A stretch of 64,000 bases of DNA from Candidatus Latescibacterota bacterium (GTDB taxonomy: Bacteria; Latescibacterota; UBA2968; GCA-2709665). The position numbers were made by a program, and so were the translations under genes. The DNA lies in contig OZ242180.1 in the NCBI GenBank assembly GCA_965205485.1, forward strand, positions 1,248,001 to 1,312,000. The letters are read 5' to 3'. The notes below the pieces were generated by a model, which saw nothing but the letters and a program-made list of their open reading frames with translations, searched no databases and was not told where the DNA came from. Positions 1 to 64,000 of this stretch are shown piece by piece. How positions within the stretch are numbered: position 1 is the first letter of the stretch; every line of letters begins with the position of its first letter.

Positions 1-1330
1 CACCCTGTTTGCACACGGACAGGAGCGACTGTCCGATATCGGATATACCTGGACCCACCAGCGGCAGTGGGCGTCGAGCACGCTGTCGCACAGCACCGTC
101 GTTGTAGATGGCGAGGACCAGGCGCGGGGCCATGAAAGCAACCCGTCCGACGGCAACCTGCTGCTGTTTGTACCGGGAGACAGCGGGTTTCAGGCGGTGG
201 CGGCGCAGGGCAACCGGGCGTATCCGGGGGTCGTACGGGACTACACCCGTCTGCTGGTGATGATTGGCGTCTCGGCGCAGGATGCTTACGTGGTCGATGT
301 GTTTCAGGTTGACGGTGGAGAGCGGCACGACTTCGTGCTGGTGGGAGACGCGAATAACGACGGGGCGATCGAGACGGAACTGGATCGATCGCCGTATGGT
401 GAGACGCTGCTGCCGCCCGGGGTGAAGGTCGTCCTGCCCAGCGGCGAGACCGTACCCGGATATGCGGAGGGACACAATTTCGCCTATGCGTACGTGAGGG
501 ACGTGCGCCGGGCGGGAATCTCCGCCCCATGGAAGGTGGTCTTCACAAGCGAGGGAGAACCGGAGGGCGGGGTGCGCGTTCACGGGATTTCAGAGCTGGA
601 TGGGGAACTGTTGTTCGGGAGCATGCCATCGGTCCGGCGGGCGGAGGAGAGCGAAGGCAGGCTGGATGATTATACCATGCCTGCGTTGATCCACCGCCGG
701 GAGGGGAAGGACCTCTCCAGCGAATTCGTGAATGTGCTGGAACCGTTCGGTGAAGCGCCGTTCTTGCGCTCCGTGGAGATGCTGGACAGTGACTCCGACG
801 GTCTGACGCTGAAGATTGAAGGCGTCGATTATACGGACTTTCTTCTCCATAGCAGGGAAGGAAGACGAGTGGTTGAGGGAGATATCGTACTGGTTGGCCG
901 CATCGGATTCGTGCGTGAGCGGGACGGCGCCGTTGAGAAAATGACCCTGGTGGGCGGATCACTCCTGCAAAAGGGCAATGTCATACTTGCGGGAGAAGGC
1001 GTCTTCGAAGGCGCGATCCTGGGTGTTTTGCGAAAGGAAAGTGGTTCGGCTGTTAACGGACTGGTTGTGGACGGCGATGTTCCGGAGGGAGAAGGGTCAG
1101 AGGATCTGACTGTCGTGGTCAACGACGGCGCCGGATTTTCGCTTGGCCTCAGGTTGTCGGATGTTGTGAGACAGGACGGTAGGACGGTTCTCGTGCTGGC
1201 GGACGATCCCGGTTTCGAAATGGAACCGGACGGCACGAGCCGGCACGTCTATTTCCCGCGCCGGTCCTGGACCGGAGAGAATCGATATGAGATCATGGAC
1301 GTGAGGCATCGACTCATGCCGGGTCGTTGA
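1..1330 (+). CDS. Heparinase II/III-like protein, 5'-truncated by window edge
   Basis: Frame 2 is open from base 2 (TLFAHGQERLSDIGYTWTHQRQWASSTLSHSTVVVDGEDQ) into ORF 197..1330; SHSTVVVDG resembles the HNTxxVDG motif of heparinase II/III C-terminal domains. Confidence 0.6.
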   Translation, partial: TLFAHGQERLSDIGYTWTHQRQWASSTLSHSTVVVDGEDQARGHESNPSDGNLLLFVPGDSGFQAVAAQGNRAYPGVVRDYTRLLVMIGVSAQDAYVVDVFQVDGGERHDFVLVGDANNDGAIETELDRSPYGETLLPPGVKVVLPSGETVPGYAEGHNFAYAYVRDVRRAGISAPWKVVFTSEGEPEGGVRVHGISELDGELLFGSMPSVRRAEESEGRLDDYTMPALIHRREGKDLSSEFVNVLEPFGEAPFLRSVEMLDSDSDGLTLKIEGVDYTDFLLHSREGRRVVEGDIVLVGRIGFVRERDGAVEKMTLVGGSLLQKGNVILAGEGVFEGAILGVLRKESGSAVNGLVVDGDVPEGEGSEDLTVVVNDGAGFSLGLRLSDVVRQDGRTVLVLADDPGFEMEPDGTSRHVYFPRRSWTGENRYEIMDVRHRLMPGR

Positions 1331-1366
1331 GGAAACGGTTGTTAGGGAGAGGAACACCGAAAAGGC

Positions 1367-1765
1367 GGGCGACCACAAGGGTCGCCCCTACAAGCTTGCC
1401 TTTGGCACGAGAAGAAACCTTACAAGGCAGGCAATCTCTACCCTCTCCCGTCTTCCGTCTCGCCGCTTCTGAGACCTTCCCCCTAACCCCCTTCCTGTGA
1501 GGAAGGGGGAACGGCGATGGGTTGATGTCCTGGGCATACGAATGTGCCGGGTGGCGATTTCCTTTCGATCAAAGTGTCTGTCGATGACCGGCACGCGAAA
1601 CCTGGTTTTCTTCCCTCTCTCCTGGTAGGAGAGAGGGCCGGGGAGAGAGGTCTGCGGGGTGGTGGGGAGGGTTTGCCTTTGACTTTGCCCTTCGTTCTTG
1701 CCTTAAGCTGCCTTTGATTCTCGCTTTTGGTTCTAGCTGACGGCTGATAGCTGATTGCTGATAGC
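1367..1765. repeat. Intergenic cluster of REP-like palindromes and 7-mer repeats
   Basis: GGGCGACCACAAGGGTCGCCCCTAC (1367-1391); CCCCCTTCC..GGAAGGGGG (~1477-1510); CCCTCTCTCC..GGAGAGAGGG (~1611-1650); GCTGATA-type heptamers (~1735-1765). Confidence 0.8.
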
Positions 1766-1790
1766 TCTCTTGATGCAAGGAGATTTCGAT

Positions 1791-4208
1791 ATGGTTCAAA
1801 TGTCCGACACTACGGAACTGAAAGCCCCGTTTCTGCCGGCCCAGGAGAATGAGCTCAGCCGGCGCTACCTGAGGATGATCGAGAAATGGATTCCGGTGGG
1901 CGTCGAGTATTTTCAGGAATGGCCGGACAGGCCGAACTGCGGACATTTCTTCGGCGGGTGTCACTGGTACGGCGGCGAAACGGTGCCGCCCATGGAGACG
2001 TTCGCCCTGGCCAGCATCTCTCCGGAATACGATGAGAAAGGGGTCGGCGTCTCCCGGAACGACCTGCAGCGCATGGCAATTATGGGGTTGCGATATCTGT
2101 GTTTCACACACGATTCCGGTCCTGACGATTGCGTGCGACCCAGCGAGGGCATGGGGCGACCCGAGATCTGCGGTACGAAATGGGGCGAACGCGGGTTGGG
2201 GTTCTTCAAGGAGAGCCAGTGCGGCGGGCCAATCTCGGCAATGGGCCGTGTCAGCCTGTTGCTGCGGGACCGGATTGACGACGAGACCTGGATGCTGCTG
2301 GCGCGGGTACACGCGGACTACGCCGGCAGGTTCGGCAACATGGCGCCGAAGAGCGGCATTTACGTGGATACGCAGATGGAAGAAAATGCCTGGACGTCCT
2401 ACGGATTGACGTCGTGCCACTTGTTCCTTGAGCGCCACGAAAACGCCGCCGAATGGGAGGCAACCTGCAGGCGTTGGATGTATTCCACGTGCGCGGCGCC
2501 CCAGGACGCAAAGGACCGCGGCGCAGTCGGCCGGAGGACGGCGGGGTCGCTGGCGGGGAAGACGTTTACGGCGCTGCCGGATTACTGGGCGGAAAACCAC
2601 GGGATGGTGCATCCCAACTACACCTCGTCGGGCGTCCGCCCGCTCATGGTGGCCGGGGCGCATTTGAAGTTGTGGGGACGGGAACTGCCGCCGGAGTTGC
2701 TCTGGAACCGCCGCAGGGTGTACGAAAATCTGAAGGCGATGACCGATGGATCGGGATACGCCCAGGCCGTGCAGGGGATGGACTGGCACTATCTGCCAAC
2801 CACCGGAAGCGAGACCCCGCATTCGGCTGCCGCCGTGTTCTTTGATGACCCGGACGCCGCCGCGCTTCTGCGCAGAGGGCTCCGGAATGCCGAACTGCGG
2901 CAGGATGGGAACGGAGGGCGGATGTACGACAGGGATTTCGCGGAACGGGCGCACGACCAGCAGGACCCCATGATCATGCGGGAAGTCACCATCGGCGCGG
3001 TCGCGCACCAGTACCTGTTTCACCGGCTGTTCGGTCCCGGTGCGGCGCCCACCCCCGAAAATGAACTCGAACGACGATTGGCCGGGGTACGGGAGTACCC
3101 GCACGCGGGTTTCGTACATCACCGGCACCCGAAGGGGCAGACTTCGTTTTCATGGCGGAATTCCGTGATGGCAATGCCGCTGACCCGAGAGGGGATCTAT
3201 ACGATCGCGCCCTGCTCCGATAGCTGGCTGGGAAGGCCGGTGGTGAAGGGGCGACCGGACAGCCATCGGCTCAAGCGGGTGCGGGTGACCGACTGCGACG
3301 ACGGGTTTGCCGCGGCGATGGTCATGGACCGGTGCCAGGAGTCATTGCGCCAGCAGGTACTCTTCGCCAGCCTGCCCGATGGCCGGGCCCTTTCATTCGA
3401 GCGGTTCACGGCCCTCGAAGACCTGACGGTGGAATCCCTCGACCAGGGATTTCTGCGGATTACCAATGAACACTTCCTTCTGCTCGAACCGAACTGCCGC
3501 GGCGTCCGCACACTCTACCGGCCCGACGGGTCGACCGACTACCGGGGCTGGCTGGGCGATCGCGAAGAGGACGATATCGAAGATCGCCTGGGCGGACCGG
3601 CCTGGCTGAATATCGACGACCGGCTGGGTATCGTGTTTTCGGGTACGGGCGACGCGGTTTATCTCAATCGACACTATTACAAGCCCTATCGTGCGATCGC
3701 GGATGATCTCACGCTGTCGCACCAGGAACATGAAAGGTCGCTGCGAGCCGGCGACGATGCCGGCACCCTGGCGGCGTTGGTGATTCCCGAGCAGGCCCAC
3801 GAGGACACGTCCGCCAGTTGTCTCGACGTCCTGACTGGGCCGGATCATAGCGCGTGCCTGGTTACCGACGGCTACCTCGTGGCTGCCAATTTCGCCGGCA
3901 AACGCAGGGTGTGTGCGTTTGCTCGGTCCCGGTGCGAGGAAATCGTTGTCTATACGGGCACTGCGGTCGTTGCGAATGGAGATACCGTACGGTACGACGT
4001 GCCGCTCAACAGCGTGAGCGCCTGCCTTCTGGCCGCGACGCACTCGCTACGCGTGGATGGAGATGTAAGCGCCGAGATCGCGTCGGACGGCGGAATCTAT
4101 GTGACGAACACGGGTTCCGACCCACAGGTGGTCGGGATTTCGAGCGGTGAAGATGCGGGCGAGGAGCGGACGATCGACCCCGGAAGGACGATTCGAGTTG
4201 AAATGTGA
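1791..4208 (+). CDS. Large hypothetical protein, possibly polysaccharide-lyase-like (alpha/alpha toroid plus beta-sandwich)
   Basis: Long ORF; ATG 1791 follows AAGGAG; ENHGMVHPNY and WLNIDDRLGIV segments are reminiscent of PL8/chondroitinase-like proteins; lies next to heparinase- and GH-like genes. Confidence 0.45.
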   Translation: MVQMSDTTELKAPFLPAQENELSRRYLRMIEKWIPVGVEYFQEWPDRPNCGHFFGGCHWYGGETVPPMETFALASISPEYDEKGVGVSRNDLQRMAIMGLRYLCFTHDSGPDDCVRPSEGMGRPEICGTKWGERGLGFFKESQCGGPISAMGRVSLLLRDRIDDETWMLLARVHADYAGRFGNMAPKSGIYVDTQMEENAWTSYGLTSCHLFLERHENAAEWEATCRRWMYSTCAAPQDAKDRGAVGRRTAGSLAGKTFTALPDYWAENHGMVHPNYTSSGVRPLMVAGAHLKLWGRELPPELLWNRRRVYENLKAMTDGSGYAQAVQGMDWHYLPTTGSETPHSAAAVFFDDPDAAALLRRGLRNAELRQDGNGGRMYDRDFAERAHDQQDPMIMREVTIGAVAHQYLFHRLFGPGAAPTPENELERRLAGVREYPHAGFVHHRHPKGQTSFSWRNSVMAMPLTREGIYTIAPCSDSWLGRPVVKGRPDSHRLKRVRVTDCDDGFAAAMVMDRCQESLRQQVLFASLPDGRALSFERFTALEDLTVESLDQGFLRITNEHFLLLEPNCRGVRTLYRPDGSTDYRGWLGDREEDDIEDRLGGPAWLNIDDRLGIVFSGTGDAVYLNRHYYKPYRAIADDLTLSHQEHERSLRAGDDAGTLAALVIPEQAHEDTSASCLDVLTGPDHSACLVTDGYLVAANFAGKRRVCAFARSRCEEIVVYTGTAVVANGDTVRYDVPLNSVSACLLAATHSLRVDGDVSAEIASDGGIYVTNTGSDPQVVGISSGEDAGEERTIDPGRTIRVEM

Positions 4209-4241
4209 ATTCAATATCGTGAGGGAAACGATCGATAACCT

Positions 4242-4505
4242 TCTGCGAGCTCAATGACGTTCGTTGTCTGTGCTGAGCGTGTCGAAGCAAGCTCGTCGAA
4301 ACGCCGTCATAGAGCTTCTTAACGTGTACGCTGCCTTGATTGTCAGCACAGAGCTTGTCAATGCAAACTCGCGGAAGCCGAGCCGGTTCCTGGAGCTTGC
4401 GGTCCCTTAGCTTGCGTTCATTGAGCTTGTCGAAATGCCCGCGATTCGGTTCCCTTCGACAGCCTACGCCGGCCCTTCGACAAGCTCAGGGAACGGCTAA
4501 GGACA
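4242..4505. repeat. Cluster of CTTCGACAAGCTCAG-type palindromic repeats
   Basis: TTGAGCTTGTCGAAATG (4421-4437) and CCCTTCGACAAGCTCAGG (4473-4490) plus degenerate copies; same family at ~9041-9100 and ~35461-35612. Confidence 0.8.
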
Positions 4506-4562
4506 AGCGCGAATAGGCCGCACGGTTTTCCCTGGATATCGAAATTACGAGGAGACATCTCC

Positions 4563-7097
4563 GTGAACGATCATCTTCTTCTGCAAAACAGCGCCCTCTC
4601 CCTGAATTGGGAGGACGGAAAGCTTCAGGTGGAGAATCGCCGGTCGGGTATCAGCCGTAACTTTGACTTTCCGGCCTTCATGATTCGGCTGGGCGACGTG
4701 GAGATTCCGGCTGACCATTTCGTTCAGACCGGTATGGAGGCCGGTTCGGACGAGGTGGCATTTGACTGTCGTCACGAAACGACCGGCATACGGGCCCGGG
4801 TGCGGTACTGGATCGAAGGAGAGAATCCCTGGTTCAGGAAGCAGTTGACGCTCGAGGCGCCGGACAGTCCGAGCGCGCCGACCCCGGACCGGCTCTGGGT
4901 GGATCTGCAGGAAAGTCCGCCGCGCCCGATGCGACGGGTGGGATACAGCGTCCGCGGCGGGCCGGACACGGAGGAACAGTCCGGGCTCGACTCGTACGCC
5001 CCGCCGGTACCGGGTTGCGGGTATCCGGTGTGGGCCGGAGACTGGTTTGTCGGGCTCGAGCATCCGGTGGGGTTTGTGGTTCCGGGCGAGAGGCTGGAAC
5101 TCTTCCACCACCCGGTCTGGGACGATGAACGACGCATTGAAAGCTACACCGCGGTCTACGGCGCGGCAGAGCGTCATGGATCGGTGCGAGACGCCTTCAT
5201 GGACTATCTCTGGCAGGTTCGCCTTCCCAGGCTGTCAATGCCGATTTTCCATCTCTCCGTAGGATGGTCGGTGCGTTATCTGGGCAATCGGGAGTATCTC
5301 GACTCGTTCGATATGAACCAGGCCTACGCCGAGGCGGTATCGGACCTCGGCCTGACGCCCGACTCGCTTGCATTTGACGCGGGCTGGTTCGACAGGAAGT
5401 CCATCTACAGGCACAAGGGCGACGATGAGGAGGATTCGCGGCTCATCACGTTTGCGGAGGACTTGAAACAGAAGGGATTCTCGCTGGCATTGTGGGTGAC
5501 GCACAACGGTCCGGTTGGTTTCGATACCGACTGGATTCAGGAGCAGGGATGGCGGGTTGGCGAGGGGCCCGGCTCCTACGGAAGCGGAACGTTCGTGGTC
5601 ATGGCGCAGCCGTCCTTCGAAGAGGCCGTGGCGCGGCGCTGGGAGCGGCTGGTGAGGGACGTAGGGACGGTGCATCTGAAGATCGATTGGGACAACGAGT
5701 GCGCCACCCATCCCGATTTCCAGGAACGTCTACCCACGCCACATCACATGCGCGAGGCCTCGATCAACGCGTTCAATCGGATCGACCGCCGGCTGCGGGC
5801 GATCAATCCCAAACTGGTGACACGGAACGGATGGTGGCCCAGCCCATGGTGGCTGTGCCTGGCGAACCACACGTGGCTGATACATTCCGGGGATTGCGAA
5901 TACGCGTCCTGGCCGGCTCGCACCCAGCGCGACCGCGCTCTGACGCACCGGGACACGGTTTATTATCAGATCATGCGCAAGGCGGAAACGCCGATCTTCT
6001 TCGACGCGTACGACAATCACGAATTCGTGCAGGCATTGACCAATGCGTTCGGCGACCCGGACCATACGTGGCTGGACAACCTCGTGCTGGCGGCCTGCCG
6101 CGGCACCACCTATATGCCGATGCCGATCAATCCCGAAAGCCTGAGAGAGAACCGGGCGGGGCAACTGCAGGCGATGATGGACTGGATGCGTTTCAACGCG
6201 GACGACCTGGGCACGAAGGAGACGCGGATGGTGCTGGGGAATCCCGCTTTCGGCGAGGTCTATGGCTTCCTGCATCCTTCGGGCGGAAGCGCATGGCTCC
6301 TGCTCCGAAATCCTTCCGTCGAGCCCCAGACGGTGGATCTTCGCGCGGACCTCGGATTGGGGTATGCGCCGGGGACCATACGGCAGGTGTATCCCTTCTG
6401 GCAGGACCTCGATGGTTCCGTAACCTTGCTGGGGAACGAAGTCCGCTTGATGAAGATCTATGCCGACGAACAGGAGGACGTCTCGCCCATACCGGACGCG
6501 CCGTTCATGGCGCGGTTGTGCGATGGCGGGTGTGAACACCTGTTTCCAGGGGACCGTCGGCTCACGGCCGACGTGGGGCCCGCGGTGCATCCGGACATGC
6601 AGATCCCCGGTCTCTCCGCCGAAACAACCTGCGATGAACTCAGCGAAGGGGCCCACAGGATGCAGTGGTACGTCGCGGTGCCGCACCGGTTCGAGCGTCC
6701 GGAACTGCAGGTTGTTCTGCTCGGACCGGAGGAAGTGCTGGATGGCGTGGATGTCCGCGCCGGCGGGTCGCGGTACAAGGGCGTGCCTTCAAGATATTCG
6801 TACGTGACCCAGCGCATCCACCGGCAGGGCCGAAGCAGCCACGGCTCGGCCAGGTTCCTGCCCCCCGTGGGACCGAAGGAACGGGACGACTATCTCTTCA
6901 ACATTCACGAAAGCGGATGGGCATCGGTAACGGTGGATCTTACCGGCGACGACCTGGATGCACTGACGGTAAAGGCCTGGGTCGCCGGGTACGAGGCGCC
7001 CGCCAGACGGACGATTGTCCGGGATACGCCGCCGATGCGCGGCCCCCTGCTCCCGGTCCATCCGTACGGATTTTCCAGATGTATCGAGATCAGGTGA
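4563..7097 (+). CDS. Putative glycoside hydrolase (clan GH-D / alpha-galactosidase-like TIM barrel)
   Basis: 844 aa; FDAGW and LKIDW resemble the GH27/36 DDGW and KxD motifs; GAGGAG RBS before GTG. Confidence 0.5.
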   Translation: MNDHLLLQNSALSLNWEDGKLQVENRRSGISRNFDFPAFMIRLGDVEIPADHFVQTGMEAGSDEVAFDCRHETTGIRARVRYWIEGENPWFRKQLTLEAPDSPSAPTPDRLWVDLQESPPRPMRRVGYSVRGGPDTEEQSGLDSYAPPVPGCGYPVWAGDWFVGLEHPVGFVVPGERLELFHHPVWDDERRIESYTAVYGAAERHGSVRDAFMDYLWQVRLPRLSMPIFHLSVGWSVRYLGNREYLDSFDMNQAYAEAVSDLGLTPDSLAFDAGWFDRKSIYRHKGDDEEDSRLITFAEDLKQKGFSLALWVTHNGPVGFDTDWIQEQGWRVGEGPGSYGSGTFVVMAQPSFEEAVARRWERLVRDVGTVHLKIDWDNECATHPDFQERLPTPHHMREASINAFNRIDRRLRAINPKLVTRNGWWPSPWWLCLANHTWLIHSGDCEYASWPARTQRDRALTHRDTVYYQIMRKAETPIFFDAYDNHEFVQALTNAFGDPDHTWLDNLVLAACRGTTYMPMPINPESLRENRAGQLQAMMDWMRFNADDLGTKETRMVLGNPAFGEVYGFLHPSGGSAWLLLRNPSVEPQTVDLRADLGLGYAPGTIRQVYPFWQDLDGSVTLLGNEVRLMKIYADEQEDVSPIPDAPFMARLCDGGCEHLFPGDRRLTADVGPAVHPDMQIPGLSAETTCDELSEGAHRMQWYVAVPHRFERPELQVVLLGPEEVLDGVDVRAGGSRYKGVPSRYSYVTQRIHRQGRSSHGSARFLPPVGPKERDDYLFNIHESGWASVTVDLTGDDLDALTVKAWVAGYEAPARRTIVRDTPPMRGPLLPVHPYGFSRCIEIR

Positions 7098-7146
7098 GGC
7101 GGCGCGCAACTGAAATTGGATTGTCCTTCTGAAGGGAGGCTTTGAA

Positions 7147-8025
7147 ATGGCGCTGAGGCACGATGCCGGACAGGACGTCTGGCACTTCGCGACGGAGCAG
7201 ATGGCGGGCTACATCCAGCCTGACGGGGACCGTCATGGAATCAAGGAGTTGACGCACAAATCGACGGGCGCGCAGGTGGTACACCCGAAGTACGACCTTC
7301 TGAATCTGTTTTTCATGTTTTCGCAGAACCACTGTATGGGGCAGGCCCGCGAGAACGAACGCAGCATTACGTCCGACGGCAATGCGATCGAAGTACACTG
7401 GGCGGGGACAGATGATCACAAGGCCGAGATGACGGCAAGGTACGAAGTCGTCGAACCCAATGCGGTGGACCTTTCGATCACCGTGAAGTCGAACTGGCCG
7501 TACCCGGCTTATGAAGTGTTCCTGTCCAACTATTTCGACCTGTCCCTGCGGCCGTACGTGTATGTCCAGGGCAGTCCGTTCGATATTCCGGCCGATCAGG
7601 CGCGATGGATCGCGCCGGAAGTGAACGACGTTTTCGTGGGAACGGGACTGGTATTCTCGAGGGACCAGCACGCCGCGCGCCGGTCTACCGACGGGCGATG
7701 GGACCGGATCTGGGGCCTGTACCAGTGGAATCCCCAACGGTATTTCGAATCGCCGGTGATCATGAGCGCGAACCTGGAAACGGGCGTTGCAGGCGTACTG
7801 ATGTCCAGACCTCAGGACTGTTACGCGGTCATCAGCGGGTACCAGAGCGAAAACATGAAGGACCCGTTCAGGGACCAGAATCCGCTCTACCTCTCGTTGT
7901 TCGGAGATGACTTCCGCGTCGGGGATGAACGGACCGTGCAGGTGCGGTTCGCCGTCACCGAAATCGACGAATCGATGACGCAGCCGCTGGCGTTGTACGA
8001 GGCGTTTATGGCGGAGAAGGGGTAG
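7147..8025 (+). CDS. Hypothetical protein
   Basis: 292-aa ORF with GGGAGG RBS and typical codon usage, co-oriented with upstream carbohydrate genes. Confidence 0.75.
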   Translation: MALRHDAGQDVWHFATEQMAGYIQPDGDRHGIKELTHKSTGAQVVHPKYDLLNLFFMFSQNHCMGQARENERSITSDGNAIEVHWAGTDDHKAEMTARYEVVEPNAVDLSITVKSNWPYPAYEVFLSNYFDLSLRPYVYVQGSPFDIPADQARWIAPEVNDVFVGTGLVFSRDQHAARRSTDGRWDRIWGLYQWNPQRYFESPVIMSANLETGVAGVLMSRPQDCYAVISGYQSENMKDPFRDQNPLYLSLFGDDFRVGDERTVQVRFAVTEIDESMTQPLALYEAFMAEKG

Positions 8026-8041
8026 GACAGGGCATCAAGTT

Positions 8042-8812
8042 TCACGGCATCCAGATATTCCACTTGCCGTGCTTTTCCCAGATGCGGCAGGGGTCGCAGG
8101 TACACATCCACCGGATTGCGAAACGCGGTTTGCTGCCTGTATTGAGCGACCCGGCGTGTACCAGCAGGTAATGAAAGAACAGGACGTCGCCCCGGGACGG
8201 CGTCAACTCGATCGGCGCGCTCAGATCGAACTTTTGCGTTGGGTTCTGCAAATCCGGCAGCATGCGAAACCTGTCGGGATCCCGCACCGCCCCATCTCTG
8301 AGCGTACGATGCGAACCCGGCCAGACTGCCGTTCCGCCACCCTGCGCGACACCGGAATCGAGATACGTCAGCGACGAGACGCGGAATGATCCGGGAAAGA
8401 TGCTGAACGGTCGATGTACGCCATCGGCATGCCCGCTGTGGTGACTCCAGCTTCCCGACACCGGAAATACGCTGCGCGTCCACACCGCCTCCGGCTGAGG
8501 TCTCTGGCAGCGAAACGCCGCCTCATTCTTGCGGGCTAGCTGGCTCTGCACGTCGTAAAACGCGGGAGTACAACATGCCAGCAACTCAGGGTCCTTGAGC
8601 CCGAAATGTTCAACCACCCCCTGGCTGGCCACCGTCGTTACGCCATCGGCATTGTCCGGTAAAGGAGACCACGAAGCCGGATCGTCCCGATCCATACCGA
8701 GGACAGACCACATCGTTTCCTCCGCGCCAGCGATTGTTGTTTCCGGAATCAGCCCCGACACCATCACGTACCCGTCCCGGTCATATTGTGCAATCTGCGC
8801 TTGCGAAAGCAT
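8042..8812 (-). CDS. Phytanoyl-CoA dioxygenase (PhyH) family 2OG-Fe(II) oxygenase
   Basis: YDRDGY N-terminus, HAD (HxD), VWPGSH, GDVLFFH..LVHAGS.N....R. Confidence 0.85.
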   Translation of the reverse strand: MLSQAQIAQYDRDGYVMVSGLIPETTIAGAEETMWSVLGMDRDDPASWSPLPDNADGVTTVASQGVVEHFGLKDPELLACCTPAFYDVQSQLARKNEAAFRCQRPQPEAVWTRSVFPVSGSWSHHSGHADGVHRPFSIFPGSFRVSSLTYLDSGVAQGGGTAVWPGSHRTLRDGAVRDPDRFRMLPDLQNPTQKFDLSAPIELTPSRGDVLFFHYLLVHAGSLNTGSKPRFAIRWMCTCDPCRIWEKHGKWNIWMP

Positions 8813-9040
8813 GGACGTCTCCTGGATAGAAGGACATTCGGGTAGACCTTGAGTGTCGTCCCATATAATATCGGTCGATCGAACACCTAAGACACACTAT
8901 CCGTCGTCAACACGGTATTCAACAAGGAAGCATCAAAACACTTCGCCGCTTCAATGTTTGTTGAAGAGATCTCACGTGCCTAACATCGGCCGGTCCCTGA
9001 CTCTGTGCGAAATCGAAGATCGCATACCGAAGCGTGGTCA

Positions 9041-9101
9041 TTGAGCTTGTCGAAATGCCCGCGCTTCGATATCCTGTGCCGACCCTTCGACAAGCTCAGG
9101 G
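9041..9101. repeat. CTTCGACAAGCTCAG-type inverted REP pair
   Basis: TTGAGCTTGTCGAAATG...CCCTTCGACAAGCTCAGG. Confidence 0.8.
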
Positions 9102-9271
9102 AGCGGCCCAGGATACTCGCGCCCATTCATGGAGGGCCCCCTAAAGGGGGACAGGTTTGCTTCGGCGCCGATCTCGGTACGAGACAGTTCGTCGAAGTCA
9201 TACGCGAGACTCCTCGTTCTTCATAGCGCGTCCCATCTTGGGAACATATTTTGAACATTGCCAGACCCACG

Positions 9272-9571
9272 CTATTCGAACGTCGCGACGTGATCAAGAT
9301 TCATGCTTGAAATTGAACCTTCCTCATAGCAGGAATACCAATCCGCGGCATTTGGGATATTGACCATGTCTGCTTGCGCGTTCTTCGCGTCGCCCTCTGA
9401 TTCCCAGTAAACGACGTCGGTATAGCCTCCATCGCTGTTCCGGTGAATCTCCCACTTAATGAAACCTGGCTGTCTGCTCATCCAGTTCACCAGGACCTGA
9501 CGTGCAACGTTTAGTAGGTGTTCCTCGGAGATATTCTCTGCCAACTGGTAACTGATGATGTCTTTATACAT
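9272..9571 (-). CDS. Small dimeric alpha/beta-barrel (ABM-like) protein
   Basis: 99 aa; QPGFI..WE...Y.DVVYWES...AK.A pattern; its ATG overlaps the TAA of the upstream peroxiredoxin-like gene (TAATG). Confidence 0.65.
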   Translation of the reverse strand: MYKDIISYQLAENISEEHLLNVARQVLVNWMSRQPGFIKWEIHRNSDGGYTDVVYWESEGDAKNAQADMVNIPNAADWYSCYEEGSISSMNLDHVATFE

Positions 9572-10167
9572 TATTCGCTATCCCTTGATTCCAGGTGTTC
9601 GAGTATTTCCTGCTGTTCGGCCAGATCGAACTGACTCGATCCGATGTACGTATATCTGATCACGCCGCGTCTGTCGACGATGAACGTCGCCGGACGGGCA
9701 ATGCTGTTGCTCAACCCGTGATTCGCCAGGCCGGTCCATTCATGCAGGGCATAGCCGAGTTTGTCGATGACAAACGTCGCGGGACGGACGATGGTGTAGG
9801 CGACGTTGTGCATCGCCAGGGCGAACCAGTGGCGTACCCCATAGCTCCTGATGACACTCCAGTCTTCGTCCGCCAGAAGCGGAAAGGTGATCCCGTTGCG
9901 TTCGGCGTATTCGCGCATCTCGCCCGGCGGCTGTCCTGCGCCAACGGCAATCGACGTCGTTTTTCTTTCTGCGTACGCTTCGATATGTTCCTGAACGATC
10001 GCCAACTGACGACGCGTTCTCCGTCACCAGGTCCCCCGGAAAAACGTCAGAACGACGTTTTCCTTGTGCCGATACGACGCCAGCGACACCTCTCGTTGCT
10101 GGTGCGACCGGAGCGTGAACAAGGGGGCGGGGTCACCGACACTGAGGGCCCTGCTTCTTCGCGGCAT
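9571..10167 (-). CDS. Peroxiredoxin-like (AhpC/TSA) selenoprotein, Sec at codon 48
   Basis: From ATG 10167 the frame reads MPRRSRALSVGDPAPLFTLRSHQQREVSLASYRHKENVVLTFFRGTW-TGA-RRTRRQLAIVQ... in frame with ORF 9571..10005; the TGA (10024-10026) occupies the redox Cys site of the FxRGxWCxxC motif; a SECIS-like hairpin follows. Confidence 0.85.
9993..10019 (-). promoter_or_regulatory. Putative bacterial SECIS element
   Basis: Minus strand after UGA: GAACG-C-GUCGUC-[AGUU]-GGCGAU-CGUUC; apical loop begins 16 nt after the UGA with G at loop position 2. Confidence 0.7.
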
Positions 10168-10194
10168 TTTGTACTCTTCTGAGGACCTTCACCT

Positions 10195-10953
10195 ATGGAC
10201 GGCGAATTGTTGCACCGGGGTTTTGTCCCCGGGCCGCTGACGCCCGAGCAATGCGATGCGCTGGATGCCAACGGCTTCGTCATTCTTGAATGCGTCATTG
10301 CTCCCGGCTGGCTGGCGGGGCTGCGCCAGGCTTTCGACGTGATCTTCGCCAGCGAAGGCGACAAAGCCGGTGTTGAAGTTGCCCAGATGGAGGGCGTGCG
10401 CCGCCTGGCCGACCTGGTGAACAAGGGGACGGTCTTCGACAATGTCTACCTGCAGCCGACGCTGCTGACGGCGGTGTGGCACGTGCTCCAGCGGCCGTTC
10501 AAGCTGCACTCGCTCAACGGACACGATCCGCTGCCCGGCAGCGGGTTGCAGGGCTTGCACACGGATTGGGGCGGGCCAACTGAGCCTGGCGGACCGTATC
10601 ACGTCGTCAATTCGATGTGGATGCTCGACGACTTCACCCGGGTCAACGGCGCGACCCGCTGCGTTCCCGGAAGCCACCGCAAGCCCGGCAGAGCCTCGGA
10701 CCACGTAGCCGACTCCATGTCCGATCACCCGGACCAGGTACAGCTGACGGGCCGCGCCGGCTCGATCGCCGTCTTCAATGGCAGTCTCTTTCACAGCTCG
10801 TACCGCAACCTCAGCGACGCCCCCCGCCGCACCCTGCACTGCGCCTTTATCGCCCGAGAACACGCGCAGCAAACGAACCAGCGCGAGTACCTGCGGCCCG
10901 CAACCGCCCGTCGGATCTCGCCGCTCGCACGCTACATCCTGGACGTGGAGTGA
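10195..10953 (+). CDS. PhyH family 2OG-Fe(II) oxygenase
   Basis: LDANGF, LHTD (HxD), NGATRCVPGSH, GSIAVFNGSLFH...N.S...RR. Confidence 0.85.
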   Translation: MDGELLHRGFVPGPLTPEQCDALDANGFVILECVIAPGWLAGLRQAFDVIFASEGDKAGVEVAQMEGVRRLADLVNKGTVFDNVYLQPTLLTAVWHVLQRPFKLHSLNGHDPLPGSGLQGLHTDWGGPTEPGGPYHVVNSMWMLDDFTRVNGATRCVPGSHRKPGRASDHVADSMSDHPDQVQLTGRAGSIAVFNGSLFHSSYRNLSDAPRRTLHCAFIAREHAQQTNQREYLRPATARRISPLARYILDVE

Positions 10954-11129
10954 ACCCCAGGGCATTTCTCATGACCGCTTTTTCTTCTTATGATCCATCG
11001 CGTACGCAGAGGGTAATATTGTACCGATATCGGCAATATGCAATACACGCCAGACGTACGCAAGGGTCCGGCGGCAGCGCTGTTGGAGGAGTGGCGGCGG
11101 TCGAATAGAGCTGTATATAAAGGAAGACC

Positions 11130-11501
11130 ATGAAACGTAAACATATACCGACCAGCAGTCCGTTTGGCGCGGAGTTTGGTTATTCACGCGCCGTGCGTGC
11201 GGACCGTCATATTCACGTCGCCGGTACCTGCGCCCAGCCGCCACATGACCAGGGCAATGCCTACGAGCAGGCGCGGAGCGCATTGGGAATCATCGCCACG
11301 GCGCTAGACGAGACCGGTGCATGCCTCGAAGACGTGGTGCGGACGGTCGTATACATCACGGATGTAGCCCACGCCGATGGCGTCACCCGCGCTCACCGCG
11401 AGGTGTTTGGCGAGATTCTGCCGGCCTCGACCCTGGTTGTCGTCGCCGCGCTGCTCAAGCCGCACCTGGTCGTTGAGATCGAAGCCTACGCCATCGATTG
11501 A
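11130..11501 (+). CDS. RidA/YjgF/UK114 family protein
   Basis: GYSRAVR...HVAGT, DVVRT, PASTLV.V..L....LVVEIEA. Confidence 0.9.
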   Translation: MKRKHIPTSSPFGAEFGYSRAVRADRHIHVAGTCAQPPHDQGNAYEQARSALGIIATALDETGACLEDVVRTVVYITDVAHADGVTRAHREVFGEILPASTLVVVAALLKPHLVVEIEAYAID

Positions 11502-11636
11502 CTCTGGCTCGCAGCGCGTGGAAGAATAGAGCCAGATCCTGTCCATTGCCGTGTTTTGCCGCGGCCCGATTGCCAGCACGGTCACCAGCGGCGATTGGGT
11601 CCGCCTGGAAACCGCCACTGGAGGTGTATAGTACCT

Positions 11637-13184
11637 ATGTCCTCGACCCGCCCTCGAATATGGCCTCTCTATCTGCTCGGAGGCATCGTCGTCCTGGCGC
11701 TCCTGCTGATCTGGTTGCCCGAATCCCTCCATCGCCAGCAACAGGTTATGCGCACCATGGGCATCTTCATACTCGCCGTTTTCCTCGCTTTGATCTGGCT
11801 GCTCTTTGCGTCGCGGCTGCCATGGGGACGGCGCCTGCGCTATTTCGGCGGCATCGTCTTCCTCATCGCGCTTGGCGTCGGGTTTCTTCGCGTCAAAGGG
11901 TTGAGCGGCGATTTCGTACCGGTCCTCGAATGGCGTTGGAGCGCTGAGGGTGAAGCCGCCGTCGCGGAAGGAGGGGACGCCACCACGCTCGACGCCCGTG
12001 ATTGGCCGCAATTTCTCGGCCCCGAGCGTAACAACCGCCTCCGTGGCGTCCGCCTCGAGCGCGACTGGACCAGGCGCCCGCCGCGCGAAATCTGGCGTCG
12101 CCCCGTTGGCGCCGGCTGGTCCTCCATTGCCATTGCCGGCGGCCGGGCCGTCACCCAGGAGCAACACGGTCCCGAGGAGCAGGTTGTCTGCTACGACCTG
12201 GCGACGGGCCGCAAGCTCTGGCAACACGCCGACTCGACCCGCTATGAGTCCGCCATCGCCGGGGTCGGTCCGCGCGCGACGCCTACCATCGCCGGAGACC
12301 GGGTTTTCACCATGGGCGCGACCGGCATCCTGAATTGTCTGGACGTGGCCAACGGGGCGCTGATCTGGTCGCGGGACATCCTCGCCGACAATCGGGCTGA
12401 GGCCAATATGTGGGGCATCAGCTGTTCGCCGCTGGTCCTCGACACGCTGGTGGTCGTCAGTGCCGGAGGCCCGGATGAGCGCTCGCTGGTGGCCTATCAC
12501 CGTCAGACCGGCGCGTTTGTCTGGGGCGGGGGCACGGACAGGGCCGGCTACAGTTCACCGCGTCTGGTCACGCTGGCCGGGCGCGAGCAGATCCTGATCT
12601 TCAACAGCCATAGCGTCGTCGCACACGATCCGCACAGCGGAGATCCCCTCTGGCGTCAGCCCTGGGACCAGGTCCAATGCGTTGTCAACCCTCTGCCCTT
12701 GCCCGGGAACCGGGTTCTGGTCTCCACCGGCTACGGCATTGGCGCCAGGCTGTATCAGATTAACGCCGCGGCCGAAGGCGGATTGACGAGCGAGATCGTC
12801 TGGAGAAGCCCTCGGCTCAAGGCCAAGTTTGCCAACATGGTCCATCGCGATGGGTTTGTCTATGGCCTCGACGACGGGGTGCTGGTCTGCCTCGACCCGC
12901 AAGACGGCAAGCGCCGCTGGAAGCGAGGGCGCTACGGCCACGGCCAGCTCATCCTGATAGGTGATGTCCTGTTGATCATGGGCGAATCGGGCGACGTGGT
13001 ACTGGTCGAGGCCCAACCCGACCGCCACGTCGAACTGGCGCGCATGACAGCCTTCGCGGGCAAAACCTGGAATCCCCCGTCCTTTGCCGCACCCTATCTG
13101 CTGGTGCGCACGGATAGCGAGGCCGTCTGCTACGAATTGGCGCTTGCGAACAATACTCAGGCGCATCTTTTCGACCGGGATTAA
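11637..13184 (+). CDS. Membrane-anchored PQQ-like beta-propeller (BamB-like) protein
   Basis: Three N-terminal hydrophobic helices, then DWPQFLGP.R, WRRPVGAGWSS, GPRATPTI, YSSP, G..RW repeats, KTWNPP; ATG 11637 follows GGAGG. Confidence 0.8.
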   Translation: MSSTRPRIWPLYLLGGIVVLALLLIWLPESLHRQQQVMRTMGIFILAVFLALIWLLFASRLPWGRRLRYFGGIVFLIALGVGFLRVKGLSGDFVPVLEWRWSAEGEAAVAEGGDATTLDARDWPQFLGPERNNRLRGVRLERDWTRRPPREIWRRPVGAGWSSIAIAGGRAVTQEQHGPEEQVVCYDLATGRKLWQHADSTRYESAIAGVGPRATPTIAGDRVFTMGATGILNCLDVANGALIWSRDILADNRAEANMWGISCSPLVLDTLVVVSAGGPDERSLVAYHRQTGAFVWGGGTDRAGYSSPRLVTLAGREQILIFNSHSVVAHDPHSGDPLWRQPWDQVQCVVNPLPLPGNRVLVSTGYGIGARLYQINAAAEGGLTSEIVWRSPRLKAKFANMVHRDGFVYGLDDGVLVCLDPQDGKRRWKRGRYGHGQLILIGDVLLIMGESGDVVLVEAQPDRHVELARMTAFAGKTWNPPSFAAPYLLVRTDSEAVCYELALANNTQAHLFDRD

Positions 13185-13215
13185 GAACGCGGCCGTCGAA
13201 CTCAAACGAATCTAA

Positions 13216-13377
13216 GAAGCTGTTTTAAAATTACCGGTGAGTTCCCGAGCGCGAGCGAAAAAGTGGCGGTCAAGGCGGGAAAGCCCGCCCATATTTGCCT
13301 ATACGGGCGGGCTTGACCAACGCCGACCTGCGCTTTTGCAGCCGCGCGAAGACCGCTGGGAATTTTAAGACAGCTTC
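13216..13377. mobile_element. MITE-like element with terminal inverted repeats
   Basis: GAAGCTGTTTTAAAATT (13216-13232) vs AATTTTAAGACAGCTTC (13361-13377), 16/17 match; internal palindrome AAGCCCGCCC..GGGCGGGCTT; lies between convergent genes. Confidence 0.65.
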
Positions 13378-13391
13378 CAAAATCCCCCGTG

Positions 13392-13766
13392 CTATTTCCC
13401 CTGGTTCTGTCCCTGGAGAACAGTCAGCGCATCCCAAGTCGCCGGAAATCCGCCGAAGGCGCTCATCTGCAGCATGACCTCCTCTATCTCCGTCCTCGTC
13501 GAGCCACAACCAAGGGCCCGGTCAATGTGAACGGCAAGTTGCTGCGGCCTGCCGAGTACCGTCAACGCCGCGATCGTGCATAGCAGACGGGTCTTGATGT
13601 CCAGCCCGTCCCTACCGTACAGGTCATGCATCACCTGCTCCATCACGAGTCGTTCGAACTCCGGATGAAGTGCGCGCATCCTTTCGGCGGAGTCCTTTGC
13701 AGCGGCCTCTCCGAGCATCGACGAAAGAACTCTGCGGCCTGCTTCGTAGCGGTCGCTTTCGGCCAT
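13392..13766 (-). CDS. Carboxymuconolactone decarboxylase (CMD) family protein
   Basis: LYGRDGLDIKTRLLCTIAAL..LGR..QL..H...AL..G....EI.EV.LQ...FGGFP. Confidence 0.9.
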   Translation of the reverse strand: MAESDRYEAGRRVLSSMLGEAAAKDSAERMRALHPEFERLVMEQVMHDLYGRDGLDIKTRLLCTIAALTVLGRPQQLAVHIDRALGCGSTRTEIEEVMLQMSAFGGFPATWDALTVLQGQNQGK

Positions 13767-13853
13767 ACATCCTCCCCCTTGGGTATCGAATGAAATCTCG
13801 ACTGAACCGGCGACCGCTGCGAGCCGGGCAAGGCATCGGTCGGCGCGTGACGC

Positions 13854-14330
13854 TTACTCATTGCGGAACGCCTTCAACATCCCGGCGATATCCAGCTTGT
13901 TCATCTTCATAAATGCGGCGGTGACGCGTTCGACCGCCGACGTGTCGTCACTGGCCATCATTTGTCCCAGCGCGGTGGGAACGATCTGCCAGGAGACGCC
14001 GAAGCGATCGGTCAACCAGCCGCATCGGCCTTCCTCGCCGCCATCGGACGTCAGGCGTGCCCACAATCTGTCCACCTCGTTCTGATCGACACAGTTTACG
14101 GACAGCGACATCGCCGGGCTGTGTGTGTACATGGGACCACCGTTGATGATGCAGAACTCCTGCCCTGCCAGTACAAACTCCGCGGTCATGATTTCGCCGG
14201 CCTTGCCCATGCCGGCTTCGGTGTAGCGCGTGATGTTCGTAACGCGTGCATCTTCGAAGCACGACGTGTAGAGTTCGAGCGCTTCCTCCACCCGGCCGTC
14301 AAACCAAAGATTGGTGACGATTTTCTGCAT
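13854..14330 (-). CDS. VOC family protein (PhnB / 3-demethylubiquinone-9 3-methyltransferase-like)
   Basis: MQKIVTNLWFD, NGGP, CGWLTDRFGVSWQIVP, MKMNKLDIA. Confidence 0.9.
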   Translation of the reverse strand: MQKIVTNLWFDGRVEEALELYTSCFEDARVTNITRYTEAGMGKAGEIMTAEFVLAGQEFCIINGGPMYTHSPAMSLSVNCVDQNEVDRLWARLTSDGGEEGRCGWLTDRFGVSWQIVPTALGQMMASDDTSAVERVTAAFMKMNKLDIAGMLKAFRNE

Positions 14331-14487
14331 GGGTTATTCCCCTCTGTTCAAATTGACTGTGTACGTCATCATTGACTCGATCTTCCTGCCGGATTCCGAA
14401 TAGAATCAAGAAAAACGCGCCGATGTCGCGAATACGGGATTCGCCGAAATCGGACGCAAACGTCCGGCAACGCACCCGACAGATCGT

Positions 14488-15903
14488 TCATGCGAACAAT
14501 TCTTTTATCAATACGCGAGCCCGGTCGATGACCGTTTCGAGGCAGCCGGGAGCGAGCTTGGCCCAGTAGGTCACGTCTTCGTTGGCCTCGTGTCCCCCGC
14601 GCTCGTAGGCCGCCCGCGTCGGCAGGTAGCCGACGTAGTGCGTCGTGAGGTGCGCCGGGAAGAGATACGGCGCCGGCGAGTTGGTCTTGAGCGCGAGTTG
14701 TCCTTCCACGAAGGGTTCTCCAGGCAGGCCAATAACGCACAGGTCGCCGATGCGGAACGCCTGGATTTCGTAGCTGAACTCGGCGTCCCGTTTCCGGCAC
14801 AGTTCGACGCTGCGGGTCGAAGCGGCCCGGAACCACAGTGGGTCCACCTGTCCGTTTGCGCCGCGCGGCGGTTCGGGACTCCCGGACAGGATCGCTTCGA
14901 CCTCGCGCAGGCGCTCGTCCGGAATCTCGCGGAACGGCAAGCCGATCGTCGCGTCGCGATAAGCCAGCGCAGCGTTATCGTTGAACGCCAGACTGTGAAC
15001 AATTCCTTCGGTCATCCCGGCCAGTTTGCGCCCCATTCTCTGGTGGTCCGGCCGGTAATCCGAATCGAAGGGATGCCTGGGGTTGATGTTGCCGCAGCAG
15101 CCGTTGACGACAAGCGGTACCGCGTCGGAGCCGAAACGCAGTTCCATCTCCCGCGTCCATGCGCCGGGCCAGTCCGCCGATACCGCCCGGTAGGTGTCGC
15201 GATGACTGAACGCATTGACGGGGTGACAGGTGTAGTGCAGGAGAAAGGCCAGCGGACGTCTATTCGCGTCCTGAACGCAGCATACGCCGACTTCCGGATC
15301 GATGGGCCCCTCGAGATAACAGACATCCGTGTTTCCGAACGGCCTTTTTTCCCGGCCCAGGGGGGCGGGCATGGTGATGGTTCCGTCCCGCCGGATGCCG
15401 CGCCGATTGAACGCCAGGTCTCCTAACACGCCGCGCCCCAGACCGATGCGCGCGGGTTGCAGCCTGCCCGCCGCTTCGACCGCTGCCTCCACCGCGGCTG
15501 CCGCCGCCCGGTCGCCGTAGGCGCGTTCGGCTCCGCGCAGATACTCCGTCGCCCCGTTGGTCTCGAGGGGAAAATCCGGATCCAGCATGAAGTGGCCCAG
15601 GCTCGGCGCGGAGTGCGTCTGGGTGGCCTGGACCATAATCGCCTCGGGTGCGACGCCCGTCCGCTCGGCTATAGCGGCGCGGATCCGCTCCGAGTAGTCC
15701 TGGGTGACGATCGTGAGATCCAGGATGACGATGCAAACGCGCCGCCCACCGCTTTCGAAGACGATGGCTCTTGCAAAGAGCGGATCCAGAACGGTCTCGG
15801 CCGGCCGGTGCTCGCCGGCGCCGCTTCCGGCCAGGTGCGTCCCCAATGGCGGCGTGATATCAACCGTCGCCGCTCCCGCTCTCAAATGGTTGGTCTTGGA
15901 CAT
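14488..15903 (-). CDS. Neutral/alkaline ceramidase-like N-terminal domain protein
   Basis: RAGAA.VDITPPLG..LAG, LDPL.ARA, ATQTHSAP, NRR, GPIDPEV, YTCHP, SADWPG, GCCGNINP, GLPGEPFVE. Confidence 0.7.
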   Translation of the reverse strand: MSKTNHLRAGAATVDITPPLGTHLAGSGAGEHRPAETVLDPLFARAIVFESGGRRVCIVILDLTIVTQDYSERIRAAIAERTGVAPEAIMVQATQTHSAPSLGHFMLDPDFPLETNGATEYLRGAERAYGDRAAAAAVEAAVEAAGRLQPARIGLGRGVLGDLAFNRRGIRRDGTITMPAPLGREKRPFGNTDVCYLEGPIDPEVGVCCVQDANRRPLAFLLHYTCHPVNAFSHRDTYRAVSADWPGAWTREMELRFGSDAVPLVVNGCCGNINPRHPFDSDYRPDHQRMGRKLAGMTEGIVHSLAFNDNAALAYRDATIGLPFREIPDERLREVEAILSGSPEPPRGANGQVDPLWFRAASTRSVELCRKRDAEFSYEIQAFRIGDLCVIGLPGEPFVEGQLALKTNSPAPYLFPAHLTTHYVGYLPTRAAYERGGHEANEDVTYWAKLAPGCLETVIDRARVLIKELFA

Positions 15904-16194
15904 GGTTTTTCCTTCTTGCGCCAAAGGCGTTTAAGGGTACAATGGGATCGACATCGGGACCGGTTGGAAAGTCGTGTCGGTCGCTGTCGCGCGCTGGCCT
16001 CCTCAGGATGACATGCTCTGCGAGGGTGTGGGCTCAGCGTTTCGCCAATTGTTATCGCAAGACATGTCAATCACAGCGCGGCGAAGAATCTCCCGTATTC
16101 TCGATTGTACGTGTAGCGTACGGTCTTTGTAGACGACCTTGTGCGCGGACGCTTTGGCCCGGACAAGCGATCATTTGCCCTGCTCTTGGTTTCC

Positions 16195-16267
16195 AATCCT
16201 GCTTAATCCTGCCTGATCCTGTGAATCCTGATCAGTCTTTGTCCTGTTCATCCTGTCTATCCATGTT
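16195..16267. repeat. Tandem 9-nt-period ATCCTG repeats
   Basis: AATCCTGCT TAATCCTGCC TGATCCTGTG AATCCTG...GTCCTGTTC ATCCTGTCT ATCCATG. Confidence 0.7.
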
Positions 16268-16337
16268 TAATGTATTATTCAAATATATGCATCCATTTTG
16301 GGCAGAAGTCACGCCGTAAATTTCCAAGGGACAATGC

Positions 16338-17477
16338 ATGGACATTCAGACGCGTCTCATTCACGCCGGCGAGGAGCGCATTGAGGGCGCCGTGGTGCTG
16401 CCGATCTTCCAGAGTTCGACCTTTGTTTCACAGGACGAGCAGGACTACAACGACATCCGCTATCTCCGCCTGAACAACACACCCAATCACCGCGCACTGC
16501 ACGCCAAGCTGGCCGCTGTCAGCGGCGGTGAAGACGCGCTCGTAACCGGCTCGGGGATGGCCGCGATTACGACGGCATTGATTACCGTACTCAACAGCGG
16601 TGATCATCTGCTGATCCAGGACTGTCTCTACGGGGGCACGCACAGCTTTGTGACGCAGGATGCCCCGCGCCTGGGGATTGATTTCGACTTTATCGCCGGG
16701 AACACGCCGGAGACGTGGGCGGACAAGCTCCGTCCGGAAACCCGGGCGATTTACGTGGAGACCATGACCAATCCGCTGCTGGAGGTCGCCGATCTCGAGG
16801 CGGTCGTGGAATTCGCCCGCGAATATGGGCTCGTCTCCCTGATCGACAATACCTTTGCCTCCCCGTGCAACTTCCGCCCGCTGGAAATCGGGTTCGATAT
16901 CGAACTGCACAGCGCGACCAAGTACCTGAACGGTCACTCGGACCTGGTCGCGGGCGCGATCGCAGGGTCCTCCGCACACGTCGAGGCCATCAGGCACAAG
17001 CTGAATCATCTGGGCGGTTCGCTGGATACGCACGCCTGTTTTTTGCTGCAGCGGGGCTTGAAGACACTGGCGCTCAGAGTGCGCCAACACAATGAGAACG
17101 GTCTGACGCTGGCGCGCTTTCTATCCGGGCAGGAGCAGGTGGCCCGGGTGAACTATCCGGGGCTGGTGAGCCATCCACAATACGAACGGGCACAGCGGTT
17201 GTTTAGCGGTTCTGGCGGGGTGCTGAGCTTTGAGCTGCACGGTGGCGTGGCCGCGGCGGAGCGGCTACTGTCCGGGCTGACGCTGCCGGTAACGGCCCCC
17301 AGTCTCGGAGGCGTCGAAACCCTCATTACGCGTCCCGCCGCCACATCGCACAGCGGCATGAGCCCGGAAGATAGGGCGGAACTTGGAATAACCGACGGCC
17401 TCGTCCGTGTGGCGTGCGGCATCGAAGCCGCCGAGGATCTGTGCGCGGACTTCGCGAAGGCGTTCGCCGAAGTGTAG
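16338..17477 (+). CDS. Cystathionine gamma-synthase/lyase family PLP enzyme
   Basis: SGMAAI, YGGT, ETMTNP, DNTFASP, HSATKYLNGHSD (PLP lysine), SLGGVETLI. Confidence 0.92.
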   Translation: MDIQTRLIHAGEERIEGAVVLPIFQSSTFVSQDEQDYNDIRYLRLNNTPNHRALHAKLAAVSGGEDALVTGSGMAAITTALITVLNSGDHLLIQDCLYGGTHSFVTQDAPRLGIDFDFIAGNTPETWADKLRPETRAIYVETMTNPLLEVADLEAVVEFAREYGLVSLIDNTFASPCNFRPLEIGFDIELHSATKYLNGHSDLVAGAIAGSSAHVEAIRHKLNHLGGSLDTHACFLLQRGLKTLALRVRQHNENGLTLARFLSGQEQVARVNYPGLVSHPQYERAQRLFSGSGGVLSFELHGGVAAAERLLSGLTLPVTAPSLGGVETLITRPAATSHSGMSPEDRAELGITDGLVRVACGIEAAEDLCADFAKAFAEV

Positions 17478-17627
17478 GATCTATGCAATGTGCGCAGGAA
17501 AATCAGGAGAAGATGTCGGCTAAAGGCAGTGCGCCGTTGCGTGAGCCAGATTCCCCTTGCCTGTGAACCGGCGAACGTCGTATTTTATCCGTCTACGCCA
17601 ACAACACACCTGGCTCGCAACGGTTAG

Positions 17628-19796
<2,169 letters not shown>

Positions 19797-19889
19797 CCGA
19801 GACGGGACGTCGCAGGGCGGCAACAGGGCATCCAGGCGAATCCGTTGCCTTGGCGACGTTATGCGGTGTCCAATTTCAGGGTGTACGAA

Positions 19890-20954
19890 ATGTGGGGACG
19901 AATCGCCCGACGCGGTGCGGCCCGCAATGGACAGGGTCATAGGAGACCATCCGAAGCCTTCCGCGAGTCCACCTATCCTCCTCCGTATCCCGATGGGTGG
20001 TACAGGGTGGCGGCATCGGCTGACATCAGCCGCGGCGAAGTAACGTACGTCGAATGTCTTGGGAAGCAGATTGCGCTCTTCCGGAGCGAATTGGACGGAC
20101 AAATCTTCGCAGTCGATGCCTTCTGCCCGCACATGGGTGCCAATTTGGCCCATGGCACGGTAATTGGCGACCAGTTGCGATGTCCCTTCCACGGCTGGCG
20201 GATTGACGGACTTGGACAGATCCGAGGCACTCCCACGAACGACAAACTACCAACCAGGACCCATACACACTGGGAAGTGATGGATTATTACGGCATGGTC
20301 GTGGTCTACCACGCAGAGCACATGCCGGATCGAGTCCTTTACCGCCTTCGCGAACAGAGCAGGATAGATCGCGGGCAGTTTGATTACCGGGGGAAGTACG
20401 AAGCCGGCGAAGTGGGCATGCATCTCATAGAGTTCGCCGAAAACGCCGTGGACTTCCAGCATTTCCCTGAGATCCACGGCGTCATGCATATACCGTGGAC
20501 CCGGTTCCCCATCCCCTTCATCAAGATTCACCACGAAGCGAGTTGGGAATCCGATGCCGACTCGACTCATCTTGCCTATTTCAATGATCATAGCATGCTC
20601 GAGATACTGGGTCGAAAGATGCAAAATACCGCGGCCACCGCCAGAATCACTTTCCATGGACCTGGCGGTATCGTCCAGTTTGATTTTTCAATTCCCAATC
20701 TGGGCGGAATCACCATGTTTCAGACGCATACGCCCATCGCACCGCTCAAGCAGCAAGTTCATTTCTCGTGGTTCGCAGAAAAGCGCGTTTCCCGGATTCT
20801 GGCCAGTTATGTAGTGGGTAACTGGGTGTCGCAATGGCGGAGGGACGTGGAGATCTGGGAGAACAAGATCTACAGACGGAAACCGTTGCTCACCAGGTCC
20901 GACGGGCCCGTGCATCGAATGCGCCAATGGTACCAACAGTTCTACGCGACATGA
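19890..20954 (+). CDS. Rieske [2Fe-2S] oxygenase, Neverland/DAF-36 (cholesterol 7-desaturase)-like
   Basis: PPPYPDGWY; C-P-H-x16-C-P-F-H; mononuclear iron E-x3-D-x2-H-x4-H (ENAVDFQHFPEIH); C-terminal RDVEIWENKIY..P.L...DGP....RQWYQQFY; start codon uncertain. Confidence 0.8.
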   Translation: MWGRIARRGAARNGQGHRRPSEAFRESTYPPPYPDGWYRVAASADISRGEVTYVECLGKQIALFRSELDGQIFAVDAFCPHMGANLAHGTVIGDQLRCPFHGWRIDGLGQIRGTPTNDKLPTRTHTHWEVMDYYGMVVVYHAEHMPDRVLYRLREQSRIDRGQFDYRGKYEAGEVGMHLIEFAENAVDFQHFPEIHGVMHIPWTRFPIPFIKIHHEASWESDADSTHLAYFNDHSMLEILGRKMQNTAATARITFHGPGGIVQFDFSIPNLGGITMFQTHTPIAPLKQQVHFSWFAEKRVSRILASYVVGNWVSQWRRDVEIWENKIYRRKPLLTRSDGPVHRMRQWYQQFYAT

Positions 20955-20973
20955 CCCGACGAAGTGTAGAATA

Positions 20974-21999
20974 ATGACTGGCCCCATACACATCCCGGTT
21001 TCGAAGGGTGTTAAGCGAGAAGCAACCGTGCGGGCTGCCGAAAAATACCGCAGTTTTCATGACGAAGGAAATGGCGGAGGTTATCAAGATCGAAAGCGCC
21101 GTTACATGGAAATGGTCAACCAGTATTATAATCTGGTTACCGATTTCTACGAGTATGGATGGGGTCGGTCCTTTCACTTTGCGCCGCGCAAACGGCACGA
21201 GTCATTTGAGGATTCCCTGATCCGCCACGAACTTTTCCTCGCCGAAGCTATCGGCCTCCATCCCGGTATGAGGGTGTTGGACGTCGGTTGCGGCGTAGGG
21301 GGTCCGATGCGTTTGATGGCGAGGAAGTTCGGCGCCCATGTGGTTGGTCTCAATAACAATGAATATCAACTGGACAAGTGCGAAGCCTACAACAAAGCGG
21401 CCGGCCTCCAGCATCAGACAGAGATTCTGCATGGCGACTACATGCAGATCCCGGCCCCGGATGCCAGTTTCGATACCGCCTTCCAGATCGAGGCCACGCC
21501 CCATGCACCGGACAAGGAGGGGGCCTTTGCCGAAATTTGGCGCGTGCTGCGACCAGGCGGCAGGTTCGGCGGCTACGAGTGGTGTACGACTCCCGGTTAC
21601 AACGCCGAGGATCCAGCCCATCAGGAGTTAAAGAAGGGCATTGAGACGGGCAACGGTCTCCCGGATATCGCGTCGTTCGATGACGTGGTCGGAGCCTTGC
21701 GAAGCGCGGGATTTGAAGTAATCGAATCCTTCGATGCCGCCGACAGATCCGACCCGGAGACGCCCTGGTACCGTGCGCTGGAGGGTCGTGACGTATCTTT
21801 GGCAAGCCTGCCGAGAACGGCCATCGGCCGGTTTGTCACCACTTGGACACTGCGGTTACTCGAGCCGCTCCGCATCGTGCCAAAGGGCACGACCGATGTA
21901 CAGAAATTGCTGAACCTGGCTGCCGACAGCCTCGTTGCCGGCGGCCGCCTCGGCATATTCACGCCGATGTTCTACTACACGGCGCGCAAGCCGCAATGA
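20974..21999 (+). CDS. Sterol 24-C-methyltransferase (ERG6/SMT family)
   Basis: All four SMT regions present: YYNLVTDFYEYGWGRSFHF, LDVGCGVGGP, IEATPHAP, RPGG.F..YEW; plus C-terminal LVAGGRLGIFTPM...ARKP. Confidence 0.92.
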   Translation: MTGPIHIPVSKGVKREATVRAAEKYRSFHDEGNGGGYQDRKRRYMEMVNQYYNLVTDFYEYGWGRSFHFAPRKRHESFEDSLIRHELFLAEAIGLHPGMRVLDVGCGVGGPMRLMARKFGAHVVGLNNNEYQLDKCEAYNKAAGLQHQTEILHGDYMQIPAPDASFDTAFQIEATPHAPDKEGAFAEIWRVLRPGGRFGGYEWCTTPGYNAEDPAHQELKKGIETGNGLPDIASFDDVVGALRSAGFEVIESFDAADRSDPETPWYRALEGRDVSLASLPRTAIGRFVTTWTLRLLEPLRIVPKGTTDVQKLLNLAADSLVAGGRLGIFTPMFYYTARKPQ

Positions 22000-22155
22000 T
22001 GACCTCCCAATCAAACTGACTTTTCAAGCACCCGCTGTTTGCGTCGGTCCATGAACTGTCCGGATTATTTGGGATTTTTCCGATGCCTGTGTACTTCTCG
22101 AATCCGGCCTGTTCGGGCGGCCGCAGTCCAAAGGCAGAAGAAGAAAGGAACGACG

Positions 22156-22632
22156 ATGGCAATCACGCTGGCGGCAGGGGATGCGGCCCCGGATTTCGAA
22201 CTTGCCGATCAAGACGGCAACGTCCATTCGCTGGCCGGATACCGGGGCCGGGCGGTCGTCCTCTACTTCTATCCACGCGATAACACCCCGGGTTGCACGA
22301 TTCAGGCCTGCTCATTGCGGGACAATCACGCCGAAATCGTGGATGAGGGCGCAGTCGTGCTCGGCGTTTCGAGAGACGATGCCGATTCGCACCGGGGCTT
22401 CCGGGAAAGCCAGCGGCTGCCGTTTCCGCTGCTGGTGGATGCCGACGCAACCGTCTCCACCCGTTATGGCGCCTGGGGTGAGAAAGTCCTCTACGGCCGC
22501 CGCTTCGAGGGAATGACGCGGTCAACGTTCATCATCGGTCCGGACGGAATCCTGACCAAAGTCTGGAAACGCGCCCGGGCTGCCGGGCATGGCGGGGCTG
22601 TAATCAAGGCGCTGCGCGAGTCAGGCCGGTAG
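22156..22632 (+). CDS. bcp: Peroxiredoxin Q / bacterioferritin comigratory protein
   Basis: VVLYFYPRDNTPGCTIQAC, YGAWGEK..YG, RSTFII; ATG 22156 follows AAGGA. Confidence 0.92.
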   Translation: MAITLAAGDAAPDFELADQDGNVHSLAGYRGRAVVLYFYPRDNTPGCTIQACSLRDNHAEIVDEGAVVLGVSRDDADSHRGFRESQRLPFPLLVDADATVSTRYGAWGEKVLYGRRFEGMTRSTFIIGPDGILTKVWKRARAAGHGGAVIKALRESGR

Positions 22633-22664
22633 TATGTCCAGGGTGGCAACCCCAGGGGGCCAGC

Positions 22665-23168
22665 GTGATCGATCCAACTGTTCAGACGCAAATGCTCATC
22701 CGGCGGCCAATCGATGAAGTGTACAACGCGTTCGTGGATCCCGCCGTCACCACCCGATTCTGGTTCACCGGAAGCAGCGGCAGGCTGGAGCCGGGCGCGA
22801 AGGTGACATGGGAATGGGAGATGTACGGCGTCTCCGCGGATGTCCGCGTCAGGTCGGTCGAACAGCCCACCAGAATTCTCATCGAATGGGACGATCCGCC
22901 GACGACCGTCGAATGGCAGTTCACTTCTCTGGAAGCGGAAGCCACCCTCGTTCAGATCACCAACACCGGGTTCCAGGGGACCAAGGAGAACGTCATCGGC
23001 ATGGCGCTCGACTCGATGGGCGGTTTCTCTCTCGTCCTCGCCGCGCTCAAGGCATGGCTGGAGCATGGTATCGCCCTGAATCTGGTAGCGGATCGCAATC
23101 CGGAGGCCAACGTTTGTCATTATTCTCCTACGCAGCCATCATCGGCAGAGGGAAATGGGGACGGATGA
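22665..23168 (+). CDS. SRPBCC/AHSA1 domain protein
   Basis: MLIRRPIDEVYNAFVDPAVTTRFWFTGSSGRLEPG...LKAWLEHG. Confidence 0.85.
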   Translation: MIDPTVQTQMLIRRPIDEVYNAFVDPAVTTRFWFTGSSGRLEPGAKVTWEWEMYGVSADVRVRSVEQPTRILIEWDDPPTTVEWQFTSLEAEATLVQITNTGFQGTKENVIGMALDSMGGFSLVLAALKAWLEHGIALNLVADRNPEANVCHYSPTQPSSAEGNGDG

Positions 23169-23246
23169 CGCCGAAGCAGCCACGTTCTGCGGGAACCGAC
23201 CGCTGACTTCGAAGATGGGCTCTCGCGGCGAGGAAAGACCTGAGAC

Positions 23247-23723
23247 ATGAGTGACGAAACGAGTCAGATGTTCGAAGTCCTGGCGGAGCATCATTTCCAG
23301 CATGCGACGGCGGACGAAGTCTTCGATGCATGGCTCAACCCTCAAGACGTCCGTAGGTGGATGAGCCTTGCCCTGGCCGCGTTCGGCCTTTCCGGAGAGA
23401 TCGTTCGAATCGAGATCGATCCTCGTCCAGGCGGCGCCTTTCTGTTCAGTGACATGCGTGATGGCGAAGAGATGCGACATTGGGGCACCTACCTGACTCT
23501 GGAGCGCCCCTCGGTCATCCAGTGTACCTGGTTTACACGGGAGCTGTCCGAGCGGGAGGGATCATCCATTGTGAGGATCGAGATCGCTCCCCGGGCGGGC
23601 GGTTGCTCGGCGAGGCTCACCCATAGGATGCCTGCGACCTTCGCGAAGTACACGGAGCGGGCAGAGCAGGGTTGGAAGACACTGCTGGCCTCGACCGAGG
23701 TCATCCTTCAGCCGTCAGCATAA
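23247..23723 (+). CDS. SRPBCC/AHSA1 domain protein
   Basis: VFDAWLNP, DPRPGG.F, H.GTY..LERP, GW..LL. Confidence 0.8.
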   Translation: MSDETSQMFEVLAEHHFQHATADEVFDAWLNPQDVRRWMSLALAAFGLSGEIVRIEIDPRPGGAFLFSDMRDGEEMRHWGTYLTLERPSVIQCTWFTRELSEREGSSIVRIEIAPRAGGCSARLTHRMPATFAKYTERAEQGWKTLLASTEVILQPSA

Positions 23724-23833
23724 ACCAGAATCCCAATCAGCTGACGTCAGCGCAGTGAAGCGGCAGGACGATGAATGGCGCAGACCTCTCCCACCGGCTT
23801 TCAGGGGTGGGCTAAGAACGGAAACCAAATTCG

Positions 23834-23926
23834 AAATCCACATCTCCCCAAATTCCCTGCCTACGGCGTGTTCCTTTTGAAGCGACCAAAAGGAACCAAA
23901 AGTCGCCGCTGGGCGCGGGGCCTGCC
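23834..23926 (+). repeat. 93-bp dispersed repeat, identical copy at 51351-51443
   Basis: AAATCCACATCTCCCC...GTTCCTTTTGAAGCGACCAAAAGGAACCAAAAGTCGCCGCTGGGCGCGGGGCCTGCC identical at both sites; related inverted copy at ~24326-24392. Confidence 0.9.
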
Positions 23927-24551
23927 TTTTGCATGACGCGAATACCCTCACAGGACTCACCTGATACGCTGGCCTGCCAATCCCGGAGGATAACGTAAAT
24001 CGGTGCGTGACGGAACAACGCGCCCTGCTCTGGTGGTACTCGCGAGAGACTTCGCGCTCGATAGCCGAATGCCTGTCTGATAGCGAGACCTATCCCCCCT
24101 CCCCCTCTCCTGAAGGAAAGGGGGAGGGAAACCATGCCAGGTAACCATCTAGCGGTAACACGCCCGGCTTCACGGTGGTCCGTTCCCGTCTACCTCACGA
24201 CCGTCCGGTGGCGGATTGGGGGGTTTTTCCGTGCTACTCCGTCCGGCACCATTGGCTTGGTACTCCTGAGAGGCTCGCAGGACAGCCAATTTCGGTTTGT
24301 GCCTCTGAGGGGATTCACGGAAAAACCGGCCCCGCGCCGAGCGGCGCCGTTCTTTTTGGCCCTTTTTCTTTGGCGAGAAAGAAAAAGGGCGTAAATAATA
24401 GATAATAAAGGTGTTATATAAAATATCTGGCACTTAGATGGCAAAATCAGTCGATTGCCTTTCTGTCCAAATCATGCCTATAGCGTGTTCTTTGGAACCT
24501 GGTAGACGGGAGAGGGAAGAGATAGACTCAGGTCAAAAGGTGGGGACCGCC

Positions 24552-25454
24552 TTGAAGACAAGGCTTGTTTTAATGACCATTGCGGCGTTGTCATGCCTGT
24601 TTTCCTGTTCAGGCAATGATGATATCCCGCTCGATGCGCCTGATTCATCGGGTCTGTTCACACGGACACTTTCCCATAACGGCACGGCACGTACATACAT
24701 TGTGTATGTGCCTGATTCGTATGATGAAACTTCACGTGTTCCGCTGATGCTCAACTTTCACGGATTCGGTCAGAGGGCAGACCGGTATCTGAGATTCGCG
24801 GATATGCGCGCTTTGGCGGATTCCGAGAAATTCATCCTGGTTTATCCTCAAGGAACGTTGCTGGACGGAGACCCGCACTGGAATGCCGGTCTGAAATCAG
24901 ATACCAACAAGAGCGATGCGGACGACTTTGGCTTCGTGGGAGTGCTGATCGATGAAATTGCTTCCAATTACAGAATCGATCCGGCACGAGTGTATTCCTG
25001 CGGCTACTCGAACGGCGCTTTTTTTACGTATGCGCTTGCCTGCTACCATAGTGATAAAATATCGGCAATAGGTTCCGTTGCCGGAACGATGATGGAGGAG
25101 ACATATAACAACTGCAGCCCGTCGCACCCCACGGCCATGATCAATATCCATGGCACATCAGACGCTGTTGTCCCGTATGGCGGAGGCAGGGGACTGAAGT
25201 CAATCGACGACGTGCTTGATTATTGGACGGATTTCAACAATGCAGGCGCGACTCCAACGGTGAATCGCATCACCGACGGCGCGACAACGATTGAACGCCA
25301 CTCCTATACGGATGGAGACAAAGATACCTCCGTTGAACATTACAAGGTCGTCAACGGAGGTCATGTCTGGTTCGATATCAACTACGACGGCGCCAATACA
25401 AGCGCGCTGATATGGAATTTTGTGTCAAGCTATGACATCAATGGATTGAGGTAA
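24552..25454 (+). CDS. Lipoprotein alpha/beta-hydrolase esterase (PHB depolymerase/LpqC family)
   Basis: Lipobox LFSC; R.YIVYVP, LNFHG, VYPQG, GYSNG nucleophile, IHGTSD, GGHVW; start codon uncertain. Confidence 0.85.
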   Translation: MKTRLVLMTIAALSCLFSCSGNDDIPLDAPDSSGLFTRTLSHNGTARTYIVYVPDSYDETSRVPLMLNFHGFGQRADRYLRFADMRALADSEKFILVYPQGTLLDGDPHWNAGLKSDTNKSDADDFGFVGVLIDEIASNYRIDPARVYSCGYSNGAFFTYALACYHSDKISAIGSVAGTMMEETYNNCSPSHPTAMINIHGTSDAVVPYGGGRGLKSIDDVLDYWTDFNNAGATPTVNRITDGATTIERHSYTDGDKDTSVEHYKVVNGGHVWFDINYDGANTSALIWNFVSSYDINGLR

Positions 25455-25788
25455 TCAGTGGGTGTCCATCAGTCTTTCAGGAAAGCCTGTGACGCCGCAT
25501 TTTGAGGCTTCCTGCCAGCCTCCTGAGCACCGTGTACCGGCGGACCTGAATCGACGCCTCGCAGGGTTGCCAACGGCAACAATTCCCTTATAATAATTAA
25601 TACGAAACCACCATTATCGACGTCTGGTTTTGTGTCAATGACGTCACAGACGTTAATGAGACGACGGGGCGCCGAAACGTGGTGAATCCGTACGTTACCG
25701 CAACTCAGGCAATCGACTGCCGGCTGCCCGCGCTTCCGCAAAATCGGGCGGTCCTGCGAGCATCCCGGCAGCAAACGGAGGGTGTCAT

Positions 25789-26088
25789 ATGTATTTCGTC
25801 GTCTTCGCAACTCACAAGGCGGAAAAGGGACAGGAAAGGGCCGGATTGCAGGATGCATTCGCCGCCTACCTTCACGATCATGCCCAACATCCCGATGTGT
25901 CCGTTCATCACGGCGGGCAGACGCTCAGCGAGAGTGGCGAGTCAGTCACCGGTCTGGTCCTCGTACTCGAAGCTCCCTCGCTCGAGGTGGCTCAGGCATT
26001 TGTCGCCGGCAGTCCCTATGCCCAGGCGGGCATCTTCGCGGAGTCTCACATCCGACCATGGAACTGGTTGACGGGGCGGCCTGCCTGA
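25789..26088 (+). CDS. YciI family protein
   Basis: 99 aa; GG.TL.E.G....G..LVLEA.S...A..F....PY..AGIF....IRPW; GGAGG RBS. Confidence 0.8.
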   Translation: MYFVVFATHKAEKGQERAGLQDAFAAYLHDHAQHPDVSVHHGGQTLSESGESVTGLVLVLEAPSLEVAQAFVAGSPYAQAGIFAESHIRPWNWLTGRPA

Positions 26089-26125
26089 GCCCGTACCGGA
26101 CCGCCCAATCCTGCAGGGTAGACTC

Positions 26126-27901
26126 GTGAGCAGCCGTGACGAGCAAAGCGCTTCCAGCGTTCAATACGAACCCCACGAGAATCCTCCGGCGCTTGTGTCT
26201 CTGGGCAGCGGCCTTCAACTCGTCGTTCTCGGCATCACCAGCATCATCTTCATCCCCACGATCATCATCCGGGTAAGCGGCGGAACCGAAGCGTACCTGT
26301 CCTGGGCCGTGTTCGGCGCGGTCGCCGTGAGTGGCGTCTGCACGGCTCTGCAGGCGCTCAGCCGAAGCCGGATCGGAGCAGGATACCTGCTCTTCATGGG
26401 CCCCGCCGGAGCCTTCATCGGGGTCTGCGTCAGCGCCCTCAACGAGGGCGGTCCGCCGCTTCTCGCCACCCTGGTCGTCGCATCGTCGCTCGTCCCGATC
26501 GTGATCTCGATGCGGTTGGCCCTGTTCAGGCGGCTTCTGACACCGACCATCGTCGGCACGGTGAACATGCTGATACCTGCGACCGTTCTGCCGGTCGTAT
26601 TCAGCCGCCTGGCCGACGCGCCGCCCGAAACGGCGCTCAGTGCGCCGCTCACCGCCGTGGCGACGGGGCTGGTCATCGGCGGCATCTCCCTGAAGGCCGG
26701 GGCAACGTTGCGTCTGTGGGCCCCGCTCATCGGGGTAATAGCGGGCTCGGTTATTGGCGGATCGATGGGTCTCTATGACTTCGATCTGATTGCCCGGGCT
26801 CCGTGGATCGGTTTGCCACAGGGCGCCTGGCCGGGAATCGGGCTCGACCTCGGTCCGGCCTTTGTGGAACTCCTGCCTGCCTTCGCGTTCGTTTCCCTCA
26901 TCGGCGCTATCCAGACGATCACCGGGGCGGTCGCCATCCAGCGCGTGTCGTGGCGCCAGCCGCGGGCCGTGGACTACCGGGCGGTGGAGGGTGCAGTAAC
27001 GGCGGACGGCATCGGTAAACTGCTGTCAGGCATCGCGGGGATCGTACCGACCCAGACCATCGGAGTCAGCGTCCCGACGGTCGAGCTGACGGGCGTCGCA
27101 GCACGCCGCGTGGGAATTGTTGCGGCTGCCGTGCTGGTCGTGCTTGCGTTCCTGCCCAAGGTCCTGGCCATGATACTGGCGATACCCAGCCCGGTCGTCG
27201 TCGCTTATCTGACCGTCGTGCTGGCGATGACCTTCGTCCGGGGGATGACGGAGGTGGTGCAGGGTGGAATCGACCATCGCAAGGCCCTGATCACAGGTGT
27301 CGCCTTCTGGGTCGGCGTGGGCTGCCAGAACGACCTCCTGTTCCCCGAACTTCTCGCGGAACTGGGGGGCGGCCTGCTGAGCAACGGCATCACGGCCGGC
27401 GGTATCATGGCGATCCTCATGACCCTGTTTCTGGAATTGACGGCGCAGCGCCGCAGCCGGATCGAAACGGCGCTCGATCTGTCCGTGCTTCCGAAGATCA
27501 GGGAGTTCCTCGAGACGTTCGCATCCCGCAGCGGCTGGGGGGCGAATATGGTCGACCGTCTCGACGCCGCCAGCGAGGAGACGTTGCTGACATTGATCGG
27601 GGAGGATGAGGACCACGAGAAACGCGAGGGTCGGCGTCTGCTCCTGCAGGCGCGCAAGGAAGCCGACGGCGCCGTCCTCGAGTTCGTAGCAGCATCCGGC
27701 GAGGAGAACCTTCAGAACAGGATCGCCCTGCTCACCGAAACCCCTGACGAGGTACTGATGGAGCGGGAGGTCTCGCTGCGGCTGTTGCGGCACATCGCGT
27801 CTTCCGTTCGCCACCAGCAGTTCCACGACACGGAAATCGTAACCGTCCACGTGAAAGTCCCGGAGGCGGGGCATGGGAAGAGCCGGGAGAGCTCGTCGTG
27901 A
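26126..27901 (+). CDS. NCS2 (xanthine/uracil permease) transporter with C-terminal HATPase-like extension
   Basis: YEPHENPP...LGSGLQ, SG..T.LQ, ADG.G..LSG.AG, LTGVAARRVG, FLPK..A...AIP.PV; about 150-aa soluble C-terminal domain (ASEE..L...SLRLLRH.ASSV). Confidence 0.8.
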   Translation: MSSRDEQSASSVQYEPHENPPALVSLGSGLQLVVLGITSIIFIPTIIIRVSGGTEAYLSWAVFGAVAVSGVCTALQALSRSRIGAGYLLFMGPAGAFIGVCVSALNEGGPPLLATLVVASSLVPIVISMRLALFRRLLTPTIVGTVNMLIPATVLPVVFSRLADAPPETALSAPLTAVATGLVIGGISLKAGATLRLWAPLIGVIAGSVIGGSMGLYDFDLIARAPWIGLPQGAWPGIGLDLGPAFVELLPAFAFVSLIGAIQTITGAVAIQRVSWRQPRAVDYRAVEGAVTADGIGKLLSGIAGIVPTQTIGVSVPTVELTGVAARRVGIVAAAVLVVLAFLPKVLAMILAIPSPVVVAYLTVVLAMTFVRGMTEVVQGGIDHRKALITGVAFWVGVGCQNDLLFPELLAELGGGLLSNGITAGGIMAILMTLFLELTAQRRSRIETALDLSVLPKIREFLETFASRSGWGANMVDRLDAASEETLLTLIGEDEDHEKREGRRLLLQARKEADGAVLEFVAASGEENLQNRIALLTETPDEVLMEREVSLRLLRHIASSVRHQQFHDTEIVTVHVKVPEAGHGKSRESSS

Positions 27902-28575
27902 GACGCGAAGCGGAAGATGCCGGCCCTCGGGAACTGCCGACGAAGCCGGTCGCCCGGGTGGGGCATGAAGAAGCGTTCCAGCGGGCCTGGACCGATCCGG
28001 GCAACACACGAGTCGAGCTTTGTCCGGTCGACATCAATCAGGTGCTCGCCAGGCACTACCGCACGAACAAGCCGCTCAAGTTCACCCGGTCCATGTTATG
28101 GGACATGGAGGTGAAAAAGGCGTTCCGGCCCGACCTGTATATCCCTTCGGTCGTATCGGAGGAAAGCTCCCTATATTGGCGGCGGCAGGCGGCGGCCGAC
28201 GGCGCCGAGTCCTTCGTGCGATGCTCGCGGCAGCGCCTCTGGCTTGAGCCCTCGGAGAACGGATTGGTCCTTGAGCAGGTCTTCCTCAACCCTGTACGGC
28301 AGAGTGCCACTTTCATCGGGACATCGGAACTCCTCGACGAGGAGGGGAACCTGCTACGAGCGGGCGAAGGACAGCCACTCTTTCACGTTGAGCATTCGGT
28401 CGATGGTGACGAATTGCGACCACTAAACCTGTGGCGCATCGTCTACCTCACGGACAGACCCATTCAGAAACTGATCGAGCGGTTCACGCTCGCGAACGAA
28501 GTGTGGCTACGTGAGTTCATCGAAATCTACATTCGACGGGACTTGAAGATCGAGCTGACCCGGAGGAAGTCGTGA
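27898..28575 (+). CDS. Hypothetical protein
   Basis: 225-aa ORF overlapping both neighbours by 4 nt (GTGA), so translationally coupled. Confidence 0.7.
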   Translation: MRREAEDAGPRELPTKPVARVGHEEAFQRAWTDPGNTRVELCPVDINQVLARHYRTNKPLKFTRSMLWDMEVKKAFRPDLYIPSVVSEESSLYWRRQAAADGAESFVRCSRQRLWLEPSENGLVLEQVFLNPVRQSATFIGTSELLDEEGNLLRAGEGQPLFHVEHSVDGDELRPLNLWRIVYLTDRPIQKLIERFTLANEVWLREFIEIYIRRDLKIELTRRKS

Positions 28576-29480
28576 AGATCCGGGACATCCGCCACGTGGG
28601 GCTGCTGTCGCCGGCGATTACGGCCCACGCGGACTACTACCTCGAGGTCTGGGGACTCCAATCTGCCGGAGAAGACCGGCAGGCGCGATACCTCCGTGCC
28701 GCGTCGAACGAACACCACATTCTCAGCCTGCATCCGGCCGACCGGCTTGGGCTTCACCACATTGCCTTCAGCCTTGACGGGCGCGAAGCCGTCGACGCGG
28801 CGGCAGCCGAACTCGAACGGCGAGGAACGACCTTCGTAGCGCAGCCGGGCGACCTGGACGAACCCGGCGGCGGTTACGGACTGCGGTTTCTCGACCCGGA
28901 GAACCGCTGCATCGAGCTATCGGCCGGTGTTGCCGAGCACGCGAACGGCTGGTCCACCGGGAACGTCGCCCCCCGCGGGCTGTGCCACGTGGGTCTCAAC
29001 ACGCCGTGTATCGATCAGACCGTGGCGTTCTACACCGATTTTCTCGGTTTTCGGATCTCGGACTGGATTGAGGACCGGATGGCCTTCCTGCGATGCGGTC
29101 GGAGACATCACGTCATCGTCTTCAGTCGTGCAGAATACCCATCGGTCAACCATGTGGCGTACGTGATGGCGAACGTGGACGACGTAATGAAAGGGGTCTC
29201 CAACCTGCGCGCCCGTGGGCGGGAACCCGACTGGGGACCGGGACGCCACGGACCGGGTAACAACATCTTCTGCTATTACAGGGATCCGGCCGGATACGTG
29301 AACGAATACTCCAGCGACATAGAACACATCGAGAACGAAGCAACGCGCAAACCCGCGGTGTGGAAACGCGCGCCGGAAACCGCGGACGTCTGGGGTACTG
29401 CAGGAGCGCCCGGTCCCCACGTTCGGAAGGCGATGGCAGGCGACCCTGATCCGGGATGGGCTTCTTCAACGGGCTGTTAA
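28572..29480 (+). CDS. VOC family extradiol ring-cleavage dioxygenase-like protein
   Basis: Two VOC domains; HVGL, FY.D.LGF.ISD, FLRC...HH, WGPGRHGPGNNIFCYYRDPAG...EY. Confidence 0.85.
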   Translation: MKIRDIRHVGLLSPAITAHADYYLEVWGLQSAGEDRQARYLRAASNEHHILSLHPADRLGLHHIAFSLDGREAVDAAAAELERRGTTFVAQPGDLDEPGGGYGLRFLDPENRCIELSAGVAEHANGWSTGNVAPRGLCHVGLNTPCIDQTVAFYTDFLGFRISDWIEDRMAFLRCGRRHHVIVFSRAEYPSVNHVAYVMANVDDVMKGVSNLRARGREPDWGPGRHGPGNNIFCYYRDPAGYVNEYSSDIEHIENEATRKPAVWKRAPETADVWGTAGAPGPHVRKAMAGDPDPGWASSTGC

Positions 29481-29509
29481 CGCAATTCGCCGGTGAGGAG
29501 AACGCACTG

Positions 29510-30784
29510 ATGATGCAGGCGAAGCGTTTGGTTTCTCACTTGATATCCCCTCTTGTGATGATTGCCGGGTTGATGCTGGCGACCCTTGGAACGGCCTGTC
29601 AGAGCGGGCAGGATGCCCCCGAGCCGGATGACGACGGAAGAAAGTTGAATACATCACACCCGGCAACAGCGCAGCAAGAAAGCCAGGAGGACCCCGGATT
29701 TTCCGACGATCATGTCCTTTTTGGTCAATCCGCGGCGTTCACCGGGCCTGCGCGGGAATTGGGCAAGGCGATGCGCCTGGGAATTGAGGCGGCATTCCAC
29801 GAGGCCAATCAGGACGGAGGCGTCCATGGCCGCGAACTGAAGCTCAAGGCGTTGGATGACGGCTATGAAACCGGCTTTGCGGCTTCCAATACGGAGCGGC
29901 TGATTGAGAATGAGAGGGTATTCGCGCTGATCGGAGCCGTGGGCACACCCACGTCCCGCGCCGCATACCCGCTGGCTCAGGCCGCCGGGGTGCCCTTCCT
30001 GGCTCCGTTCACCGGGGCCGAGTTCCTGCGCGACCCGGAGTTGAACAATGTGCTCAACGTCCGGGCATCGTACTACCAGGAAACCGACGAGATGGTGGCG
30101 CGGCTGACCGAGGATCTGGGGATCACCCGCGTTGCCGTCCTCTATCAGGAAGATTCTTTCGGATTGAACGGTTTGGAGGGCACGCGATTGGCACTGAAGC
30201 GCCGGGGCCTGGAGCCTGTAGCGGCCTCGCACTACCCGCGCAATACCCGCGCTGTAAGGGGAGCCGTGTTCAAGATCACCGCGGCCAATCCGGAAGCCGT
30301 GATCTTGATTGGCGCCTACAAGCCGGTGGTCAAGACCATAGAATTGGTGCGGCGGGAGCTGAACCCGGTATTCATGTCAGTATCCTTCGTAGGAAGCAAC
30401 GCTCTGGCGAACGAGTTGGGGCCCGAATGGGCCGGTGTGTACGTTACGCAGGTCGTTCCTCTACCCTATGACGAAAACATCCCTGTGGTGGCTCGATACC
30501 AGAACGCCCTCTCCGGGTTCGATCCCCAGGCGGAAGCGGGGTTCGTTTCGCTGGAAGGTTATCTGGCCGGAAGATTCGCTGTCGCCGGTCTCAAGGCCTG
30601 CGGCCCCGACCTGAGTCGAGAGTGCCTTCTCAAGGCGGTGCGCGACACCGGCGTCATAGAAATCGACGGCATGCAGCTCAAATACGGGCCGGCCGACAAC
30701 CAGGGATCCGACGCCGTGTTCTTGACCGCAATTGGTACGGATGGCAAGTACCACGGGGTCGAAAAACTCAAACGCCCGCAATAA
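29510..30784 (+). CDS. Branched-chain amino acid-type ABC substrate-binding lipoprotein (LivJ-like)
   Basis: Lipobox GTAC; GQSAAFTGP, GGVHGR.L.L...DDGY, GAVGTP, RASY..E. Confidence 0.85.
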   Translation: MMQAKRLVSHLISPLVMIAGLMLATLGTACQSGQDAPEPDDDGRKLNTSHPATAQQESQEDPGFSDDHVLFGQSAAFTGPARELGKAMRLGIEAAFHEANQDGGVHGRELKLKALDDGYETGFAASNTERLIENERVFALIGAVGTPTSRAAYPLAQAAGVPFLAPFTGAEFLRDPELNNVLNVRASYYQETDEMVARLTEDLGITRVAVLYQEDSFGLNGLEGTRLALKRRGLEPVAASHYPRNTRAVRGAVFKITAANPEAVILIGAYKPVVKTIELVRRELNPVFMSVSFVGSNALANELGPEWAGVYVTQVVPLPYDENIPVVARYQNALSGFDPQAEAGFVSLEGYLAGRFAVAGLKACGPDLSRECLLKAVRDTGVIEIDGMQLKYGPADNQGSDAVFLTAIGTDGKYHGVEKLKRPQ

Positions 30785-30819
30785 GGACACACTAAACGAC
30801 ACCTACGGAGTACCTCAAG

Positions 30820-32568
30820 ATGTCCGTGGCAGGCTTCTCGCTCCAGGATATAGTGGATCTGTTCAGATTCGCTGAGCACACGCATGAACTTCACCAGTCG
30901 CTGTTGACTCTCGGGATGCTCATCATCGTTGCCAAGTTGGCCGAGGGCGTTTTTCGCAGGCTGCGGTTGAACGCCATTATCGCCTATGCGGCGACGGGTA
31001 TGTTTCTCGGGCCGGTCCTGGAACTGACCGGCGTCTGGTGGATCGAATCTACGCTCCACCTCGAGTTGGTTCTTACGCTGGGTGTGTTCGTATTCTTCTT
31101 CCTCATCGGTCTGGACGAAGTGGATATTTCCAGTTTCATGTCGTCCCTCAAAGGCCATTACTTCCTCGCGGCCGTACTGTCCGTGACCGTGTCGCTGGGC
31201 ATTTCGATGCTGGTCACCACCGATTTGGTTTTTAATTTCGGACTGAAGCTGAATTTCACCGAGTCGCTGGCGCTGGCCGGCGTGCTGTCGATGACCAGTC
31301 TGGGCATCGTGGCCAAAGTGCTGACGGACGGCGGATACCTGAAACAGCCGGTTGGACTGCAGATTTTCACGGTGGTGATCATCGCCGAGTTGATTGCGCT
31401 GCTGCTGATCGGCTTCAGCATCGGCGAACACGCCCATCAGGTTTCGCCTGTCGGCATGCTGATTTTGCTGGGCAAAGTTGCCGGATTTTCGGTGGTGACC
31501 TGGGTACTGTCGTCGCGGGTGCTGCCGCCGTTGGTAGCACTGTTACAGCGGGTGATCCAGGTGCCGCAACTCTCCCTGGGTTTGCTGCTTGGCATGCTCC
31601 TGCTGACCGTGTATGGCGCGGAAGCAGTGGGACTCCACGGCTCACTGGGTGCTTTATTGTTCGGGGCGTCCCTGTCGAACCTTCCCTACCAGATGCGGCA
31701 GGAGATCCTTCCAGGAATTCGCAGCGTGGCTGAGGGGTTTTTCGTGCCCCTCTTCTTTGCTTCCGCCGGATTGAGCTTCAGCTTTACCTTCGTAACCCTG
31801 CCGCTGGAGGCCATGGCGGGGCTGGCGCTGATCCCATTGCTCGGCAACTTCACCGGCGCTTTCATCGGCGCTTACGTGTCCCGCCTCGCCGTTCCCTACG
31901 CCGTGGCTACCGGGCTGATGGGCAAGGGTGTGGCTGAAATCGCGCTGTTGCTGGTGATGTGGAATTCCGGAACCATTGACGAGGTGGTCTTCTCGTTCCT
32001 GGTGCTGGTGATGTTCTGCTATATCCTGTTCATGCCCGGGGTGATCAACTTCGCGGTTAGCCGGGCCAGCCGCAGGCCGGACCTACCGGCGCAACTTGAC
32101 GACATTCCGTTGGGAATATACCGCTTCGCGCTGGAAGACATCACGATTGATGACATTCTGGACCGCTCGCGTCGGCATCCTGCGCCCTCGGTCACGGTAC
32201 GTGATTTCACGGAGCAATGGATCGTTCCGCACCAGCACCACTACGTGGTGGCAGACAATGAAGTGCTGGTCGGGATCGTGTCCCTGGAAATGCTCCGCTA
32301 CCTGCCTAAGGAAGCCTGGGACAAGACCCGGCTCGACGCCGTGGTACGCCGCCAAACCCCATTGGCCTGGCCTGATGAGCATGTCGAAGACGTGCTGCAG
32401 CGAATGTCAGAGAATTCCCTTTCCATCATACCCGTCGTGGAGAGGGATTCGGAGACGTATTTAGGGGCGGTCACCAGCAACGACATCATCCAGCTCATGA
32501 CCATGGAGACGACAGGCGAAAGCGCGTCGCCGGTCTCCATCCGGACGTTGTCTCGACGGAATAAATGA
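30820..32568 (+). CDS. Cation:proton antiporter (CPA2/Kef-like) with C-terminal CBS pair
   Basis: Many TM helices, FF.IGL.E, TS..IV.KVL.D, LGA..FG, FFVPLFF..AG; CBS-like C-terminus. Confidence 0.85.
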   Translation: MSVAGFSLQDIVDLFRFAEHTHELHQSLLTLGMLIIVAKLAEGVFRRLRLNAIIAYAATGMFLGPVLELTGVWWIESTLHLELVLTLGVFVFFFLIGLDEVDISSFMSSLKGHYFLAAVLSVTVSLGISMLVTTDLVFNFGLKLNFTESLALAGVLSMTSLGIVAKVLTDGGYLKQPVGLQIFTVVIIAELIALLLIGFSIGEHAHQVSPVGMLILLGKVAGFSVVTWVLSSRVLPPLVALLQRVIQVPQLSLGLLLGMLLLTVYGAEAVGLHGSLGALLFGASLSNLPYQMRQEILPGIRSVAEGFFVPLFFASAGLSFSFTFVTLPLEAMAGLALIPLLGNFTGAFIGAYVSRLAVPYAVATGLMGKGVAEIALLLVMWNSGTIDEVVFSFLVLVMFCYILFMPGVINFAVSRASRRPDLPAQLDDIPLGIYRFALEDITIDDILDRSRRHPAPSVTVRDFTEQWIVPHQHHYVVADNEVLVGIVSLEMLRYLPKEAWDKTRLDAVVRRQTPLAWPDEHVEDVLQRMSENSLSIIPVVERDSETYLGAVTSNDIIQLMTMETTGESASPVSIRTLSRRNK

Positions 32569-32589
32569 AACAGCGGGAGGAGGAAACGG

Positions 32590-33483
32590 ATGAAGCTCGT
32601 CCTGTTCGATAATGTCAGGACCGGCCTGCTCCGCGATGGCCGGATCGTGGATCTCAGTCCGGCACTCGGCAGCCTGGCTGAGCAGCCCGCGCAATGGCGC
32701 ATGGAAGCTGTGATCGAAGCCTTCGATGAGTACCGCCCGCGGTTCGAGCAGTTGGCAGAGAGCGAGAGGGGTGTGCCCAAAGATTCCGTACAGATCCAGG
32801 CGCCGCTGCCGAGGCCGCGCCACCTGCTCTGCGCATTCTCGAACTACCTGGAACGGGAGGGCGCGACAAGGGGCGCCCTCGATTTCTTCTACAAGGGCGC
32901 GACGAGCATCGTCGGAACGGGAACGACGATTGAGGTACCAAACCTGGAAGGCGCGGTGGCCTATCAGCCGGAGCCGGAGATCGCATACGTGATCGGCAGG
33001 CAGGCGCGGCATGTGTCCGGGGAAGACGCCATGGACCACGTCTTCGGGTACGTCAACTTCATCGACGTGTCCTGCCGGGGGCTGCAGGCGCGTCGCACCA
33101 CGTTCCTATCCAAGGGGATCGACAACTGGGCGCCGATGGGCCCCGCACTCGTCACCAGAGACGAGATCGCCGACCCGCAGGACGTAGGGGTACGGCTGTG
33201 GCTGAACGAAGAGCTTCAACAGGACTACAGCACGTCGGCGATGGCGTACCCGATCGAAGAGCAGATCGCCTGGCTCAGCCGATACATCACCCTCATGCCC
33301 GGCGACGTGATCGCTTGCGGCACCCACCACGGAGGTCTCTGCAATATCAACGACGGGGACCGCGTGGACGTCGAAGTCGACGGCCTCGAGCGGCTCACCA
33401 TCAAAGTGCGCTCGTACGCGCCGAGGCTCACCGAGCGGTGGCGGCCCCCCGGCCTTCGCGATACAGGCCCGGCCACCTCATAG
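32590..33483 (+). CDS. Fumarylacetoacetate hydrolase family protein
   Basis: NY, F.K, E.EIAYVIG, GY..F.DVS.R, KG.D.WAPMGP, TLMPGDVIACGT. Confidence 0.9.
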   Translation: MKLVLFDNVRTGLLRDGRIVDLSPALGSLAEQPAQWRMEAVIEAFDEYRPRFEQLAESERGVPKDSVQIQAPLPRPRHLLCAFSNYLEREGATRGALDFFYKGATSIVGTGTTIEVPNLEGAVAYQPEPEIAYVIGRQARHVSGEDAMDHVFGYVNFIDVSCRGLQARRTTFLSKGIDNWAPMGPALVTRDEIADPQDVGVRLWLNEELQQDYSTSAMAYPIEEQIAWLSRYITLMPGDVIACGTHHGGLCNINDGDRVDVEVDGLERLTIKVRSYAPRLTERWRPPGLRDTGPATS

Positions 33484-33762
33484 CGGCAGCCGGGCCTCGC
33501 TGGCTATGAAGCAACCGCACGATCGTGCTTGCTTGATCTCTCTCTTGCACTACTCTAGGTATAGCAGCCGCTGCGTTTGCGCGCCCGGAAGGAAGACGTC
33601 CGTGCCGTCTGCGCGCCGGGGATAGACGCGCAATGCCACGTAAGGACAAAAACACGATCTTTTCAGCTTTTTATTTGCACCTCGTCATTCGCATGCTTAA
33701 TTTTGTCATATTCGCGTGTTCTTGTAAACGCTTGGCTGTGTGCCATCCCGTACCTCACATTT

Positions 33763-34083
33763 ATGATCGAAAGCGAAGAATACATAGATGCCAATGGCTG
33801 AAATCCCTACGCCCGATGGTTCAATCGTCTCAACCGACAAGCCTCAGCCCGTGCGTCTGAAGCTCTAGCCAGGATGAAGGATGGCAATTTTTCTAACGCA
33901 AGAGGCGTGGGTGCCGGCGTCTTTGAATGCCGGATAGACTTCGGCCCTGGCTATCGGATCTACTTTGGCAGAGAACGTGATGTCTTGATCATCCTTTTGG
34001 GTGGCGGAACGAAGCAGCGACAGCAATGGGATATCGAAACTGCCCGACAACTCTGGCACGAATACAAACGCCGCAAACGGTAG
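33763..34083 (+). pseudogene. RelE/HigB-like addiction-module toxin with premature stop at codon 13
   Basis: ATG 33763 MIESEEYIDANG-TGA(33799-33801)-NPYARWFNRL...GNFSNARGVGAGVFECRIDFGPGYRIYFG....LIILLGGGTK..Q..DI..A..LW.EYK, all in one frame. Confidence 0.8.
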
Positions 34084-34096
34084 GAGGCTTGAGACC

Positions 34097-34456
34097 ATGT
34101 CCCCCTTGACCCGACCATCCTGGAAAACGATCCATGAGCGCATAGAGCGCGAGCCAGCTTTCGGCGCAGAACTGCTCAACGTCATGTTCGAGTGCCTGCT
34201 TAAAGGCGAAGTGGGCACAGGCAGTGCGATGTTGTACGACTATATCAGGGCGACCATCGGCTTTGAGGCATTGGGTAAACTGACCAGTGATTCACCTGAT
34301 CGCCTGATGCAAATGTTCAAATCCGAGGACAGTCTTGACGCACACACACTCTTCTCGGTCATCCACTGCCTTCAGCAGCAGGCAGGCTTGCAACTTGAGG
34401 TCAGAGCCGTCGCAAAACAAAGCCAACCCACACAACAAGCCGCTATTTCGCATTAG
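34097..34456 (+). CDS. Putative addiction-module antitoxin (HTH)
   Basis: LTR..W.TI..R..R.P.F..ELL, L.DYI.ATIGF..L, LMQM; follows the toxin; GGAGG RBS. Confidence 0.8.
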   Translation: MSPLTRPSWKTIHERIEREPAFGAELLNVMFECLLKGEVGTGSAMLYDYIRATIGFEALGKLTSDSPDRLMQMFKSEDSLDAHTLFSVIHCLQQQAGLQLEVRAVAKQSQPTQQAAISH

Positions 34457-34628
34457 ATTTATATTCCAGTCGTGTGGATCGGAGAGCCGGGAACAGAGAT
34501 GCCATCACATGTCCAAATGCGGAGCGGGAGAACTAAATGCCCCCGATGCCATTGTGGCGTCAGGGGATTTTTGTGGGTGGGCGGTCCACGAAGTGTAGAT
34601 ATTCTCCATCGCTCGGCCCGGTGAATTC

Positions 34629-35366
34629 TCAGCGCTTACGCGCCACGTGTCGATCTTCGTATACTCCCTTTCGAAACCTTTCCGGATTGAGTTCCTCGGG
34701 CATATAGTGCCAGGCCGTACTGTAGCGCGTGCGATTGCTGTGGTTATCATAGGCGCCGTGCAGGAGATTGGCGGAAAACAGAACGACCGTGCCGGCGGGA
34801 ATGACCAGATCCACAGCCCGTGATTCATCGACCTCCGTCCAGCTGCCATGCCTGCCCGGATTCCTGCGGTGCTCGACAATCTCGCCCATCCGGTGGCTGC
34901 CGGGCACCACGCGCAGACATCCGTTCTCCACGTCTGAATCTTCCAGATAAATTCCACAACTGATAATGCGGTCCGTATCGGTGCCGAAATAGAAATTGTC
35001 CTGATGCCAGCTCGTTGACGTGCCGCCGTTGGGCAGCTTCGGAAAGAACTTGGTGCCGAACACATCGATGTTTTTACCGGTCAATACGGCCACGCGGTCC
35101 AGAATCGCCGGTTCACGCGCCAGTTCCAGCACGCGGGCGTCGACCACGCAAACTCCCTGAACCTTGTGAAGCAAACCCGCCCGGGGGTTGCCGCTTTCGT
35201 CCAGTTCCAGCGCCCAGTGCGGCGTCTGTCCGTTCATTTTGCTCCCCTTTGCGACCAGTTCATCGAACACGCGCTTGTAATAGGCCAGTCGCTCGCCCTG
35301 TATCAGGGCTTCGAAAACGAGATAGCCGTCTTCCCGAAACTGGCGGACCTGTACGTCAGTCAACAT
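34629..35366 (-). CDS. PhyH family 2OG-Fe(II) oxygenase
   Basis: FREDGY, WHQD, ENGCLRVVPGSH, LLHG...N.S.R.R. Confidence 0.88.
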   Translation of the reverse strand: MLTDVQVRQFREDGYLVFEALIQGERLAYYKRVFDELVAKGSKMNGQTPHWALELDESGNPRAGLLHKVQGVCVVDARVLELAREPAILDRVAVLTGKNIDVFGTKFFPKLPNGGTSTSWHQDNFYFGTDTDRIISCGIYLEDSDVENGCLRVVPGSHRMGEIVEHRRNPGRHGSWTEVDESRAVDLVIPAGTVVLFSANLLHGAYDNHSNRTRYSTAWHYMPEELNPERFRKGVYEDRHVARKR

Positions 35367-35377
35367 AAAGACCTCCT

Positions 35378-35681
35378 CAATGGTTTTGTCCTGGAAATAA
35401 GTTGCCTGAATTCAACCGCCGAGTCGCCTAGCTCGCAATCTGCGACAGGCGCAGGGCAGCGCCCTCGACAGGCTCAGGAATCGGCGGGCGAGCCCTGAGC
35501 CGCTCCCTGAGCCGTTGTCCTGAGCTTGTCGAAGGGTTGTCGAAGGGTCGGCGAAGGGATATTGATTGGCCATCGACTGGTATTGAAACGCGGGCATTTC
35601 GACAAGCTCAATGACCACGTTTCAGCGAGACGGGATGAATCGTCGGGAGAATGGTGAGGTATTTATGGGACAGTACAGTGG
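35378..35681. mobile_element. MITE-like element copy 1, interrupted by a REP cluster
   Basis: Shares ends with 37505-37673 (TGTCC.GGAAATAAGTTGCCTGAATTC...; GCGAGACGGGATGAATCG..G.AGAATGGTGAGGTATTT.TGGGACAG); contains CTTCGACAAGCTCAG-type repeats at 35461-35612. Confidence 0.7.
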
Positions 35682-35899
35682 TTCGCTAGGCAACGTCGGC
35701 CACCCGAAGGCGACCGGCGCCGTGGGTACCCGTCCGGGGATGATCAAGCCAATTCGTACGAGACACGGGATCGTTCTTTGGCTATATTTCGCCGGGAGTC
35801 AAGGTCAGAAGCGCTCGAACATGTTCCGGCCGGTGACTCTTCCTATTCGCTGAGAATTCCGACCGCAACTGAAACGTAAGATCAGAAAGGAGAAAACCC

Positions 35900-36637
35900 G
35901 TGTCAAGAATCGAACCCGCATCACGACTGACCCGTCTGAGTGGGGCCAGGATCGGACTTCTGGACCCTGGAAAGCGTACCGCGGGAGCCGTTCTAAATGG
36001 CGTCGGTGAGCGGCTGGCGGCGGAGTACGACGCGAATGTCGTGGGACCCTGGAAGAAGTCGTCCCCCTACCGCGTCTGCACGAAGAAGCTTGTGGAGGAA
36101 ATCGTCCCGCAGTGCGACGGGCTGGTCATGGGGGTCGTGGACTGATGCGGCGCCAGTTCGTGCAGTTTGCACGATATGCTGGAGTTCGAGTTGAGAGGCA
36201 TACCCACCGCCTACATCACGGCCGCGGGCAGGGTGCCAAAGATCGAACGCGATGGCGATGGGTTCAAGCTTTCTCATGCTACAGGGGATTATCTGATTAG
36301 GGGATGGGAGGCATCCGGACCGCAGCCGGACAATGTGCATCGCGGTTTGATTCACTTCGGAGTACACCGCAGGATGAGGATGCATGATGTGAAGGAGGGG
36401 GACCGGGTCCGCTACCGCGGCAGGGACCTGCGATGGGAGTATCCTCGAAAGGAACTGGAAGCCAGGTTCAGGCCTTCCGGAGCCGGCGTCTGGTCGAGCA
36501 CCCTTGACGGCGTCACAGGCTACAGGTATATCGAACTGCGTGCGAACGCTGGCCCCATGGAAGGCGATATAGTGGATGAATGCGTGGAAGAGGCCGTACC
36601 GCAGGTGGTGTCGATTCTGACGGGCGGGAGGGAGTGA
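35900..36637 (+). CDS. UGSC-family selenoprotein (Sec at codon 82; motif D-U-C-G-A)
   Basis: ORFs 35900..36145 and 36167..36637 are in one frame separated only by TGA 36143-36145: ...CDGLVMGVVD-U-CGASSCSLHDMLEFELRGIPTAYIT; N-terminal RL..LSG.RIGLLD.GK typical of the family; AAGGAG RBS; SECIS-like hairpin. Confidence 0.85.
36153..36182 (+). promoter_or_regulatory. Putative bacterial SECIS element
   Basis: CCAGU-UCGUGC-[AGUUU]-GCACGA-UAU-GCUGG; perfect upper stem, loop starts 18 nt after UGA with G at position 2. Confidence 0.75.
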
Positions 36638-36668
36638 ATTTACGCATCGAATCATCGAGGCAGTTTGA

Positions 36669-37469
36669 CTACACCGCCTCCGGTTGGACGATGCAGAAGT
36701 CGGCGCCTTGCGGGTCCCGGGCGACCACCATTCGTCCGAACCCTGGAAATTTTCCCGGCTCAGCCATCAAACGCCCCCCGTGCCCCTTTACATAACCCGC
36801 CGATACGTCAAAGTCCTTGACCTGAAAATACACGTACCACTCGGACGCGACCCCTTCTTCGATCATCCGGTCCGGCATCTGCATGATGCCCCCGACACCC
36901 TTGCCTCCCACCAGCACGGTCGAGTATTGAACCGGCTGTTCCTCACCCGCCGTCGCGGTTTCGATACCGAATACCTGCTCGAAAAACCGAACCGATGCCG
37001 CACGATCCGTGCTCAGATGCTCACACCAGGAAAACGCGCCCGCCTCCGACATCACGCCGCATCCCACGAACTCGCCGGGCTCCCACAGCGTCGTCGCACA
37101 ACCCGTCGGGTCCGCGATCACCGCCACCCGACCCGCGCGACCAACGTCTCTGGAATCCGCCAGCACAGCCCCGCCATTCGTTGCCGCCCGCCCGACGACG
37201 GCGTCGACATCATCCACCGAAACGTAGAGGTTCCACTTGGCGCCGCCGTCTGAACGGACCTGCCCGGGGCCCGATTCATATATCGCCGTCGCTGCCGACC
37301 CGTCCAGCATCGCCATCGAATAGACCCCGATGTCCATCTCTCCCATCTCTTCGTCCACATACTCCCAACCGAACAACCCGGCGTAGAACGCCCTCGCCCC
37401 GGCCACATCAACTGTCGCCAGATCAACCCAACACGGCGTTCCGTGTGTGTACTCTCCAACTCTTGCCAT
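36669..37469 (-). CDS. Two-domain VOC/glyoxalase protein (Rv0577/Cfp32-like)
   Basis: GTPCWVDL...D...A..FY.GLFGW, W..Y..V.DVD, GR.A...DP.G; repeated in second domain. Confidence 0.9.
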   Translation of the reverse strand: MARVGEYTHGTPCWVDLATVDVAGARAFYAGLFGWEYVDEEMGEMDIGVYSMAMLDGSAATAIYESGPGQVRSDGGAKWNLYVSVDDVDAVVGRAATNGGAVLADSRDVGRAGRVAVIADPTGCATTLWEPGEFVGCGVMSEAGAFSWCEHLSTDRAASVRFFEQVFGIETATAGEEQPVQYSTVLVGGKGVGGIMQMPDRMIEEGVASEWYVYFQVKDFDVSAGYVKGHGGRLMAEPGKFPGFGRMVVARDPQGADFCIVQPEAV

Positions 37470-37504
37470 TGAGTCTCCGGATCCTCAGCAAGACCCCCGA
37501 CGAC

Positions 37505-37673
37505 CTGGTGTTCTGTCCCGGAAATAAGTTGCCTGAATTCGGCCGACGAGTCGCCCGGCTCGCAAGGCGCCACAGCGCAGGCGACCTGCGTAAGGTCGGC
37601 GAGCGAAGGCAACGCCGCGAGACGGGATGAATCGGCGGAAGAATGGTGAGGTATTTTTGGGACAGGACACTAG
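37505..37673. mobile_element. MITE-like element copy 2 with terminal inverted repeats
   Basis: CTGGTGTTCTGTCCCGGAAATA (37505-37526) vs TATTTTTGGGACAGGACACTAG (37652-37673); non-coding; CTGG/CTAG outer tetramers. Confidence 0.75.
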
Positions 37674-37762
37674 TTTCATCATCAATCGCCATCGCCCACC
37701 ACACGCATACCGAACACCGTCTCTTGCGGGTCCGCCGATCATTCGGCAATGGACGTTTTGCG

Positions 37763-38704
37763 TCACGTCGGCGCGTGTCCCGCGGTCAATCGCGGACTCT
37801 CGACAAGGCCCTGCCGGCTCAGGAAGTCCAGCATCACCGCCGCGCACGCCTCCGGTTTCTCGAGCTGCAGAAAGTGTGTCGTTCCGGGCACGAACTCGTG
37901 GTCGACGCCTGCGGCGGCGCTGTAGTCGAACTTCGGACGATTGGGATCCAGGGCGGGATCTGACCCGACGATCATGGTGGGACATCGCAGGGAGCCGAAG
38001 TCCACAGACACCGCAGGTTGCGAGGCTTCATACCAGATTTGCGCTTCGTACTCGCGAGGGCATCGGAGCTCGAAACCCTGTCCCGTCCCGGACTCCCTGA
38101 GGGTCGTCCTGGCAACGAGATCCAGGACGCCCGGCACAGCGTGCTGGAAGTAATGGAGGTTGGTATGAAGTTCGGCGAGTTCTTCCCGGGCCCTGAACCA
38201 CGGCGCCCTCCAACTGAGCATGTCACCCGTTCGCACCGCCCGCAGCTCGAACTCCCTGTATTTCGAGCCCGGGTTGCACAGAGGCGGCGCGAACAGTACC
38301 ATCGCAAAGTAGTGCCTGCCTCTCGAAGGCGTGTGCATGGCGGCCAGGGCAGAAATGGAGTGGAAGACGCCCACCGTGGGTTTCTCGCCGTAGAGCCTTT
38401 CGATCGCTTCGAAGATGCTGTCGTGGTCGCGGGAAAACGCATCGAAACGGTGGTTCTCCAGGGCTCCGACTTCGTTCCAGCCGTGGTTCCTGAGGTCATG
38501 GACCACCAGGTCGAAGCCGGCGGCCAGCAACGACCAGAACGGGTAGTAGAGGTCGATGGCGAGGCCATTCCCGTGACTGAGGACAAGCCGGGGACCCGCC
38601 GGATTCCCGTGGCGTCTCAGGACGATGACGGCGGCGTCGTCCACCTTCACGCTGTCAGTGGACAGCGGCGCGGGTATCTCCCAGATGGCTGGAGGCACTG
38701 TCAA
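37763..38704 (-). CDS. Alpha/beta fold hydrolase
   Basis: RLVLSHGNG, DLRNHG, nucleophile elbow VFHSISA, GTTHFLQLEKP; start uncertain (TTG 38704 after AAGGAAG, or up to 38854). Confidence 0.8.
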   Translation of the reverse strand: MTVPPAIWEIPAPLSTDSVKVDDAAVIVLRRHGNPAGPRLVLSHGNGLAIDLYYPFWSLLAAGFDLVVHDLRNHGWNEVGALENHRFDAFSRDHDSIFEAIERLYGEKPTVGVFHSISALAAMHTPSRGRHYFAMVLFAPPLCNPGSKYREFELRAVRTGDMLSWRAPWFRAREELAELHTNLHYFQHAVPGVLDLVARTTLRESGTGQGFELRCPREYEAQIWYEASQPAVSVDFGSLRCPTMIVGSDPALDPNRPKFDYSAAAGVDHEFVPGTTHFLQLEKPEACAAVMLDFLSRQGLVESPRLTAGHAPT

Positions 38705-38994
38705 ATCAGCTTCCTTTACGGCCGGCGCGACCGCCGGCTGTTGTGCTCTGGGACTCGGGAGGCGGCTTGTCGAACCAGCGAAATCGAGCCATTCACAGAG
38801 GACCCCGATGCGGATCACCTGGTCGCCTACAGCTGCGTGCAAATATAATCCCAATCCAGCAGGATCACAAATTAACTCTGATGAAACGGAATTACAATGT
38901 TCGCACGGCTGCGACGAGCTGGCTGAAGTTCATTCGCAGATCCTGACAGCCGAAATCACCCTGGCGAGAAGGATTAACAGACGATTGTCGTTTG

Positions 38995-39195
38995 CTATTT
39001 TTGACACTCGTCAATCCCCGCCGATCCGCCCAGCATCGCCATCGAATAGACACAGATGTCCATCTGCCCCAGCTCTTCATCCACATACTCCCAACCGAAC
39101 AGCCCCGCGTAGAACACCCTTGCCCCAGCCAAATCAGTTGTCGCCAGATCAACCCAACACGGCGTTCCGTGTCGGTACTCTTCAACCATTGGCAT
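38995..39195 (-). pseudogene. Truncated duplicate of the 5' end of VOC gene 36669..37469
   Basis: MPMVEEYRHGTPCWVDLATTDLAGARVFYAGLFGWEYVDEELGQMDICVYSMAMLGGSA then early stop; collinear with 37295-37469 at offset 1726 nt. Confidence 0.85.
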
Positions 39196-39421
39196 CACGT
39201 CTCCTGATCCCTGGCAGCCCCCCGTCGAAAGCAGCTTCCATCTGCTCGCCCGAAACACTTGCGAAACACGCCCCTTGATGTCTATCTTGACCTTCCAATG
39301 TAGTTTCTTCCAAGTTCATTGTTGTCTGGTTATCGGTCTAACCATAATATAATACAATGACTTGTGTAATGAAACTACCTTTTTTGTTTGTAATTCAGAC
39401 TTTTCTACTGAGGGGGCATTC

Positions 39422-40636
39422 ATGTTCCTCAGATCGGTTGTCCTGTTCGCGGTACTGGTTCTCACAGCCCAGGCTTCCGGTTGTCCCGGTGACTTCGACG
39501 ACAACAGGCAGGTTGACTTCGCGGACTTTCTCGCCCTGGCCGGTGCATATGGCAGTCAGCAGGGTGAGGCGGGCTATGACGCTGTGATGGATCTGGACAC
39601 GAATGGCTCAATTGATATGGCCGACTTTCTGGCCTTCGCGAAGCTGTTTGGTCAACTCTGCGTTGCCGAACTCACCCGATTGACGAATAACGAGACCATC
39701 GAGTTACATCCCACGTGGTCACCTCCGGACGGCGGGAAGATTGCTTTTCTTTCCGGTTTTGAAGACCCCGAATTGTGGGTGATGTATGCGGACGGCGGTG
39801 AATCATTAAGATTGGCCACTTCGATTGCTGTCGACTCCGAACTGTACACGACGCTGGCCTGGTCACCGGACGGTGAGCACATCGCTTTTTCATCTGTTCG
39901 GGATGGGAATTCAGAGATTTATAGGGTAGGCGCCAATGGTGATGGTCTCACTCGTCTTACCAATAATGACGCGGAAGATATTTATCCTTCCTGGTCGCCT
40001 GACGGCGCCAGGATCGCCTTTTCTTCGAACCAGGACGGGAACTTCGAAATCTATGTGACGCGTCCGGAAGGCTCAGATCTCACACGGCTGACGAACAGTA
40101 CTGTCCAGGATCTGTTCCCGGTTTGGTCACCCGACAGTAAGAAAATTGCCTATACGTCCATAGGGGTCGATTCCAACCAAAGCAAGTTCGCTGTAATTTC
40201 CGTAGTGGATGTTGTGTCGGCAACGGTTACGCAACTCACCGCGGATTCCGAAGGTAGTGTTCTGCCCGCGTGGTCGCCTGACGGAACAAGAATCACCTTC
40301 TGGTCAAGGCGCGACAATGCCCGTACAAACTACGGCGACATGTATGTGATGAATGCCGAAGGCAGCGAGGTTACTCGCCTGACTAATCAGGATGTCTGGG
40401 ATGATTTGTGGTTCGATGCCGCGTGGTCACCGGACGGAACCAGAGTCGTTTACTCAGCCGTGGGAGACGGCCCACTCTATGTAATGAACGCCGACGGTAC
40501 GAATGTCAAACGCTTGACGAACAGAGAGACTCCGGAGTATTTTCCGGCCTGGTCGCCTGACGGCAGAAAAATTGCCTTTCTATCCAACCCCGAAACGACT
40601 TTTGATATTTATGTTGTAGAGGTCCCGTCAGAGTAA
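39422..40636 (+). CDS. Secreted dockerin/EF-hand-like domain plus TolB-like (PD40) beta-propeller protein
   Basis: Signal peptide; GDFDDNRQVDFADFL...DLDTNGSIDMADFLAFAKLFG; about seven WSPDG..I.F repeats. Confidence 0.88.
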   Translation: MFLRSVVLFAVLVLTAQASGCPGDFDDNRQVDFADFLALAGAYGSQQGEAGYDAVMDLDTNGSIDMADFLAFAKLFGQLCVAELTRLTNNETIELHPTWSPPDGGKIAFLSGFEDPELWVMYADGGESLRLATSIAVDSELYTTLAWSPDGEHIAFSSVRDGNSEIYRVGANGDGLTRLTNNDAEDIYPSWSPDGARIAFSSNQDGNFEIYVTRPEGSDLTRLTNSTVQDLFPVWSPDSKKIAYTSIGVDSNQSKFAVISVVDVVSATVTQLTADSEGSVLPAWSPDGTRITFWSRRDNARTNYGDMYVMNAEGSEVTRLTNQDVWDDLWFDAAWSPDGTRVVYSAVGDGPLYVMNADGTNVKRLTNRETPEYFPAWSPDGRKIAFLSNPETTFDIYVVEVPSE

Positions 40637-40722
40637 CTCATGCAACGAAACACGCATGATGACTTGCACGGTATTGTATTTCATCGCGTGATCCCGCAGT
40701 CTAAACGGAACTGAAAGACCCA

Positions 40723-41562
40723 ATGTCAAGCGTTTGGAGCCAACAGGAGGTCGAAGCCACTGTTCGAGACTATTTCGACATGCTGGCTTTAGAACTTCGA
40801 GGTGAACAGTATAACAAAGCTGCTCACAACAGAGGGCTCCGCGCGCGGCTGGATGGCCGCTCACGCGGCGCGGTAGAACGCAAACACCAGAACATCAGTG
40901 CAGTCCTGATTGAGTTGGGTTTCCCTTACATCAGCGGATACAAGCCGCTTCCCAACGTTCAACACATGTTGCGGGACGTGGTGAGCGAGCAGATTCCGTC
41001 GCTCCAGCACCTGGTCAAAGCCGATGTCGAAGCAACCCAGATCCCGGTCACAGTCGATGATATCCTCGACATTGGTGTCGATCCGCCTGTGCCTGCATCA
41101 GTCTCGGTGGGTGAGAAAGCGACCGACTACGTGGTTCGCGGTCGCCGCTCCACGACGATAGACTACCTCGAGATGGAGGCGCGCAATCGATCGCTCGGGT
41201 GCGCTGGAGAAGCGCTGGTGATGGAGTTCGAACGCGAGCGTCTGATGCGCAAAGGCAAGGATCGCCTGGCCAGAAATGTCGAGCAGGTCTCCAAAACTGT
41301 GGGCGACCACGCCGGCTTTGATATTCGTTCGTACGAAGTCAACGGGCAGGACCGATTCATCGAGGTCAAAACAACGCGTTACGGGAAGCTCACGCCGTTC
41401 TACATCAGCGCCGGCGAGGTCCGATTCTCCGAAGCGAACGCAAACGCCTACCATCTCTACAGGCTCTTCGAGTTTCGACAGCGTCCCGGCCTATTCCAGT
41501 TACACGGGGATGTCGGACGTCACGTACACTTGCAGCCAATAAACTACCGCGCACGATTCTGA
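40723..41562 (+). CDS. DUF3883 (NO VEIN C-terminal) PD-(D/E)xK nuclease-like protein
   Basis: N..LG.AGE..V..FE, GFDIRSY.....RFIEVKTT, PF.IS..E; N-terminal WS..EV...V.DYF.ML...R....E.K.QNISAVL. Confidence 0.8.
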   Translation: MSSVWSQQEVEATVRDYFDMLALELRGEQYNKAAHNRGLRARLDGRSRGAVERKHQNISAVLIELGFPYISGYKPLPNVQHMLRDVVSEQIPSLQHLVKADVEATQIPVTVDDILDIGVDPPVPASVSVGEKATDYVVRGRRSTTIDYLEMEARNRSLGCAGEALVMEFERERLMRKGKDRLARNVEQVSKTVGDHAGFDIRSYEVNGQDRFIEVKTTRYGKLTPFYISAGEVRFSEANANAYHLYRLFEFRQRPGLFQLHGDVGRHVHLQPINYRARF

Positions 41563-41677
41563 AAGCCGGACCTGCCTCTAATGGAATCGTCGCTGAAAGA
41601 CGAACTTCGAGAGATCGGCGCCAGCGAGAACAACGTCACGGCGCACAGGCTGGATCTCTGCGATCGGGACTGCTGAC

Positions 41678-42436
41678 ATGACGGAGACGGACATCCAACG
41701 CCTGCTGGTTTGGGTCATATTCGGCCTGGCCGGCGTGACCTTCCTGTATTTGCTTCGGAGACCGGCGCCTTACGGCCGCCACTTTCCGGGCTCCGGTTGG
41801 GGGCCGACCGTCTCCGGCAGGGCGGGCTGGATCGGCATGGAATCTCCGGCGGTCTTCTTCTTCCTGTTCGTTTATCTGGAAGGGAGCTTGAAGGGCAGCC
41901 TCCTGTCGCTGGTTTTCCTGGCGATGTGGCAGGGCCACTACCTGAACCGGACGCTCATCTACCCGTTCCGGATGCGGACCGGCCGAAGAATGCCGCTTGT
42001 CGTAGCCGGTTCGGGGTTCTTCTTCAATATGCTGAATGCTTATGTTAACGCCCGGTTCGTCTCCCATCTCGGCGAGTACCCTGTTTCATGGCTGACCAAC
42101 CCGTGTTTCCTGATCGGAGCGGCAGTTTTCGCCGGTGGCATCGTTCTGAATGTGCACAGCGACGGCATCCTGCGCGGCCTGCGGAAACAGGAAGGCACAG
42201 GTTACGTCGTCCCGGACCGCGGCGCCTTCCGGCACGTCTCCTGCCCGAACTACCTCGGCGAGATTCTGGAATGGACGGGTTGGGCGATCGCCACGTGGTC
42301 GCCCGGCGGGCTCGCGTTCTGCGTCTATACGATCGCCAATCTGGTCCCCCGGGCCCGCAGCAATCACCGCTGGTACCAGGAACGCTTCCCGGACTACCCG
42401 CCCAACCGCCGTGCCCTCATCCCGGGCGTGTTCTGA
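41678..42436 (+). CDS. 3-oxo-5-alpha-steroid 4-dehydrogenase (steroid 5-alpha-reductase, SRD5A/DET2 family)
   Basis: APYGRH, W..ME.P, HY.NR.LIYP, N.HSD.IL..LR, Y..P..G.F..VSCPNY.GEI.EW.GWA, NL.PRA...H.WY...F.DYP..R.ALIP. Confidence 0.92.
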   Translation: MTETDIQRLLVWVIFGLAGVTFLYLLRRPAPYGRHFPGSGWGPTVSGRAGWIGMESPAVFFFLFVYLEGSLKGSLLSLVFLAMWQGHYLNRTLIYPFRMRTGRRMPLVVAGSGFFFNMLNAYVNARFVSHLGEYPVSWLTNPCFLIGAAVFAGGIVLNVHSDGILRGLRKQEGTGYVVPDRGAFRHVSCPNYLGEILEWTGWAIATWSPGGLAFCVYTIANLVPRARSNHRWYQERFPDYPPNRRALIPGVF

Positions 42437-42576
42437 GCAGGTCGGGAACGCCGGCGCGGCGGGTTCCGTCCAGGTATCCTTCGCCCGTGGAATGACCGAT
42501 GGTATCGCGCGCAGGTACACGGCCCGGTACCATCCCAGCCCTTGTCGAGTAATACCCTTTGGAAGGACGAATCGAA

Positions 42577-44313
42577 ATGTCCGGAAGCCATCGACCGTCG
42601 ATCCGCGCGAAACGGTATGTCGTCTCGTCGCTGCACTATCTGGCAACCATGGGTGGGGTCCGGATTCTCGAAAATGGCGGTAATGCCGCGGATGCCGGGG
42701 TCGCCACCGGGATCTGCATTAACGTCCTTCAACCGGGGTCCACCCATTTCGGCGGCGTCGCGCCGATTATCTATTGCCCGGGAACGGGCGCGCCCGTAGA
42801 AACCATCAGCGGCCTCGGACGCTGGCCCCGGGCTGCAAGCATCGACACCTTTCAGGAATATCACGGCGGCGACCTGCCCCCCGGTATCCTGAGGACCGTT
42901 ACGCCGGCATCGCCTGATGCGTGGTTGACGGCGCTGGCGCGGTTCGGCACCATGAGCTTCGAGCAGGTCATTCAGCCCGCGCTGGACCTCGCCGAAAACG
43001 GACTCCCGGTCGACGATCAGTTCCACGCCTTCGCCAGCGGGGCACTGGGAGATGCGCCGTCGACAACTGCCGTTTTCAATCCCGGTGGACACATTCCACA
43101 GATCGGGGAAGTTTTCTGCCAGAAGGACCTTGTGAACACCTTCCGGCGGATGATCGATGCCGAACGAGGGGCACGGGGCGATCGGGTAACGGGAATCAGG
43201 GCCGCGCGCGATCTGATCTACGAGGGTGCAATCGCACGGGAAATTGCCGAATTCTACGCGCGGGAAGGGGGCCTGCTCACGTACGAGGATCTTGCGGCAT
43301 TCACGGTTAGGGTCGAACCCCCCGCACACATCACCTACAAAGGCTATGACGTCTATACCTGCGGTCCCTGGTGCCAGGGGCCAACGTTGAACATGGCGCT
43401 GAAGATCCTCGAAGGAGTTGACCTGCGGAGAATGGGGCACGAATCCGCGGATTATCTCCATGCGATTATCGAGGGGATCAAACTGGTGTTTGCCGATCGC
43501 GAGGCGTACTTCGGCGACCCCGATTTCGTGCAGGTGCCGCTGGCGGGTTTACTCGACGAGCGCTATGCCGCTGGAAGACGGAACGCCATTGATCCGGATC
43601 GCGCCGCTGCCGACATGCCGCCCGCCGGCGATCCGTGGCCGTTCCATCCGGAGCCGCGGGGGAAAAACGGTCCCTTCCCGACCCTGGATCCGGACCGACC
43701 GCAGCCGGAGCGACTGTCTCATTGGGAAAGCGACACCAGTTTCCTCTGCGTGGTGGATGAACAGGGCAACGCCTTCTCGTCGACCCCGTCCGACGTGGTG
43801 GGTTGGACCCCTGTCGTGCCTGGCCTGGGTTTTCCAGTCTCGGGACGCGGGACGCAGACGTGGCTTGATCCTTCCCATCCCTCATCTCTGCAGCCCTGGA
43901 AGCGGCCGCGCCTCACCCCGAACCCGGCGCTGGTCCTGAAGGATGGCAGGCCGTTTATGCCCTTTGGATGTCCCGGCGGCGATGCGCAGGTCCAGGGGAT
44001 GCTGCAGGTATTCCTCAATATCGTCGAGTTCGGCATGGACCCGCAGGAAGCGATCGACGCCCCGCGCGTCATCAGCCACAGCTTTCCGAATTCGTTCTGG
44101 CCCCACGGATCGTTGCCCGGCGAGGTCACGGTCGAAGCCCGCATCGCCCCGCACGTGCGTGAGAACCTGCGAGGTCGCGGGCACATCGTCGACGATACTG
44201 ACGATTGGAGCGGTGGGGTCAGCCGGGTGTGCGCCATTACGGTCGATCATGAGACGGGCACGCGCATGGGCGGCGCGGACCCCCGCTCAACGTCGTATGC
44301 GATCGGCTGGTGA
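42577..44313 (+). CDS. ggt: Gamma-glutamyltransferase family protein
   Basis: GGNAADA, FG...F..V..PA..LAE.G, DTS....VD..GN (catalytic Thr), L.P.KRP, G.PGGD.Q.Q, GADPR. Confidence 0.9.
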   Translation: MSGSHRPSIRAKRYVVSSLHYLATMGGVRILENGGNAADAGVATGICINVLQPGSTHFGGVAPIIYCPGTGAPVETISGLGRWPRAASIDTFQEYHGGDLPPGILRTVTPASPDAWLTALARFGTMSFEQVIQPALDLAENGLPVDDQFHAFASGALGDAPSTTAVFNPGGHIPQIGEVFCQKDLVNTFRRMIDAERGARGDRVTGIRAARDLIYEGAIAREIAEFYAREGGLLTYEDLAAFTVRVEPPAHITYKGYDVYTCGPWCQGPTLNMALKILEGVDLRRMGHESADYLHAIIEGIKLVFADREAYFGDPDFVQVPLAGLLDERYAAGRRNAIDPDRAAADMPPAGDPWPFHPEPRGKNGPFPTLDPDRPQPERLSHWESDTSFLCVVDEQGNAFSSTPSDVVGWTPVVPGLGFPVSGRGTQTWLDPSHPSSLQPWKRPRLTPNPALVLKDGRPFMPFGCPGGDAQVQGMLQVFLNIVEFGMDPQEAIDAPRVISHSFPNSFWPHGSLPGEVTVEARIAPHVRENLRGRGHIVDDTDDWSGGVSRVCAITVDHETGTRMGGADPRSTSYAIGW

Positions 44314-44328
44314 AGGAAACGCCGAAAG

Positions 44329-44500
44329 GCGGGTAGAGGGTAGAAGACCACACCCCGCCCCACCACCACCTGGTGAGACGTAATACGTTAGAGGTTAGAG
44401 ATGACACGCCACGTTCGGTTGTCCATACGCGCCGGAGGCCTAGAGGAATAACAGATCGGCAAAGATCTCTTCTAACGGCTCACGTCTCCCCTCTACCCGC
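44329..44500. repeat. Long imperfect inverted repeat in spacer
   Basis: GCGGGTAGAGGG (44329-44340) / CCCTCTACCCGC (44489-44500); inner GAGACGT..CGTTAGAG / CTCTTCTAACG..ACGTCTC. Confidence 0.6.
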
Positions 44501-44576
44501 TTCTAAGGGACCGTGGGGAGAGATCACCGCGCATACCTGACGGCTTGTTAACAGGATGTCTATAAAGAAAGGTTAT

Positions 44577-46070
44577 ATGCTCACACAAATCGATTATGGC
44601 GTCATCGCGGTCTACGCGGTGTTGATGGCCTGGATTGGAATTCTGGCGAAGCGAAAGTCCGCCAACGTGGAACAGTATTTCGTGGCGGGACACGGATTGC
44701 CCTGGTGGATGGCGGCCATCTCGCACCATGTCTCCGGGTACAGCGCGGTGGCGTTTGTGGGTTTCGCCGGCCGCGCGGCGGTGACGGGATTCAGCATGTG
44801 GACCCTGTTTTCGCTCGGGGTGTTCGTGGCGCTGGTGATCGGATGCCTCGTGTGGGCGCCGCGATGGTCCAGGCTGAAAGTGCTCACGCCGGTGGAATAC
44901 CTGGAAGCGCGTTACGGCAATTCCGTTCGGGGCCTGATCGCGGTGTCCGGTATCCTCATCAAGTTTATCGACCTTGGCATCAAGCTGTTCGCGATCTCGA
45001 TCGTGGTCCACGTGGTTACCGGCTGGGCGGTGCTGCCCGTGATCGTCGTTTCGGGTCTGATCACCATCGCGTACGTGTTCATCGGCGGCTTGTGGGCGAC
45101 GGTACTTACGGACCTGGTACAGTTCGTGGTACAACTCGTCATGAGTCTGGCCGTACTGTTTATCGCGCTGGATATGGTGGGCGGCTGGAACGCGATGTGG
45201 GAAAGCCTGCCCAGGGAGCGTGCCGGCTTTTTCAATGCGTCGGGCGGTATCAGTGTGAGCTTCTGGCTGGTCTACGTGGTTGTGATCATCTTCAGCTACA
45301 ACGGAGGTACCTGGGGTCTGGCGCAGCGATTCGTGTCGGTGGAAAAGCCGAGGGATGCCCAGAAGGCGGCGCTTTTGTCGGCGATTCTCTATCTGTTCTA
45401 TCCCATCGTCATCTTCGTCCCCGCCTGGGCCGCGCCGCTGCTGATGCCCGAATACTTCGATCCGCAGACACTTCAGCCGATCGCCGGTTTCGACCTGGAC
45501 CAGACGTATATCCTTGTGACGCAGAAAATCCTCTCCGCTCTGGCGCCGGGGCTGATCGGACTGCTGGTTTGCTCGATGTTTGCCGCGACGATGTCGATGA
45601 TCGACAGCGATATCAACGCGTTGGCCGCCGTATTCACCAAGGACTTCTACCAGCGGAACTTCAGGCGCGAAATCGACGACAGGGCGCTGTTCAGGGCGGG
45701 CATGACGATAACGGCGATCTTCGGGCTCGCGGTACTGATTACCGCGATCGTGATCTCCCAGAGTCAGGGCATGAACAAGGTCTTCGGCCTCACGGTAAAG
45801 CTGTTCGGCGGCCTCCTGTCGCCCATCGCGATCCCGCTGATGTTCGGGATGATATGGAAACGACCGACGGCGCGCGGCGCGATCCTGTCGTTTATCGGAG
45901 GCGTCATCACCTACTTCATCGCGATTCAATACACCGACAGGTTCGAATTCTACACCGGTCTGGAAATCCTGGTCGCGCTGGTTATCTACTTCGGCGAGGG
46001 TTATCTCTCCCGGCGCAGCGCGGAGAAGGAGGCGGAGGTCGAGGCGCTGTTCGAGAGAATTGAAAAGTGA
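44577..46070 (+). CDS. Sodium:solute symporter (SSS) family transporter
   Basis: YFVAG..LPWW, S..S...FVG.AG, EYLE.RYG, Y..IGG..A...TD..Q, AATMS..DS..NA. Confidence 0.92.
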   Translation: MLTQIDYGVIAVYAVLMAWIGILAKRKSANVEQYFVAGHGLPWWMAAISHHVSGYSAVAFVGFAGRAAVTGFSMWTLFSLGVFVALVIGCLVWAPRWSRLKVLTPVEYLEARYGNSVRGLIAVSGILIKFIDLGIKLFAISIVVHVVTGWAVLPVIVVSGLITIAYVFIGGLWATVLTDLVQFVVQLVMSLAVLFIALDMVGGWNAMWESLPRERAGFFNASGGISVSFWLVYVVVIIFSYNGGTWGLAQRFVSVEKPRDAQKAALLSAILYLFYPIVIFVPAWAAPLLMPEYFDPQTLQPIAGFDLDQTYILVTQKILSALAPGLIGLLVCSMFAATMSMIDSDINALAAVFTKDFYQRNFRREIDDRALFRAGMTITAIFGLAVLITAIVISQSQGMNKVFGLTVKLFGGLLSPIAIPLMFGMIWKRPTARGAILSFIGGVITYFIAIQYTDRFEFYTGLEILVALVIYFGEGYLSRRSAEKEAEVEALFERIEK

Positions 46071-46288
46071 TACATCGTCAACAGGAAATAAAGCCGTCAG
46101 CTATCAGCCATCAGCTGTCAGCTTGAATCAAGAGCCAGATCCGAAGACGGGAGCGCCTTGAACAGCAAGACAATGGATGGCGCAGTCCTCTCCCCCCAGC
46201 CCCGTCAGACTGCGCTGTCTGATATCAGCCAAGACCGGTTAGCGATACGGACACGCGAAAGCCATGACCGATTTCAGCGCCGCTGAGT

Positions 46289-46391
46289 GGGCGACCGGCC
46301 GGTCGCCCCTACAAGAACGACGACAGCGCGGGAACCAGCGAGATCGATTCGTGGATTGTTGGTTATTGTAGGGGCGGTTCGCGAACCGCCC
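46289..46391. repeat. Inverted GTAG-type REP doublet (REPIN-like)
   Basis: GGGCGACCGGCCGGTCGCCCCTAC (46289-46312) facing GTAGGGGCGGTTCGCGAACCGCCC (46368-46391); same family at 51625-51648, 55319-55342, ~55471, 57881-57905 and 1367-1391. Confidence 0.8.
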
Positions 46392-46792
46392 GGCCTTTGC
46401 GCGGTAACACCGCATGTCACGCGAGGGTCCTTTCGCGTCCATCAGACGTCCGTCCGGAAGTGGTGATGGGGGTTTGTTCGCGGAAAAACCCACGCCGCTC
46501 ACGATCAGCGAAAGCATGCCAGGCGGCAAACCCAGGGAAAGTTGCGACACCTGGATCTCCCGCTTCGCGCAGACCTCTCCCCCCGACCCCCTCTCCTGCG
46601 AGGAGAGGGGGAGGAAAATCAGACGATGTATCGTACAAGGAAATAGGGGAATTTAGACGGGAGGGGTAGAAACAATGAGAACGCAAGAACGAATTTGGGA
46701 GATTTAATATCCGCATTTCGGCAGGATCCCTGCCTTCGGCGGAGAAAACCGGCCCTTTGATTCGCCAGGATGTTTTTGACAGGAGAGCCTTT

Positions 46793-47848
46793 ATGCTGAT
46801 CGTCGATTCTCACCTGGATATCGCCCACAACGCGCTCGAATGGGACCGGGACCTGCTCCGGCCCATCGCCGAAATACGCGAGGCCGAAGCCGGAATGGCG
46901 CAGAAGGGCCGCGGTCAGAACGCAGTGAATTTTGCCGAACTGCGGCGCGGCGGGATCGGCCTGTTCTTCGTCACGGTACACTCCCGGCTCGCCTCGATGG
47001 GCAAGCGATTTCCCGGTGTGCGCACGCAGGACATCGCCTACGCCAGATGCAGGGGCGAGTTAGCCTACTACCGCCTGATGGTGGCCAGGGGCGTCTTGCG
47101 CCAGATACGCGATCGCGCCGGACTCGACGACCATCTTGCCGAGTGGGATAACGATCCGCAGACGACCCCGCTGGGATTCGTCCTCAGCATGGAAGGGGCG
47201 GACGGCATTGTGGCGCCGGATCAGGTACCGGAGTGGTGGGATGAGGGCCTGAGGATTGTGAGCCTGTGCCACTACGGGGTCAGCGCCTACTCGCACGGGA
47301 CCCAGGCTCCCGGCGGCCTGACGGCCAGAGGCCGCCCCATGCTCGAAGCCCTGGAGGCTGCCGGGATCATCCTCGATGTGAGCCACCTGGCCGAGCAGGC
47401 ATTCTGGGAAGCCCTGGAGGTCTTCAACGGTCCCGTGGTAGCCACGCACAACTGCTGCCGGACCCTGTGCGACCACGACCGCCAGCTCGACGATCGACAG
47501 ATCAAGACGCTGGCGCAGCGCGGGGGCGTCATTGGCACAGCCATGGACGTCTGGATGGTCTCTCCCCTATGGGACCCGGCCGCCATGGACAACACGGGAA
47601 TCACGCTGGAGACCGTGGTGGACCACATCGACCACGTCTGCCAACTGACCGGGAACTCGCGCCACGCCGCCATCGGCACCGACCTGGACGGCGGCTTCGG
47701 CAAGGAGCAGTGCCCGTCCGATCTCGACACCATCGCCGACCTGCGGAAGATTCCCGCCATCCTCGAAAGGCGCGGTTACTCGCAGGCCGACGTTGCAAAC
47801 ATTATGCACGGAAACTGGCTCCGCATGCTGCGCGCTGCGTGGAGATGA
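46793..47848 (+). CDS. Membrane dipeptidase (peptidase M19) family
   Basis: DSHLD, SMEGAD, DVSH, ATH.C.R, R.L.D, DHIDH, IGTDLDG; AGGAG RBS. Confidence 0.9.
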   Translation: MLIVDSHLDIAHNALEWDRDLLRPIAEIREAEAGMAQKGRGQNAVNFAELRRGGIGLFFVTVHSRLASMGKRFPGVRTQDIAYARCRGELAYYRLMVARGVLRQIRDRAGLDDHLAEWDNDPQTTPLGFVLSMEGADGIVAPDQVPEWWDEGLRIVSLCHYGVSAYSHGTQAPGGLTARGRPMLEALEAAGIILDVSHLAEQAFWEALEVFNGPVVATHNCCRTLCDHDRQLDDRQIKTLAQRGGVIGTAMDVWMVSPLWDPAAMDNTGITLETVVDHIDHVCQLTGNSRHAAIGTDLDGGFGKEQCPSDLDTIADLRKIPAILERRGYSQADVANIMHGNWLRMLRAAWR

Positions 47849-47877
47849 ACGGGATAGTGCCGGAGGAGGTTTCGAAT

Positions 47878-50004
47878 ATGTCGAATGAGAGCAATGTTTG
47901 TTTTTCGCTCGACGCTGCTGCGCTCGAAGCGCGGGGTCAGTTCGATCAACTCATATACTGCGAGTTGAAAAAGGCCATCGTCCTCAATGATATGCTCCTT
48001 GTCGAAGACGATGCGCCGGCCATCGGCCGCCCCGAGGGCGCCGAGGACCGGTCGTGGTTCGAGAAATTGCAGGAAGGCGTGATGGTCCGCAAAGATCTGG
48101 TCCTGGACGATCCTCGCGCAAAAGCTGCCTATTTGATCTTCAACGGACGGGAAATGGACGACAATGACCATGCGCTCCACATCTCCGTCAATGGTCACCA
48201 CCTGATCCGACCTCCGAGTAAGATAGCCCACCCAACCGCTCGCCAATACTATACCAGCGACTGGGGCGGCTCGCACTTCGACAACTGGTTCGAGGTGCCC
48301 GTGCCGGTGGATGCCCTGCGGCAGGGTACCAATGAATTCGTCCTTTGGGCCGAATCGGAGGAGACCAGTTGGGAAATGATGGTGGCCGCCGATGGAGAAT
48401 ATCAGCGTGGATCTGAAACACGATTCTGCCACCCAAACCGAAGCGCAAAGAGCCGGGACGGAGGCCGTACATGGGATTTTGAGCGCCTGGGCTGGAAGGA
48501 TGAAATCGACGGGGAATACGCCATCCGCCTCAGCCTGGATCGCAGCGTACCGCGAGGAACTCTTGTCTCGCCGGTGATCGACCTGGCTGAAGGATGTAAC
48601 AAAAATAGAATAGGGAAATTGCTCGATATCGAAGAGTGCCGGGTAGGATGGCAGGTGGATGTGCCAGAGGGATGCCAGGTGGAAATAGAGGCGCGCCTGG
48701 GCGATAATCCAGTGCCTGCGGCCGCCGCATGGTGCCCTTTCGAGTCCGTGGCGGATTTCTCAAGGACATGGCGCGATCGGGTCGGGCGCTACTTGCAGTT
48801 CAGGATTGTCATGTACGCCCGCAATCCGCTGGTGACGCCGGCGTTCAATGGTGTCACCGTGGAAGTGAAGTGCCGCGAGCACAAACACCGGCCGAATAGA
48901 CGTTACCACCTTCACAGGTTCCGCAACGGTCGCGTCATCCGCCCATCTCTGCCCTACGTCCACGAAGATTTCGCCCGCCTGAACGAACTTCGCCAGCACT
49001 TTGAACTGGACGCGGTGATCTCAGACGCGGCGACTGAATTCGAAGCCCAACTGAAACTCATGCACTGGGCCTACAAGGTGCCGCTGGGTCGCCTGGACGC
49101 GTACCAATGGAATTACTTCGATCTGCCTCAACTCGACAGGGATGCAAGCGGACGCCCCGGCCTGCTGGGCGACTACCGGATGCGCCGGCGCGACGGCCAC
49201 TGCCTCTACTGTAACCTGACCTTGATCGCCGCCTGTCTGGCCATGGGCTTTCCGGCCCGCTGGGTCAACATCTCGACCAAACACACTTACGGGCACGAAG
49301 TGGCGGAAGTATGGTCCAACGAGTACGACAAGTGGATTTTCCTGGATGCGACGCGCGATTACTACATTTACGATCCCGACACGGGAATTCCCCTGAGTCT
49401 GGTGGAAATCAGCGGGCGCCTGGCCGAAATCATGCCAGGGCCGGCAACCTGGGAATATCCCATCCAGTGGCGCCTGCCGGACCTCGAAATGCTCCGTGCC
49501 GCTCGCGTTGCCTATCGCCAGGGCGACAACGCGTTTTCGATTGATGACCTGAGCGGAGGACCCGAGCATCTGATGCTCAAGGGACACCTGCAAATGGTCC
49601 GGCGCAACGACTTCGCCAGCCGGCCATGGCCGCTGCCGTGGCGACTCTCCAGCAACTGGGGAAGCGATCTCTTCTATTGTTTCTACAGCGATGTGTTCCC
49701 CCGCAAACGCGAATACCCCCAACACACCAGGCGCTGGCAGGATTTCAGTCCCCCTCTTAACCAGACGGAACTCTTTTTGAGCGAAACCGCCGAGCCGGAC
49801 GTCCTGCGCGTGGACATGGATACCGAAACGCCTTGCTTTGACGCGTTTCTAGTAAAGATCGACGGAGCCGAATGGAGGGAACAAAAAAACCCCTCGCTGG
49901 AGTGGCGCCTGCACGAAGGCCTGAATCAACTGCGGCTCAAGGCGCGCAACAGCGCGGGGGTTTGCGGCCCGGAAAGCCACGCGGCGGTCGTGATGAATAC
50001 CTGA
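47878..50004 (+). CDS. Transglutaminase-like domain protein with N-terminal beta-rich/BNR-like region
   Basis: Triad-like GHC, HEVAEVWSNE, KWIFLD; Asp-box SRDGGRTW; ATG 47878 follows GGAGGAGG. Confidence 0.7.
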   Translation: MSNESNVCFSLDAAALEARGQFDQLIYCELKKAIVLNDMLLVEDDAPAIGRPEGAEDRSWFEKLQEGVMVRKDLVLDDPRAKAAYLIFNGREMDDNDHALHISVNGHHLIRPPSKIAHPTARQYYTSDWGGSHFDNWFEVPVPVDALRQGTNEFVLWAESEETSWEMMVAADGEYQRGSETRFCHPNRSAKSRDGGRTWDFERLGWKDEIDGEYAIRLSLDRSVPRGTLVSPVIDLAEGCNKNRIGKLLDIEECRVGWQVDVPEGCQVEIEARLGDNPVPAAAAWCPFESVADFSRTWRDRVGRYLQFRIVMYARNPLVTPAFNGVTVEVKCREHKHRPNRRYHLHRFRNGRVIRPSLPYVHEDFARLNELRQHFELDAVISDAATEFEAQLKLMHWAYKVPLGRLDAYQWNYFDLPQLDRDASGRPGLLGDYRMRRRDGHCLYCNLTLIAACLAMGFPARWVNISTKHTYGHEVAEVWSNEYDKWIFLDATRDYYIYDPDTGIPLSLVEISGRLAEIMPGPATWEYPIQWRLPDLEMLRAARVAYRQGDNAFSIDDLSGGPEHLMLKGHLQMVRRNDFASRPWPLPWRLSSNWGSDLFYCFYSDVFPRKREYPQHTRRWQDFSPPLNQTELFLSETAEPDVLRVDMDTETPCFDAFLVKIDGAEWREQKNPSLEWRLHEGLNQLRLKARNSAGVCGPESHAAVVMNT

Positions 50005-50036
50005 AAGGCGACAATCGCGGGTCGACTTCTTGCTCT

Positions 50037-51218
50037 TCAGTTGTCCTCCACCGATCCGTCCTCGTACCTGAGTTCCTCCCGAAGAATCGGCCTATAGGGA
50101 TGTGCACGGGCGACCTCCTCGTTCAGTTCGAGTCCGAGACCGGGGGTGTCCGGCAACGTCACGAACCCGTCCTCGACCTGGAACCGGTGCCCGTAGAACA
50201 GGTCGTCCCGCCAGTCGGTCTTCTCTCTGGTGGAGTCGTCCGCATAGGAAGCCATCTCCTGGATCACGCTGTTCGGGCAGTTCAGGCCCATGTGGATCTC
50301 GGCGGCCACGCCCACCCTGCTGTAGGTGATGTGTGGTGAGACCTGGATGTACTGCGCCTCCGCCATGGCTGCAATCTTCTTGAACTCCGAGATGCCGCCG
50401 CAATGGACGATGTCCGGATTGAGGTAGCTCACCAGGCGTTTGGCGATGATGTCCTGGAAGCCCCACTTGGTGAAGTTCCTTTCTCCCATGCACAGAGGCA
50501 CCGTCGTGCGTTCGCTGAGCCACTCGAGGGCGTCGTTGGATCCTTCCACCTGGATCGGTTCCTCCACCCAGAAGGGGCGGTAGGGTTCGACGGCCTTGCA
50601 GTACTCCAGGGCCATGGTCGGCGTCAGCCGGCCGTGGGCGTCGATGAGGATATCGAAGTCATCGCCTCCTTCGATGCGCATTTCCTCGATCTGCGCGACC
50701 GCGCGCTTCAGGTCCCATGGCATGGGTACGGTGAGCGGGTCGCCGACTTTCGTCACAGGCGGACCCGTCTTGACGGCATTGCATCCCATGGCCCGTGCGC
50801 GCTGCACGCCCGCTTTGCCCCCGCCGCCGGCGTAGATGCGGACCTTGTCTCGCGCGGCGCCTCCGAGAAGTTTGTAGATCGGCAGGCCCGCGATCTTTCC
50901 CACGATATCCCACAGTGCGATATCGATGGCGCTCAGAGCGGTGGTGAAGAGCACGCCCACGTGCCACCGGTTCCACCTGAAAAGCCCCTGCCATATATGT
51001 TCGATATCCGTTGGATTCCTGCCGATGAGGTGGCCCTCGAAGTCCCTGATGCACTGGGCGATGGTGCCCACCTTGTTGTCGCTGATCGAACCCTCGCCGA
51101 GTCCCGTGATCCCCTCGTTCGTGCTGATCTTCACGAAACAGCAGTTGCCTTCCACCAGGAAGGTGTCCACGGCGGTGATCCTGATACCGGAGTAAATTGA
51201 TGGATCCTCGTGCGTCAT
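50037..51218 (-). CDS. Mandelate racemase/galactonate dehydratase-like enolase superfamily protein
   Basis: G.GE, ALSAIDIALWDI.GK..G.PIY.LLGG..RD, IDAHGR, WVEEP, GER, PD..HCGGI, PGLG.E. Confidence 0.9.
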   Translation of the reverse strand: MTHEDPSIYSGIRITAVDTFLVEGNCCFVKISTNEGITGLGEGSISDNKVGTIAQCIRDFEGHLIGRNPTDIEHIWQGLFRWNRWHVGVLFTTALSAIDIALWDIVGKIAGLPIYKLLGGAARDKVRIYAGGGGKAGVQRARAMGCNAVKTGPPVTKVGDPLTVPMPWDLKRAVAQIEEMRIEGGDDFDILIDAHGRLTPTMALEYCKAVEPYRPFWVEEPIQVEGSNDALEWLSERTTVPLCMGERNFTKWGFQDIIAKRLVSYLNPDIVHCGGISEFKKIAAMAEAQYIQVSPHITYSRVGVAAEIHMGLNCPNSVIQEMASYADDSTREKTDWRDDLFYGHRFQVEDGFVTLPDTPGLGLELNEEVARAHPYRPILREELRYEDGSVEDN

Positions 51219-51350
51219 CTTCAGTGTCTCCTCTGAAAGTCCTCTCAAAAGGCACTTCAAGCGTTTTTTAAGTGGTTTCCCGTGAGTGAAGAGCTATAAG
51301 TTATCAGCTATCGTGTAAAAGCAAAAAACGAAAGACAAAAGTCAAAATCA

Positions 51351-51443
51351 AAATCCACATCTCCCCAAATTCCCTGCCTACGGCGTGTTCCTTTTGAAGC
51401 GACCAAAAGGAACCAAAAGTCGCCGCTGGGCGCGGGGCCTGCC
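51351..51443 (+). repeat. 93-bp dispersed repeat (copy 2)
   Basis: Identical to 23834-23926. Confidence 0.9.
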
Positions 51444-51811
51444 ATATGCATAGCGCGAATTGCCACACTGGTTGCACCAAATCCGCTGCCCTACAAGCCA
51501 CCTGATAAAAACAATCGTCGGCGATGAACGGAACCGCGCGCTCTGCTTTGGTAGTGCTTGGGTCGGGTAATGTGATAAACAACCGACGGGCAATCCGGGT
51601 GCAAGCAGGAATTCGTGGTTTTTTGTAGGGGCGACCGGCCGGTCGCCCTTGCGCAATCAACGGGTGGGTTGGCACAACAAGTAGACATTCGCGGAATAGT
51701 GTTCCGCATATTTCGCCTGCACGCCTTACCTCTTCTTGCGTCTGCCCGATGTTCCCACCTCTCCCGTCTCCCTGCCCTTCATCCTTCTTCCTTTTTCCTT
51801 CTTCGTTTTTT

Positions 51812-52924
51812 TTACACCGGATAATTGACCTTTAAATCGTTGAAATCATCGTTCAGTTCGTACGCTTTCCCTTCCGCGCGGGCGCGGTCCTTGTCAACAT
51901 CGTTGGCGTTCTTGACGAAGGCGTTGCTGACGACGTCCTCCGCCTTGTAGTGATTCTGAATCTGACCGAGTTCGTGGACGGTGTCGATATAGGCCTGCCA
52001 GGATTCCAGGTCGCTGTACCCGTAGCCTTTTCCGATGCGGTCGCCGTCAAAGTAGATGGTGCCCAGTTCGAGCATGGAATCCAGCGCGAGTTGCGGCGCC
52101 ATCTGCTCGCGCAGGGCCGGAAAGCGGCCATAGGTGATCTGGCCGGCCGCGCGCGGATTGGCCCGCGAAAACTCGTAGGCCAGACAGTTGGCCTTGAAGA
52201 AGCGCGTCCAGATGTCCACGCGTTTTTCGTCCTTCAGGTCATCGCTGTGTATGGCGTAACCGTTGGAAGGATGATTTGAGAACTCCATCCCGACCAGAAA
52301 CTTGAGCTTCATTCCGAGGGCCTTCCACTGGGCGGCCAGCCCCCGCCAGGCAAGCCCCGCGTCCGCTCGTCCGAGCGCGACCATTTGTCCCCACTGAGGG
52401 CCGCCATTGAGGTAGGTGACGGATTTGGGATCCAGCCCGGCTTCCACGAGGATGGGATCGATGATCACGCGCCATCCTTCCGAGGCGACGGCGATCTTCT
52501 TCCCTGCCAGATCCTGCACTTTCGTGATCGGACTGTCTTCCGGCAACGCGAAGTCAAAGACCTGCTTCATCACCATCTCCCACACGAGGACCACCGGGAT
52601 CCCCGCGTCGATGCTGGAGAGCAGGACGCCGGGAGACGGAAACCCCATATCAGCCTGTTTCTGGCCGACCAGTTTGGTTACCGCCAGGGCTTCCGTGGGA
52701 CCGGGTTGCAGCACCACGTCCAGGTTCATTTCCTTGAAGTAGCCCATTTCGTGGGCGACCCAGAGGTTGAAGTCGTCCATCACCTCCAGGTTTCCGCGGG
52801 GAGAAACCCAGACGACTTTGTCGGCTTCGCCCGCATTGAGCGGGTTGGCGGGGATGCAGAGCATGACGCCCATGGCCGATGAATACCCCAGAAATTCGCG
52901 GCGGGTAAGGGTGTCTTTCTTCAT
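51812..52924 (-). CDS. NMT1/THI5/SsuA-like ABC substrate-binding protein, Tat-exported
   Basis: TRREFL twin-arginine; VA.E.GYF.E..LDV, DL.GKKIAV; GGAGG RBS. Confidence 0.88.
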   Translation of the reverse strand: MKKDTLTRREFLGYSSAMGVMLCIPANPLNAGEADKVVWVSPRGNLEVMDDFNLWVAHEMGYFKEMNLDVVLQPGPTEALAVTKLVGQKQADMGFPSPGVLLSSIDAGIPVVLVWEMVMKQVFDFALPEDSPITKVQDLAGKKIAVASEGWRVIIDPILVEAGLDPKSVTYLNGGPQWGQMVALGRADAGLAWRGLAAQWKALGMKLKFLVGMEFSNHPSNGYAIHSDDLKDEKRVDIWTRFFKANCLAYEFSRANPRAAGQITYGRFPALREQMAPQLALDSMLELGTIYFDGDRIGKGYGYSDLESWQAYIDTVHELGQIQNHYKAEDVVSNAFVKNANDVDKDRARAEGKAYELNDDFNDLKVNYPV

Positions 52925-53330
52925 TTCATTTCCTCCGGTTTGAATCTTGCCGGTTGGCGAAAGCGTCGTCACCTCTCCACTCGGCCCCCTCGGCACAAGC
53001 TATCAGCTGTCAGCCCTCAGCCGTCAGCCAAAAACGAAAACCAAAGTCAAAACCAACCTCTCCCCCCGTCCCCCTCTCCTAAAGGAAAGGGGGAGACAAG
53101 CGAAGCGGTACGTTGACGCCCGACCAGATTAACTCTCATTGACGCGAGAACGTCATCTCCGTTTTTTCTCAAGGACAAGACACCGACGAACCCCGGTTCC
53201 CCCTTCCTTCAGGAAGGGGGTCAGGGGGTAGGTCTCGTGAGGATTCTTATCGTCCCGGAGGCAAGGTGGTATAACAAACCGGGCAAGGGCTTCTTCTCAC
53301 GTCTCACCTCTTCCGTCTCCCCGCCTTTCG

Positions 53331-54131
53331 CTAATTCTCCCAGTTCGCCCATTTCTTGCCGATCAGGTAAAAGGCGACATAAAGGCCGATCCCGATCGCG
53401 GCGATGAGGATGATCACGGCGAAAAAACTGGACATGCGCGCGAGTGAAGAATAATAGACGAGTCGATTGCCCAGGCCGGACCCGCCACCCACCATCTCCG
53501 CGCCGATCGCCGTCAGCAGTCCGAAAATGCCGCCGACCATGAGTCCGACGATGATCATCGGCAGCGCGAGTGGAAAGCGGACCTTGTAGAAGATCTGAAG
53601 CGTCGAGGCGCCGTATGAGCGGGCCAGGGCGATCTTCGCAAGGTCGGTCCTGCGGAAACCCGTAGCTGCGTTGATCATGACCATCGGACCCACCGCGAGA
53701 GCGACCGCGATGACACGGGGCGTCTGTCCGAACCCGAACTTGAGGATCAGCAGCGGGACGAGGGCGAGCATGGGCGTGGTGACCAGAATCAGGATATAAG
53801 GCGTGACGATCTTTTCTGCAAAGGGGAACTGCGTGATGAGCGCGGCCAAAAGAATGCCGGCGACGGCACCGATCGCGTATCCCAGACCCAGTTCCTGAAG
53901 CGTAACCAGCAGGTGGGGCCAGAGTAACGGGAAGGACCGGTAGAGCGCGGATGCGATCTCGCTCGGAAGCGGGAAGACATAGGACGGGATGTCCCACGCG
54001 CGGACCACGAGTTCGGAAGCCCCCACAACCGCTACCGCCACACCGGCGATTACGGCGACCTGTACGCCGGCGAAGCTGACGGACGTCAGCGCGGACCAGT
54101 TGATGGGTTGTTTTTCGTGTTTAGTAGACAT
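53331..54131 (-). CDS. ABC transporter permease (SsuC/TauC-like)
   Basis: P.PS.I, P..ALVPL..L.FG.G, ARS.GA...QIF.KVR.P.ALP, IGAE. Confidence 0.92.
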   Translation of the reverse strand: MSTKHEKQPINWSALTSVSFAGVQVAVIAGVAVAVVGASELVVRAWDIPSYVFPLPSEIASALYRSFPLLWPHLLVTLQELGLGYAIGAVAGILLAALITQFPFAEKIVTPYILILVTTPMLALVPLLILKFGFGQTPRVIAVALAVGPMVMINAATGFRRTDLAKIALARSYGASTLQIFYKVRFPLALPMIIVGLMVGGIFGLLTAIGAEMVGGGSGLGNRLVYYSSLARMSSFFAVIILIAAIGIGLYVAFYLIGKKWANWEN

Positions 54132-54281
54132 AGAATGAGCTATCAGCTATCAGTGGTCAGCTGTCAGCAAAAAGCAAGAAACGGAAACCAACAGCCACCT
54201 CCCCACCGCCACGCAGACCTCTCTCGCGCGGGAGAGTGGGAGGGAAAGCAGGTTTCGCGTGCCGAGTTGTGTTGCCAATCG

Positions 54282-55070
54282 TCACGTTGACGTCGCATAA
54301 TTCTGAACGTCCTGAAAGATCGTCTGTTTGATTTCGGCGACGATTTCGAAGAAATGGGGTTCGGCGGTCACGGACAGCGGCCGCGGGCGAGGTAGATCGA
54401 TGTCGTAGATCTTCGAGTTCCTGCCCGGACGGGGCGTCATCACGTAAACCCGATCGGAAAGGTAGACGGCTTCGGGGATCTGGTGGGTGACGAAGACAAT
54501 GGTCTTGCGGGACTGTTCCCAGATGTTGAGGAGCATCAGGTTCATTTCGTCCCGCGTGAAGGCGTCCAGGGCGCCGAAGGGTTCGTCCATCAGCAGGACC
54601 CGCGGGTCGTACGCCAGCGCACGGACGATGGAAGCCCGTTGCTGCATGCCTCCCGAGAGTTCGCCGGGGTAATGGCGTTCGAAGCCCTTCAGGGCCGTGA
54701 TCTCGATCAGGTCGTCGATTCGTTCCCGGTATTTCCCGGGGTCTTCCCTCATGATTTCGAATGGAAAACGGATATTCTGCAGCAGGTTCCGCCATGGCAG
54801 CAGATTGGAGGTCTGGAAAACCATGCCGATCTCCCGCCGGGGTTCCACGACCTGCTGTCCGTTTACCGTAATTTTCCCTTCGGTGAGCGGCCAGAGCGCC
54901 GCCATGGCCCAGAGCAGCGTGCTCTTTCCGCAGCCGCTCGGACCGACGATCGACACCAGTTCGCCTTCCCGAACAGAAAGATCGAACCCGTCCAGCGCCT
55001 GGACTTCCCCGCGGTCTCCGGCAAAGGTCTTGCACGCATTCTCAACGGTGATGATGGGCGGGCTTTGCAT
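54282..55070 (-). CDS. ABC transporter ATP-binding protein (SsuB/TauB-like)
   Basis: GPSGCGKST, LSGGMQQR, LLMDEPFGALD, VTH. Confidence 0.95.
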   Translation of the reverse strand: MQSPPIITVENACKTFAGDRGEVQALDGFDLSVREGELVSIVGPSGCGKSTLLWAMAALWPLTEGKITVNGQQVVEPRREIGMVFQTSNLLPWRNLLQNIRFPFEIMREDPGKYRERIDDLIEITALKGFERHYPGELSGGMQQRASIVRALAYDPRVLLMDEPFGALDAFTRDEMNLMLLNIWEQSRKTIVFVTHQIPEAVYLSDRVYVMTPRPGRNSKIYDIDLPRPRPLSVTAEPHFFEIVAEIKQTIFQDVQNYATST

Positions 55071-55652
55071 CGGCTGAAATATAGAACGCCGCAAGTGCGC
55101 GGGGAACGAGGGCAATAGATTCGAGCCCAACGGGATGGGCGCGTTGCGGCTGGTTGGAAACACCAGGATGACGACCGGGAGTATATCGGATTTAGGGAGA
55201 TGGAACAAGGGATTTCTGGCGTGAAGGAAGTAGGAAAAAGGAAGAAGAAAGAGGACCACACCGCGCCCACGGCACGTCGATACGGCCTGGCGAAATCAAT
55301 TCACGGATGCCTGATTTCGTAGGGGCGACCGGCCGGTCGCCCATTTGCAACCCGGATTCCGGTTCACACGAAGGCGCCAAGACCTCTCCCCCCGGCCCCC
55401 TCTCCTGAAGGAAAGGGGAAGTAAAACCAGGGGATGGGCTAATGCGAAATTTGTCCGATGTCCGGTTTATGTAGGGGCCGTCCGCGAACCATCCATGCAG
55501 CGTACAGGAGCCGGCGGTGGGGGACCAGACTACGAATCCACGCGACGGTCGGCGACGAAGAACAGAGATGGGAAGCCGGGTTCGATTCATCAGACGATAT
55601 GTGCTGTTTCAGACCGAGTTTTCCGGCACCTCCCTGATACTTTAAACTGGAT

Positions 55653-57623
55653 TCAAACGGCTTCAGTTACCGCTCCTCGCATCGCCAGGATGTACTTCGC
55701 CCGATCCAGCGGCGATATCCCCTTGTAGGGCCGCACGACGCCCTCGCCCGGCGGGCACGGCTCATATCCGTCGTACTTGAAGGAGAATTTCGCCGTTCCG
55801 CCTGTCAACGAGTTCAGCCGGATCGAATAGTCCATCGAAGTCGCAAGGGGTAATCGTCCCGTAACCGATAACGCACCTCCGTCTGCCTCTACTGGATCGA
55901 AGGTGCCGCGCGCGTTTATGATGTCCGACGTGATCCTGCCAACGTAGGTCTCGGCCACCGTGATTTTGAACGCCAGTATCGGTTCGAGCAGAATCGACCC
56001 GGTCTCGGTCAGCCCTTTCAACACCGCGATATTCGTCGCGAGTTTGAAATTGCCCGCACGGCTGTGCAGAACGTGATCGCTCCCCTCCACCAGGGTAATC
56101 TTCAGATCCGTGACTTCCCATCCCTTGATTCCCTGCCTGAACGCGCCCTCGATCGATCTTTCGATCTCCTTCTGATATCGTGCCTTGATGTCGTTGACGC
56201 CGACCTGTGACGAATAAACGACACCGCTTCCCGGCTCGCCCGGTTCGATCCGATACTTCACGATGGCCCAACACGGTTTCGGCATCGTGTAGCGCTCGAT
56301 GCCGAAGCCGACCGAAGCAGGTGTCTCCTTGTAAATGACCGCTGGGTCACTAAACCGCGCCTTTATGCCAAATCGCGCATCGAGCATCTCGGTCAGAATC
56401 TCCGCCTGAACCGGGCCCATGATCTTCAACTGCAGTTCGCGTTCATCCTCGAACCACGTGAAGTTGAGGTGTGGGTCTTCGCTCGACAACTGTTGCAGCG
56501 CCCCGGCCAGCAGAGCGTGATCCGCCTCGTGTTCCGGGATTGCCTGTACCGACAGCAGCGGCTCTCCGAGTTCGCAGGACCCGGGGATGGGGCCCGGGTC
56601 GCCCAGGATGTCGCCAATCTTCGCCTCCGGCATCCCGCAGAAGAAACCGATGTCGCCGGCGGAGAGGGCGCCCGTGTCCTCGTATCGATTGAGATAGGAT
56701 TTCTTGATCTGCGTAATCTTCTCGTCGCGATCAGCCGTAACATTCCGGATGATATCTCTGTTTTGGAGTCGTCCTGCAAAGAGACGAACGCCGGCGATGC
56801 GCCCAAGTTTCGGATCGTGGTCGAGCTTGAACACCACACCGGAGGGTGGACGTGAGTCATCGACATTCGCATCGGGGAACCAGGCCACGATCTTCCCCAG
56901 CAGTTCCTCCGTTCCGATCATGTTCTTGGCCACACCGCAGAGTATGGGAAACAGTTCTCTCCTGGCCGTGCAAGCCGCAATCACTTTCTCGATCTCTGCT
57001 TTTGAAATTGGCTCCTCGTTCAGAAATCGCTCCAGGAGTGCGTCGTCCTTCGCGGCTACGGTCTCTGCCAGGACGGCTTGACCGTCCGCGTCAAGATCGG
57101 TCATGCGCGCGTCCGATTCGCCTTCCTTCTCCGGCTGATTGACCAGTATCACGTCGCGCGAAAATCGACGCTTCAGATCATCGACGACCCTCGCCGTATC
57201 CGCGCCGATCCGATCCAGTTTGTTCACGAACACGATGACGGGTACGTTCAGCGCTTCCAGCGCGGCCCATATCGACTCAGTCTGGGCCTGGATGCCTTCG
57301 ACCGCGGAAAGAACGAGAACGGCGCAGTCCAGCACCCGAAGAGACCGTTCGACTTCGGCGGAAAAATCGACGTGACCCGGCGTGTCGATCAGGTTGATCC
57401 TCACGCCCTCCCACTCAAATGACATCGCCGATGCCCGGACCGAGATCCCTCGCCGCCTCTCCACGTCGAGCGTGTCGGAGAGGCTTGTTCCCTTGTCGAC
57501 ACTTCCGGCCATGCGGATGGCACCGCTCTGGAACAGCAGATTCTCAGTCACGGTCGTCTTGCCGGCATCGACGTGCGCGAGGATACCAAGATTGCGTATT
57601 CTCGAGGGATCTCCAGGAGACAC
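55653..57623 (-). CDS. TetM/TetO/OtrA-like EF-G family translational GTPase
   Basis: NLGILAHVDAGKTT, ERRRGIS, DTPGHVDF, NKLD, EDP.L, MG..Q.EIL, LLEP, C-terminal DRAKY; probable GTG start 57623. Confidence 0.88.
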   Translation of the reverse strand: MSPGDPSRIRNLGILAHVDAGKTTVTENLLFQSGAIRMAGSVDKGTSLSDTLDVERRRGISVRASAMSFEWEGVRINLIDTPGHVDFSAEVERSLRVLDCAVLVLSAVEGIQAQTESIWAALEALNVPVIVFVNKLDRIGADTARVVDDLKRRFSRDVILVNQPEKEGESDARMTDLDADGQAVLAETVAAKDDALLERFLNEEPISKAEIEKVIAACTARRELFPILCGVAKNMIGTEELLGKIVAWFPDANVDDSRPPSGVVFKLDHDPKLGRIAGVRLFAGRLQNRDIIRNVTADRDEKITQIKKSYLNRYEDTGALSAGDIGFFCGMPEAKIGDILGDPGPIPGSCELGEPLLSVQAIPEHEADHALLAGALQQLSSEDPHLNFTWFEDERELQLKIMGPVQAEILTEMLDARFGIKARFSDPAVIYKETPASVGFGIERYTMPKPCWAIVKYRIEPGEPGSGVVYSSQVGVNDIKARYQKEIERSIEGAFRQGIKGWEVTDLKITLVEGSDHVLHSRAGNFKLATNIAVLKGLTETGSILLEPILAFKITVAETYVGRITSDIINARGTFDPVEADGGALSVTGRLPLATSMDYSIRLNSLTGGTAKFSFKYDGYEPCPPGEGVVRPYKGISPLDRAKYILAMRGAVTEAV

Positions 57624-58061
57624 AGGATAATCGTTCCAATGGCGGGTGGCTTGAGACAATCGACGTGCTGGGGTGGTACACACTTCATGATAAACAAAAG
57701 TCGTCATGCCTGCGAGAAAGTCCCGCAGCGGGGCAGGCGTAAACGTCGGTTCTGACGACGGCGCCAGACGTCTCCCCCCGGCCCCCTCTCCTGAAGGAAA
57801 GGGGAAGGAAAACCAGGAAAACCGGCCTAACACGGAAACATGAAAGGACACAAAGCGAATGCCGGATACAGGGACAAGGCGGGCAACCACAAGGGTTGCC
57901 CCGACAAATGCGAGGATTTCTCCGGACGGGCAATACCTCCCTGCCGAGCGGAACCCGGCGCATGCCGGTTCCTTGATACAACAGCATCTGTCTTTTAACC
58001 TCTTCGCTTGACAAGATGAACCCAATTGACGTACTTTTTCCGAACAGATCGGAGGTGCGCC

Positions 58062-58292
58062 ATGAGTGGGAAACTCTTCAACGAAGACAATATGCGATTG
58101 GTCGTCTTGCTATTGGCCATCTGGGGTCTGATGTGGAACTTTTCATCCGGAATCAACCAAAGAATAGACAGATTGGAAGATAAGATTGAAACGAAATTTG
58201 ATACCGTTGACAGGAAACTGGAAAGAATAGATGCACGTCTGGACGCCTTCGGGGAACGCATCGCCGCAAACGAAGCAAGACTCAAAGAGTAA
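58062..58292 (+). CDS. Small membrane-anchored coiled-coil protein
   Basis: GGAGG RBS; one hydrophobic helix then heptad-like RIDRLEDKIETKFDTVDRKLERIDARLD; AT-richer than neighbours. Confidence 0.7.
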   Translation: MSGKLFNEDNMRLVVLLLAIWGLMWNFSSGINQRIDRLEDKIETKFDTVDRKLERIDARLDAFGERIAANEARLKE

Positions 58293-58495
58293 AAATCCAT
58301 CCCATCCAAGACGATGACAACGGCCTGCCAGCAAGACACATTGGCAGGCCTTGTTATTTCCCCCTTCTTTTCCCCTTCCTCCTTGCCTCTATCCGCGCAT
58401 TTTCTTAAAATTACAAGCCCGTGCGCTTCGCGCAGGATGCAACTCGACGCGGTGTTTTCGAAAGACTTCTTCCCTTTCCGGCAACAGGAGAACGA

Positions 58496-59779
58496 ATGCA
58501 GACCGATTACGCGTTTGAGATGGGGACTTCGAATTTGCGGTTCGGACCGGGCGCGACAAGGGAAGTGGGCATGGATCTGTCCGAACTTGGCGCCAGGCGC
58601 GCGATGCTGTTAACGGACCCCAATCTCGTGGACCTGCCGCCTGTGCGGACGGCTGTCGAATCCCTCAAGAGCGAGGGGGTCGATTACGCGCTTTTTGACC
58701 GTGTCCGGGTCGAACCCACGGACGTGTCGTTTCAGGAAGCCATCGACTTTGCACTGGATGGAAACTTCGATGCGTTCGTTGCCGTGGGCGGCGGTTCCTC
58801 CATCGATACGGCAAAAGCCGCGAATCTCTATTCCACCTTTCCCGATGATTTCTACGCGTACGTGAACGCCCCGATCGGCAGCGGCAAGCCGGTTCCCGGC
58901 GCGCTCAAGCCATTGATCGCGATTCCGACGACCGCCGGAACCGGCAGCGAGACCACGGGAGTCACGATATTCGATATCTCCGAGAAACACGTCAAGACCG
59001 GCATCGCCCACCGCCGCCTGAAACCGTCGCTGGGCATTGTCGATCCTGAGAATACGCGAACCATGCCGCCGGTTGTTGCGGCCTCGACGGGCCTGGACGT
59101 GCTCTGCCACGCCCTTGAGTCGTATACGGCGATTCCGTACGACCAGCGCCCGTTGCCCGAACGGCCGATTCTGCGGCCGGCTTACCAGGGTACCAATCCC
59201 ATCAGCGACATGTGGGCGATCAGGGCCATCGAACTGGTCGCGGAGAACATCGTGCGCGCGGTTGCGGATCCGGATGATGACGAGGCGAGGTCGAATATGA
59301 TTCTGGCATCGAGCATGGCTGGGATGGGCTTCGGCAACGCGGGCGTTCATCTCCCTCACGGGATGTCCTATCCCGTCTCGGGGATGGTGCGGGAATACCG
59401 GCCGGAGGGGATGGTAAGCGACCATCCCATCGTGCCCCATGGGATGTCGGTCTTCCTGAACGCGCCGGCAGCCTTCCGGTTTACCGGTCCTGCATGCCCG
59501 GAACGCCATCTCAAGGCCGCGCAACTGCTGGGCGCGGACATTTCCGGGGTGAAGGACCCTGAGACGGAGGCGGGAGGGAACCTCGCCGACCGCATCGTCG
59601 TGCTGATGAAGCGTCTCGAAATGCCCAACGGACTTTCCGCGATCGGGTTTACGGAGGCCGACGTGCCCGCGCTGGTGGAGGGCACGCTACCCCAGCACCG
59701 AGTAACCAAACTGTCGCCGAGGCCGGCCGGCAGAGATGACCTGGCAGCTCTATTCAGGGACGCGCTGACTGCCTGGTAG
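58496..59779 (+). CDS. Hydroxyacid-oxoacid transhydrogenase (ADHFE1/HOT-like iron-type ADH)
   Basis: DYAFEM..S..RFG.G...EVG.D, GGGSSIDTAKA, PTTAGTGSE, RPAYQG.NP, FGNAGVHL.HGMSYPVSG, LPQHRVTKLSP; AGGAG RBS. Confidence 0.9.
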   Translation: MQTDYAFEMGTSNLRFGPGATREVGMDLSELGARRAMLLTDPNLVDLPPVRTAVESLKSEGVDYALFDRVRVEPTDVSFQEAIDFALDGNFDAFVAVGGGSSIDTAKAANLYSTFPDDFYAYVNAPIGSGKPVPGALKPLIAIPTTAGTGSETTGVTIFDISEKHVKTGIAHRRLKPSLGIVDPENTRTMPPVVAASTGLDVLCHALESYTAIPYDQRPLPERPILRPAYQGTNPISDMWAIRAIELVAENIVRAVADPDDDEARSNMILASSMAGMGFGNAGVHLPHGMSYPVSGMVREYRPEGMVSDHPIVPHGMSVFLNAPAAFRFTGPACPERHLKAAQLLGADISGVKDPETEAGGNLADRIVVLMKRLEMPNGLSAIGFTEADVPALVEGTLPQHRVTKLSPRPAGRDDLAALFRDALTAW

Positions 59780-59812
59780 GAATTGAGCGGATTTCAGGAG
59801 GATGAGACTCGC

Positions 59813-60877
59813 ATGGCTTCGACACGATCGTCAGAGCCACAGGTCGATTTCACCAGAGGACCCGGCGCGGATGGTTCGGATCATTTGCCCCCGTTTCCCG
59901 AAGGATGGTATCTGGTAGAGACGCGGGAGTCCCTTCTGCGGGAAAAACTGATCGAAAAGACCTGGATGGGAGAAGAAATCGTCGCATGGTGCGACGAGGA
60001 GGGCCGCGTCTGCGTGGCCGACTCGATATGCCCGCACCTGGGCTCATCCCTTGGGCCGGACGTTGGCGGGATGGTCTGCAACGGCCGTCTCGTCTGTCCG
60101 TTTCATGGATTCGAGTTCGATACGACCGGCCAATGCGTCGCGACGCCGAACGCTCCGGCGCCCAGAGCCGCGAAGCTGAAGGTCTACGAAACCAGAGAGA
60201 TTCTCGGCCTCGTCTTCGCCTGGTTCGGGAACGGCGGCAGGCCGTCACACTGGGACCTTCCGGGCGAGCCGCCCACCGGCGCCGAGTGGGGCGAAATCGG
60301 ATTCCGGACCCTCCGGTTCCGCGGCCATCCACAGGAAACGGCGGAAAACTCCGTCGACGTGGGGCACCTCCGCTACGTGCACGGCTACGACAAGGTAAAT
60401 CCAGTCGGTTCGTTAACTGTGGACGGTGCCTATCTTAAGAGTTGCTTCGACTTCAGACGCGTTCGCAGGATCCTGGGAGTAAAGGACCTCGTGTACGAAA
60501 TCTCGGCTGTCGCCCACATCCACGGACTGGGCTACTCTTTCGTCGAAATCCACGAGAAAACCATCGACATGCACGCAAGACTGTGGGTGCTTCCCACACC
60601 TGTTGACGGCTCCGTAATCGACCTCGTTCTGGCCGGCCAACTGAGGGAAATCCCAAAGCCCAGGCGGTTCATCTCGGGGCTGGGTTTCTTACCGATGACG
60701 TTGCGCCAACGGCTGATGAATCACATTCTGCTTTCAGCGCAAGAACAGGATGTATTGCAGGACGTGGTAATCTGGGAAAAGAAGCGGCATCGGTCGCCTC
60801 CGCGGCTCTGCCGGGCCGACGGCCCCATAGGCGCCTACCGCCGCTACTGCCGGCAGTTCTATCCGGAACAGCCTTAG
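59813..60877 (+). CDS. Rieske [2Fe-2S] oxygenase, Neverland/KshA-related (second copy)
   Basis: LPPFPEGWY; C-P-H-x19-C-P-F-H; ENSVDVGHLRYVH; QDVVIWEKK...PP.L...DGPI..YRRYCRQFY. Confidence 0.85.
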   Translation: MASTRSSEPQVDFTRGPGADGSDHLPPFPEGWYLVETRESLLREKLIEKTWMGEEIVAWCDEEGRVCVADSICPHLGSSLGPDVGGMVCNGRLVCPFHGFEFDTTGQCVATPNAPAPRAAKLKVYETREILGLVFAWFGNGGRPSHWDLPGEPPTGAEWGEIGFRTLRFRGHPQETAENSVDVGHLRYVHGYDKVNPVGSLTVDGAYLKSCFDFRRVRRILGVKDLVYEISAVAHIHGLGYSFVEIHEKTIDMHARLWVLPTPVDGSVIDLVLAGQLREIPKPRRFISGLGFLPMTLRQRLMNHILLSAQEQDVLQDVVIWEKKRHRSPPRLCRADGPIGAYRRYCRQFYPEQP

Positions 60878-61013
60878 GGCTGATCGATGCGGCCTCCAGC
60901 TCCGCTGATCTGGATCGGAGCATTTTAGATGAGCTATGCAGATAGTATACAGATATATTCCAACGTCAATTACCAAAACAACGCCAGGACTAAATCAGAG
61001 GTTCCAAGCAACC

Positions 61014-61047
61014 TTGACAAGGTAACTGAAATGCTGTATCTTATAAT
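61014..61047 (+). promoter_or_regulatory. Sigma70-type promoter
   Basis: TTGACA (61014-61019), 17-nt spacer, TATCTT (61037-61042), overlapping TATAAT (61042-61047), in an AT-rich stretch. Confidence 0.55.
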
Positions 61048-61050
61048 TAT

Positions 61051-61205
61051 ATGAACAAGTTACACACTTCCAAAGCGAGTTCGAATCCTTCACCTTCTGC
61101 TTGAGGGAACGTCGATGCGGGCAGAATTTCGCATCATGCGCGTTTCAGTAAAACACCGTCTTCAGGCTGCTGATTGATGCACCCCTTGCCTGCGCAAGAT
61201 TCCAC
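61051..61205 (+). pseudogene. Frameshifted N-terminal remnant of an IS1-family-like transposase
   Basis: MNKL..(fs)KRVRILHLLLEGTSMRA..RI.RVS(fs)NTVFRLLIDA..ACARFH resembles the HTH N-terminus of IS1-like transposases; no catalytic domain follows. Confidence 0.65.
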
Positions 61206-61276
61206 TCTGCTACGCCGAGGCCGTTATTGAGGGCCGCCATCCGACGACAGCAGGTGGCCAGAGGATAATTGGTTAA

Positions 61277-63313
61277 GTGATGACTCACGAAACAGCAGTT
61301 GGAACGGGCCCGGGGGCTTCCACGCTGAGTCTGCCGGAAGAGTTGCTGCTGGCGCTGCTGGACGAAGAGAGCGGTTATTTTCGTCAGGTGCCCGGCTGGA
61401 ACCTGAACTGCGCCATGGCCGGCGCAGCGCTGGGTGAACTGTCGCTGCGCGGTCGCATCGACACCGATCTTGAGTCGCTGACTCTGGTGGATGCGACCGA
61501 CACCGGTCGTCCGGTACTCGACCCGATCTTGCGGGAGATCTCGACCGAAACGGAAACACATGATGCCCGCTACTGGGTTGAGCGGCTTGCTCCGCAGTCC
61601 GAGTCGATGATCCCCCTGGCGCTGGACGGGCTCGTTCGGCGACAGATTCTCGACCTTCACCCGGGCGATTTCTATACCTTCACCAAGCGCCCGCCGCAGG
61701 ACGAAACACCGCAAGGAGACGTCCACCTGGCGGGCGAGTCCGTAAGGGCCCGGCTGACCAGGATCATCTTCTCGGACGAGATTCCGGGTCCGCGCGACGT
61801 CATTATCACCGGCCTCATCAACACCTGCCGCGTTTTCCATCTGATGTTTCAGATCGACGAGGAGGTGGAAGAACGGATTCAGTTCGTCAGCCAGATGGAC
61901 CTGATCGGCCAGGCGATTGCGGCAGCGGTGAGCCAGAGCATCATCGCACCCTCTCTTCGCCAGCCTTCGCTGACCAAACCGATTCCAACCGTGTCCCTGC
62001 GCGATCTGGTGTTCAACCGCGAGTTGCGAGAGGGCAGGCTGCCGGCAGGGTTCGCCATTCTGGCCGAAAAGTACGGTCCGGTATTCGAGCTTCGGCTCCC
62101 GTTCCGACAGAATATGATTGTCCTGGCAGGGCTGAAGACAAACGAATGGGCTCACCGCATGGGGCGGGTGTTCTTGCGGTCGAAAGAGTACTTCGAGGGC
62201 GTCGACAAGGCCTATGGCGTGTCGCGCTCGATGCACTCGGTTGACGGCGCCGATCACTTTCGCTTTCGCAAATCGTTGCAGCCCGCCTACTCTCGCAGGA
62301 CTTTGACCAGGCGTCTGGACGAGGTCTATGACCTGGCCCGTTCGCACATGGCGAGTTGGGACGTTGGCGCCGCGATGCCGGTGCAGGAGATGCTGCGACC
62401 ATTGCTGAACGCGCAGTCATCGCCGCTCCTGGCCAGCATTAACACCCAGGCCGAAATTGCCGACGCGCTCGAATACAAGATACGAGTACTCAATGTGGGC
62501 ATCGTCAAGATCCTGCCGCGCTTCATGCTCAAGACCCCGTCGATGCGCCGCCGGGCGAAGGCCATGCAAAAGATCGTAGACCGCATGCAGAGGACACATA
62601 CGGCCGCGCAGCGGGTTGGGATGCATGAGGACGTGGTGGACGCGTATCTGGCCCTGAACGCGTCCGATCCCCAGTTCCTCCCCGAATCGGACCTGTCGCT
62701 GCCGCTGGGCGCGATTCTGATGACCGCTATGTACATGGGCGATCAGATTGGCTTCGCCCTTTACTGGTTGGTGCAGAATCCCGAGTTGTACGAGCGAGTC
62801 ACGGCCGAAGCGGACGCGTTGTGGGCCGAGGGCGATCCCAGCGAGGAGGACTTCACTCGAGACCGGATCGACGTGACCCACCGGGTGCTGATGGAGGCTC
62901 TGCGGATGTCGCCGATCGTGGCCATGTCGATGCGCACGGTGATGAATACCTGCGTGGTGGAGGGTTACGAACTGCCGGTCGGGTCGCAACTCATGATTGC
63001 GCAGACGGCCACGCACTACTCAGAAGAGTCGTTTCCCGATCCGTGGACGTTCGACATCGACCGCTACCTGCCCCCGCGAAACGAGCACCTTGGCAGAGGC
63101 TACGCGCCCTTCGGACTGGGCACGCACTCATGTCTCGGGAGCCGCTGGGCCGACATGCAAATGGCGATCAATCTGCTGATGCTCACGCATCACTTCAAGA
63201 TCGAACTGGACCGTCCCTACGAGCGGTTGCCGATGGACCCGTTGCCCTCACAATCCCCCAGCAACAAACTGAAATTCAGGCTCGTTGAGCAGCGGCACGA
63301 ACTTCGAGTCTGA
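61277..63313 (+). CDS. GPP34/GOLPH3-domain-cytochrome P450 fusion
   Basis: N-terminal LSLPEELLL.LLD...G...AGA.L.EL.L.GRI (GPP34-like); C-terminal P450 with EALR (ExxR), FD.DRY and heme motif PFGLGTHSCLG. Confidence 0.85.
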   Translation: MMTHETAVGTGPGASTLSLPEELLLALLDEESGYFRQVPGWNLNCAMAGAALGELSLRGRIDTDLESLTLVDATDTGRPVLDPILREISTETETHDARYWVERLAPQSESMIPLALDGLVRRQILDLHPGDFYTFTKRPPQDETPQGDVHLAGESVRARLTRIIFSDEIPGPRDVIITGLINTCRVFHLMFQIDEEVEERIQFVSQMDLIGQAIAAAVSQSIIAPSLRQPSLTKPIPTVSLRDLVFNRELREGRLPAGFAILAEKYGPVFELRLPFRQNMIVLAGLKTNEWAHRMGRVFLRSKEYFEGVDKAYGVSRSMHSVDGADHFRFRKSLQPAYSRRTLTRRLDEVYDLARSHMASWDVGAAMPVQEMLRPLLNAQSSPLLASINTQAEIADALEYKIRVLNVGIVKILPRFMLKTPSMRRRAKAMQKIVDRMQRTHTAAQRVGMHEDVVDAYLALNASDPQFLPESDLSLPLGAILMTAMYMGDQIGFALYWLVQNPELYERVTAEADALWAEGDPSEEDFTRDRIDVTHRVLMEALRMSPIVAMSMRTVMNTCVVEGYELPVGSQLMIAQTATHYSEESFPDPWTFDIDRYLPPRNEHLGRGYAPFGLGTHSCLGSRWADMQMAINLLMLTHHFKIELDRPYERLPMDPLPSQSPSNKLKFRLVEQRHELRV

Positions 63314-63378
63314 GTTCGCTGCGCCCGCTCCTCCAAAGCCTGGAACTGGTCCGCGATTCCCGAATTGAGCCTTTCGCA

Positions 63379-64000
63379 ATGAAATCATCTGGCGGCGGAC
63401 GACCTCGCACCGTACGGGTGATCACGGGCGCGAGCGGGCAGATCGGCGGGGTGTTGACGCGGGCCCTTACCGGTAAGTACGGGCCCCGTCAGGTCCGTGC
63501 GATCTTTCGGAAGCGTCGAGGAACGGCGGCGGATCTCGACATCGCATGGGTCAATGGCGACATTCTCGACAAGAAATCGCTGATCGCCGCCTTCGCGGGC
63601 GCGGAAACCGTGTTCCATCTGGCCGCGTTGGTCTCGATCGGTAGCGTCAGGGCGCACGAATTCCATCGCACGAATGTCCTGGGCACCCGCAATGTCGTGG
63701 AAGCGGCCCTCGAGTGTGGCGTGAGACGCCTGGTTCATGTTTCCTCGATCCACGCTTACGAACAGCACCCGCTGGACGAAGTACTTGACGAGAGCCGCCG
63801 TGCTGTGGACAGCCCGCGCGACGCTCCCTACGACCGTTCGAAAGCCGCCGGCGAAGTGGAAGTCCGCCGCGGCATCGACCGCGGGCTTGACGCCGTAATC
63901 CTGAATCCAACCAGCGTCATTGGCCCCTATGACGGCGAGCCCTCGCCTATGGGGCAGTTTTTTCTCGACCTCTACCGCGGGCGGCTTCCCGCGTTGATTG
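63379..64000 (+). CDS. NAD-dependent epimerase/dehydratase (3-beta-HSD/HpnA-like extended SDR), 3'-truncated
   Basis: ATG 63379: MKSSGGGRPRTVRVITGASGQIGG...VFHLAA...NVLGTRNVVEAA...VRRLVHVSS...YDRSK; open to window end, so absent from the ORF track. Confidence 0.88.
   Translation, partial: MKSSGGGRPRTVRVITGASGQIGGVLTRALTGKYGPRQVRAIFRKRRGTAADLDIAWVNGDILDKKSLIAAFAGAETVFHLAALVSIGSVRAHEFHRTNVLGTRNVVEAALECGVRRLVHVSSIHAYEQHPLDEVLDESRRAVDSPRDAPYDRSKAAGEVEVRRGIDRGLDAVILNPTSVIGPYDGEPSPMGQFFLDLYRGRLPALI

What the first reader, a model, noticed from the sequence alone, without database searches (positions are those of the whole stretch)
9571..10167. Hidden peroxiredoxin-like selenoprotein with a UxxT active site
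Seen: the ORF track begins this gene at 10005, but an in-frame ATG at 10167 gives a normal AhpC/TSA N-terminus (VGDPAPLFTL...VSL..Y....VVLTFFRGTW). A TGA then falls exactly at the first Cys of the usual WCxxC motif, giving W-U-R-R-T, and the protein has no Cys at all. A SECIS-like hairpin follows. Established: Prx-like selenoproteins with Sec at this site exist in bacteria. Inference: a Sec-only peroxidase or reductase, coupled (TAATG) to an ABM-like partner, that standard annotation would truncate.
Basis: partly seen in the sequence, partly recalled or inferred. Interest (0 to 1): 0.75.

Follow-up and report, generated by a model that had tools for sequence, protein, structure and literature searches.

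The report
Single-selenium redox enzyme, known kind
A stop-like TGA inside a redox-protein gene of an uncultured bacterium is kept, with a small predicted RNA hairpin behind it, in related copies across several genera, so it is very likely read as selenocysteine and likely gives a one-selenium peroxide-reducing enzyme of an already catalogued kind that databases cut short.

Summary
Observation confirmed. The 198-codon frame 10167-9571 (minus strand) has TGA at codon 48 and no Cys; read through, it scores 92 bits on AhpC/TSA.

TGA is kept in 35 of 35 copies that span the site, and 34 of 35 share the same hairpin loop 16 nt downstream. The genome has selA, selB, selC and selD. Of 141 aligned full-length homologues, 125 have Cys there. 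Selenocysteine is about 95% likely.

It is not a true peroxiredoxin: Sec sits at the thioredoxin-type first position, and Pro159 replaces the catalytic Arg. Relatives are UxxS (33 of 35); UxxT is private to this genome.

The ABM 'partner' is not supported: the TAATG overlap occurs in 1 of 34 loci and looks like a local deletion.

Reviews already list a UxxS AhpC/TSA selenoprotein family, and this scan reported the Poribacteria short form earlier. New details: a conserved 30-residue internal duplication, and no NADPH thioredoxin reductase found in the two main host genera. Solid but ordinary.

The parts
9571..10167 (-). Full coding sequence, 198 aa, AhpC/TSA (PRX-like) fold, read through one TGA
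   Evidence: PF00578 92 bits vs cut-off 26; the halves give 24.6 and 50.7; model pLDDT 82; AhpE Z 25.0, rmsd 1.4, 152 aligned
10024..10026 (-). [quoted passage not shown]
   Evidence: 35 of 35 copies; Cys in 125 of 141 aligned homologues
9993..10019 (-). Predicted bacterial SECIS: upper stem 10013-10008 with 10003-9998, loop 10007-10004, lower stem extended in this genome
   Evidence: silent sites of codons 52-56 nearly invariant
10036..10038 (-). Arg44, four residues before Sec, nearly invariant in the family
   Evidence: same spacing as Arg40-Cys44 of human PGFS (PMC12938796 passages)
9691..9693 (-). Pro159, at the thioredoxin cis-proline position where peroxiredoxins have the catalytic Arg
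   Evidence: nearly invariant; aligns with the Arg of AhpE's IANRGTF; PMC2757866 passage. The cis conformation is inferred.
9754..9828 (-). Copy 1 of a 90-nt tandem duplication (codons 114-138); predicted to loop out of the core, partly helical, low confidence
   Evidence: 53 of 75 nt identical to copy 2; best of 100 codon shuffles 41; absent in short forms L032, L040, L042, L043
9664..9738 (-). Copy 2 of the duplication (codons 144-168); supplies the core strand with Arg158-Pro159 in both models
9574..9590 (-). Last codons (SRDSE), apparently taken from the neighbour's leader by a local deletion that created the TAATG overlap
   Evidence: junction comparison with L011, L012, L013; inferred
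9272..9571 (-). Downstream 99-aa ABM-like ORF; a neighbour, probably not a partner
   Evidence: found in 9 of 61 genomes, all in one genus

Best explanation
This is very likely one gene whose in-frame UGA is recoded as selenocysteine through a predicted hairpin just downstream, giving a predicted cytoplasmic thioredoxin-fold enzyme that likely uses its single selenolate (Sec48) to reduce small organic peroxides and would then be re-reduced by an outside thiol donor. Shown: open frame on both sides, conserved TGA and hairpin sequence, selA/B/C/D in the genome, Sec at the site where homologues have the first Cys of CxxC, no second Cys. Inferred (about 95%): SelB-tRNA(Sec) binds the hairpin and inserts Sec. 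Inferred (about 60%): Sec48, flanked by Arg44, Arg158 and Pro159, attacks an O-O bond as the first Cys does in the PRX-like enzyme PGFS. With Ser/Thr in place of the resolving Cys, the oxidised selenium must be cleared by a partner. The genome offers two WCGPC thioredoxins and a ferredoxin-thioredoxin reductase catalytic subunit, but no trxB, gshB or bshC was found, so a ferredoxin-FTR-thioredoxin route is the likeliest donor (untested). The duplicated segment would form a flexible lid near the active site (untested). The clade likely derives from a CxxC subfamily with the same FFRGTW signature.
For: TGA kept in 35 of 35 copies spanning the site. dN/dS 0.19 before and 0.20 after the TGA (25 pairs each). 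Read-through Pfam score 92 bits vs 24.6 and 50.7 for the halves. Silent-site difference 0.043 at codons 52-56 vs 0.316 gene mean (permutation p 0.00035; kin not independent). Stem 99.2% paired in 132 cells. Same loop with a stem of at least 4 bp in 34 of 35, at the spacing of the genome's own selD hairpin, meeting the consensus quoted in PMC13188914. selA, selB, selD and tRNA-Sec all over cut-off; all 24 genomes with a match have selA. Cys at the site in 125 of 141 homologues. UxxS/T clade support 100/100. Fold closest to AhpE, Z 25.0. PGFS and Trx-fold passages. Reductant searches.
Against: No protein or RNA evidence of Sec insertion. Hairpin no more stable than shuffles, with 0 of 6 pairs showing a change on both sides; its loop differs from the GG-type loops of selD and the two paralogues. 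3 of 35 copies fold above -7.5 kcal/mol in a 36-nt window. Codons 134-139 are even more silent-conserved (0.02) with no explanation, so low silent change alone is not proof. selA is in 57 of 61 relatives, so co-occurrence does not discriminate. The peroxiredoxin triad is missing and no GPx family match was found, so peroxidase activity rests on analogy. Some copies are broken (L015, L031, L063, L073). The lid region has pLDDT below 50 in both models.
Confidence: 0.6

Rival explanations
1. Same selenoprotein, but a disulfide or mixed-disulfide reductase (like a monothiol glutaredoxin) that acts on proteins or S-thiolated targets rather than on peroxides.
For: First-position nucleophile, Ser/Thr at the fourth position and a cis-Pro-position proline are the pattern of monothiol glutaredoxins and thioredoxins (PMC2757866 passages). 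Best NCBIfam hit is ResA (59 bits, below its cut-off of 170). Homologues are CxxC (119 of 141).
Against: Structural neighbours rank AhpE, Bcp and Prx (Z 23-25) above ResA (Z 18.9). No glutathione synthetase or bacillithiol ligase found in the genome.
Confidence: 0.25
2. A selenoenzyme for another small substrate, for example reductive dehalogenation of halogenated host compounds in the manner of deiodinases, or binding or reduction of a metalloid, with the duplicated segment giving specificity.
For: Single Sec in a Prx-like fold. The insertion has its own invariant residues (H120, N121, P129, G138, G146 in 59 rows) and dN/dS 0.32. The active site is very basic. A 93%-identical relative lies in a sponge metagenome (X5 record 18).
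Against: Deiodinase-related model scores 13.5 vs 250; deiodinase 3 ranks 48th by fold, Z 14.4. No conserved neighbour points to such a pathway. Short forms lack the insertion yet keep UxxS.
Confidence: 0.1
3. The TGA is a real stop: the locus is a split gene or shared pseudogene, giving a 47-aa and a 144-aa piece.
For: Public gene calls treat it so (P0132 is the 47-aa piece). In-frame TTG/GTG starts follow the TGA. The hairpin is weak on its own. Some copies are broken.
Against: The codon is always TGA, never TAA or TAG (35 of 35), while the real stop varies among TAA, TAG and TGA. It sits exactly at the homologues' Cys. Selection is equal on both sides. The hairpin is conserved down to about 60% protein identity. 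The halves would have no redox residue.
Confidence: 0.03
4. The protein works with the ABM-like neighbour as a translationally coupled pair.
For: TAATG overlap here. The neighbour is within 0.3-0.6 kb in five more loci of the genus.
Against: Overlap in 1 of 34 loci; neighbour not found within the DNA held in 28 of 34. Found in 9 of 61 genomes, none outside the genus, and not found in the closest relative G014. The junction looks like a recent deletion.
Confidence: 0.04

Closest known systems
[quoted passage not shown]
   Same: AhpC/TSA fold, one Sec at the first motif position, hydroxyl residue at the fourth (UxxS in 33 of 35 copies here), function not shown
   Different: PF13911 score is 26.7 vs cut-off 27 while PF00578 is 92; the listed representatives could not be fetched, so same-clade status is unknown; this copy is UxxT and carries a 30-aa duplication
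'Prx-like thiol:disulfide oxidoreductase' selenoproteins, PF00578, UxxC/UxxU (PMC1088965, PMC13188914 passages)
   Same: Same Pfam family and Sec position; a UPNC relative (L072, 42% identical to the short form L040) and two UxxC paralogues in this genome were seen
   Different: No resolving Cys or Sec here, so recycling must differ
Mycobacterium tuberculosis AhpE (1-Cys peroxiredoxin; PDB 5id2, 4x1u)
   Same: Best structural and sequence match among solved structures (Z 25.0, rmsd 1.4, 152 residues; E 6e-17); one redox residue
   Different: AhpE has PxxxTxxC plus Arg; here those positions are Arg44, Sec48, Thr51 and Pro159, so the nucleophile is three residues earlier
Human prostamide/prostaglandin F synthase (PRXL2B; PDB 9us9)
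   Same: Z 17.7; first Cys proposed to attack a peroxide, Arg four residues before it, flexible segment near the active site (PMC12938796 passages)
   Different: PGFS has CxxC and 16% identity; eukaryotic substrate
SelL-related redox protein (NCBIfam NF040769)
   Same: PRX-like fold, often Sec at the same site; weak hit (E 6e-12)
   Different: 45.5 bits vs cut-off 120; a true member (L074) is 29% identical and UxxC

Membership tests
Bacterial selenoprotein (UGA recoding) | In-frame UGA aligned with a conserved Cys of homologues | tested here: met
   125 of 141 aligned homologues have Cys
Bacterial selenoprotein (UGA recoding) | UGA conserved in orthologues, with coding selection on both sides | tested here: met
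   35 of 35; dN/dS 0.19 and 0.20
Bacterial selenoprotein (UGA recoding) | [quoted passage not shown] | tested here: met
   4-nt loop, G at position 2, 6 bp, 16 nt, -13.2 kcal/mol (criteria from PMC13188914). Checked by script, not by bSECISearch; a loose version passes 35% of 3000 random TGAs, a strict one 0.5%
Bacterial selenoprotein (UGA recoding) | selA, selB, selC, selD in the genome | tested here: met
Bacterial selenoprotein (UGA recoding) | Selenium shown in the protein | not testable with these tools
   needs proteomics or labelling
AhpC/TSA family (PF00578) | Pfam gathering score 26 | tested here: met
   92 bits
Canonical peroxiredoxin | PxxxT/SxxC(U) motif with the peroxidatic residue last | tested here: not met
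   aligned to AhpE: Arg44, Sec48, Thr51
Canonical peroxiredoxin | Catalytic Arg at the cis-proline position | tested here: not met
   Pro159 there, nearly invariant; Arg158 is adjacent and might partly substitute
Catalogued UxxS AhpC/TSA selenoprotein family (cd02970 / pfam13911) | UxxS motif in a PRX-like fold | tested here: met
   33 of 35 copies UxxS, this one UxxT, one UxxC
Catalogued UxxS AhpC/TSA selenoprotein family (cd02970 / pfam13911) | PF13911 gathering score 27 | tested here: inconclusive
   26.7 bits read through, 27.9 for the downstream piece
Catalogued UxxS AhpC/TSA selenoprotein family (cd02970 / pfam13911) | cd02970 match, or one clade with the listed representatives | not testable with these tools
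   no CDD library; accessions not fetchable; supplements not held
SelL-related redox protein NF040769 | Cut-off 120 bits | tested here: not met
   45.5 bits
Glutathione peroxidase (UxxT) | PF00255 match | tested here: not met
   not among the 4 Pfam families at E up to 0.1
Deiodinase-related NF038285 | Cut-off 250 bits | tested here: not met
   13.5 bits

The most novel reading that the evidence does not exclude
In these bacteria a CxxC redoxin was rebuilt in steps (first Cys to Sec, resolving Cys to Ser/Thr, then a 30-residue tandem duplication kept under selection) into a single-selenium enzyme with a new substrate lid for hydrophobic host compounds such as lipid hydroperoxides or halogenated sponge metabolites, recycled by ferredoxin-thioredoxin reductase in genera where no NADPH thioredoxin reductase was found.
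Probability: 0.12. Interest if true: 0.6.

Novelty: new member of a known kind. Interest (0 to 1): 0.25.

Why it matters
Mainly an annotation repair: in dozens of genomes this gene is recorded only as a fragment with no active site. As biology it adds a tidy natural series (CxxC, UxxC, UxxS, UxxS/T with a duplicated loop) for asking how a selenoenzyme without a resolving thiol is recycled, especially in hosts where no NADPH thioredoxin reductase was found. No PRX-like UxxS protein is listed as experimentally verified in the review tables seen.

Tried and rejected
Hairpin stability against shuffles: no signal. Covariation: no double changes in the upper stem. Rfam scan of 8000-11500: one weak match, 19.9 bits vs gathering 97, rejected. 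Promoter scan: 0 sites; 2 terminator-like sites at chance level and on the other strand. Second structure model from long forms only was worse (pLDDT 58) and did not resolve the insertion. Insertion as a transmembrane helix: rejected, best sampled 19-residue hydropathy 0.87. Ribosome-binding site: not properly tested. Genome-wide SECIS scan gave 576 crude candidates, mostly noise. The Olavius paper cited for the UxxS family has no 'AhpC' in its main text and its supplement was not held, so that family is known to me only from the review tables. Literature searches for this clade or its duplication (listings only) found nothing specific. No language-model atlas result is available for this protein. 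Rows dropped before counts: L031 (fragment lacking the TGA region), L054 (same gene as L039), L035-L038, L041, L044-L046, L048-L052, L055-L057, L059-L062 and L064-L071 (repeats of loci already counted); 9 of 150 representatives did not align across residues 44-52.

Full report
1. Observation. The minus-strand frame from ATG 10167 to TAA 9571 has 198 codons with one internal TGA at codon 48 (10026-10024), giving FFRGTW-U-RRT-RRQL. The mechanical ORF list starts the gene at TTG 10005. Read through, the protein scores 92 bits on PF00578 (cut-off 26), against 24.6 and 50.7 for its halves. It has no Cys. Contigs from two samples of one study span the codon with no difference, so it is not an assembly error.

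2. Host. The window lies in a single-contig 5.13 Mb genome, 60% GC, 97% complete. The closest named relatives (75-90% identical) are MAGs titled Candidatus Latescibacterota or Gemmatimonadota, and a shorter form is in a Poribacteria MAG. A 93%-identical contig is in a sponge metagenome run. selA, selB and tRNA-Sec form one cluster, and selD carries its own in-frame TGA. All 24 genomes with a match have selA, but so do 57 of 61 relatives, so this is necessary rather than telling.

3. Conservation of the TGA. The gene matched in 24 of 61 relatives and, with the short form as query, in 32 of 168 genomes of the phylum. Among 35 distinct copies that span the site, all have TGA: URRS 21, UKRS 7, UPNS 3, ULNS 2, URRT 1 (this one), UPNC 1. 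One further hit (L031) is a fragment lacking this region, and L015, L063 and L073 are damaged elsewhere. dN/dS against this copy is 0.19 for codons 2-47 and 0.20 for codons 49-193 (25 pairs each; kin are not independent). Databases hold only pieces: the top 54 of 64 hits are 108-157 aa and cover at most 71% of the query. Among 150 representatives, 141 align across the motif; 125 have Cys at position 48 (119 CxxC), 10 Ser, 2 Asp, 4 other. The nearest full-length ones share the MP start, FFRGTW and the IARPATF-like strand, which also supports the start codon.

4. SECIS. A 6-bp stem closing a 4-nt loop with G at position 2 begins 11 nt after the UGA; the loop follows 16 nt of spacer. With a lower stem it reaches -13.2 kcal/mol here. 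This fits the consensus quoted in PMC13188914 (passages) and the spacing of the genome's selD hairpin. The same loop with at least 4 pairs is in 34 of 35 copies; 99.2% of 132 stem cells pair in the 22 distinct rows aligned. Silent differences at codons 52-56 are 0.043 against 0.316 for the gene. Against it: it is no more stable than shuffles; it has no double compensatory change; the loop is not the GG type seen in selD and two paralogues; and codons 133-139 are even more silent-conserved, which I cannot explain. Taken together, Sec recoding is about 95% likely.

5. Protein anatomy. The model (pLDDT 82) is a peroxiredoxin-type fold, closest to AhpE (Z 25.0, rmsd 1.4 over 152). The catalytic layout is not a peroxiredoxin's. 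Aligned to AhpE, the Pro, Thr and peroxidatic Cys positions are Arg44, Sec48 and Thr51, and the Arg position is Pro159. PMC2757866 (passages) states that thioredoxins have a cis-proline where peroxiredoxins have Arg, and that first-position-only motifs with Ser or Thr occur in monothiol glutaredoxins, ArsC and glutathione peroxidases. Arg44 and Pro159 are nearly invariant in 86 rows. Human PGFS, a fold neighbour (Z 17.7), has an Arg four residues before the Cys that is docked against a peroxide, and a disordered segment near the site (PMC12938796 passages).

6. Codons 114-138 repeat 90 nt downstream (53 of 75 nt identical; shuffles at most 41). The segment is absent from the short forms and from the Cys homologues read. 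Both models put the second copy in the core strand and leave the first outside at low confidence. The insert is under selection (dN/dS 0.32, 24 pairs) and has invariant residues in 59 long forms. In a 58-row tree the UxxS/T copies form one clade (100/100), the long forms a subclade (100/96), placed with the CxxC FFRGTW-type proteins (94/75, weak); the UPNC copy is outside the clade and unresolved (17 of the 35 copies and 41 of the database proteins were used; midpoint root). Mixed families in the clade hint at transfer; this was not tested.

7. Neighbours. The TAATG overlap is real but private. The ABM-like gene is within the held downstream DNA in 6 of 34 loci, 264-602 nt away in five of them; this copy's last residues match the neighbour's leader in relatives, which points to a local deletion. 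The ABM-like gene was found in 9 of 61 genomes, all in one genus. A divergent PhyH gene is adjacent in 11 of 34 loci, all in this genus; other genera have unrelated neighbours. No partner is conserved.

8. Mechanism. Shown: sequence, conservation, machinery, fold class. Inferred: Sec insertion; Sec48 as nucleophile; peroxide substrate by analogy with AhpE and PGFS; external recycling because no resolving thiol exists. For the donor, the genome has no TIGR01292 thioredoxin reductase over cut-off, and none was found in the 14 and 21 genomes of the two main carrier genera, while 16 of 61 relatives have one (in many genomes only 31 candidates were scored). gshB and bshC were not found. It has an intact-looking FTR catalytic subunit and two WCGPC thioredoxins. 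A ferredoxin-FTR-thioredoxin route is therefore my best guess. Rivals: disulfide reductase (0.25), another small substrate (0.10), ABM pair (0.04), true stop (0.03).

9. What is known. PMC13188914 and PMC9312934 (table passages) list an AhpC/TSA peroxiredoxin-like selenoprotein family with UxxS among predicted families, and Prx-like UxxC families go back to PMC1088965 and PMC2398784 (passages). PMC1976440 (passages and section 12) is the cited source, but its main text does not name the family; supplements that I could not see may hold the sequences that decide whether this is the same clade. The protein fails the cut-offs of NF040769 and every other NCBIfam model hit. Searches listed no paper on this clade or its duplication. 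Earlier notes of this scan report the Poribacteria short form and several similar genes; they are AI notes and were not used as support.

10. Verdict. A real, well-supported selenoprotein gene; a new member of a known kind, with a lineage-specific duplicated loop. Interest 0.25.

Noticed in passing
G000 and relatives: No NADPH thioredoxin reductase (TIGR01292) over cut-off in 0 of 14 and 0 of 21 genomes of the two main carrier genera, many of them single-contig; G000 has an FTR catalytic subunit at C1:4528422-4528832 instead. Unusual for a selenoprotein-rich bacterium.
   Followed up: partly
G000:C1:4604637-4604909 and 4605664-4606014 (+): Two further AhpC/TSA-domain genes with in-frame TGA (UxxC), N-terminal hydrophobic leaders and SECIS-like hairpins.
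   Followed up: partly
G000:C1:5003318 (+): In-frame TGA with a GGGU-loop hairpin 18 codons upstream of a ResA/TlpA-like CxxC domain; could be an N-terminal Sec extension or chance.
   Followed up: no
window 9751-9768 (codons 134-139): Lowest silent-site variation in the gene, inside copy 1 of the duplication; no explanation.
   Followed up: partly
P0089, P0105; P0109, P0175, P0188, P0209: Homologues with D-x-x-A/S or S-x-x-T at the motif, that is, with no redox residue; possibly non-redox offshoots of the fold.
   Followed up: no
P0045, P0047, P0066: Long forms with a further 14-aa insertion between the two duplicated copies.
   Followed up: no
codon 82 in relatives: 16 of 27 aligned copies have Cys82 on the helix after the second strand; this copy has Gly. 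It could act as a resolving Cys in those lineages.
   Followed up: no
G011 (L015, L033, L034): Three copies in one genome, one with a second TGA at a Trp position.
   Followed up: no
window 8042-8812 and 10195-10953: PhyH-family dioxygenase genes flank the locus on both sides; the divergent one starts 27 nt from the selenoprotein start.
   Followed up: partly
L074 (G160), L075 (G103): SelL-related redox proteins with in-frame TGA (UxxC) in two other genomes of the class.
   Followed up: partly
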